Below are positions 1 to 64,000 of a stretch of DNA of 64,000 nucleotides, one piece after another. The stretch is taken from contig OZ024755.1 of the NCBI GenBank assembly GCA_964016885.1, forward strand, positions 40,548,001 to 40,612,000, read 5' to 3'. This DNA comes from Eledone cirrhosa (taxonomy: Eukaryota). The notes under the pieces were generated by a model. That model was not told the origin of the DNA. It made no database searches and was given only the letters and a program-made list of their open reading frames with translations. The translations under genes were made by a program, and so were the position numbers. Within the stretch, counting starts at the first letter, position 1; every line of letters starts with the position of its first letter.

Positions 1-240
1 GCACTGTTATGTTACTGGTGTCAGTCATTAGACCGTGGCCATGCTGGGGCACTGTTATGTTACTGGTGTCAGTCATTAGACCGTGGCCATGCTGGGGCAC
101 TGTTATGTTACTGTTGTCAGTCATTAGACTGTGGCCATGCTGGGGCACTGTTATTTTACTGGTGTCAGTCATTAGACTGTGGCCATACTGGGGCACAGTT
201 ATGCTACTGGTGTCAGTCATTAGACTGTGGCCAGGCTGGG
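1..240. repeat. 48-bp minisatellite, ~5 copies (truncated by window edge), derived from a SINE 3' end
   Basis: Unit gcactgttatgttactggtgtcagtcattagac(c/t)gtggccatgctggg recurs at 1, 49, 97, 145 and 193. Its reverse complement resembles the SINE-tail fragment at 53245-53300. Confidence 0.9.
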
Positions 241-717
241 GCAGCACTTTAAAGAGATTTTAGTCAACATATTAGATCTGTTTTTTGCCGAATAACTAAT
301 TATAGATATAAAAAAATAGTAACACACACATACATATATACACAGACACACATACACAGAGACACACTCACAGACACACACACACGCAAACAAACACACA
401 CACATACAGACACAGGCACACACTCACACACACACATATACAAATAAACACACATTCACAAGTACGAAAGACTTTCATTGTTTCTGTCTACCAAATTTCG
501 AAGCTGTACTAAAAGACACCAAAGTTGGTTCTCAGTGTCAGTAAACACAAAATTGACTCCAGAACTACAACACAGCCATGACCACCTCTATGCACTTTTA
601 AAGTACAGAAAACGGTGCACACGGATCGGCGAAACTGCAGTCGGGACTTTGAAGTAAAAATAGGTATATTTTTGTCTAATATTTCCTCATGTTTTGTAAT
701 TTTGTATATATATATAT

Positions 718-718
718 G

Positions 719-769
<51 letters not shown>

Positions 770-770
770 T

Positions 771-802
<32 letters not shown>

Positions 803-803
803 T

Positions 804-847
<44 letters not shown>

Positions 848-851
848 TTAT

Positions 852-909
<58 letters not shown>
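718..909. repeat. (CTA)n microsatellite
   Basis: Direct; explains the poly-Y/L/S/V ORFs. Confidence 0.98.
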
Positions 910-910
<1 letters not shown>

Positions 911-1524
911 TGTGGTAGCTTGCTAGCTTGTCTGTAATGTAATACAGCGAAAAGGGCGCATAACGGGAAAATACTTTGAAAGGAAGTTGACCCTGAAATG
1001 GGAATACAAACGGAATAAAACAAGTTTCGCGCAAGCCGGAGCACGGGTTCCCCGAGATATGGGGTTTTCTAGGCACCTTCATAAATAACCAAAACGGTGC
1101 ATAATGAGAAAATACTCCAAAGGTAACATAACCCTGAAACGGGAATATAAACGGAATAAAACAAGTTTTTCGGGTACCTTGAACTATTGGTGACCCAACA
1201 ACGGGTCACGGGTAGTCTAATATAATATATAAAAGAGGAAAATGTGAAGTTGAAGATGTTAGTGTCTTTTATTAATTGAGCCGTTATACATATTTCAATG
1301 ACGATAGATATCGTGATTTCTTCAGACAGCAAAATTGAGTAAAAGGCAACATTTCCGAGGCAATGATGGGTGGAAGGGAGCGGACTAAAAAAATGTATGT
1401 TTTTGTTTTGGTTGTCCGCTTCCTTCTAACTTTCAGAACTTCCCGACAGCTCTGCGCAGACGCAGGTATGTGGGAGGTTTACCACTCAACTACCAGCCAG
1501 AATACTACTACCCTTAGCTGGCAG

Positions 1525-1591
1525 GTAAACAGTATACGGTACTGATGAAGGGTAGCCACCCAGAAGCATTAGTGTCTGCAGTTCTGTTTAC
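1525..1591 (+). ncRNA. Degenerate type I hammerhead ribozyme
   Basis: CTGATGA (1542-1548), stem II gggt-agcc-accc, GAAG instead of GAAA, ca-ttag-tg then GTC. Distal stem I gtaaacag/ctgtttac. Confidence 0.5.
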
Positions 1592-1660
1592 ATGCCAACA
1601 CAAGTCATTCTACTCACCTGGTTTAAAGAGGCTGTTTGCATAATTGCAAACGAATCGAAT

Positions 1661-1848
1661 GTGAATTGGCAGTATCGGTAGAGGGCTGGACGCCATGCTT
1701 TGACGCATAGAGTTACGGCCCTTGCCATTCTGAGTTCAAATCCCGCCGAGGTTAACTTTGCCTTTCATCCTTACGGGGTCGATAAAATAAAGTAGCAGTA
1801 ATGTACTGGGTAATTGCTGGCCTTGTGCCAAAAGTAGAAACAATTATT
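1661..1848 (+). mobile_element. tRNA-derived SINE, family 1
   Basis: A-box-like tggcagtatcgg, B-box gagttcaaatcc, core gcctttcatccttacggggtcgataaaataaagta, (att)n tail. Many similar copies in this window. Confidence 0.9.
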
Positions 1849-1956
1849 AATATTCGAAAAACTCAGATTTACATTTCTCATATATATATAATATTAAAGA
1901 TACTATTTATAGTTATGTATATACTATACTATAAACAACTATAAACAGGGAAGGTC

Positions 1957-2140
1957 AGTCATTTATTACTACCTTATTACCAGTAAGATAAATAGCTCAA
2001 TGTAAGAACATCAGCTGTTTTACAGAGCAGTTATATAGAATACACAAGTATCAAAGTTATGTTTAAATCATTTAATCGCTGACAATTGTTTCTTCCAAAC
2101 TTAAGCTTGGAGTCCTCGGAGCATTATCAATGTTTGTACA
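1957..2140 (-). mobile_element. Hammerhead-bearing short element, family A (Penelope pLTR-like)
   Basis: Homologous to 3206-3288 (inverted), 41365-41462 and 42062-42230; lies next to TA-rich tracts. Confidence 0.7.
2073..2127 (-). ncRNA. Type I hammerhead ribozyme candidate (CCGAGGA core variant)
   Basis: Minus strand reads taatgct CCGAGGA c tccaagc-ttaa-gtttgga a GAAAC aatt GTC agcgatta. Confidence 0.65.
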
Positions 2141-2589
2141 TATAATTAACCTCCTATTCAACTGAAGAATCATACAGATACATATATATTGATGTTGCGG
2201 AGAACAGTTTCATGTTTACAGTGTGGAATGGATGCGACATGTATTATATTATACGAGAATTGTACAATAATTCAAATTAAGATTAAAATTAAAAACTAAA
2301 AACTAAAAAATAAATTAAAATTAAAATTAAAAGCACAGAGTGGAATACATGCGACAGATAATACAAGAGAATAGTCTAAAAATTAAAGAGATAGTGCATG
2401 CGTAATATTTGTCGAGCAATACTGGCCATGACTGCTGCTACAGTAGTAGGCTGGCCGCTGTCTTATTAACAACCCACTTTCCACCGATTGACCTCGATGT
2501 CACGTGTTCGATTCTTTTTGAATTTGCCACAGACACAGAGGCAGTGATTTTCTCAATGGCTAGGAAGTAAGTCCACGCTTTGCTATTTC

Positions 2590-2789
2590 CTATTCACTGA
2601 ATTATTTTTTAATAAGCTTCCAGAGTCCTCGCTTTGCCTGGAAACTTATATGAGAATTGACTTTCCTGATGACGGGATGTTTCTCTACACCTTCTTCGGA
2701 AGATGTATCTACTCCATTCCAGAAACTAATTAGTTGGAAGTGATATTTTAGTAAGTAAGTCAATTTTATAATTTTCTTATCTTACGTCT

Positions 2790-2792
<3 letters not shown>
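2590..2792 (+). mobile_element. Hammerhead-bearing short element, family B, ending at (TA)n
   Basis: Homologous to the reverse complement of 49188-49420 on both sides of the ribozyme. Both copies end ttacgtct(c/t)tt then (TA)n. Confidence 0.75.
2660..2741 (+). ncRNA. Complete type I hammerhead ribozyme with extended stem II
   Basis: actttc CTGATGA c gggatg..taca c cttc-TTCG-gaag a tgta..cattcc a GAAAC taatta GTT ggaagt. 6-bp stem I, palindromic stem III, GUU triplet. Confidence 0.85.
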
Positions 2793-3490
<698 letters not shown>

Positions 3491-3626
3491 TATATGTATG
3501 TATTATATGTATGCATGTTTGTATTATGTTTGTATGTATATAAAAGATAAACAGAAATAACAACACAATCGGTACAGTATATGGAAGGAAAATATTAGGT
3601 TAACTCTTGAAATAGCAGGAAGGGGA

Positions 3627-3662
3627 TCTTAACGTTTCGGGCGCTAGTACTTCATCAGAAGA
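3627..3662 (-). ncRNA. Minimal hammerhead motif with decayed stem II
   Basis: Minus strand reads tctt CTGATGA agtactagcgccc GAAAC GTT aaga. Loopless ACGT stem III, 4-bp stem I. Confidence 0.55.
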
Positions 3663-3691
3663 AAGAATGAGAAATTAGAAAGATATATATT

Positions 3692-4112
3692 ACACTTCTT
3701 ATCTCACGCCTCATATCTCATACCTCTTATCTCACCACATCTTATCTCACCCCTCTTATCTCACCTCATCTTATCTCACACCTCATATCTCATATCTCTT
3801 ATCTCACCTCATCTTATCTCACACCTCATATCTCATATCTCTTATCTCACCTCATCTTATCTCACACCTCATATCTCATATCTCTTATCTCACCTCATCT
3901 TATCTCACCTCATCTTATCTCACTACATCTTATCTCACCCCTCATATCTCATATCTCATATCTCTTATCTCACCTCATCTTATCTCACCTCATCTCATCT
4001 CACGCCTCAAATCTCATATCTCATATCTCTTATCTCACCTCATCTTATCTCACCTCATCTTATCTCACCACATCTTATCTCACCCCTCATATCTCATATC
4101 TCTTATCGCACC
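3692..4112. repeat. Low-complexity tandem repeat built from (ct)tatctca(cctcat) subunits
   Basis: Direct. Confidence 0.9.
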
Positions 4113-4448
4113 CCTCTATAGGTATCCATCTTCCTGGTGTGGATATTCTGTAAACTTTATAAACTTTCTACAATCCGGAAACAGTTGGAAGCGATGACAA
4201 ACAGCCACAATTTTACAGAAAGTTTGTTAATGGATTCCGTGTATTGGCTGTTAATGACCCTAACTCATTAACAATTAATACACTTGACTAATTAATATCC
4301 ATACTTTAATTATATTAATTATGGATCTAATTATGTCTTAGTAAAATACTAAGAAAGTTACACTGGGTGCTTTACACTACCCAGGGGTCACTGTCGTCCA
4401 GTGGTAATATTATTTATGAAAACACTTTCACATTATTACCAACATAAG

Positions 4449-4562
4449 TCTGAGTTCAAATCCCGCCGAAGTTAACTTTGCCTTTCATCCTTACGGGGTC
4501 AATAAAATAAAGTACCAGTAATACACTGGCTAATTATTGGCCTTGTGTCAAAAGTAGAAACA
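4449..4562 (+). mobile_element. 5'-truncated family 1 SINE with 17-bp TSD
   Basis: attattaccaacataag at 4432-4448 and 4563-4579 flanks the SINE 3' half. Confidence 0.9.
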
Positions 4563-4972
4563 ATTATTACCAACATAAGGTAGCAACCTTCAACGAGGAG
4601 AAAACATTCCTAAATGATAAGATTCTTGTGATAATGAAAGAGAAATATTGTTATAGCAGAGATCAGAAAACCTGAACATTCTCTGGTAGAATCTTTGTTG
4701 TTTGGTACGACTGGAGGGACTGGTTAGTTGAAAGTAGCCGAAATCATGGAGATATTCAATTGACAGCTGATGAGGAGAATGTTAGTACTGCAGGCTATTG
4801 TAGAATATTCCGGACTGTACAATATTGAATATATTGAGATTTTTATGAAAATAACTTAATTTATTTTTATTTCTACCTGGAAGACATTCGTGAAAACAGT
4901 TTCATGGGGGGGGGGGGGGGGTCTTGAAGTTTCTCTTAAAATTATTATTACACATTTTACTATATATAGACA

Positions 4973-5250
4973 GTGATGGTGATGGTGAGGGCGATGGTGA
5001 TGATGATGGTAATGGTGATGTGATGGTGATGGAAATGGTGATTGCAATAGAAATTATGATGATGGTGATGATGATGGTGATGGTGAAAATGATGGTGATG
5101 GTGATGATAGTGGGGAAGATGATGGTGATGGCGATGGCGATGGTGATATGATGATGATGGTGATGGTGATAATGATGAAAATGGGGAAGACGATGTTGAT
5201 GGTGATGATGATGATGGTGATGATGATGGCGATAGTGATGGCGATAGGCT
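4973..5250. repeat. Degenerate (GAT/GGT)n microsatellite
   Basis: Direct. Confidence 0.9.
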
Positions 5251-5609
5251 ATAAGTAAATGGTGAGCTGTGGAAGCCTAGTTCCAACAATGTTCGTAAAT
5301 ATAAAGATGTGGTAAATATGAGACTAGAATCTGCCGCTACCGTTGTTAATGTGAGAACCTGATGAGACATGTGAGAACCTGATGAGACATAATTAGCGAA
5401 AGTAAAGCCCAGTGGAGTTCATTTCATTAACAGCGAAACGCGTGTTGGGAAAATCTGGGGAATGGAGAATGAATATGTCTGTATGTCGAATATATATATA
5501 AACAGTGTGTTAACATTTCTGGCAATATTATTACAACATTACAAGACAATATATATACACGAATGTAAATGATATTAAAGCTGAAATTCTTAAAATATAA
5601 ATGTTTAGA

Positions 5610-6127
5610 TAACAAGTGTGTCCGGTTGACAATGACAATGTCGTGGGTTCGATGTGAGGGTCGGGTAACAGGTGTGTCCGGTTGACAATGACAATGTCGT
5701 GGGTTCGATGTGTGGGTCGGGTAACAGGTGTGTCCGGTTGACAATGACAATGTCGTGGGTTCGATGTGTGGGTCGGGTAACAGGTGTGTCCGGTTGACAA
5801 TGACAATGTCGTGGGTTCGATGTGTGGGTCGGGTAACAGGTGTGTCCGGTTGACAATGACAATGTCGTGGGTTCGATGTGTGGGTCGGGTAACAGGTGTG
5901 TCCGGTTGACAATGACAATGTCGTGGGTTCGATGTGTGGGTCGGGTAACAGGTGTGTCCGGTTGACAATGGCAATGTCGTGGGTTCGATGTGTGGGTCGG
6001 GTAACAGGTGTGTCCGGTTGACAATGGCAATGTTGTGGGTTCGATGTGTGGGTCGGGTAACAGGTGTGTCCGGTTGACAATGACAATGTCGTGGGTTCGA
6101 TGTGAGGGTCGGGTAACAGGTGTGTCC
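5610..6127. repeat. 56-bp minisatellite, ~9 copies, derived from a SINE tRNA head
   Basis: Unit taacaggtgtgtccggttgacaatgacaatgtcgtgggttcgatgtgtgggtcggg; contains a B-box-like GGTTCGA. Confidence 0.92.
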
Positions 6128-6330
6128 TACATCAAGACACTTCAATCCTTGTTCCACCAGTCAAATCAGTAGAAAATAAGTTCCCACATCATCATCCGGT
6201 GGTTAACTCCGTTATGGACTGGGGTCTTATGAAGAGGGAGGTCGTGTACTGTCGTACCCTTAATACCAATGAGAGCAGGTCAAGCTCCGGCCTGAGGAAG
6301 GTCTGGGCTTGAGGGAGAATAACTGTCATA
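6120..6330 (+). mobile_element. Degenerate SINE body (family 2) continuing from the 56-bp array
   Basis: gtgtcctacatcaagacacttcaatcc resembles atgtccttgagcaagacactttatttc of the minus-strand SINE at about 54010-54040. Confidence 0.55.
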
Positions 6331-6351
6331 GGCTAGCTTCGTACACATTCA

Positions 6352-7261
6352 CACCCACTAACACACACACTCACATACACTAACACACACACTCACACAC
6401 ACCGACACACACACTCACATGCACTAACACACACACTCACACACACCGACACACACACTCACATGCACTAACACACACACTCACACACACCGACACACAC
6501 ACTCACATACACTAACACACACACTCACACACACCGACACACACTCACATGCACTAACACACACTCACATACACTGACACACAGACTCACATACACTAAC
6601 ACACACACTCACACACACCGACACACACACTCACATGCACTAACACACACACTCACACACACCGACACACACACTCACATGCACTAACACACACACTCAC
6701 ACACACCGACACACACACTCACATACACTAACACACACACTCACACACACCGACACACACACACTCACATGCACTAACACACACTCACATACACTGACAC
6801 ACAGACTCACATACACTAACACACACACTCACACACACCGACACACACACTCACATGCACTAACACACACTCACATACACTGACACACAGACTCACATAC
6901 ACTAACACACACACTCACACACACCGACACACACACTCACATGCACTAACACACACTCACATACACTGACACACAGACTCACATACACTAACACACACAC
7001 TCACACACACCGACACACACACTCACATGCACTAACACACACTCACATACACTGACACACAGACTCACATACACTAACACACACACTCACACACACCGAC
7101 ACACACACTCACATGCACTAACACACACTCACATCCACTGACACACAGACTCACATACACTAACACACACACCGACACACACACTCACATGCACTGACAC
7201 ACACACCGACATATATGCACATATATACATACATGTGCGTTCACATACTCACACATATACA
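6352..7261. repeat. Compound (CA)-derived minisatellite (cactaac / accgac / actcac variants)
   Basis: Direct; grades into the next array. Confidence 0.9.
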
Positions 7262-10200
7262 CACACTAACACCTACCTACACACACTAACACCTACCTAC
7301 ACACTAACACCTACCTACAGACTAACACCTACCTACACACACTAACACCTACCTACACACTAACACCGACCTACACACTAACACCTACCTACACACAGTA
7401 ACACCTACCTACAGACTAACACCGACCTACACACTAACATCTACCTACACACTAACATCTACCTACACACTAACACCTACCTACACACACTAACACCTAC
7501 CTACACACTAACATCTACCTACACACTAACACCTACCTACACACAGTAACACCTACCTACACACTAACACCTACCTACACACACTAACACCTACCTACAC
7601 ACACTAACACCTACCTACACACACTAACACCTACCTACACACACTAACACCTACCTACACACACTAACACCTACCTACACACTAACACCTACCTACACAC
7701 ACTAACACCTACCTACACACTAACACCTACCTACACACACTAACACCTACCTACACACACTAACACCTACCTACACACACTAACACCTACCTACACACAC
7801 TAACACCTACCTACACACACTAACACCTACCTACACACACTAACACCTACCTACACACTAACACCTACCTACACACTAACACCTACCTACACACTAACAC
7901 CTACCTACACACACTAACACCTACCTACACACTAACACCTACCTACACACACTAACACCTACCTACACACTAACACCTACCTACACACACTAACACCTAC
8001 CTACACACACTAACACCTACCTACACACACTAACACCTACCTACACACACTAACACCTACCTACACACACTAACACCTACCTACACACTAACACCTACCT
8101 ACACACTAACACCTACCTACACACTAACACCTACCTACACACACTAAGACCTACCTACACACTAACACCTACCTACACACACTAACACCTACCTATACAC
8201 TAACACCTACCTACACACACTAACACCTACCTACACACTAACACCTACCTACACACACTAACACCTACCTACACACTAACACCTACCTACACACACTAAC
8301 ACCTACGTACACACACTAACACCTACCTACACACACTAACACCTACCTACACACACTAACACCTACCTACACACACTAACACCTACCTACACACTAACAC
8401 CTACCTACACACTAACACCTACCTACACACTAACACCTACCTACACACACTAACACCTACCTACACACTAACACCTACCTACACACACTAACACCTACCT
8501 ACACACTAACACCTACCTACACACTAACACATACCTACACACACTAACACCTACCTACACACTAACACCTACCTACACACACTAACACCTACCTACACAC
8601 TAACACCTACCTACACACACTAACACCTACCTACACACAGTAACACCTACCTACACACTAACGCCGACCTACACACTAAAACCTACCTACACACTAACAC
8701 CTACCTACACACACTAACACCTACCTACACACTAACACCTACCTACACACTAACACCTACCTACACACTAACACCTACCTACACACTAACACCTACCTAC
8801 ACACTAACACCTACCTACACACTAACGCCGACCTACACACTAACACCGACCTACACACTAACACATACCTACACACACTAACACCTACCTACACACTAAC
8901 ACCTACCTACACACACTAACACCTACCTACACACGAACACCTACCTACACACACTAACACCTACCTACACACTAACACCTACCTACACACTAACGCCGAC
9001 CTACACACTAACACCGACCTACACACTAACACATACCTACACACACTAACACCTACCTACACACTAACGCCGACCTACACACTAACACCGACCTACACAC
9101 TAACACCTACCTACACACACTAACACCTACCTACACACGAACACCTACCTACACACACCAACACCTACCTACACACACTAACACCTACCTACACACACTA
9201 ACACCTACCTACACACACTAACACCTACCTACACACACTAACACCTACCTACACACACTAACACCTACCTACACACTAACACCTACCTACACACACTAAC
9301 ACCTACCTACACACTAACACCTACCTACACACTAACACCTACCTACACACTAACACCTACCTACACACTAACACCTACCTACACACTAACGCCGACCTAC
9401 ACACTAAAACCTACCTACACACTAACACCTACCTACACACACTAACACCTACCTACACACACTAACACCTACCTACACACACTAACACCTACCTACACAC
9501 ACTAACACCTACCTACACACACTAACACCTACCTACACACACTAACACCTACCTACACACACTAACACCTACCTACACACACTAACACCTACCTACACAC
9601 ACTAACACCTACCTACACACTAACACCTACCTACACACACTAACACCTACCTACACACACTAACACCTACCTACACACACTAACACCTACCTACACACAC
9701 TAACACCTACCTACACACACTAACACCTACCTACACACACTAACACCTACCTACACACACTAACACCTACCTACACACTAACACCTACCTACACACTAAC
9801 ACCTACCTACACACTAACACCTACCTACACACTAACACCTACCTACACACTAACGCCGACCTACACACTAAAACCTACCTACACACTAACACCTACCTAC
9901 ACACACTAACACCTACCTACACACACTAACACCTACCTACACACACTAACACCTACCTACACACACTAACACCTACCTACACACACTAACACCTACCTAC
10001 ACACACTAACACCTACCTACACACACTAACACCTACCTACACACTAACACCTACCTACACACACTAACACCTACCTACACACACTAACACCTACCTACAC
10101 ACACTAACACCTACCTACACACACTAACACCTACCTACACACACTAACACCTACCTACACACTAACACCTACCTACACACTAACACCTACCTACACACTA

Positions 10201-13200
10201 ACACCTACCTACACACTAACACCTACCTACACACTAACGCCGACCTACACACTAAAACCTACCTACACACTAACACCTACCTACACACACTAACACCTAC
10301 CTACACACACTAACACATACCTACACACACTAACACCTACCTACACACACTAACACCTACCTACACACACTAACACCTACCTACACACACTAACACCTAC
10401 CTACACACACTAACACCTACCTACACACTAACACCTACCTACACACACTAACACCTACCTACACACACTAACACCTACCTACACACACTAACACCTACCT
10501 ACACACACTAACACCTACCTACACACACTAACACCTACCTACACACACTAACACCTACCTACACACACTAACACCTACCTACACACTAACACCTACCTAC
10601 ACACTAACACCTACCTACACACTAACACCTACCTACACACTAACACCTACCTACACACTAACGCCGACCTACACACTAAAACCTACCTACACACTAACAC
10701 CTACCTACACACACTAACACCTACCTACACACTAACACCTACCTACACACACTAACACCTACCTACACACACTAACACCTACCTACACACTAACACCTAC
10801 CTACACACTAACACCTACCTACACACTAACACCTACCTACACACTAACACCTACCTACACACTAACGCCGACCTACACACTAAAACCTACCTACACACTA
10901 ACACCTACCTACACACACTAACACCTACCTACACACACTAACACCTACCTACACACACTAACACCTACCTACACTCACTAACACCTACCTACACACACTA
11001 ACACCTACCTACACACACTAACACCTACCTACACACACTAACACCTACCTACACACTAACACCTACCTACACATACTAACACCTACCTACACACACTAAC
11101 ACCTACCTACACACTAACGCCGACCTACACACTAACACCGACCTACACACTAACACCTACCTACACACTAACACCTACCTACACACACTAACACCTACCT
11201 ACACACACTAACACCTACCTACACACACTAACACCTACCTACACACACTAACACCTACCTACACACACTAACACCTACCTACACACTAACACCTACCTAC
11301 ACACACTAACACCTACCTACACACACTAACACCTACCTACACACTAACGCCGACCTACACACTAACACCGACCTACACACTAACACCTACCTACACACTA
11401 ACACCTACCTACACACACTAACACCTACCTACACACACTAACACCTACCTACACACTAACACCTACCTACACACTAACACCTACCTACACACTAACACCT
11501 ACCTACACACTAACGCCGACCTACACACTAAAACCTACCTACACACTAACACCTACCTACACACACTAACACCTACCTACACACTAACACCTACCTACAC
11601 ACACTAACACCTACCTACACACTAACACCTACCTACACACTAACGCCGACCTACACACTAACACCGACCTACACACTAACACATACCTACAAACAGTAAC
11701 ACCTACCTACACACTAACACCTACCTACACACACTAACACCTACCTACACACGAACACCTACCTACACACACCAACACCTACCTACACACACTAACACCT
11801 ACCTACACACACTAACACCTACCTACACACACTAACACCTACCTACACACACTAACACCTACCTACACACACTAACACCTACCTACACACGAACACCTAC
11901 CTACACACACTAACACCTACCTACACACTAACACCTACCTACACACTAACACCTACATACACAGTAACACCTACCTACACACTAACACCTACCTACACAC
12001 ACTAACACCTACCTACACACACTAACACCTACCTACACAGTAACACCTACCTACACACTAACACCTACCTACACACACTAACACCTACCTACACACTAAC
12101 ACCTACCTACACACTAAAACCTACCTACACACTAACACCTACCTACACACTAACACATACCTACACACACTAACACATACCTACACACGAACACCTACCT
12201 ACACACACTAACACCTACCTACACACACTAACACCTACCTACACACTAACACCTACCTACACACTAACACCTACCTACACACTAACACCTACCTACACAC
12301 ACTAACACCTACCTACACACACTAACACCTACCTACACACACTAACACCTACCTACACACGAACACCTACCTACACACACTAACACCTACCTACACACTA
12401 ACACCTACCTACACACTAACACCTACATACACAGTAACACCTACCTACACACTAACACCTACCTACACACACTAACACCTACCTACACACACTAACACCT
12501 ACCTACACAGTAACACCTACCTACACACTAACACCTACCTACACACACTAACACCTACCTACACACTAACACCTACCTACACACTAAAACCTACCTACAC
12601 ACTAACACCTACCTACACACTAACACATACCTACACACACTAACACCTACCTACACACGAACACCTACCTACACACACTAACACCTACCTACACACACTA
12701 ACACCTACCTACACACTAACACCTACCTACACACTAACACCTACCTACACACTAACACCTACCTACACACACTAACACCTACCTACACACACTAACACCT
12801 ACCTACACACTAACACCTACCTACACACACTAACACCTACCTACACACTAACACCTACCTACACACTAACACCTACCTACACACACTAACACCTACCTAC
12901 ACACTAACACCTACCTACACACTAACACCTACCTACACACACTAACACCTACCTACACACTAACACCTACCTACACACTAACACCTACCTACACACACTA
13001 ACACCTACCTACACACTAACACCTACCTACACACTAACACCTACCTACACACACTAACACCTACCTACACTGTAACACCTACCTACACACTAACACCTAC
13101 CTACACACACTAACACCTACCTACACACTAACACCTACCTACACACTAACACCTACCTACACACACTAACACCGACCTACACACTAACACCTACCTACAC

Positions 13201-16200
13201 ACTAACACATACCTACACACACTAACACCTACCTACACACGAACACCTACCTACAAACACTAACACCTACCTACACACACTAACACCTACCTACACACTA
13301 ACACCTACCTACACACTAACACCTACCTACACACTAACACCTACCTACACACACTAACAACTACATACACACACTAACACTTACCTACACACACTAACAC
13401 CTACCTAAACACTAACACCTACCTACACCACTAACACCTACCTACACACTAACACCTACCTACACACACTAACACCTACCTACACACTAACACCTACCTA
13501 CACACTAACACCTACCTACACACTAACACCTACCTACAGACACTAACAACTACATACACACACTAACACTTACCTACACACACTAACACCTACCTAAACA
13601 CTAACACCTACCTACACCACTAACACCTACCTAAAGACTAACACCTACCTACACCACTAACACCTACCTACACACTAACACCTACCTACACACACTAACA
13701 CCTACCTAAACACTAACACCTACCTACACCACTAACACCTACCTACACACACTAACACCTACCTACACACACTAACACCTACCTACACACACTAACACCT
13801 ACCTACACACACTAACACCTACCTACACACTAACACCTACATACACACACTAACACCTACCTACACACTAACACCTACCTACACACTAACACCTACCTAC
13901 ACACACTAACACCTACCTACACACACTAACACCTACCTACACACACTAACACCTACCTACACACACTAACACCTACCTACACACACTAACACCTACCTAC
14001 ACACACTAACACCTACATACACACACTAACACCTACCTACACACTAACACCTACCTACACACACTAACACCTACCTACACACTAACACCTACCTACACAC
14101 ACTAACACCTACCTACACACTAACACCTACCTACACACTAACACCTACCTACACACACTAACACCTACCTACACACTAACATCTACCTACACACACTAAC
14201 ACCTACCTACACACTAACACCTACCTACACACACTAACACCTACCTACACACACTAACACCTACCTACACACTAACACCTACCTACACACACTAACACCT
14301 ACATACACACACTAACACCTACCTACACACACTAACACCTACCTACACACTAACACCTTCCTACACACACTAATACCTACATACACACACTAACACCTAC
14401 CTACACACTAACACCTACCTACACACACTAACACCTACCTACACACTAACACCTACATACACACACTAACACCTACCTACACACTAACACCTACCTACAC
14501 ACTAACACCTACCTACACACTAACATCTACCTACACACACTAACACCTACCTACACACTAACACCTACCTACACACTAACACATACCTACACACTAACAC
14601 CTACCTACACACACTAACACCTACCTACACACTAACACCTACCTACACACACTAACACATACCTACACACTAACACCTACCTACACACACTAACACCAAC
14701 CTACACACTAACACCTACCTACACACTAACACATACCTAAACACTAACACCTACCTACACACAGTAACACCTACCTACACACACTAACACCTACCTACAC
14801 ACACTAACACCTACCTACACTCACTAACACCTACCTACACACACTAACACCTACCTACACACACTAACACCTACCTACACACACTAACACCTACCTACAC
14901 ACTAACACCTACCTACACATACTAACACCTACCTACACACTAACACCTACCTACACATACTAACACCTACCTACACACACTAACACCTACCTACACACTA
15001 ACGCCGACCTACACACTAACACCGACCTACACACTAACACCTACCTACACACTAACACCTACCTACACACACTAACACCTACCTACACACACTAACACCT
15101 ACCTACACACACTAACACCTACCTACACACACTAACACCTACCTACACACACTAACACCTACCTACACACTAACACCTACCTACACACACTAACACCTAC
15201 CTACACACACTAACACCTACCTACACACTAACGCCGACCTACACACTAACACCGACCTACACACTAACACCTACCTACACACTAACACCTACCTACACAC
15301 ACTAACACCTACCTACACACACTAACACCTACCTACACACTAACACCTACCTACACACTAACACCTACCTACACACTAACACCTACCTACACACTAACGC
15401 CGACCTACACACTAAAACCTACCTACACACTAACACCTACCTACACACACTAACACCTACCTACACACTAACACCTACCTACACACACTAACACCTACCT
15501 ACACACTAACACCTACCTACACACTAACGCCGACCTACACACTAACACCGACCTACACACTAACACATACCTACAAACAGTAACACCTACCTACACACTA
15601 ACACCTACCTACACACACTAACACCTACCTACACACGAACACCTACCTACACACACCAACACCTACCTACACACACTAACACCTACCTACACACACTAAC
15701 ACCTACCTACACACACTAACACCTACCTACACACACTAACACCTACCTACACACACTAACACCTACCTACACACGAACACCTACCTACACACACTAACAC
15801 CTACCTACACACTAACACCTACCTACACACTAACACCTACATACACAGTAACACCTACCTACACACTAACACCTACCTACACACACTAACACCTACCTAC
15901 ACACACTAACACCTACCTACACAGTAACACCTACCTACACACTAACACCTACCTACACACACTAACACCTACCTACACACTAACACCTACCTACACACTA
16001 AAACCTACCTACACACTAACACCTACCTACACACTAACACATACCTACACACACTAACACATACCTACACACGAACACCTACCTACACACACTAACACCT
16101 ACCTACACACACTAACACCTACCTACACACTAACACCTACCTACACACTAACACCTACCTACACACTAACACCTACCTACACACACTAACACCTACCTAC

Positions 16201-19200
16201 ACACACTAACACCTACCTACACACACTAACACCTACCTACACACGAACACCTACCTACACACACTAACACCTACCTACACACTAACACCTACCTACACAC
16301 TAACACCTACATACACAGTAACACCTACCTACACACTAACACCTACCTACACACACTAACACCTACCTACACACACTAACACCTACCTACACAGTAACAC
16401 CTACCTACACACTAACACCTACCTACACACACTAACACCTACCTACACACTAACACCTACCTACACACTAAAACCTACCTACACACTAACACCTACCTAC
16501 ACACTAACACATACCTACACACACTAACACCTACCTACACACGAACACCTACCTACACACACTAACACCTACCTACACACACTAACACCTACCTACACAC
16601 TAACACCTACCTACACACTAACACCTACCTACACACTAACACCTACCTACACACACTAACACCTACCTACACACACTAACACCTACCTACACACTAACAC
16701 CTACCTACACACACTAACACCTACCTACACACTAACACCTACCTACACACTAACACCTACCTACACACACTAACACCTACCTACACACTAACACCTACCT
16801 ACACACTAACACCTACCTACACACACTAACACCTACCTACACACTAACACCTACCTACACACTAACACCTACCTACACACACTAACACCTACCTACACAC
16901 TAACACCTACCTACACACTAACACCTACCTACACACACTAACACCTACCTACACTGTAACACCTACCTACACACTAACACCTACCTACACACACTAACAC
17001 CTACCTACACACTAACACCTACCTACACACTAACACCTACCTACACACACTAACACCGACCTACACACTAACACCTACCTACACACTAACACATACCTAC
17101 ACACACTAACACCTACCTACACACGAACACCTACCTACAAACACTAACACCTACCTACACACACTAACACCTACCTACACACTAACACCTACCTACACAC
17201 TAACACCTACCTACACACTAACACCTACCTACACACACTAACAACTACATACACACACTAACACTTACCTACACACACTAACACCTACCTAAACACTAAC
17301 ACCTACCTACACCACTAACACCTACCTACACACTAACACCTACCTACACACACTAACACCTACCTACACACTAACACCTACCTACACACTAACACCTACC
17401 TACAGACACTAACAACTACATACACACACTAACACTTACCTACACACACTAACACCTACCTAAACACTAACACCTACCTACACCACTAACACCTACCTAA
17501 AGACTAACACCTACCTACACCACTAACACCTACCTACACACTAACACCTACCTACACACACTAACACCTACCTAAACACTAACACCTACCTACACCACTA
17601 ACACCTACCTACACACACTAACACCTACCTACACACACTAACACCTACCTACACACACTAACACCTACCTACACACACTAACACCTACCTACACACTAAC
17701 ACCTACATACACACACTAACACCTACCTACACACTAACACCTACCTACACACTAACACCTACCTACACACACTAACACCTACCTACACACACTAACACCT
17801 ACCTACACACACTAACACCTACCTACACACACTAACACCTACCTACACACACTAACACCTACCTACACACACTAACACCTACATACACACACTAACACCT
17901 ACCTACACACTAACACCTACCTACACACACTAACACCTACCTACACACTAACACCTACCTACACACACTAACACCTACCTACACACTAACACCTACCTAC
18001 ACACTAACACCTACCTACACACACTAACACCTACCTACACACTAACATCTACCTACACACACTAACACCTACCTACACACTAACACCTACCTACACACAC
18101 TAACACCTACCTACACACACTAACACCTACCTACACACTAACACCTACCTACACACACTAACACCTACATACACACACTAACACCTACCTACACACACTA
18201 ACACCTACCTACACACTAACACCTTCCTACACACACTAACACCTACATACACACACTAACACCTACCTACACACTAACACCTACCTACACACACTAACAC
18301 CTACCTACACACTAACACCTACATACACACACTAACACCTACCTACACACTAACACCTACCTACACACTAACACCTACCTACACACTAACATCTACCTAC
18401 ACACACTAACACCTACCTACACACTAACACCTACCTACACACTAACACATACCTACACACTAACACCTACCTACACACACTAACACCTACCTACACACTA
18501 ACACCTACCTACACACACTAACACATACCTACACACTAACACCTACCTACACACACTAACACCAACCTACACACTAACACCTACCTACACACTAACACAT
18601 ACCTAAACACTAACACCTACCTACACACAGTAACACCTACCTACACACACTAACACCTACCTACACACACTAACACCTACCTACACACACTAACACCTAC
18701 CTACACACTAACACCTACCTACACACAGTAATACCTACCTACACACAGTAATACCTACCTACACACACTAACACCTACCTACACACTAACACCTACCTAC
18801 ACACAGTAATACCTACCTACACACACTAACACCTACCTACACACAGTAATACCTACCTACACACACTAACACCTACCTACACACAGTAACACCTACCTAC
18901 ACACTAACACCTACCTACACACAGTAACACCTACCTACACACACTAACACCTACCTACACACACTAACACCTACCTACACACACTAACAGCTACCTACAT
19001 ACACTAACACCTACCTACACACACTAACACCTACCTACACACACTAACACCTACCTACACACACTAACACCTACCTACACACTAACACCTACCTACACAC
19101 ACTAACACCTACCTACACACTAACACTTACCTACACACTAACACCTACCTACACACACTAACACCTACCTACACACTAACACCTACCTACACACACTAAC

Positions 19201-22200
19201 ACCTACCTACACACTAACACCTACATACACACACTAACATCTACCTACACACTAAAACCTACCTACACACTAACACCTACCTACACACTAACACCTACCT
19301 ACACACACTAACACCTACCTACACACAGTAACACCTACCTACACACACTAACACCTACCTACACACACTAACACCTACCTACACACACTAACACCTACAC
19401 ACACTAACACCTACCTACACACACTAACACCTACCTACACACTAACACCTACCTACACACTAACGCCGACCTACACACTAACACCGACCTACACACTAAC
19501 ACCTACCTACACACACTAACACCTACCTACACACTAACACCTACCTACACACACTAACACCTACCTACACACGAACACCTACCTACACACACCAACACCT
19601 ACCTACACACACTAACACCTACCTACACACACTAACACCTACCTACACACACTAACACCTACCTACACACACTAACACCTACCTACACACACTAACACCT
19701 ACCTACACACACTAACACCTACCTACACACTAACACCTACCTACACACACTAACACCTACCTACACACTAACACCTACCTACACACACTAACACCTACCT
19801 ACACACTAACACCTACCTACACACTAACACCTACCTACACACTAACACCTACCTACACACTAACACCTACCTACACACTAACACATACCTACACACACTA
19901 ACACCTACCTACACACGAACACCTACCTACACACACTAACACATACCTACACACACTAACACCTACCTACACACACTAACACCTACCTACACACTAACAC
20001 CTACCTACACACACTAACACCTACCTACACACTAACACCTACCTACACACTAACACATACCTACACACACTAACACCTACCTACACACGAACACCTACCT
20101 ACACACACTAACACCTACCTACACACACTAACACCTACCTACACACACTAACACCTACCTACACACACTAACACCTACCTACACACACTAACACCTACCT
20201 ACACACACTAACACCTACCTACACACTAACACCTACCTACACACTAACACCTACCTACACACACTAACACCTACCTACACACTAACACCTACCTACACAC
20301 TAACACCTACCTACACACTAACACCTACCTACACACTAACACCTACCTACACACTAACACATACCTACACACACTAACACGTACCTACACACGAACACCT
20401 ACCTACACACACTAACACCTACCTACACACACTAACACCTACCTACACACTAACACCTACCTACACACACTAACACCTACCTAAACACTAACACCTACCT
20501 ACACACTAACACTTACCTACACACTAACACCTACCTACACACTAACACCTACCTACACACTAACACCTACCTACACACTAACACCTACCTACACACACTA
20601 ACAACTACATACACACACTAACACTTACCTACACACACTAACACCTACCTAAACACTAACACCTACCTACACCACTAACACCTACCTACACACACTAACA
20701 CCTACCTACACACACTAACACCTACCTACACACACTAACACCTACCTACACACTAACACCTACCTACACCACTAACACCTACCTACACACACTAACACCT
20801 ACCTACACACACTAACACCTACATACACACTAACACCTACCTACACACACTAACACCTACATACACACTAACATCTACCTACACACACTAACACCTACCT
20901 AAACACTAACACCTACCTACACCACTAATACCTACCTACACACACTAACACCTACCTACACACACTAACACCTACATACACACACTAACACCTACCTAAA
21001 CACTAACACCTACCTACACACACTAACACCTACCTACACACTAACACCTACCTACACACACTAACACCTACCTACACACTAACATCTACCTACACACACT
21101 AACACCTACCTACACACTAACACCTACCTACACACTAACACCTACCTACACACTAACACCTACCTACACACACTAACACCTACATACACACACTAACACC
21201 TACCTACACACACTAACACCTACCTACACACTAACACCTACCTACACAGACTAACACCTACATACACACACTAACACCTACCTAAACACTAACACCTACC
21301 TACACACACTAACACCTACCTACACACTAACACCTACCTACACACACTAACACCTACCTACACACTAACACCTACCTACACACACTAACACCTACATACA
21401 CACACTAACACCTACCTACACACACTAACACCTACATACACACACTAACACCTACCTACACACACTAACACCTACCTACACACACTAACACCTACCTACA
21501 CACACTAACACCTACCTACACACTAACACCTACCTACACACACTAACACCTACCTACACACTAACACCTACCTACAAACACTAACAACTACCTACACACT
21601 AACACCTACCTACACACTAACACCTACCTACACACTAACACCTACCTACACACTAACACCTACCTACACACTAACACATACCTACACACACTAACACCTA
21701 CCTACACACACTAACACCTACCTACACACACTAACACCTATCTACACACACTAACACCTACCTACACACACTAACACCTACCTACACACTAACACCTACC
21801 TACACACACTAACACATACCTACACACACTAACACCTACCTACACACGAACACCTACCTACACACACTAACACCTACCTACACACACTAACACCTACCTA
21901 CACACACTAACACCTACCTACACACACTAACACCTACCTACACACTAACACCTACCTACACACACTAACACATACCTACACACACTAACACCTACCTACA
22001 CACGAACACCTACCTACACACACTAACACCTACCTACACATACTAACACCTACCTACACACACTAACACCTACCTACACACACTAACACCTACCTACACA
22101 CTAACACCTACCTACACACTAACACATACCTACACACACTAACACCTACCTACACACGAACACCTACCTGCACACACTAACACCTACCTACACACACTAA

Positions 22201-24602
22201 CACCTACCTACACACACTAACACCTACCTACACACACTAACACCTACCTACACACACTAACACCTACCTACACACACTAACACCTACCTACACACTAACA
22301 CCTACCTACACACTAACACCTACCTACACACACTAACACCTACCTACACACTAACACCTACCTACACACTAACACCTACCTACACACTAACACCTACCTA
22401 CACACTAACACCTACCTACACACTAACACATACCTACACACACTAACACCTACCTACACACGAACACCTACCTACACACACTAACACCTACCTACACACT
22501 AACACCTACCTACACACACTAACACCTACCTACACACTAACACCTACCTACACACTAACACCTACCTACACACTAACACCTACCTACACACACTAACAAC
22601 TACATACACACACTAACACTTACCTACACACACTAACACCTACCTAAACACTAACACCTACCTACACCACTAACACCTACCTACACACTAACACCTACCT
22701 ACACACACTAACACCTACCTACACACTAACACCTACCTACACACACTAACACCTACCTACACACTAACACCTACCTACACACACTAACACCAACCTACAC
22801 ACTAACACCTACCTACACACTAACACATACCTACACACTAACACCTACCTACACACACTAACACCTACCTACACACACTAACACCTACCTACACACACTA
22901 ACACCTACCTACACACACTAACACCTACCTACACACTAGCACCTACCTACACACTAACACCTACCTACACACTAACACCTACCTACACACACTAACACCT
23001 ACATACACACTAACACCTACCTACACACTAACACCTACCTACACACTAACACCTACCTACACACTAACACCTACCTACACACTAACACTTACCTACACAC
23101 ACTAACACCTACCTAAACACTAACACCTACCTACACACTAACACCTACCTACACACACTAACACCTACATACACACTAACACCTACCTACACACTAACAC
23201 CTACCTACACACTAACACCTACCTACACACTAACACCTACCTACACACTAACACTTACCTACACACACTAACACCTACCTACACACTAACACCTACCTAC
23301 ACACTAACACTTACCTACACACACTAACACCTACCTACACACTAACACCTACCTACACACACTAACACCTACCTACACACTAACACTTACCTACACACAC
23401 TAACACCTACCTAAACACTAACACCTACCTACACACTAACACCTACCTACACACTAACACCTACCTACACACACTTACAACTACATACACACACTAACAC
23501 TTACCTACACACACTAACACGTACATACACACACTAACACCTACCTACACACTAACACCTACCTACACACACTAACACCTACCTACACACACTAACACCT
23601 ACCTACACACACTAGCACCTACCTACACACACTAACACCTACCTACACACACTAACACCTACCTACACACTAACACCTACCTACACACACTAACACCTAC
23701 CTACACACTAACACCTACCTACACACACTAACACCTACCTACACACTAACACCTACCTACACACTAACACATACCTACACACTAACACATACCTACACAC
23801 TAACACCTACCTACACACACTAACACCTACCTACACACTAACACCTACCTACACACTAACACATAGCTACACACTAACACCTACCTACACACACTAACAC
23901 CTACCTACACACACTAACACCTACCTACACACTAACACCTACCTACACACACTAACACCTACCTACACACTAACACCTACCTACACACACTAACACCTAC
24001 CTACACACTAACACCTACCTACACACTAACACATACCTACACACTAACACATACCTACACACTAACACCTACCTACACACACTAACACCTACCTACACAC
24101 TAACACCTACCTACACACTAACACCTACCTACACACACTAACACCTACCTACACACTAACACCTACCTACACACACTAACACCTACCTACACACTAACAC
24201 CTACCTACACACACTAACACCTACCTACACACTAACACCTACCTACACACTAACACATACCTACACACTAACACATACCTACACACTAACACCTACCTAC
24301 ACACACTAACACCTACCTACACACTAACACCAACCTACACACTAACACCTAATTACACACACTAACACCTACCTACACACACTAATACCTACCTACACAC
24401 TAACACCTACCTACACACTAACACCTACCTACACACTAACACCTACCTACACACACTAACACCTACCTACACACTAACACCTACCTACACACTAACACCT
24501 ACCTACACACTAACACCTACCTACACACACTAACACCTACCTACACACTAACACCTACCTACACACACTAACACCTACTTACACACTAAAATCTACCTAC
24601 AC
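7262..24602. repeat. 17.3-kb satellite of mixed 18/20-bp units taacacctacctac(ac)2-3
   Basis: Direct; diagnostic variants reveal higher-order duplications. Confidence 0.98.
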
Positions 24603-27600
24603 AAACTATGGCCTCACCTGTCATAGATGAGAAACTATGGCCTCACCTGTCATAGACAAGAAACTACAGCCTCACCTGTCATTGATGAGAAACTATGGCC
24701 TCACCTGTCATAGACAAGAAACTACAGCCTCACCTGTCATAGATTAGAAACTATGGCCTCACCTGTCATAGATGAGAAACTACAGCATCACCTGTCATAC
24801 ATGAGAAACTACAGCCTCACCTGTCATAGATGAGAAACTACAGCATCACCTGTCATACATGAGAAACTACAGCCTCACCTGTCATAGATGAGAAACTACA
24901 GCATCACCTGTCATACATGAGAAACTACAGCCTCACCTGTCATAGATGACAAACTACAGCCTCACCTGTCATAGATGAGAAACTATGGCCTCACCTGTCA
25001 TAGATGAGAGACTATGGCCTCACCTGTCGTAGATGAGAAACTATGGCCTCACCTGTCATAGATGAGAAACTATGGCCTCACCTGTCATGGATGAGAAACT
25101 ATGGCCTAACCTGTCATAGATGACAAACTACAGCCTCACCTGTCATAGATGACAAACTACAGCCTCACCTGTCATTGATGAGAAACTATGGCCTCACCTG
25201 TCATAGACAAGAAACTACAGCCTCAACTGTCATAGATGACAAACTACAGCCTCACCTGTCATTGATGAGAAACTATGGCCTCACCTGTCATAGACAAGAA
25301 ACTACAGCCTCACCTGTCATAGATTAGAAACTACAGTCTCACCTGTCATAGATTAGAAACTATGGCCTCACATGTCGTAGATGAGAAACTATGGCCTCAC
25401 CTGTCATAGATGAGAAACTACAGCCTCACCTGTCATAGATGACAAACTACAGCCTCACCTGTCATGGATGAGAGACTATGGCCTCACCTGTCGTAGATGA
25501 GAAACTATGCCCTCGCCTGTCATGGATGAGAAACTACAGCCTCACCTGTCATGGATGAGAGACTATGGCCTCACCTGTCGTAGATGAGAAACTATGGCCT
25601 CACCTGTCATGGATGAGAAACTACAGCCTCACCTGTCATAGATGAGAAACTACGGTCTCACCTGTCATAGATGAGAAACTACAGCCTCACCTGTCATAGA
25701 TGAGAAATTATGGCCTCACCTGTCATAGATGAGAAACTACAGCCTCACCTGTCATGGATGAGAAACTATGGTCTTACCTGTCATGGATGAGAAACTATGG
25801 CCTCACCTGTCATGGATGAGAAACTACAGCCTCACCTGTCATGGATGAGAAACTATAGCCTCACCTGTCATAGATGAGAAACTATGGCCTCACCTGTCAT
25901 AGATGAGAAACTACAGCCTCACCTGTCATGGATGAGAAACTATAGCCTCACCTGTCATAGATGAGAAACTATGGCCTCACCTGTCATATATGAGAAACTA
26001 TGGCCTCACCTGTCATAGATGAGAAACTATAGCCTCACCTGTCATAGATGAGAAACTATAGCCTCACCTGTCATAGATAAGAAACTACAGCCTCACCTGT
26101 CATAGATGAGAATCTATAGCCTCACCTGTCATAAATGAGAAACTACAGCCTCTCCTGTCGTAGATGACAAACTATAGCCTCACCTGTCATAGATGAGAAA
26201 CTATGGCATCACCTGTCATAGATGAGAAACTATAGCCTCACCTGTCATAGATGAGAATCTATAGCCTCACCTGTCATGGATGATAAACTATGGCCTCACC
26301 TCTCATCGATGAGAAACTATGGCCTCACTTGTCATAGATGAGAAACTATGGCCTCACCTGTCATGGATGAGAAACTATGGCCTCACTTGTCATAGATGAG
26401 AAACTATGGCCTCACCTGTCATGGATGAGAAACTATGGCCTCACCTGTCATAGATGAGAAACTATGGCCTCACCTGTCATAGATGAGAAACTATGGCCTC
26501 ACTTGTCATAGATGAGAAACTATGGCCTCACCTGTCATGGATGAGAAACTATGGCCTCACTTGTCATAGATGAGAAACTATGGCCTCACCTGTCATAGAT
26601 GAGAAACTATGGCCTCACCTGTCATAGATGAGAAACTATGGCCTCACTTGTCATAGATGAGAAACTATGGCCTCACCTGTCATGGATGAGAAACTATGGC
26701 CTCACCTGTCGTAGATGAGAAACTATGCCCTCACCTGTCATGGATGAGAAACTATGGCCCCACCTGTCATGGATGAGAAACTATGGCCTCACCTGTCATA
26801 GATGAGAAACTATGGCCTCACCTGTCATAGATGAGAAACTATGGCCTCACCTGTCGTAGATGAGAAATTATGGCCTCACCTGTCATGGATGAGAAACTAT
26901 GGCCTCACCTGTCATAGATGAGAAACTACAGCCTCACCTGTCATAGATGAGAAACTATGCCCTCACCTGTCATGGATGAGAAACTATGGTCTCACCTGTC
27001 ATGGATGAGAAACTATGGCCTCACCTGTCATAGATGAGAAACTATGGCCTCACCTGTCATAGATGAGAAACTACAGCCTCGCCTGTCATCGATGAGAAAC
27101 TATGGCCTCACCTGTCATGGATGAGAAACTATGGCCTCACCTGTCATAGATGAGAAACTATGGCCTCACCTGTCATGGATGAGAAACTATGGCCTCACCT
27201 GTCATAGATGAGAAACTATGGCCTCACCTGTCATGGATGAGAAACTATGGCCTCACCTGTCATCGATGAGAAACTATGGCCTCACCTGTCATGGATGAGA
27301 AACTATGGCCTCACCTGTCATCGATGAGAAACTATGGCCTCACCTGTCATGGATGAGAAACTATGGCCTCACCTGTCATAGATGAGAAACTATGGCCTCA
27401 CCTGTCATGGATGAGAAACTATGGCCTCACCTGTCATAGATGAGAAACTATGGCCTCACCTGTCATGGATGAGAAACTATGGCCTCACCTGTCATCGATG
27501 AGAAACTATGGCCTCACCTGTCATGGATGAGAAACTATGGCCTCACCTGTCATCGATGAGAAACTATGGCCTCACCTGTCATGGATGAGAAACTATGGCC

Positions 27601-28468
27601 TCACCTGTCATAGATGAGAAACTATGGCCTCACCTGTCATGGATGAGAAACTATGGTCTTACCTGTCATGGATGAGAAACTATGGCCTCACCTGTCATGG
27701 ATGAGAAACTATGGCCTCACCTGTCGTAGATGAGAAACTATGGCCTCACCTGTCATGGATGAGAAACTATGGTCTTACCTGTCATGGATGAGAAACTATG
27801 GCCTCACCTGTCATGGATGAGAAACTATGGCCTCACCTGTCATGGATGAGAAACTATGGCCTCACCTGTCATGGATGAGAAACTATGGCCTCACCTGTCG
27901 TAGATGAGAAACTATGGCCTCACCTGTCATGGATGAGAAACTATGGTCTTACCTGTCATGGATGAGAAACTATGGCCTCACCTGTCATGGATGAGAAACT
28001 ATGGCCTCACCTGTCATGGATGAGAAACTATGGCCTCACCTGTCATAGATGAGAAACTATGGCCTCACCTGTCGTAGATGAGAAACTATGGCCTCACCTG
28101 TCATGGATGAGAAATTATGGCCTCACCTGTCATCGATGAGAAACTATGGCCTCACCTGTCATGGATGAGAAACTATGGCCTCACCTGTCATGGATGAGAA
28201 ATTATGGCCTCACCTGTCATAGATGAGAAACTATGGCCTCACCTGTCGTAGATGAGAAACTATGGCCTCACCTGTCGTAGATGAGAAACTATGGCCTCGC
28301 CTGTCATGGATGAGAAACTATGCCCTCACCTGTCATAGATGAGAAACTATGGCCTCACCTGTCATGGATGAGAAACTATGGCCTCACCTGTCATGGATGA
28401 GAAACTATGGCCTCACCTGTCATGGATGAGAAACTACAGCCTATCCTGTCATAGATGAGAAACTACAA
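24603..28468. repeat. 29-bp satellite, ~133 copies
   Basis: Unit aaacta(tg/ca)gcctcacctgtcat(a/g)gatgag; period 29 (24603 to 24632). Confidence 0.98.
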
Positions 28469-28655
28469 AATAATTGTTTCTACTTTTGGCACAAGGCGAG
28501 TAAATTACCCAGTGCATTACTGGTACTTTTATTTTATCGATCCCGTAAGGATGAAAGGCAAAGTTAACCTTGACGGGATTTCAACACAGTCCGGAAAGAG
28601 ACGTAACTAAGCTAGAAAGCATGACGTCCAACCCTCTACTGATACTGCCAATTCA
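28469..28655 (-). mobile_element. Family 1 SINE
   Basis: Reverse complement of 1661-1848; terminates the 29-bp array. Confidence 0.9.
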
Positions 28656-28679
28656 AAAGTTGGCAATAGTTTATATAAA

Positions 28680-28845
28680 AACCTTCCGACTTAATTTCCT
28701 GTAGGAACCATTGTTAAGTTATGTTCCAAACACCAACTTAATGAGAAAGGTAGTGAAATTGGTGACTATTTGATAAATTTTTGAAATCATATTTGAAAAT
28801 CATAGGGAGTTTCTTTGATTAGAGATATAAGGACGAAAGGGTTAA
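28680..28845. mobile_element. Possible piggyBac-like MITE remnant end
   Basis: Ends aaagggttaa (TTAA plus CCCT terminus on the minus strand). No partner end seen. Confidence 0.3.
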
Positions 28846-28979
28846 TGTTGATGTTGATGAGAAATGTCCATCTGAGACTAAACAAAGAATTAGATGACAG
28901 ATTTAATACAAACTTTCGTCTCTTGGGTTAGCTATTATCGCAATAATAACCACTAACAACTGTGATTGATTTCATTGGT

Positions 28980-29819
<840 letters not shown>

Positions 29820-29820
<1 letters not shown>

Positions 29821-30103
29821 AAAAAAGATAAAATCGAAAATGCAACTGGAGTCTTATTTTTAAAAAAATATATATATTTATTTGGTTCCTTTACTGGTTT
29901 CGCAGTTCTTCTGCTTTTCAAAAGTAGAGTTGAGATGAAGGGTCTGTAGTTTTTCTCACATCTGTGAGAAAAACCACAGACCCTCCATCTCAACTCTACT
30001 TTTGAAAAGCATAAGAACTGCGAAACCGGTAAAGGAACCAAATAAATATATATATATTTTTTTTAAATAAGACTCCAGTTGCATTTTCGATTTCATCTTT
30101 TTT
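29820..30103. repeat. ~280-bp imperfect palindrome centred at 29961-29962, with a hammerhead variant in each arm
   Basis: tttttctcaca-tc-tgtgagaaaaa centre; arms run out to aaaaaagat / atctttttt. Confidence 0.93.
29999..30034 (+). ncRNA. Minimal hammerhead candidate with U3-A8 core variant
   Basis: ctt TTGAAAA gca-taagaac-tgc GAAAC cg GTA aag, followed by AATAAA. Confidence 0.55.
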
Positions 30104-30178
30104 TCTTCATACTTTCACTCGTGTAGGACACCTCGGTTATTTTGCATTTTGTAAAAAAATACCTCACTTTCTAATAAA

Positions 30179-30274
<96 letters not shown>

Positions 30275-30429
30275 AATATATATAATTATATATATGTAGA
30301 TAAATCTACCAAGAGTTTACGGTAGTGTCCAATCCGTATGAAGAACTCAATGTAATCCGGATATCATGGAAAGAAGAGATGCAATGAAAAATCACTTTCG
30401 GTGAAAGATAAACGGAATACAGAGTCAAG

Positions 30430-30739
30430 ATAAAATATTAAAAAAATAATGAATAAAACAATGAAACAGTTCCTTATATTAAACAAAAAAAGTTCATTAT
30501 TTAACGATCGTTTCTAGGATATATTATTATTTCTGAAGACGGCATATATATGTGTTGGTATGTATATTTAATTTTGATAGTTTGTATAATTTTGTATAAT
30601 TTTGTACATAGATCTGTTGAATATGCATGCCAATTCTAACACATATATATCCTAGAAACGATCGTTAAATAATGAACTTTTTTTGTTTAATATAAGGAAC
30701 TGTTTCATTGTTTTATTCATTATTTTTTTAATATTTTAT
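30430..30739. repeat. ~95-bp inverted repeat pair (30430-30524 / 30645-30739)
   Basis: The arms are reverse complements as read by eye. Confidence 0.93.
30526..30673 (+). ncRNA. Type I hammerhead ribozyme with very long stem II
   Basis: attattt CTGAAGA c ggcatatatatgtgttgg..ctaacacatatatatcct a GAAAC gatc GTT aaataat. 7-bp stem I. Confidence 0.75.
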
Positions 30740-31035
30740 AATTATATATATATATTTATATATATATATTTCGTTTCCGAATTTGTTTAGCAAGATTCTT
30801 TATCTGAAAACGTGTGTGAAACCGATATTGTTATACTTTGGGAGAGTCATGTTGCCAATAAGAAACACACGCACCAGTTACTTTCACTTCAATTTATTAT
30901 AATAAATTTATAAATTTCCGGTTGGTTGGTTGGTTCCACAACCAGATGGTTGTTTATATATTGTCAAAGTTCTTACGTCACACATTCTGTGACCTCTTCA
31001 GTGACTGGGGATTCTTTTCTTTGTTTTTGTGCCTC

Positions 31036-31082
31036 TCCTTTGTTCTGTCCTACGCCAAGATGGCGTAGGACAGAACAAAGGA
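31036..31082. repeat. Perfect 22-bp hairpin with 3-nt loop
   Basis: tcctttgttctgtcctacgcca-aga-tggcgtaggacagaacaaagga. Confidence 0.95.
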
Positions 31083-31091
31083 TTGCGGGGA

Positions 31092-34000
31092 GGGCTGTGA
31101 TGGTTGGTGGATGGTGGTATTGGGGGGGAGATTGTGATGGTTGGTGGATGGTGGTATTGGGGGGGACTGTGATGGTTGGTGGATGGTGGTATTGGAGGGG
31201 GTCTGTGATGGTTGGTGGATGGTGGTATTGGAGGGGGTCTGTGATGGTTGGTGGATGGTGGTATTGGGGAGGAGATTGTGATGGTTGGTGGATGGTGGTA
31301 TTGGGGGGGAGATTGTGATGGTTGGTGGATGGTGGTATTGGGGGGACTGTGATGGTTGGTAGATGGTGGTATTGGGGGGGGACTTTGATGGTTGGTGGAT
31401 GGTGGTATTGGGGGGGGGACTGTGATGGTTGGTGGATGGTGGTATTGGGGGGGGACTGTGATGGTTGGTGGATGGTGGTATTGGGGCGGGGGGACTGTGA
31501 TGATTGGTAGATGGTGGTGTTGGAGGGGGACTGTGATGGTTGGTGGATGGTGGTATTGGGGGGGACTGTGATGGTTGGTGGATGGTGGTATTGGGGGGGG
31601 ACTGTGATGGTTGGTGGATGGTGGTATTGGGGGAGGACAGTGATGGTTGGTGGATGGTGGTATTGGGGGGGGGACTGTGATTGATGGTGGATGGTGGTAT
31701 TGGTGGGGACTGTGATGGTTGGTGGATGGTGGTATTGGGGGGGGGGACTGTGATGGTTGGTGGATGGTGGTATTGGGGGGGACTGTGATGGTTGGTGGAT
31801 GGTGGTATTGGGGGGGACTTTGATGGTTGGTGGATGGTGATATTGGGGGGGGACTGTGATGGTTGGTGGATGGTGGTATTGGGGAGGGGAGATTGTGATG
31901 GTTGGTGGATGGTGGTATTGGGGGGGGACTGTGATGGTTGGTGGATGGTGGTATTGGGGGGGTGGGCTGTGATGGTTGGTGGATGGTGGTATTGGGGGAG
32001 GACAGTGATGGTTGGTGGATGGTGGTATTGGGGCGGGGGGTTTGTGATGGTTGGTGGATGGTGGTATTGGGGGGGGCTGTGATGGTTGCTGGATGGTGGT
32101 ATTGGGGGGGACTGTGATGGTTGGTGGATGGTGGTATTGGGGCGGGGGGTCTGTGATGGTTGGTGGATGGTGGTATTGGGGGGGGGGGGGGCTGTGATGG
32201 TTGGTGGATGGTGGTATTGGGGAGGGGACTGTGATGGTTGGTGGATGGTGGTATTGGGGGGGCTGTGATGGTTAGTGGATGGTGGTATTGGGGGGGCTGT
32301 GATGGTTGGTGGATGGTGGTATTGGGGCGGGGTGACTGTGATGGTTGGTGGATGGTGGTATTGGGGGGGACTGTGATGTTTGGTGGATGGTGGTATTGGG
32401 AGGACTGTGAAGGTTGGTGGATGGTGGTATTGGGGGGGGGACTGTGATGGTTGGTGGACTGTGGTATTGGGGGGGCTGTGATGGTTGGTGGATGGCGGTA
32501 TTGGGCGGGACTGTGATGGTTGGTGGATGGTGGTATTGGGGGGACTGTGATGGTTGGTGGATGGTGGTATTGGGAGGACTGTGATGGTTGGTGGATGGTG
32601 GTATTGGGGGGGGGACTGTGATGGTTGGTGGATTGTGGTATTGGGGGGGCTGTGATGGTTGGTGGATGGCGGTATTGGGGGGGACTGTGATGGTTGGTGG
32701 ATGGTGGTATTGGGGGGGACTGTGATGGTTGGTGGATGGTGGTATTGGGCGGGCTGTGATGGTTGGTGGATGGTGGTATTGGGGGGGCTGTGATGGTTGG
32801 TGGATGGTGGTATTGGGGGGGACTGTGATGGTTGGTGGATGGTGGTATTGGGGGGGACTGTGATGGTTGGTGGATGGTGGTATTGGGGGGACTTTGATGG
32901 TTGGTGGATGGTGGTATTGGGGGGACTGTGATGGTTGGTGGATGGTGGTATTGGGGGGGACTGTGATGGTTGGTGGATGGTGGTATTGGGGCGGGGGGTC
33001 TGTGATTGTTGGTGGATGGTGGTATTGGGGAGGGGACTGTGATGGTTGGTGGATGGTGGTATTGGGGGGGCTGTGATGGTTAGTGGATGGTGGTATTGGG
33101 GGGGCTGTGATGGTTGGTGGATGGTGGTATTGGGGCGGGGTGACTGTGATGGTTGGTGGATGGTGGTATTGGGGGGGACTGTGATGTTTGGTGGATGGTG
33201 GTATTGGGAGGACTGTGAAGGTTGGTGGATGGTGGTATTGGGGGGGGGGGACTGTGATGGTTGGTGGATTGTGGTATTGGGGGGGCTGTGATGGTTGGTG
33301 GATGGCGGTATTGGGCGGGACTGTGATGGTTGGTGGATGGTGGTATTGGGGGGACTGTGATGGTTGGTGGATGGTGGTATTGGGAGGACTGTGATGGTTG
33401 GTGGATGGTGGTATTGGGGGGGGGGACTGTGATGGTTGGTGGATTGTGGTATTGGGGGGGCTGTGATGGTTGGTGGATGGCGGTATTGGGGGGGACTGTG
33501 ATGGTTGGTGGATGGTGGTATTGGGGGGGACTGTGATGGTTGGTGGATGGTGGTATTGGGCGGGCTGTGATGGTTGGTGGATGGTGGTATTGGGGGGGCT
33601 GTGATGGTTGGTGGATGGTGGTATTGGGGGGGACTGTGATGGTTGGTGGATGGTGGTATTGGGGGGGACTGTGATGGTTGGTGGATGGTGGTATTGGGGG
33701 GACTTTGATGGTTGGTGGATGGTGGTATTGGGGGGACTGTGATGGTTGGTGGATGGTGGTATTGGGGGGGGACTGTGATGGTTGGTGGATGGTGGTATTG
33801 GGGCGGGGGGTCTGTGATTGTTGGTGGATGGTGGTATTGGGGCGGGGGGTCTGTGATGGTTGGTGGATGGTGGTATTGGGGCGGAGGGTCTGTGATGGTT
33901 GGTGGATGGTGGTATTGGGGCGGGGGGACTGTGATGGTAGGTGGATGGTGGTATTGGGGGGGACTGTGATGGTTGGTGGATGGTGGTATTGGGGGGGACT

Positions 34001-35366
34001 GTGATGGTTGGTGAATGGTGGTATTGGGGGGGACTGTGATGGTTGGTGGATGGTGGTATTGGGGGGGGGGGGCTGTGATGGTTGGTGGATGGTGGTATTG
34101 GGGGGGACTGTGATGGTTGGTGAATGGTGGTATTGGGGGGGACTGTGATGGTTGGTGGATGGTGGTATTGGGGCGGGGGGTCTGTGATGGTTGGTGGATG
34201 GTGATATTGGGGCGGGGGGTCTGTGATGGTTGGTGGATGGTGGTATTGGGGCGGGGGGTCTGTGATGGTTGGTGGATGGTGGTATTGGGGGGGGCTGTGA
34301 TGGTTGCTGGATGGTGGTATTGGGGGGACTGTGATGGTTGGTGGATGGTGGTATTGGGGGGGGCTGTGATGGTTGGTGGATGGTGGTATTGGGGGGGACT
34401 GTTATGGTTGGTGGATGGTGGTATTGGGGGGGGGGGGCTGTGATGGTTGGTGGATGGTGGTATTGGGGGGACTGTGATGGTTGGTGGATGGTGGTATTGG
34501 GGCGGGGGGTCTGTGATGGTTGGTGGATGGTGGTATTGGGGTGGGGGGACTGTGATGGTTGGTGGATGGTGGTATTGGGGGGGACTTTGATGGTTGGTGG
34601 ATGGTGGTATTGGGGGGGACTGTGATGGTTGGTGGATGGTGGTATTGGGGGGGCTGTGATGGTTGGTGGATGGTGGTATTGGGGGGACTGTGATGGTTGG
34701 TGGATGGTGGTATTGGGGGGGGGGGCTGTGATGGTTTGTGGATGGTGGTATTGGGGGGACTGTGATGGTTGGTGGATGGTGGTATTGGGGGGGACTGTGA
34801 TGGTTGGTGGATGGTGGTATTGGGGGGGACTGTGATGGTTGGTGGATGGTGGTATTGGGGGGGGACTGTGATGGTTGGTGGATGGTGGTATTGGGGGGGG
34901 GGGGGGGGCTGTGATGTTTGTTGGATGGTGGTATTGGGGGGGACTGTGATGGTTGGTGGATGGTGGTATTGGGGGGGACTTTGATGGTTGGTGGATGGTG
35001 GTATTGGGGGGACTGTGATGGTTGGTGGATGGTGGTATTGGGGAGGACTGTGATGGTTGGTGGATGGTGGTATTGGGGGGGAGATTGTGATGGTTGGTGG
35101 ATGGTCGTATTGGGGGGGAGATTGTGATGGTTGGTGGATGGTGGTATTGGGGGGGAACTGTGATGGTTGGTGGATGGTGGTATTGGGGGGGACTGTGATG
35201 GTTGGTGGATGGTGGTATTGGGGGGGAGATTGTGATGGTTGGTGGATGGTGGTATTGGGGGGGAACTGTGATGGTTGGTGGATGGTGGTATTGGGGGGGG
35301 GGCTGTGATGGTTGGTGGATGGTGGTATTGGGGGGACTGTGATGGTTGGTGGATGGTGGTATTGGA
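31092..35366. repeat. G-rich ~34-42-bp minisatellite with variable poly-G
   Basis: Unit ctgtgatggttggtggatggtggtatt(g)n(a); explains the MVVLGG / GGWWYW ORFs. Confidence 0.97.
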
Positions 35367-35384
35367 GATGATTCCCTACCTACA

Positions 35385-38019
35385 TGGTGGTGGTGGTGGT
35401 GGTAGTGGTGGTTGTGGAGGTAGTGGGTGTAGTGTTGGCGTTAGTAGTGGTAGTTGTGGTGGTGGAGGTAGTGGTGGTAGTGTTTGTGTTGGTATTGGTG
35501 TTGGTATTGGTGTTGGTAGTGGTGGTGGCTGTAGTGGTGGTAGTGGTGGTTGTGGTGTAGATGTAAGTTGGTAGTGATAATGGTGGTGGTGGTGGTAGTA
35601 ATAGTGATAATGGTGGTGGTGGTGGTGGTGGTGGTAGTAGTGATAATGGTGGTGGTGGTGGTAATAGTAGTGATAATGGTGGTGGTGGTGGTAGTAGTAG
35701 TGATAATGGTGGTGGTGATGGTGGTGGTAGTAGTAGTGATAATGGTGGTGGTGGTGGTAGTAGTAGTGATAATGGTGGTGGTGGTGGTAATAGTAGTGAT
35801 AATGGTGGTGGTGGTGGTAGTAGTAGTGATAATGGTGGTGGTGATGGTGGTGGTAGTAGTAGTGATAATGGTGGTGGTGGTGGTAGTAGTAGTGATAATG
35901 GTGGTGGTGATGGTGGTGGTAGTAGTAGTGATAATGGTGGTGGTGGTGGTAGTAGTAGTGATAATGGTGGTGGTGGTGGTGGTGGTAGTAGTGGTGATAA
36001 TGGTGGTGGTGGTGGTAGTAGTAGTGATAATGGTGGTGGTGGTGGTGGTGGTGGTAGTAGTAGTGATAATGGTGGTGGTGGTGGTAGTAGTAGTGATAAT
36101 GGTGGTGGTGGTGGTGGTGGTGGTGGTGGTAGTAGTAGTGATAATGGTGGTGGTGGTGGTAGTAGTGGTGATAATGGTGGTGGTGGTGGTAGTAGTAGTG
36201 ATAATGGTGGTGGTGGTGGTGGTGGTGGTGGTAGTAGTAGTGATAATGGTGGTGGTGTTGGTGGTGGTGGTAGTAGTGATAATGGTGGTGGTGGTGGTAA
36301 TAGTAGTGATAATGGTGGTGGTGGTAGTAGTAGTAGTGATAATGGTGGTGGTGATGGTGGTGGTAGTAGTAGTGATAATGGTGGTGGTGGTGGTGATGGT
36401 GGTGGTAGTAGTAGTGATAATGGTGGTGGTGGTGGTAGTAGTAGTGATAATGGTGGTGGTGGTGGTGGTGGTGGTAGTAGTGATAATGGTGGTGGTGGTG
36501 GTAATAGTAGTGATAATGGTGGTGGTGGTGGTGGTGGTAGTGATAATGGTGGTGGTGGTGGTGATGGTGGTGGTAGTAGTAGTGATAATGGTGGTGGTGG
36601 TGGTGATGGTGGTGGTAGTAGTAGTGATAATGGTGGTGGTGATGGTGGTGGTAGTAGTAGTGATAATGGTGATGGTGGTGGTGGTGGTAGTAGTAGTGAT
36701 AATGGTGGTGGTGGTGGTGATGGTGGTGGTAGTAGTAGTGATAATGGCGGTGGTGGTGGTAGTAGTAGTGATAATGGTGGTGGTGGTGGTGGTAGTAGTA
36801 GTGATAATGGTGGTGGTGATGGTGGTGGTAGTAGTAGTGATAATGGTGGTGGTGGTGGTGATGGTGGTGGTAGTAGTAGTGATAATGGTGGTGGTGGTGG
36901 TGGTAGTAGTAGTGATAATGGTGGTGGTGGTGGTAGTAGTAGTGATAATGGTGGTGGTGGTGGTAGTAGTAGTGATAATGGTGGTGGTGGTGGTGGTGGT
37001 GGTGGTGGTAGTAGTAGTGATAATGGTGGTGGTGGTGGTAGTAGTGGTGATAATGGTGGTGGTGGTGGTAGTAGTAGTGATAATGGTGGTGGTGGTGGTG
37101 GTGGTGGTGGTGGTGGTAGTAGTAGTGATAATGGTGGTGGTGGTGGTGGTGGTGGTGGTAGTAGTAGTGATAATGGTGGTGGTGGTGGTGGTGGTGGTAG
37201 TAGTAGTGATGATGGTGGTGGTGGTGGTGGTAGTAGTAGTGATAATGGTGGTGGTGGTGGTGGTAGTAGTAGTGATAATGGTGGTGGTGATGGTGGTGGT
37301 AGTAGTAGTGATAATGGTGGTGGTGGTGGTGATGGTGGTGGTAGTAGTAGTGATAATGGTGGTGGTGGTGGTGGTAGTAGTAGTGATAATGGTGGTGGTG
37401 GTGGTAGTAGTAGTGATAATGGTGGTGGTGGTGGTAGTAGTAGTGATAATGGTGGTGGTGGTGGTGGTGGTGGTGGTGGTAGTAGTAGTGATAATGGTGG
37501 TGGTGGTGGTAGTAGTGGTGATAATGGTGGTGGTGGTGGTAGTAGTAGTGATAATGGTGGTGGTGGTGGTGGTGGTGGTGGTGGTGGTAGTAGTAGTGAT
37601 AATGGTGGTGGTGGTGGTGGTGGTGGTGGTAGTAGTAGTGATAATGGTGGTGGTGGTGGTGGTGGTGGTAGTAGTAGTGATGATGGTGGTGGTGGTGGTG
37701 GTAGTAGTAGTGATAATGGTGGTGGTGGTGGTAGTAGTAGTGATAATGGTGGTGGTGGTGGTAGTAGTAGTGATAATGGTGGTGGTGGTGGTGGTGGTGG
37801 TAGTAGTAGTGATAATGGTGGTGGTGGTGGTAGTAGTAGTGATAATGGTGGTGGTGGTGGTGGTGGTGGTGGTAGTAGTAGTGATGATGGTGGTGGTGGT
37901 GGTGGCGAAAGCAGTGACGTCAGCGGTGATGAAAACTATGACCACGATCATGGTAATCACTGTGACTGTGACAATGATGATGATGATGGGGAAGAGGAGG
38001 GTGGCGACGACGATGATGG

Positions 38020-38059
<40 letters not shown>

Positions 38060-38150
38060 AAATAGTGGTAGGAGGAGAATGGTGGTGGTGGTGGTGATGA
38101 TGACAGTTACAATGATGGTGATGATGATGATGATGATGATGATGATGGTA
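35385..38150. repeat. Compound triplet array (GGT)n(AGT)n GATAAT, ending in (GAT)n
   Basis: Direct; source of the 897-aa poly-V and 839-aa poly-T ORFs. Confidence 0.96.
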
Positions 38151-38479
38151 ATGTTGAATTATGCAAAATCTATTCCCAGTATCGATTACATTAGAATACC
38201 GCCGTCTTCTCATTGGGAGGTATCAATACTCTTTCATCTCTAATAACGAACAAAGAATTTAATTACATTAGAATAAATTAATAATGAATACCTTGAATGT
38301 CTAACTGTAGAAAGCAGTGAGATGTGAGAGATATCTTTACATGGCAGTCGAGATCACAGCATTGTTGTCTGACTGTAGTAAGTGGTGAGATATTAGAGAT
38401 ACACTTACCTGGACAAACACATTCTTCCTGGCCTTGTTTACCTGTTGTAGATGTTATGCAATGTTCTGTCGCTGATTCA

Positions 38480-39880
38480 TTTTAGGTCTTCCTTGTTTTC
38501 TTTTGTATCCTGCAACCCAGCATAAAGTTTAGTTGGCTGGTCTCGTTTATGGGAGTCAGGAATGGTGTCCAAGCCAGGTAAGGCACCTTTTGTTCCACTG
38601 GTCTTGTTTGTCGTTGTCTGGAAATGTGTCCAAGCCAGGTAAGGCACCTTTTGATCTATTGGTCTCGTTTGTGGCAGTCTGGAAATGTGTCCAAGCCAGG
38701 TAAGGCACCTTTTGATCTATTGGTCTCGTTTGTGGCAGTCAGAAATGGTATCCAAGCCAGATAAGGCATCTTTTGCAGATTTTAGAAGATACTAGCTGCT
38801 GGCCTGTTCGTTCCTTGATTTCTTTAATTGTAATGTAGCTGTTCCGTTTGATTCTAAGGACTTTCCTCGGGCATTGGGAGTCAAAATCATCTTTTTCTAT
38901 TGACTGCTTTTGAGTTGTGACGTCTCTCAACCGTACAGAAGTGTAGAGATCACATTGATATGTAGAATCTTACTTTCTGCTTGAGAGAAAACCTTTTACT
39001 GGCCCAGATTTTGTTGAGTTGGTTAAACGCCGCCTATACTTTCCTTATTCTACAGCCCAGCTCATGGCTTATGCCACCTTAATAATGAATTGAACGTCCA
39101 ATGTAGGTGAACTTCTCAACATTGTCAATTCTTTACTGGTTTACTGTGACATCGGAGTAAGAGTTATGATTGCCTATGGTCATGCTTTTGGTGTTTCTCG
39201 CACTGGTCAAGGCCAGGAGATGGTTGTTGATAGCATTATCGAATTTTTGTACATCTGTGTTTTCAGTTAATGCCGTAATATCATATGTAAAGTCTAAGTC
39301 GGTCAGCTGGGTACCGTCGACCCGGGGTGTACTCTTAGTTGATGTTACCAACTTCTGTACCCAATCAATTGCCATTGCAAACAAGAAGGAAGACAAAATA
39401 CGTCCCTGCCTTACTCCTGTAAGGAAACTGAACCATCCACTCACTCCGTCTCCCGTGCCTACACAACATTAGGTGTTTTTGTATATTCTAGAGATGGCAC
39501 CAACTAACGTCTCTGGTATTCCATGAGCGAAGGGTTCTTCAAAGAGAGGGGCGATGGATGCTGCCAAAGGCTTTACTGAAATCGATAAAGCTGACAGGAA
39601 GACTTAATAAGGTTGGCATTTCTCTATGACAGGGTTAATGCCATAGTTAATGTTGCTCAGCACATGATCTTTTGGGTCGGAATCCAACCTGTTGTTGACA
39701 CAAGCGAGAATCAATCATGCCTGGTGAATGATTCATTATCATCCAACAGTATACCTTCTCGGGCACTGAAAGGAGAGTTACTCCACATCAGTCGTCACAA
39801 TCAAATAAACTCCCTTTCTTAGCTATGTACACAATAGTGTCATTGTTCCAATCCTCAAAGATCTCTCGTGTCTCCCACAC
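38480..39880 (-). mobile_element. Decayed non-LTR retrotransposon (RTE-like LINE) reverse transcriptase fragment
   Basis: Minus-strand peptides VWETREIFEDW, TGVRQGRILSSFLFAMAIDWV, LTDLDFTYDI (decayed FADD), LRKVLRI-like, WLGH and KRKQGRPK, broken by stops and frameshifts. Confidence 0.88.
38539..38776. repeat. 61-bp tandem repeat (4 copies) inside the LINE 3' region
   Basis: ccaagccag at 38569, 38630, 38691 and 38752. Confidence 0.9.
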
Positions 39881-40150
39881 ATATATAGTAAAGTGGGATA
39901 ACCAGCACTACATCTCTTCTTACATGATGCCCCATAGGAATGTGTTTATAGCATAGTTGACACGAACTAAAGTTGAGGAGCCGCATGTCAAAACAATGTT
40001 TCTATTGGTCTTTCTATTGTTTATAAGGTTTGTTAGTAACAACTCCTGGCTGAAGGAGGTAGGATTTGAAATCAAAACACACAGAATCAGATCAGACAGC
40101 ATAACACATACCGTGACACATTAACAATTCCACCAACACCCCACACAATG

Positions 40151-40225
40151 ACTGGTACCTTATCTACCGACTCCTGAAGAGATGAAAAACAAAGCTGACC
40201 TGGATGAGATTTGACCTCAGAACAC
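40151..40225 (-). mobile_element. Diverged SINE core fragment
   Basis: actggtacc..ccgactcctgaagagatgaaaaacaaagctgacc..gatttgacctcagaac resembles the family 1 core. Confidence 0.65.
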
Positions 40226-40945
40226 ATTGAATCGGAGAAAAAGCTGAGACATTTGTTCTGAAACTCCAAAATATGTTTAGCAAATGTAATATTTAAAGAT
40301 ATTTTGTTTCTCAAATAAAACTATAAGAAGGAACATAAATATGGCTGAAACAATAATATAGACAGACATAGAGAAATGAAATAGACAAAAACATGGAGAC
40401 TATAAATACATGGAACAATAACTTTTACCATATTGTTGTAATAATGTTGTAGAAGACAGACAATTAAACATTGATTCGTTCTTACATCAAAGCAATATTC
40501 TATGAAAAGACATTTCGTCTCTGGCTTTTATTACATTGAAATAAATACATCATTTAAATAAATGTCCCTCAAAACTAAGATTTTCCTCAATTAAAAGCAA
40601 ATATTACCGGAATTATGGTAGATTTTCGCTGATAACGAATAGTAAATTATTTGTTGTAACTCTAAAAATATTAACCTAGTTAGTGGTGCAAGTCTTGTCG
40701 AAAATATTTACATTTAAATAATAAATATAATACACAGCATATATTTGAAAATTTATAGTTAGCTTCTTCTTGTGATTCTAAACTCCGCCAATTGCAGATG
40801 GCGCATCAACATGAGATATCTCTCTTCACAAAGTTCGATTACCAACAGCAGAGTTTAAAGAGAAAAGATCAAGCCCAGTCCATTATCAAGCTATTGTTTG
40901 GGTGCCGGTCTCTGCTTCTTTTATCCGCCAACCTTCCATCCAGGC

Positions 40946-41017
40946 ATAGTTATATCTACCTTAGACTAACTAGAGTATCATAATTTACTCTAGTTAGCTT
41001 AAGGTAGATATAACTAT
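40946..41017. repeat. 72-nt hairpin with 32-bp stem
   Basis: atagttatatctaccttagactaactagagta-tcataatt-tactctagttagcttaaggtagatataactat; one G-U and one mismatch. Confidence 0.92.
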
Positions 41018-41148
41018 TTTTTATATAGAAGCCTCAGGTCTGGTGGGTCATTCTTTTCACATCTGGGATTTCTAATTAAAAAATGGCAGATATATCTACC
41101 GCAGGTTTACCAAAAATCTTACAATATTTACTTCTTAAAGATAATACC

Positions 41149-41202
41149 AGCGGGGTCGACTTTGCCTTGCATTTTTCTGTGGTCGATAAAATAATTAACA
41201 AT
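41149..41202 (+). mobile_element. SINE core fragment
   Basis: ggggtcgactttgccttgcatttttctgtggtcgataaaataa. Confidence 0.6.
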
Positions 41203-41364
41203 ATTTAGTGTGAAAAAAACAACAGATAGATAGGGGAAAGAAATGGGGAAGACAGCAATCTCTCTACCCCTGGCTTGGTGTTACTTAATATATATACAGT
41301 GTGTGCATATATACACATACACACTCTATATACACACACACAAACATATATATATATATATATA

Positions 41365-42235
41365 TACAGAATATAAAACAATCAAATTTTTGTTTAATGC
41401 ATTTAATTGCTGACAATCGTTTCTTCCAGACGACTATCTGGGATCATCGGAGTATAGACAACAGAAACCGTCGGATTAATGTTGCTTTATATACTTATTT
41501 AAACTTCACCAATCTATGCTTATTGAGTATACACGCCACAACTATAAATATTAACATTTCTTGCATAAAATATTCACATTATCCCCAACATAAACATTTT
41601 TACACTAACTCCAATATAAACATCTTTGAATTCAACTGATTTGCCATTTAATATTTACATAGTATTTATATCTATGTTATCATTATGTATCAATTTTACC
41701 TTAATGGATGCTATTATTAACGTTCTGTGCGTAGTATGCCTGATATTTTTACTTTTACTTGTACTCTCTTATAACACCTTTCAATATTTTGATATCATTT
41801 TACTGTAATATTATGTAAATGCTTGCTATCATTTTGCATCTGTATTACCTTAATGCATACTATTATTAATTGTATGTGTAATATGCTTGATATACTCACT
41901 TTAAATAATAACCTCTTTATAACAGCTTCCAATATTTGGCTATCTTTTCAATGTAATATTTTATTACTCTTGTTTTTCAATATGATGTCACTGACACAGT
42001 TAATAATAATGTACCTTAATGAATGTTCTAAGGATTAGGAATGTAATTACTTGTTTAAACATTGTATATGCTCCGATGGATCAGATAGTTGTCTGGCAGA
42101 AACGATCGTCAGCAATTAAATGCATTAAACAAAAATGTTATTGTTTTATGTTCTGTATTTCTGCTCTGTAATACATCTGATAATATACATGGATATAATT
42201 CTCTTACTGGTAATTGGGTAATACAATATATTACC
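41365..42235. mobile_element. Family A element: two diverged, outward-facing hammerhead-bearing repeats around a ~600-bp AT-rich spacer, flanked by (TA)n
   Basis: 41365-41462 is the reverse complement of 42062-42157. Each has CCGATG(A/G)..cagat-agt(c/t)-gtctgg..GAAACGAT(T/C)GTC agc. Confidence 0.78.
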
Positions 42236-42291
42236 CTTTCGTATTTATAATTGTATATAGATTATATACATAAGTATAAATACTATTATTA

Positions 42292-42500
<209 letters not shown>

Positions 42501-42550
42501 ATTAATAAATGGAAACTATCTTTATAAAACCATATTTATTCTATTATTTA

Positions 42551-42730
42551 TGGATTGGCAGTATCGGTAGAGGGTCGGACGCCATGCTTTCCAGCATAGT
42601 TACGTCCCTTTACGATCTGAGTTCAAATCCCGCCGAGGTTGACTTTGCCTTTCATCCTTACGGGGTCGATAAAATAAAGTACCAGTAATGCACTGGGTAA
42701 TTGCTGGCCTTGTGCCTAAAGTAGAAACAA
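42551..42730 (+). mobile_element. Family 1 SINE with TSD attatttat
   Basis: Near full-length match to the other copies. Confidence 0.9.
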
Positions 42731-42780
42731 TTATTTATATTTCAAGGGAACCAAAATTTTGGTACCCTCTCATCAGATAA
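42731..42780 (-). ncRNA. Decayed minimal hammerhead adjacent to the SINE insertion
   Basis: Minus strand reads ttat CTGATGA gaggg t accaa-aatt-ttggt t ccctt GAAAT ATA aataa. Confidence 0.55.
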
Positions 42781-42992
42781 AATACAAATGTTGTTTTATA
42801 AATATTGACATATCCAAAAAACAAGAACATATCGTTTTAAGTTCAGTTTGGATAGTGACAGAAATGTCTAATCTTAGGATGAATGTGTTAATCAGGCTAA
42901 ACGTACAGTTGAAAAAGATCGTTACATTTAGCCGCTAGGTAAATTTAAATATTTAAGGGCAGAGAGAGAAGGGTTAATATTAATATTAATAT

Positions 42993-43778
42993 TACTTGAT
43001 CTGAGACTGTGTTGTACATGTCTGCTAAGTGACTTGATCTGAGACTGTGTTCTACATGTCTGACAGGTGACTTGATCTGAGACTGTGTTGTACATGTCTA
43101 GTAGGTGACTTGATCTGAGACTGTGTTGTACATGTCTGGTAGGTGACTTGATCTGAGACTGTGTTGTACATTCTGACAGGGGACTTGATATGAGACTGTG
43201 TTGTACATGTCTGACAGGTGACTTGATCTGAGACTGTGTTGTACATGTCTGGTAGGTGACTTGATCTAAGACTGTGTTGTACATGTCTGACAGGTGACTT
43301 GATCTGAGACTGTGTTGTACATGTCTGACAGGTGACTTGATCTGAGACTGTGTTGTACATGTCTGACAGGTGATTTGATCTGAAACTGTGTTGTACATGT
43401 CTGACAGGGGACTTGATATGAGACTGTATTGTACATGTCTGACAGGTGACTTGATCTGAGACTGTGTTGTACATGTCTGGTAGGTGACTTGATCTAAGAC
43501 TGTGTTGTACATGTCTGACAGGTGACTTGATCTGAGACTGTGTTGTACATGTCTGACAGGTGACTTGATCTGAGACTGGGTTGTACATGTCTGACAGGTA
43601 ATTTGATCTGAGACTGTGTTGTACATGTCTGACAGGGGACTTGATCTGAGACTGTGTTGTACATGTCTAGTAGGTGACTTGATCTAAGACTGTGTTGTAC
43701 ATGTCTGACAGGTGATTTGATCTGAAACTGTGTTGTACATGTCTAGTAGGTGACTTGATCTGAGACTGTGTTGTACAT
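42993..43778. repeat. 38-bp minisatellite, ~20 copies
   Basis: Unit tgacttgatctgagactgtgttgtacatgtctgacagg. Confidence 0.97.
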
Positions 43779-44325
43779 TTGCCTCTCAAATGTTGGTGTC
43801 ATAATGGAACACACTCAGTACTATCAAACACGCACACACGCACATACAAAGGCACGCACCCATGCACATACACACACACATACACTCACACATGTACACA
43901 CACGTACACATACACGCACAAATACACATACATACACTCATACGTACACAGACATTGTGAACGGTGACAAGCAAGTACATTGTTAGAGAATCATTTCAAC
44001 CATTTCAAAATCACACAAAAACCGTTAACCTTTCATTACATTTATCATTATTTCATGGTGTCAGAACTTCCCTCGTAAACTGTGCCATGAAAGTTTTGGC
44101 TACAAGGATATTTTAAAACATTTTCAAACTTTTACAATGACTATAGAATTTCTAATGATAATATATGAAGAGGAAATGAACTGAATTGTCGGCCGTTAAT
44201 GCGGGGATTGTGGGTTAATCTGCCTTTCTAAATAGTCATTAATGATCTAAGTTAAATGAAAGAGAATTAAATTTGGTTTAACGCTAGCTTGCTTATCTCC
44301 TATTACTACACACCTAACCTAGCCA

Positions 44326-44962
44326 ATACACACACATACACACACACGTATACATACATAAACACGCAAACACATACACACACATAAATACATACACAAA
44401 CACACACTCACACACGAAAATAAACACGCACATATACAGACAAATACATACATACATACACACATATACATACACAAACACACACAGACATATACATACA
44501 CAAACACACACACACACAGGCACATATACAGACAAATACATACACACAAGCACACACAAACACACACACGCACACACATATATACACAAACATACACACA
44601 ACGCACGCACAACACCTATACACAACACATACACACATATACATACAAACAAACACACACACAGCACACCTCTCACGCCCGCACACACACACATACATAC
44701 ACACACATACACACACACACTGACACACATACACACACACCTCACACACACATACACACACACATACACACACACGCACACATACACACAGACACACACA
44801 CCCACATATACACACACACATCTCACACACACAGACACACACATTCACATACACATACTCAAACACACAGACACACATACACAGACACACATACACACAC
44901 ATACATACACACACAAACACCCACATACGCACACACACACATACGCACACACACATACACAA
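44326..44962. repeat. Degenerate (CA)n
   Basis: Direct. Confidence 0.93.
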
Positions 44963-45093
44963 CTAACAAATGCATTCCTCGTCATTGAACGATTTCAATT
45001 AATTCCAGTTATTGAAGTCATCCAGTTATCTCCCCCTGCCAATATTTATGGGATTACAAAACCTTTTCTGATCTTTAATTTATATATTTATTT

Positions 45094-45240
45094 AACTACT
45101 ACCACTACTACTACTACTACTACTACTGCTACCACTACTACTACTACCACTACTACTACTACCACTACTACTACTACTACTACCACTACTACTACTACCA
45201 CTACTACTACTACTGCTACCACTACTACTACTACTACTGA

Positions 45241-45294
<54 letters not shown>

Positions 45295-45356
45295 CACTAC
45301 TACGGCTGCTGCTCCTGCTACTACTACTACTACTGCTGCTACTACTACTACTACTG

Positions 45357-45399
<43 letters not shown>

Positions 45400-45485
45400 C
45401 ACTACTACGGCTGCTGCTCCTGCTACTACTACTACTACTGCTGCTACTACTACTACTACTGCTACCACTACTACTACTACTACTG

Positions 45486-45529
<44 letters not shown>

Positions 45530-45540
45530 GCTACCACTAT

Positions 45541-45573
<33 letters not shown>

Positions 45574-45765
45574 CACTACTACTACTACTACCATTACTAC
45601 TACTACCGCCGCCACCACTACTACTACTACTACTACTATTACTACTACTATTAATACTACTACTACTATCACTATTACTACCACTACTACTACCACCACC
45701 ACCACTACTACTACCACTACTACTACCACTACTACTACTACTACTTCTACTACTACTACCATTAC
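45094..45765. repeat. (CTA)n with CCA/CTG variants
   Basis: Direct. Confidence 0.95.
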
Positions 45766-45774
45766 TCTTCAGTT

Positions 45775-46798
45775 ATAAAACTACACCTCAGTCACAAGAC
45801 AAGGTTCACCTCAGTCATAAAACTACACCTCGGTCATAAAACTACATTTCCGTCTTAAAACTACACCTCAGTCATAAAACTATACCTCAGTCATAAAACT
45901 ACACATCAGTCATAAAACTAGACCTCAGTCATAAAACTACACCTCAGTCATAAAACTACACCATAGTCATAAAACTACACCTCATCATAAAACTACACCT
46001 CGGTCATAAAACTACATTTCCGTCTTAAAACTATACCTCAGTCATAAAACTACACATCAGTCATAAAACTACACCTCAGTCATAAAACTACACCTCAGTC
46101 ATAAAACTAGACCTCAGTCATAAAACTAGACCTCAGTCATAAAACTACACCTCAGTCGTAAACCTACACCTCAGTCATACAACTATACCTCAGTCATAAG
46201 ACAAGGTTCATCTCAGTCATAAAGCTATACCTCAGTCATAAAACAAGCTTCATCTCTGTCATAAAACTACACATAAATCATAAAACTACACCTCAGTCAT
46301 AAAACTACACCTCAGTCATAAAACTATACCTCAGTCATAAAACTACACATCAGTCATAAAACTACACCTCCTCATATGACAAGGTTCACCTCAGTCATAA
46401 AACTACACCTAAATCATAAAACTACACCTCAGTCATAAAACTATACCTCAGTCATAAAACTACACCTCAGTCATAAAACTACACCTCAGTCATAAAACTA
46501 TGCCTCAGTCATAAAACTACACCTCAGTCATAAAACTATACCTCAGTCATAAAACTATACCTCAGTCATAAAACTACACTTCAGTCATAAAACTACACCT
46601 CAGTCATAAAACTATACCTCAGTCATAAAACTATACCTCAGTCATAAAACTACACCTCAGTCATAAAACTATACCTCAGTCATAAAACTACACCTCAGTC
46701 ATAAAACTACACCTCAGTCATAAAAGCACACCTCAGTCATAAAACTACACCTCAGTCATAAGACTATACCTCAGTCATAAGACAAGGTTCACCAGTCA
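45775..46798. repeat. 19-bp minisatellite aaaactacacctcagtcat
   Basis: Direct; occasional agacaaggtt variants. Confidence 0.96.
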
Positions 46799-47137
46799 TT
46801 ACATAAAGTACACAAAGTACTAAAAAATCTCTCAATATTATAACAAAAACTAAGAAAATAGCAGTAAAACTTTACTTTACTCCGGTGTAAAGATGGCGGC
46901 AATAATCAAGCGATCATTAGAATTCTTAAATAAATCATTTAATTAAGTTTGTCTTCTTTTCCTTTTTATTTTTTGTTTTATCTTCAGATTTTTTAGGGTT
47001 TTTTTAATGATATTTTATTGTAACCAATAAATTATATTTTTATTTCAAAAGCGAAAATGTGTTTTAAAAGAGAACAAATTATCATTAAAATGTTCTCGCT
47101 TATTTAATTTAATTGAAAATTAGAAGTCCATTGTCAT

Positions 47138-47595
47138 GTTGTTGTTGTTGTTGTTGTTTCTGTGTTGTTGTTGTTGTCGTTTCTCTGTGTTGTTGTTGTT
47201 GTCGTTTCTCTGTATTGTTGTTGTTGTTGTTGTTTCTGTGTTGTTGTTGTTGTTTCTCTGTGTTGTTGGTGTTGTTGTTGCTGGATTTTTAATTTGTTTA
47301 TAAGCTGTTTAGTTGTGCATGCAAGTGTGTGACGATTCTGGACATGTATGTATATGTATATATATTATATGTGTGTGTGTGTATGTGTGTCTGTGTATGT
47401 GTATGTATGTGTGTGTCTGTATGCCTGTGTGTGTGTGTATGTGTATGTGTGCCTCTGTGTGTGTGTGTGTGTTTGTGTGTATATGTGTGTGTTTGTGTGT
47501 ATGTGTGTGTATGCATATATATATGCATGTATATATATGACTTGGCCGTCTTTCTGTGCGTTTTCCCTTTGTTTTTGTCCTGTGCGCTCCCTATT

Positions 47596-47657
<62 letters not shown>
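47138..47657. repeat. (GTT)n, degenerate (TG)n and (TA)n microsatellites
   Basis: Direct. Confidence 0.9.
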
Positions 47658-47662
<5 letters not shown>

Positions 47663-47742
47663 TAACAGATTAAAGTTTAAGCAAAGAATCGCTGCTTTCA
47701 CCCTTAACGGGATCTTCTGAAACTAACGCGGAAGTGAATATT

Positions 47743-47910
47743 TCAAAAAACGTGGCCACACCATTAGATCTTTCTCTCCCTTATTATGATGCATTTTCCC
47801 CCTGCACATAAATATAGTAAAATGTTTAATAGAAATACTATTAAAGTTTCTTACTCTACAACTCCTAACCTTGCACATAACATCACAGCTTCAAATTTAG
47901 CTAAACTACC
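47743..47910 (+). pseudogene. Penelope-like element ORF fragment (region between RT and GIY-YIG endonuclease)
   Basis: SKNVATP..HFPPAHKYSKMFNRNTIKVSYSTTPNLAHNI resembles the recalled PLE motif SKNV.T.IG..HFP..H...KIFNRNT(V/I)KVSYSCMPN. Frameshifted. Confidence 0.8.
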
Positions 47911-48002
47911 TAGCCGTAGTTTTATTATAGAAATGACTTCTACAAGACTAGAACTGTTTCACCTAAATATATATATCATTGTACATTGTCGATTGCTTTG
48001 TT

Positions 48003-48215
48003 GGTTTGGCAGTATCGGTAGAACGTCAGACACCATGCTTTTCAGCATAGAGTCATGGCCCTTTACGTTCTAAGTTCAAATCCCACAGAGGTTATCTTTG
48101 CCTCTCATCCTTGCGAGGTCGATAAAATAAAGTACCAGTCACACACTGGGGTTGATTTAATCGACATTCCCCTCCCATAAAATTGCTGCCCTTGTGCCCA
48201 TATAAGGAACCATTA
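48003..48215 (+). mobile_element. Family 1 SINE, older or longer variant
   Basis: Same head and core, with an extra ggttgatttaatcgacattcccctccc segment. Confidence 0.85.
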
Positions 48216-48227
48216 TTATTATTATCA

Positions 48228-48404
48228 TTGACAGTATCAGTAGAGGGTCGGACACCATGCTTTGACGCATAGAGTTACGGCCCTTGCCATTCTGAGTGCT
48301 AATCCCGCCGAGGTTAACTTTGCATTTCATCCTTACAGGGTCGATAAAATAAAGTACCAGTAAAGCACTGGGTAATTGCTGGCCTTGTGCCAAATGCAGA
48401 AACA

Positions 48405-48437
<33 letters not shown>

Positions 48438-48455
48438 GTTGTTGTTGTTGTTGTT
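48228..48455 (+). mobile_element. Family 1 SINE in tandem with the previous copy, with (ATT)n/(GTT)n tail
   Basis: Match to 1661-1848. Confidence 0.88.
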
Positions 48456-48687
48456 CAAGTAAAGAAACGTAGGTTGATCAATTAATCAACGGACTATAAT
48501 TGTAAACAGATGTAAAGCACTCTACGACGTGTGTTCCTTAAAGTTTTATCAATAAGGTATCAAACAAAGTGTCAATATTATAAAGAGAAACAGTTTTAAA
48601 TGAACATCCTCTATTTATTGTATAATCCTGTGATACGTATTTCAAAGTCATCAAAGAGATTGCAAAATAACACGTTGATGTGTTATA

Positions 48688-48789
48688 ATCAGACAGGTGT
48701 TATGTTGTAATGTTGTATTTGATGTGCTACCACAACGTTCTACAGTAGCATATCAAATACAAAACAATACAACGTTACACCTGTCTGAT
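48688..48789. repeat. ~100-nt imperfect hairpin
   Basis: atcagacaggtgt..gtatttgatgtgctac / gtagcatatcaaatac..acacctgtctgat. Confidence 0.85.
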
Positions 48790-49105
48790 GATGAAATATA
48801 TATATATATATATATATATTTGTAGTAGGGTTGCTTGGATGCATCCATAGGCGGTATGCCGGTTGAGCACTCTATGTTTAAATTAGAATTTTATTTCTCG
48901 TCTATCAGGACTGTATACCTCTGCCAGTCTGTTGAACGGTTGAAAATATATAGTATTTTCTTAAGTACATATCGGCTGAATACCCTCATTTGCATACGGA
49001 GCAAGTTACGGCAGGCCTTGCCGAATATTAAAAATAAAATTAGAATTTTATTTCTCGCCCTAGCACAGCTGATACATAAATGTAATTATGCACACACACA
49101 CAGAG

Positions 49106-49187
<82 letters not shown>

Positions 49188-49193
<6 letters not shown>

Positions 49194-49420
49194 CGTAAAA
49201 TAAGAAAATTTAAAAAAAAAATTTTTTTTTTAATTAACTTACTTAAATTTTCACTCCAACTAATTAGTTTCTGCAATGGGATAAAGACAGTTACGTAATG
49301 AACTGTTGAGAATTTCATTGCGTCATCAGGGAGGTCATTCTCAGCCAAGTCTCCAGGCAATGCGCGGACACTGGGGACTCATATAAAAATAATAATAATT
49401 CGGTAAATGGAACAGCTATC
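49188..49420 (-). mobile_element. Family B hammerhead-bearing element between two (TA)n tracts
   Basis: Homolog of 2590-2792. Confidence 0.75.
49254..49333 (-). ncRNA. Complete type I hammerhead ribozyme with extended stem II
   Basis: Minus strand reads ctcc CTGATGA c gcaatg..acagtt-cattacgt-aactgt..cattgc a GAAAC taatta GTT ggag. Confidence 0.85.
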
Positions 49421-49434
49421 GAGTACTGAATTCC

Positions 49435-49489
<55 letters not shown>

Positions 49490-49648
49490 CATATTTACGT
49501 ATGGGTTATATCGAACATTAATAATAATGTAAACAAACGGTTTTAAGCTGTGCCATGCCGGTGACCGATCGTCACCTGTTTGTTCAACACTGGCTTTGAG
49601 GAACAATCAACATGTTTCTGGGACATTACCATTCTTCAGGACTGTATA

Positions 49649-50651
49649 CCTATTGTAAACCAGATATACACAGGGATACAGTGTACCTATTGTAAACCAG
49701 GTACACAGGGATACAATGTACCTATTGTAAACCAGGTACACAGGGATACAGTGTACCTATTGTAAACCAGGTACACAGGGATACAGTGTACCTATTGTAA
49801 ACCAGGTACACAGGGATACAGTGTACCTATTGTAAACCAGGTATACAGGGATACAGTGTACCTATTGTAAACCAGGTACACAAGGATACAGTGTACCTAT
49901 TGTAAACCAGGTACACAGGGATACAGTGTACCTATTGTAAACCAGGTATACAGGGATACAGTGTACCTATTGTAAACCAGGTACACAGGGATACAGTGTA
50001 CCTATTGTAAACCAGGTACACAGGGATACAGTGTACCTATTGTAAACCAGGTATACAGGGATACAGTGTACCTATTGTAAACCAGGTACACAGGGATACA
50101 GTGTACCTATTGTAAACCAGGTACACAGGGATACAGTGTACCTATTGTAAACCAGGTACACAGGGATACAGTGTACCTATTGTAAACCAGGTATACAGGG
50201 ATACAGTGTACCTATTGTAAACCAGGTACACAGGGATACAGTGTACCTATTGTAAACCAGGTACACAGGGATACAGTGTACCTATTGTAAACCAGGTACA
50301 CAGGGATACAGTGTACCTATTGTAAACCAGGTATACAAGGATACAGTGTACCTATTGTAAACCAGGTACACAGGGATACAGTGTACCTATTGTAAACCAG
50401 GTACACAGGGATACAGTGTACCTATTGTAAACCAGGTACACAGGGATACAGTGTACCTATTGTAAACCAGGTACACAGGGATACAGTGTACCTATTGTAA
50501 ACCAGGTACACAGGGATACAGTGTACCTATTGTAAACCAGGTAAACCAGGTACACATGGATACAGTGTACCTATTGTAAACCAGGTAAACCAGGGATACA
50601 GTGTACCTATTGTAAACCAGGTACACAGGGATACAGTGTACCTATTGTAAA
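49649..50651. repeat. 35-bp minisatellite, ~28 highly homogeneous copies
   Basis: Unit cctattgtaaaccaggtacacagggatacagtgta. Confidence 0.97.
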
Positions 50652-51054
50652 TCAGATTTAAATGCTGGAAACATTTTTCATTTGTCATATCTTCTCCAAA
50701 GAGGTTTACCTACAATTTAAACACCAACAGGATCAGTCTCTGAAGTCTCGCGGGGGAGAGGGTTGTAAAGGTCATATACACCTCCCCTCCTTCAAGTCCA
50801 ATCCTCAAGTCCTTCCTCCCCACGACATCTATTTCATCCTCCCTGTTTCTATCTTCCACAAAGTAAAACAAAACAATTTAAAGAGTACCTCAACAATATC
50901 AATCTCTTCAAACATTCGAGACCGTTATGGAAGTGACTCCCAATCTATATTCCTCCCAATTTAAACCCAGACTTGGTGAAGGAATTATATTATACATATA
51001 ATACAATATCAAAAGGACAAAGTGACAGACATAGCGATACAGGTTTTCAGCTGA

Positions 51055-51417
51055 CGGGGAAGGGTGTTCTGTATGAAAGACTGTAGAGGGTATATGTGAC
51101 TGTTCTTTCTAGCAGTTCAAGAACGTAGATTCCCTGGTTATCAGGAAATGTGGGGGAGTGAGCGTGTTCTGTATGAAAGACAATTGAAGGTATACATAAC
51201 TGCTATTTCTAGCAGATCAAGGATGACGTAGACTCCTTGTTTATCAGGTCAGGAGGGAAGGTGTTCTGTAAAGAAGACTGCGTTTTTAGCAAGTCAAGGA
51301 CTAAGTATACTCCATGGTTATCAGGAAATGTGGGGGAGGGAGGGTATATATGACTGCTATTTCTAGCAGATCAAAGACCACATAGATGGGGAAAGGAGAG
51401 AGTGTTCTGTATGAAAT
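51055..51417. repeat. Diverged ~100-bp tandem repeat, 3-4 partial copies
   Basis: Recurring gtgttctgtatgaaaga, tttctagcag.tcaag and ggttatcaggaaatgtggggga. Confidence 0.75.
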
Positions 51418-51841
51418 GTTAATCTGTATTGTGTTTGACAGCCAAACAAACTAAAGCCTCTTCATGTTTTATTGCCAACGACATCCTTCAAAGTAGACAT
51501 CTACTTAAAACAACTGTTTTTTCTATTGTTTGTTGTTTTCATAAACAATTTCATCTTCTATACTCCACCAATAATGGACTGAAAGCAACATTAAAGTTCT
51601 TATGTCTTCTAGCTTATGTTCAGATTAAATTGACCACTCCATCTTCCAGATAGGTTTTTAACCTATTTTTTCACTCTTGTTTCACTTCTCTCTCTGGTTT
51701 GTTGTTATTTTTCACTGATTTTAAACATTGCTGACTCTTGTTTACCTAAAAAATCTTGTTTCTTGTTTGTTTCAGATATTGACATCCGGGTCAAGCCTAC
51801 TTAGACAGCAATAATTGTTCCTGATTCACAAGTCCAGCAAT

Positions 51842-51945
51842 TGGAAGGGAAGGGGAAAGTCGATTAAATCGACCCGATTGTGTTACTGGTACTTTATTTT
51901 ATCAGGGATAAAAGGCAAAGTTAACCTCAGCGGGATTTAAACTGA
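51842..51945 (-). mobile_element. SINE core fragment
   Basis: gtcgattaaatcgaccc..actggtactttatttt..aaaggcaaagttaacctcagcgggattt. Confidence 0.75.
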
Positions 51946-51954
51946 GACAATGTT

Positions 51955-52570
51955 TAAAGTTGTTACATAATATTTAGTGTTGTTATATAATATTTAGTGT
52001 TGTTCCATGTTTAGTGTTGTTATATAACATTTAGTGTTGTTACATAATGTTTAGTGTTGTTATATAATATTTAGTGTTGTTACATAATGTTTAGTGCTGT
52101 TATATAATGTTTAGTGTTGTTACATAATGTCTAGTCTTGTCGCATAATGTTGAGTGATGTTACATATGTTTGGTGTTGTTATATAATGTTTAGTGTTGTT
52201 ACATAATGTCTAGTCTTGTCGCATAATGTTGAGTGATGTTACATATGTTTAGTGTTGTTATATAATTGTTTCTACTTTAGGCACAAGGCTAGCAATTATC
52301 CAGTGCATTACTGGTACTTTATTTTATCGACCCCGTAAGGATGAAAGGCAAAGTCAACCTCGGCGGGATTTGAACTCAGATCGTAAAGGGACGTAACTAT
52401 GCTGGAAAGCATGGCGTCCGACCCTCCACCGATACTGCCAATCCACCGCCCTTTGTGTTGTTATATAATGTTTAGTGCTGTTGCATAATGTCTAGTCTTG
52501 TCACATAATGTTGAGAGATATATAATATTTACTGTTGTTATATAATGTTTAGTGTTGTTATGTAATGTTT
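51955..52570. repeat. ~20-bp AT-rich minisatellite tttagtgttgtta(t/c)ataatg, interrupted by a SINE
   Basis: Direct. Confidence 0.9.
52268..52451 (-). mobile_element. Full-length family 1 SINE
   Basis: Includes the 5' end ggcggtggattggcagtatcgg. Flanked by gtgttgttatataat on both sides, consistent with a TSD, though the host is repetitive. Confidence 0.92.
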
Positions 52571-53017
52571 AAGCAGAGTCCCACGCTACACTGCCCATAT
52601 TTACCACCCCCGGCAGTTTATATGTCCAATTTATTAGACTACTTTCATAGTAAAAACATACGTTGTTTGAAACTCTTAACTCTTAATTACTTTCTATATA
52701 TGTGTGTGTGTGTGTGTTTAGGTGTGTGTGTAGGTGTGTGTGGGGGGGGGGGTGTAAGACTGTGTAGGTGTATATGTGTGTATGTAGGTGTGTGTCTGTA
52801 TTTGTTATTTGTGAATAAAAATAATGTGTGAATAAAAATAATTTTATAATAATATAATATTATTAATATTCATTCTTTTCTTACTGCGTTACCAAAATCT
52901 CTGATGAGCTATAAATTCCAGAATCAGACTCGATCTACTTTGGAGCCGACCGACGAAGAAACGCACGTCACGGGTGTGTAAAATGTGTACAGGAAACTAA
53001 ATTGATATTTCGTTCCC

Positions 53018-53074
<57 letters not shown>

Positions 53075-53197
53075 CGTAGGTAGTACGGTGAAGTACTCCT
53101 ATGGGTCACCCTTGAGCCAATCCTCTGCGAAACGTGCGTAACAGGTCGATACCCAATAAATATTTTTCATATATAAACTAAACTTCCTCGTTTTTTC

Positions 53198-53244
<47 letters not shown>

Positions 53245-53248
<4 letters not shown>

Positions 53249-53300
53249 CCCCAGCATGGCCTCAGCCGGATGGCTGAAACAGGTAAAAGAGTAAAAGAGT
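53245..53300 (+). mobile_element. SINE 3'-tail fragment inside (TA)n
   Basis: ggtgccccagcatggcctcagccggatggctgaaacaggtaaaagagtaaaagag, with a short tandem tail. Confidence 0.65.
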
Positions 53301-53325
53301 ATATATATATATTATATATATACAT

Positions 53326-53356
<31 letters not shown>

Positions 53357-53385
53357 CATACATATATATATATATATATACATAC

Positions 53386-53457
<72 letters not shown>

Positions 53458-53514
53458 TTAATGAGATTTACACTTGCTTACACTTAACTAACGCTTATTC
53501 TGTCTTCTACACAA

Positions 53515-53594
53515 CATACATGCACACATACACATACATACATACATACATACATACATACATACATACATACATACATACATACATACATACA

Positions 53595-53625
<31 letters not shown>
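53515..53625. repeat. (CATA)n microsatellite
   Basis: Direct. Confidence 0.97.
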
Positions 53626-53626
<1 letters not shown>

Positions 53627-53909
53627 GAGAAAGAGGGGGAGAGAGAGGTTGGGGTGGAAATGGAGAGAGAGAAAAAATAAACAGTTCTTTGTAAACAACT
53701 ATAAATCCCGTTAGTTGACATGACTATAGCAAGTAAAGACGTTCAGCTCATACAATTTCTCTATATTTCTATATTTCTATATTTCTATATTGTCTGTGGA
53801 ATGGTCAAAGAGGAGTAAAATCCTGTTTAGATTTAATCAGATCATTAGTGAGGATCTTATTACAGGATTACGACAATGCAACAACAATACACACATACAT
53901 GTATATATT

Positions 53910-54131
53910 TTCTAGCGATCGACTTTCGTCAAATCGGACCGAGGAAACAATGTTTCCGTTGGTCTTTCCAATTGCTAATACTGTCTATCGGTCGCAACTC
54001 CAGGTAGAAGGAGCAACGTGAAATAAAGTGTCTTGCTCAAGGACATAACGCATCGCCTGGTCCGGGAATCGAACTCACAACTTCACGATTGCGAATCCAA
54101 TTCTCTAACCACTCAGCCACACGCCTTCACA
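53910..54131 (-). mobile_element. tRNA-derived SINE, family 2
   Basis: Minus strand has A-box tggctgagtgg, B-box gagttcgattcc, then gtccttgagcaagacacttt. Confidence 0.85.
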
Positions 54132-54149
54132 TGTATATATATATATATA

Positions 54150-54330
54150 TATAATAGCTTTCACGGTATTTTTGACTAAAGGAATTTTAGCCTGATAATG
54201 GGGTTTAGAACCCTCAGATAAATGGAAAAAGATGAGGTCAATACTCATCTTTTTCCATTTATCTGAGGGTTCTAAACCCCATTATCAGGCTAAAATTCCT
54301 TTAGTCAAAAATACGGTGAAAGCTATTATA
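54150..54330. repeat. Near-perfect ~87-bp-arm palindrome with 7-nt loop, flanked by (TA)n
   Basis: Arms 54150-54236 and 54244-54330; one mismatch seen. Confidence 0.95.
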
Positions 54331-54372
54331 TTTTCTAATTTCAAACCTGCTCACTGTTTCAATACTTACTTG

Positions 54373-54478
<106 letters not shown>

Positions 54479-54632
54479 CGTGTATGACAGCCTGTATATA
54501 CACACAAACACAGACATATATATATATGTGTGTCTCTGCGTGTGTATAAATTTATATATCTCGCTCTCTCCCTCTCTCTCTATCTATCTATATGTATATA
54601 TATATATATATAATACACAGACACACGCACAA

Positions 54633-54675
<43 letters not shown>

Positions 54676-54679
54676 GTAT

Positions 54680-54738
<59 letters not shown>

Positions 54739-57700
54739 CAAGTAAGTATGTTATATATATATATATATAACGGCGATGTATTTGTTTTGCAACGTTTTTT
54801 ATATGAAATCGTGTCTTGAAACATATATTGTTATTTTAGAATCATTTTAGTCATTTATGATGCCGTTTTAGCTATTTTAGAGTACCTATTTTAGAGTCAT
54901 TTTAGTCACTTATGAAGCTGTTTTAGCCATTTTAGAGTCATTTTAGTCGTTTATGATGCCGTTTTAGATATTTTAGAGTCATTTTAGTCACTTATGATGC
55001 CGTTTTCGCCATTTTAGAGTCATTTTAGTCGTTTATGGTGCCGTTTTAGAGTCATTTTGGTCATTTATGATGCCGTTTTAGCTATTTTAGAATCATTTTA
55101 GTCATTTATGATGCCGATTTAGTTATTTTAGTATCATTTTAGTCACTTATGATTCCGTTTTCGCCATTTCAGAGTGTTTTTAGTCATTTATGGTGCCATT
55201 TCAGAGTCATTTTAGTCATTTATAATGCGTTTTAGAGTCATTTTAGTCATTTATGATGCCGTTTTAGCTACTTTAGAGTCATTTAATCATTTATGATGCC
55301 GTTTTAGCCATTTTAGAGTCATTTTAGTCATTTATGTTGTCGTTTTCGCCACTTTAGAGTCATTTTAGTCAATTATGATGCCGTTTTAGCCATCTTGGAG
55401 TCATTTTAGTCATTTATAATGCCGTTTTCTTCATTTTAGAGTCATTTTAGACATTTGTGATGCCGTTTTACCTATTTAAGAGTCATTTTAGTCATTTGTG
55501 ATGTCGTTTTAACTATTTTAGAGTCATTTTAGTCATTTATGGTGCTGTTTTCGCCATTTTAGAGTCATTTTAGTCATTTATGGTGCCGTTTTATCTATTT
55601 TAGTGTCATTTTAGTCATTTATTATGTCGTTTTCGTTAGTTTAGAATAATTTTAGTCATTTATGATGCCGTTTTAGCTATTTAAGAGTCATTTTAGTCAT
55701 TTGTAATGTCGTTTTAGCTATTTTAGAGACATTTCAGTCATTTATGATGCCGTTTTAGCAATTTTAGTGTCATTTTAGTCATTTATGATACCGTTTTCGC
55801 CATTTTAGAGTCATTTTAGTCATTTATGGTGCCGTTTTAGAGACATTTTAGTCATTTATGATGCCGTTTTAGCTATTTTAGAGTCATTTTAGTCATTTAT
55901 GATGCAGTCTTCCCTATTCTAGAGTCATTTTAGTCATTTATGTCGCCGTTTTAGCTATTTCAGAGTCTTTCTAGTCATTCATGATGCCGTTTTAACGATT
56001 TTAGAGTCATTTTAGTCATTTATGGTGCCGTTTTAGAGTCATGGCATCATAAATGACTAAAATGACACTAAAGTAGCTAAAACGGCACCATAAATTACTA
56101 AAATGACTCTAAAATGGCGAACGGCATCAGAAATGACTAAAATGACTGTAAAGTGGCGAAATCTTCAACATAAATGTATAAAATGACTCTGAAATAGCTA
56201 AAACGGCATAATAACAGATTAAATGACTCTAAAACGGCATCATAAACGACTAATATGACCCTAAAATGGCTAAAAGGGCATCATAAATGACTAAAATGAC
56301 TCTAAAATAGCTACTCTAAAATAGCTAAAACGGCACCTTAAATGACTGAAATGACTCCAAAATGGCAAAAATGGCACCATAAATAACTAAAATAACCCTA
56401 AAATGGCTAAAACGGCATCATAAATGACTAAAATGACTCTAAAATAGCTAAAACGACACCATAAATAACTAAAATGATGAAAACGGCATCATAAATGACT
56501 AAAATAACTCTAAAATAGCTAAAACGGCGACATAAAACACTAAAATGACTCTAAAATAGCTAAAACGGCACCATAAATGACTAAAATGACTCCAAAATGG
56601 CGAAAACGGCACCATAAATAACTAAAATGATGAAAACGGCATCATAAATTACTAAAATGACTCTAAAATGGCTAAAACGGCATCATAAATTACTAAAATG
56701 ACTCTAAAATGGCGAAAACCGCACCATAAATGATTAAATGACTTTTAAATTGCTAAAATCGATCATAAATGAATAAAATGACACTTTATTGCCTAAAACT
56801 GCATCATAAATGACTGAAAATGACCCCAAAATGGCTAAAACGGCATCATAAATGACTGAAATAGCATCATAATTGAAGAAAATGATACTAAAACGGCGTC
56901 ATAAATGATGAAAATGACTAAAACGGCAACATAAATGACTAAAATGACTCTAACATGGCTAAAACGGCATCATAAATGACTAAAATGACTCAACATAGCT
57001 AAAACGGCATCATAAATGACTAAAACGGCATCATAAATGACTCAAATGACTCTAAAATAGCTAAAACGGCGCCATAAATGAGTAAAATGACTCTAAAATC
57101 GCGAAAATGCCATCATAAATGACTAAAATGGCATCATAAATGACTAACATGACACTAAAATAGCTAAAACGGCATCATAAATGACTAAAATGACTCTAAA
57201 ATAATTCAAACGCCATAATAAATGACTAAAATGATTCTAAAATAGCTATAACGGCATCATAAATGATGAAAATGACTAATATGCTGAAAACGACACCATA
57301 GATGACTAAAATGACTCTAAAATGTCAAAAACGGCATCATAAATGATTAAATGACTCTAAAATAATTAAAACGGCATCATAAATGACGAAAATTACTCTA
57401 AAATAGCTAAAAAGGTCATAAATGACTAAAATGACTCTAAAATAGCTACTCTAAAATAGCTAAAACGGCACCATAAATGGCTAAAATGACTCAAAAATTG
57501 GGAAAACGGAACCATAAATGACTAAAATGACTCTAAAATATCTAAAACGGCATCATAAATGACTAAAATTACTCTAAAATAGCTAAAACGGCATCATAAA
57601 TTACTAAAATGACCCTTAAATAGCTAAAACGGCAACATAAATGACTAAAATGACTCTAAAATGGCGAAAACGGCACCATAAATTACTAAAACGGCATCAT

Positions 57701-57980
57701 AAATTACTTAAATGAGACTAAAATAGCTAAAACGGCATCATAAATGACTAAAATGACTCTAAAATAGCCTAAACGGCATCATAAATGATTAAAATGACTC
57801 TAAAATGGCTAAAACGGCATCATAAATGACTAAAATGACACTTAAAAGGCGAAAACCGCACCACATATGATTAAATGACCTTTAAATTGCTAAAACCGAT
57901 CATAAATGAATAAAATGACTCTTAAATGCCTAAAACTGCATCATAAATGACTGAAAATGACCCCAAAATGGCTAAAACGG

Positions 57981-58493
57981 TGTAGTGACCTACATTCCGC
58001 GGGCTCACATACATTCTCTGTGCGTGATTTGGTTCAGCTCAGCCAATCAGCGCCAGTAGAAGAGGATGTATCCCTACGCGTTCTGAGGGAGAAATAGCCC
58101 GCAAAGATTTGAGGACGCTATCACTTCCAGCTAGACCGTGCTAAGGTAAAACACCACTTGTTCTTTTGCTCCGCCAGCACAAACAATATGTAAAGACACA
58201 ACAAACATTACTACGGAATTGGCTAAACGCCTCAGCCAGTCGACCGTATTTTCTCTTGTAATCTTAATTGATTTGTTTTATTTCTCTTGGCATGCCAGCT
58301 CAACCTCTGTTAATAAATAATGTAAAACCAAGCTAAAGTCGTTGTCGATATTCCTATCATATCTTTCTACCAAACCTGGTTTCTCGTGGCAACACTACAA
58401 CTCTCGAAATATACTTCTCTGCTAAATTGGTACTTATATACCTCAACCAAATTGGTGACTTATATTCAACAAAGAGAAACATTCCTTTACTTT
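57981..58493 (+). mobile_element. Solo-LTR-like insert (LTR 57981-58399 plus 94 bp), copy 1
   Basis: TGTAGTG...CACTACA inverted termini, CCAAT and AATAAA. Whole insert flanked by aacgg; empty site at about 56830-56860. Confidence 0.75.
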
Positions 58494-60705
58494 AACGGCA
58501 TCATAAATGACTGAAATAGCATCATAAATGAAGAAAATGATACTAAAACGGCATCATAAATTATGAAAATGACTAAAAGGGCATCAGAAATGACTAAAAT
58601 AAGTCTAAAATATCGAAAACGGCATCATTAATGACTAAAATGACTCTAAAATGGCTAAAACGGCATCATAAATGACTAAAATGACTCAACATAGCTAAAT
58701 CGGCATCATAAATGACTAAAACGGCATCATAAATGACTAAAATGACACTAAAATAGCTAAAACGGCATCATAAATGACTAAAATGACTCTAAAATGGCGA
58801 AAACGTCACCATAAATGACTCAAATGGCATCATAAATGAAGAAAATGATACTAAAACGGCATCATAAATGATGAAAATGATTAAAACGGCATCATGAATG
58901 ACTAAAATGACTCTGAAATGGCGAAAACAGCACCATAAATGACTAAAACGGCATCATAAATGATTTAATGAGACTAAAATAGCTAAAACGTCATCATAAA
59001 TGACTGAAATGACTCTAAAATGGCAAAAACGGCACTATAAATGACTGAAATAACATCATAAATGAAGAAAATGATACTAAAACGGCATCATAAAAGATGA
59101 AAATGACTAAAACGGCGTCATAAATGACTAAATGACTCTAAAATAGCTAAAACGGCGACATAAATGACTAAAATGACTCTAAAATAGCTAAAACGGCACC
59201 ATAAATGACTAAAATGACTCCAAAATGGCGAAAACGGCACCATAAATAACTAAAATGATGAAAACGGCATCATAAATTACTAAAATGACTCTAAAATGGC
59301 TAAAACGGCATCATAAATTACTAAAATGACTCTAAAATGGCGAAAACCGCACCATAAATGATTAAATGACTTTTAAATTGCTAAAATCGATCATAAATGA
59401 ATAAAATGACACTTTATTGCCTAAAACTGCATCATAAATGACTGAAAATGACCCCAAAATGGCTAAAACGGCATCATAAATGACTGAAATAGCATCATAA
59501 TTGAAGAAAATGATACTAAAACGGCGTCATAAATGATGAAAATGACTAAAACGGCAACATAAATGACTAAAATGACTCTAACATGGCTAAAACGGCATCA
59601 TAAATGACTAAAATGACTCAACATAGCTAAAACGGCATCATAAATGACTAAAACGGCATCATAAATGACTCAAATGACTCTAAAATAGCTAAAACGGCGC
59701 CATAAATGAGTAAAATGACTCTAAAATCGCGAAAATGCCATCATAAATGACTAAAATGGCATCATAAATGACTAACATGACACTAAAATAGCTAAAACGG
59801 CATCATAAATGACTAAAATGACTCTAAAATAATTCAAACGCCATAATAAATGACTAAAATGATTCTAAAATAGCTATAACGGCATCATAAATGATGAAAA
59901 TGACTAATATGGTGAAAACGACACCATAGATGACTAAAATGACTCTAAAATGTCTAAAACGGCATCATAAATGATTAAATGACTCTAAAATAATTAAAAC
60001 GGCATCATAAATGACGAAAATTACTCTAAAATAGCTAAAAAGGTCATAAATGACTAAAATGACTCTAAAATAGCTACTCTAAAATAGCTAAAACGGCACC
60101 ATAAATGGCTAAAATGACTCAAAAATGGGGAAAACGGAACCATAAATGACTAAAATGACTCTAAAATATCTAAAACGGCATCATAAATGACTAAAATTAC
60201 TCTAAAATAGCTAAAACGGCATCATAAATTACTAAAATGATCCTTAAATAGCTAAAACGGCATCATAAATGACTAAAATGACTCTAAAATGGGTAAAACA
60301 GCTTCATAAATGACTAAAATGGCTCTAAAATAGCTACTCTAAAATAGCTAAAATGCCAACATAAATGACTAAAATGACTCTAAAATGGCGAAAACGGCAC
60401 CATAAATTATTAAAACGGCATCATAAATGACTTAAATGAGACTAAAATAGCTAAAACGGCATCATAAATGACTAAAATGACTCTAAAATAGCCTAAACAG
60501 CATCATAAATGATTAAAATGACTCTAAAATGGCTAAAACGGCATCATAAATGACTAAAATGACACTAAAATGGCGAAAACCGCACCACATATGACTAAAA
60601 TGACTTTTAAATTGCTAAAACCGATCATAAATGAATAAAATGACTCTTAAATGCCTAAAACTGCATCATAAATGACTGAAAATGACCCCAAAATGGCTAA
60701 AACGG

Positions 60706-61218
60706 TGTAGTGACCTACATTCCGCGGGCTCACATACATTCTCTGTGCGTGATTTGGTTCAGCTCAGCCAATCAGCGCCAGTAGAAGAGGATGTATCCCT
60801 ACGCGTTCTGAGGGAGAAATAGCCCGCAAAGATTTGAGGACGCTATCACTTCCAGCTAGACCGCGCTAAGGTAAAACACCACTTGTTCTTTTGCTCCGCC
60901 AGCACAAACAATATGTAAAGACACAACAAACATTACTACGGAATTGGCTAAACGCCTCAGCCAGTCGACCGTATTTTCTCTTGTAATCTTAATTGATTTG
61001 TTTTATTTCTCTTGGCATGCCAGCTCAACCTCTGTTAATAAATAATGTAAAACCAAGCTAAAGTCGTTGTCGATATTCCTATCATATCTTTCTACCAAAC
61101 CTGGTTTCCCGTGGCAACACTACAACTCTCGAAATATACTTCTCTGCTAAATTGGTACTTATATACCTCAACCAAATTGGTGACTTATATTCAACAAAGA
61201 GAAACATTCCTTTACTTT
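60706..61218 (+). mobile_element. Solo-LTR-like insert, copy 2 (segmental duplicate)
   Basis: Nearly identical to 57981-58493 with the same flanks; offset 2725. Confidence 0.75.
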
Positions 61219-61725
61219 AACGGCATCATAAATGACTGAAATAGCATCATAAATGAAGAAAATGATACTAAAACGGCATCATAAATTATGAAAATGACTA
61301 AAAGGGCATCAGAAATGACTAAAATAAGTCTAAAATATCGAAAACGGCATCATAAATGACTAAAATGACTCTAAAATGGCTAAAACGGCATCATAAATGA
61401 CTAAAATGACTCAACATAGCTAAATCGGCATCATAAATGACTAAAACGGCATCATAAATGACTAAAATGACACTAAAATAGCTAAAACGGCATCATAAAT
61501 GACTAAAATGACTCTAAAATGGCGAAAACGTCACCATAAATGACTCAAATGGCATCATAAATGATGAAAATGATTAAAACGGCATCATGAATGACTAAAA
61601 TGACTCTAAAATGGCGAAAACAGCACCATAAATGACTAAAACGGCATCATAAAAGATGAAAATGACTAAAACGGCGTCATAAATGACTAAATGACTCTAA
61701 AATAGCTAAAACGGCGCCATAAATG

Positions 61726-62222
<497 letters not shown>

Positions 62223-63425
62223 AACGGCAGCATAAATGACTAAAATGACTCTAAAATAGCTAAGACTGCATTATAAATTACTTAAATGACTCTTAAATAG
62301 CTAAAACGGCATCATAAATGACTAAAATGATTCTAAATTAGCGAAAACGGCATCATAAATGACTAAAATGACTCTAAAATAGCTAAAACGGCACCATAAA
62401 TGACTAAAATGCCTCTAAAATGGCGAAAACGGCACCATAAATGACTAAAATGACCCGTAAATAGTAAAAACGGCATCATAAATGACTAAAATAACTCTAA
62501 AATAGCTAAAACGGCGACATAAATGACTAAAATGACACTAAAATAGGGAAAACGGCACCATAAATGACTAAAATGACTCTAAAACGGTTAAAACGGCATC
62601 ATAAATGACTGAAATAGCATCATAAATGAAGAAAATGATACTAAAACGGCATCATAAATTATGGAAATGACTAAAAGGGCATCAGAAATGACTAAAATAA
62701 GCCTAAAATATCGAAAACGGCATCATAAATGACTAAAATGATTCTAAAATGGCTAAAACGGCATCATGAATGACTAAAATGACTCAACATAGCTAAAACG
62801 GCATCATAAATGACTAAAACGGCATCATAAATGACTAAAATGACACTAAAATAGCTAAAACGGCATCATAAATGACTAAAATGACTCTAAAATGGCGAAA
62901 ACGGCACCATAAATGACTCAAATAGCATCATAAATGAAGAAAATGATACTAAAACGGCATCATAAATGATGAAAATGATTAAAACGGCATCATAAATGAT
63001 GAAAATGATTAAAACGGCATCATAAATGACTAAATGACTCTAAAATAGCTAAAACGGCATCATAAATGACTAAAATGACTCTAAAATGGCGAAAACGGCG
63101 CCATAAATGACTAAAACGGCATCATAAATGACTTAAATGAGACTAAAATAGCTAAAACGGCATCATAAATGACTAAAATGACTCTAAAATGGCGAAAACG
63201 GCACCATAAATGACTCAAATAGCATCATAAATGAAGAAAATGATACTAAAACAGCATCATAAAAGATGAAAATGACTAAAACGGCGTCATGAATTACTGA
63301 AATGACTCTAAAATAGCTAAAACGGCGTCATGAATGACTAAATGACTCTAAAATAGCTAAAACGGCGCTATAAATGTTCGTAACAAGTGAGAAATACTCG
63401 AGAGGCAGAAGGGGAAATTAACACG

Positions 63426-63528
<103 letters not shown>

Positions 63529-63794
63529 CTTTTTCATAAGCTTTTTCGAATTTTCATTGAGGATTTTTAGTGACTTATATCGCAATGTTATATTCATGAT
63601 TTGATATATTGACGATGTCATAGATGTGTGTGACGAAATAAGTATATTTATATTTATATTTATTAACTGGTGGTCAATCAATGATAAACATTGATTGTAA
63701 GCTGAATTATTTATAGAAATATAAAAATATGCTGAAGCGAAAACCAAACCAAACAGAGCGAGTGTTTTATTATATTTTTCTGGCAATATTATAA

Positions 63795-63924
63795 GTTACG
63801 TCCCTTTACGATCTGAGTTCAAATCCCGCCGAGGTTGACTTCTGCTTTTCATCCTTACGGGGTCGATAAAATAAAGTACCAGTAATGCACTGGATAATTG
63901 CTGGCCTTGTGCCAAAAGTAGAAA
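63795..63924 (+). mobile_element. 5'-truncated family 1 SINE with 11-bp TSD
   Basis: caatattataa at 63784-63794 and 63925-63935; single copy at the paralogous empty site 62206-62216. Confidence 0.93.
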
Positions 63925-64000
63925 CAATATTATAACAATATAACGGCACCATAAATTACTAAAATGACTCTAAAATATCTAAAACGGCATCATAAATGAC

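Follow-up and report, generated by a model that had tools for sequence, protein, structure and literature searches.

Two truncated copies of a putative non-LTR retrozyme with a long-stem hammerhead motif and Penelope-like insertion features in Eledone cirrhosa

The window analysed here, a stretch of 64,000 nucleotides of the Eledone cirrhosa genome, contains two 5'-truncated insertions, each with a single hammerhead motif, that come from two subfamilies of one repeat, ~74% alike. Copy 1 (2404-2791, + strand) belongs to the GGGATG subfamily, with a unit of ~522 nt, and consists of unit positions 191-522 followed by ~1-57; it is 98-99% identical to natural full units, and its 3' end lies at a position that we call site A, on a (TA)43 microsatellite (2792-2877, +) that is the inferred target. 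Copy 2 (49189-49439, - strand) belongs to the GCAATG subfamily (unit ~553 nt) and also ends at site A, with (TA)n on either side, at 49115-49188 at its 3' end and as a second run, 49438-49489, at its 5' end (both - strand). It is 97-98% identical to natural units upstream of the cut and ~74% identical to subfamily 1. Both copies enter (TA)n after TTACGTCT(C/T)TT, in agreement with the homologous flanks and common end described in an initial annotation of this DNA. Neither copy alone would be able to release a unit-length RNA.

The hammerhead motif of copy 1 spans 2660-2741 on the + strand and, like that of copy 2 (about 49254-49335, - strand), was read directly in the window. Stem I pairs ACTTTC (2660-2665) with GGAAGT (2736-2741), and the core CTGATGA (CUGAUGA, 2666-2672) leads into a bipartite stem II (2673-2721), composed of C2673.A2721 at the base, stem IIa (GGGATG 2674-2679 / CATTCC 2715-2720), a pyrimidine-rich internal loop and a distal hairpin (2686-2707). 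The basal C and A form a mismatch or, alternatively, represent one extra base on either side of G10.1-C11.1. The distal hairpin comprises CTTC-TTCG-GAAG (2691-2702), with a UUCG loop, and a TACA/TGTA helix that the initial annotation had not listed. After A2721 come the GAAA of the core (2722-2725), the palindromic stem III ACUAAUUAGU (2725-2734), read as C-TAATTA-G after GAAA, and the triplet GTT (2733-2735); by analogy with the hammerhead consensus the cut is predicted 3' of 2735. GAGAA (2652-2656), in the 5' flank of stem I, is the predicted 5' strand of a pseudoknot, the 3' strand of which would be UUCUC (2681-2685) on the 5' side of the internal loop; in the isolated stem II domain the latter is unpaired with a probability of 0.99.

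In copy 2 the hammerhead including the pseudoknot flank occupies 49254-49343 (-). Its stem I is CTCC/GGAG plus a bulged C and an A-U pair, the core CTGATGA lies at 49329-49323, stem IIa pairs GCAATG (49321-49316) with CATTGC (49278-49273), the distal helix is ACAGTT/AACTGT, and the triplet GTT (GUU) is found at 49260-49258. The candidate pseudoknot, UGAGAAU (49343-49337) against AUUCUCA (49313-49307), is complementary over 7 bp. The two copies were said to share their core letters while their stems differ and still pair, and this could be confirmed letter for letter.

Upstream of the ribozyme, a TCACGTG(A/T) motif at ~2499-2506, which we take to be E-box-like, and a GCC(T/A)GG hairpin recur across the subfamilies seen, the former at homologous unit positions; both are possible promoter or RT-binding elements. 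Elsewhere in the window, 30533-30666 (+) holds a hammerhead-like motif with a 113-nt stem II between C and A, a palindromic stem III (AC-GAUC-GU), GUU and a 7-bp AU-rich stem I, and the 20 bases before it are an inverted copy of its own 3' end. A short hammerhead-like motif at 49609-49639 (-), ~200 bp upstream of copy 2, has CUGAAGA, a 3-bp stem II, GAAAC-AU-GUU and stem I CAGUC/GAUUG; similar short motifs, with A...A around GGG/CCC, were seen at two other loci (L007 and L338). Further CUGAUGA...GAAAC...GUH matches at 5359-5446, 40174-40277 and 52901-52969 (+) are sequence matches only. Most of the window is satellite DNA (7242-28465, 31087-37905 and 54832-63376), with a 17-kb array of an 18-20-nt unit, arrays of 29, 35 and 41 nt, and (TGG)n.

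The 3.0-Gb genome was searched with the pattern CTGATGAC-N35-65-AGAAACTAATTAGT, which gave 8,669 exact matches and none for the reversed control pattern; the motif is thus not there by chance. Another 446 matches carry a different base after the core and, among the matches listed, mostly belong to an A subfamily. CTGATGA alone is found in the window 10 times against an expectation of 6.4, which is no enrichment. BLAST with copy 1 returned 2,837 first-look candidates, the best full-length ones among 40 scored being 98-99% identical, and with copy 2 1,681 first-look candidates, the best scored full-length ones being 95-98% identical. From these repeats 87 distinct natural units of 508-571 nt (GC 32-38%) could be defined, arranged head to tail with the ribozymes on one strand and holding one type I hammerhead motif each. 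No conserved ORF was found in them, the longest frames across the 87 units being mostly no longer than in shuffled sequences (one reaches 148 codons); at one locus (L051) an open frame of 226 codons was rejected as a gene for lack of conservation. Five units folded as circles are more stable than shuffled sequences (z -3.5 to -7.2, 30 shuffles each), with 57-67% of bases paired. Tandem units of a few hundred bp, GC below ~45%, a non-coding sequence and a highly self-paired circular fold, by which retrozymes are recognised, are all found here, and the repeat is very probably a non-LTR retrozyme. A metagenome scan with a loose pattern gave, among at least 119 matches, one with plausible stems, which is GC-rich and outside the retrozyme family; literature searches directed at octopus and other cephalopods found no report of the family. 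No RNA data set appeared among the listed holders of the sequence, and the three listed runs, all from one sample, consist of contigs in which the unit, the other subfamilies and the neighbouring repeats are covered without distinction and which are thus uninformative about expression.

The hammerhead itself has the type I core, CUGANGA...GAAA...UH, with stems II and III closed and stem I open, and H is U in 237 of 240 copies. The GUU triplet, initially considered unusual, fits the NUH rule given in PMC3088659, because H stands for A, C or U. On the other hand, the long bipartite stem II and the mismatch at its base, noticed in the two window copies, turn out to be traits of the family: the base of stem II is C.A in 202, A.A in 31 and U.A in 5 of the 240 copies, and the next pair is G-C in 235/240. 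The standard 10.1-11.1 pair is thereby missing from its place directly beside the core. We read N.A as insertions flanking G10.1-C11.1 on both sides, a variant resembling the known cases of U.U at the stem II base (PMC3088659). The latter work, in its accessible parts, discarded hits with such a base mismatch unless activity had been measured, and an extra base after A9 is a known trait of the hammerheads of Penelope-like elements (PLEs; PMC4209133); no report of C.A or A.A at this place was found in the open-access literature. Rfam yields no hammerhead match on the window at the gathering threshold, nor on a dimeric copy at E<=10, for which the length of stem II is a likely reason. Folded in isolation, the stem II domain is more stable than its shuffles (z -2.2 for copy 1 and -4.0 for copy 2); for the complete ribozyme no such difference is seen (z -0.3 and -1.2). 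Catalytic activity of this hammerhead is predicted, with good though slightly lesser confidence than the retrozyme assignment.

Covariation was scored in stems IIa and III of 32 representatives, natural copies drawn from 62 clusters of 176 copies, in which the window copies stand for their own clusters. In these helices 98.3% of cells pair and 36 cells are changed on both sides; none of 500 shuffles, which ignore relatedness, reaches either value, and slid controls pair in 24-56% of cells. The number of pairs with a double change (4) does not stand out from the shuffles, 160 of the 500 reaching it. On an unrooted FastTree phylogeny, made for 75 of the 87 natural units from sequence other than the ribozyme, stem IIa shows five clade-level double changes: three switches among U-A, C-G, A-U and G-C at pair 2 and two between G-C and U-A at pair 5. 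Stems IIa and III, the scored helices, thus covary, as the initial annotation had expected of a larger alignment. Its claim of selection on RNA structure is borne out by the covariation in this far larger set; such selection acted on mobile master RNAs and not on the two genomic copies, which are truncated single-ribozyme insertions. Stem I and the distal hairpin were viewed in alignments and folds; the distal hairpin varies freely in sequence and length, yet forms in the folds, and the self-duplex of the 10-nt stem III palindrome has a stability of -9.0 kcal/mol.

Immediately 5' of stem I lies a purine run whose complement is found on the 5' side of the internal loop of stem II, over at least 5 bp in 32/32 representatives. 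Counting was done by anchored scripts, because the MAFFT alignment set the internal loop in mixed registers. Among the 198 copies with an intact flank (42 of the 240 were dropped as truncated), 170 have a Watson-Crick run of at least 5 bp, compared with 2 and 34 in two controls; counting G-U pairs as well gives 176, and 102 and 84 in the controls. The GAGAA flank is accompanied by a UUCUC loop in 160/173 copies, and the GGAAA flank, typical of a subfamily with ~519 pattern matches, by UUUCC/UUUCU in 24/32 and UUCUC in 1/32. An old, degenerate 7-copy family (L201-L207), distant from the others, opposes (GA)AGAAU(U) to (A)AUUCUU(C); it has a longer stem IIa, GUC in 3/7 copies and a palindromic stem III based on CCAUGG, as in dimer-acting hammerheads. 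Only two independent lineages change both sides, the complement being kept in each. The loop strand is otherwise unpaired (mean 0.88 over the 32 representatives), and the putative helix is more stable than that of the same bases with the 3' flank in 32/32 (mean -5.6 vs -0.4 kcal/mol). Cognate strands score -5.9 in the main group, vs -3.4 and -4.0 for non-cognate ones, and -5.1 vs -3.0 in the distant group; in the GGAAA subfamily the cognate is barely ahead (-3.7 vs -3.5). Other windows of the unit pair equally well in a median of 1.2% of cases.

Perreault 2011 takes pairing of 4 bp or more between the outer parts of stems I and II as the mark of such a pseudoknot, and a complement of this kind is present here. 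Stem I-stem II pseudoknots are predicted in ~40% of hammerheads and are needed for fast cleavage, according to PMC3088659. We consider it rather likely that the GAGAA/UUCUC complement is a pseudoknot. An extended stem I was rejected as the partner of GAGAA, since none of the representatives shows more than weak pairing of it with the 3' flank; a distal CUUA/UAAG helix and the pseudoknot may be present together.

A second abundant family, with ~2,470 candidates (typified by L188:478-580 and also seen at L404-L433), has a long branched stem II, A...A around G-C, a ACUCGAGU palindrome, GUC and (TA)n ends. It shows only a faint match to the retrozyme, in the tail region, and a GGC/GCC complement at the same spacing as the retrozyme flank and loop, just 3 bp long and weakly supported; no tandem ribozyme pair was seen in its 30 loci. 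Additional long-stem-II motifs were observed at loci L412 and L415.

The 3' ends of the retrozyme arrays fall on two sites, site A at ~+57 and site B at ~+175 from the cut (522-nt unit): of 221 unique 3' ends, 92 are at A, 87 at B and 42 elsewhere, and 133 of 207 anchored ends enter (TA)n. Moreover, 49 inverted two-armed insertions were found, in which the arms end at A and B in 31 cases and never both at A or both at B, the remaining 18 having an arm that was assigned to neither site. Partial tandems, an inverted 5'-truncated copy, a 30-40 bp tail at a single end and a (TA)n bias are reported for PLEs in PMC8557442, and the retrozyme likewise presents partial tandems, an inverted 5'-truncated arm, a one-end tail and a microsatellite target. 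This strongly suggests that the retrozyme is mobilised by a PLE, a reading that we hold as firmly as the retrozyme assignment. The 5' junctions are near-uniform (172 junctions) and do not pile up at the predicted cut (8 junctions in 19 hits at +1 and 6 in 30 at +3 among the matches listed, 6 in 16 at the control +7). Because of this evenness, the template was usually not an RNA starting at the cut, but a ligated circle or an uncut multimer; even junctions fit a circular template and equally an uncut one.

At ~200 loci with flanks to ~1.5 kb, no autonomous element with the ribozyme or the ends of the retrozyme was found, and no ORF for RT and GIY-YIG between pseudo-LTRs (pLTRs), as expected of an autonomous PLE, was present in flanks of that extent. 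GIY-YIG- and RT-coding pieces are common in neighbouring (TA)n tracts and belong to other elements. One GIY-YIG PLE family (L128, L148 and L165) has its own minimal hammerhead, CUGAAGA-G-GUCAC...GUGAC-GAAA, and ends on (TA)n at two sites ~50 nt apart; it is a candidate for the helper type, without evident sequence likeness to the retrozyme ends. At L129:1050-1150 the 5' end of a retrozyme unit is joined to a PLE-like ORF piece, also present inverted just upstream, in what is possibly a template switch.

The repeat, its unit structure, the stem II covariation, the two fixed 3' ends and the inverted arms are direct observations, and taken as a whole they are, in our judgement, likely to be best explained by truncated copies of a non-coding tandem retrozyme that is predicted to cut itself after GUU and is probably inserted into (TA)n by PLE enzymes. 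The retrozyme context, the palindromic stem III, the likely pseudoknot and the fixed insertion ends had escaped the initial annotation. In the proposed mechanism, transcripts of tandem copies would be cut once per unit after GUU, the active form being either a monomer whose stem III has 3 bp or two ribozymes joined through the 10-nt palindrome. A Watson-Crick pseudoknot of 5-8 bp would likely take the place of the usual non-canonical loop 1/loop 2 contact, and the distal hairpin would serve to present the internal loop to it. Unit-length RNAs may then be ligated to circles, like those of coral, mussel and axolotl retrozymes. A Penelope-type RT with its GIY-YIG nuclease would start synthesis from nicked (TA)n, using one or other of the two AU-rich sites (~+57 and ~+175); reverse transcription through the cut site would give copies exceeding one unit, and priming of the second target end an inverted arm ending at the other site.

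Three other explanations have to be weighed against this one. The unit could be the pseudo-LTR of an autonomous Penelope-like element, of which the copies would be 5'-truncated remains and the hammerhead a device trimming the 5' end of the element mRNA. The insertion anatomy is indeed that of PLEs, the unpaired base after A9 and the longer helix II are traits of PLE hammerheads (PMC4209133), and the unit is directly joined to a sense PLE-like ORF piece at two loci (L119 and L129). However, copies that extend upstream beyond one unit meet another unit and not an ORF, as the 87 full units show; the PLE at L119, tried and rejected as an autonomous partner, has an unrelated 3' end in 11 other copies, its junction being a one-off microhomology; and at L128, L148 and L165 the adjacent PLEs have another, minimal hammerhead and are set apart by (TA)n. 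From ~200 loci with flanks to ~1.5 kb, we regard this origin as quite improbable, although a rare autonomous parent may exist. Scarcely more probable is that the motif has kept its structure as a relic that cleaves very slowly or not at all, with N.A blocking cleavage and the copies deriving from uncut tandem transcripts. The mismatch adjoins the core, no excess of 5' ends is seen at the cut, and 8 of 9 Xenopus elements were inactive in vitro, cleavage of predicted retrozymes being found for 1/9 (bioRxiv 10.64898/2026.07.22.740005). Yet every subfamily retains the core and GUH despite 25-30% divergence of the surrounding sequence, only 43 scattered matches show a change at the first loop position of stem III, the sequence-distant second family keeps the A...A-flanked G-C, palindromic stem III and GUC, and U10.1.U11.1 mismatches are active elsewhere (PMC3088659, PMC7229834).

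The remaining alternative concerns the pseudoknot and is unlikely to a lesser degree. It accepts a real cleaving retrozyme and takes GAGAA/UUCUC for something other than a stimulatory pseudoknot, namely a conserved site for a protein, a fold that inhibits cleavage, or a flank belonging to a long stem I whose loop contact is of the classical non-canonical kind. The small number of lineages in which the helix has changed leaves room for it, the distal CUUA/UAAG helix can lengthen stem I and is used in MFE folds, and a U-A-Y-Y-C motif, conserved on the 3' side of the loop, might engage in a non-canonical contact. Against these points stand the poor pairing of GAGAA with the 3' flank and the loop strand left free, together with the preservation of the complement in both known changes; furthermore, a stem I of 5-6 bp and a 6-bp stem IIa are the lengths seen in the pseudoknotted hammerheads of PMC7936874. 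The preferred reading remains a truncated, probably PLE-mobilised retrozyme with a likely pseudoknotted hammerhead.

The 2020 review PMC7761336, as far as its accessible text goes, states that animal retrozyme repeats show no motif indicating a helper element, and a preprint (bioRxiv 10.64898/2026.07.22.740005) ties retrozymes to PLEs by co-occurrence and pLTR similarity, the mechanism remaining to be worked out. Here, thousands of young copies with a PLE insertion signature and an exact one-end-each rule define two candidate priming sites; if true, this record of two-ended priming would amount to direct evidence, at the level of mechanism, for PLE enzymes as the movers of animal retrozymes. 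This ribozyme broadens the consensus of hammerheads, goes unrecognised by Rfam and supplies natural compensatory variants. Going further, and with the chances about evenly balanced, one may propose a widened hammerhead type, without counterpart in the papers searched: an active type I ribozyme with G10.1-C11.1 between unpaired bases and a long helix II with a Watson-Crick pseudoknot from loop to flank, common to several retrozyme families of the lineage and missed by Rfam, with genomic copies that preserve the trace of Penelope-type priming from both target ends, at two fixed sites of a circular RNA.

Hammerheads, pseudoknotted hammerheads and retrozymes are each an already known class. With the metazoan non-LTR retrozymes described by Cervera and de la Pena 2020 (PMC7229834) and by Li, Clavereau and Pollet (bioRxiv 10.64898/2026.07.22.740005), the present family shares non-coding tandem units with one type I hammerhead each, GC below 45%, thousands of copies, a self-paired circular fold and co-occurrence with PLEs. 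Its units of 508-571 nt exceed the 170-400 nt given in PMC7229834 and lie inside the 51-972 bp range of the preprint; its stem II domain of ~50 nt stands where those retrozymes have 4 bp. Inverted arms, two fixed 3' ends and (TA)n targeting are not among the features that the accessible parts of either source describe for retrozymes.

The hammerheads of newt satellite 2 and axolotl retrozymes (PMC7229834, PMC6155905) also have a palindromic stem III allowing dimeric cleavage and a mismatch at the base of helix II (U.U in HHR_Amex2); here the palindrome is longer (10 nt), the mismatch is C.A or A.A instead of U.U, and helix II is long and bipartite. PLEs and their minimal hammerheads (PMC4209133; PMC8557442, including the non-autonomous Chlamys element MRC1) share the extra base after A9, the conserved G10.1-C11.1 and the palindromic stem III, as well as the insertion anatomy of partial tandems, inverted 5'-truncated arm, one-end tail and (TA)n bias; going by the accessible parts of these sources, the retrozyme differs from them in having no ORF, a full 3-bp stem III, an extra A before G12 and a tail of ~120 nt vs 30-40 bp. 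Finally, the HDV-like hammerheads of toad and termite likewise contain a helix split by an internal loop and capped by an extra hairpin, proximal stems of 5-6 bp, and a loop 5' strand that Watson-Crick pairs with the periphery of the other helix. The retrozyme hammerhead is their mirror image, a type I motif with the extension on helix II and the open 5' flank of helix I as the partner, and is distinguished from them by C.A/A.A at the stem II base and by its carrier, a genomic retroelement.
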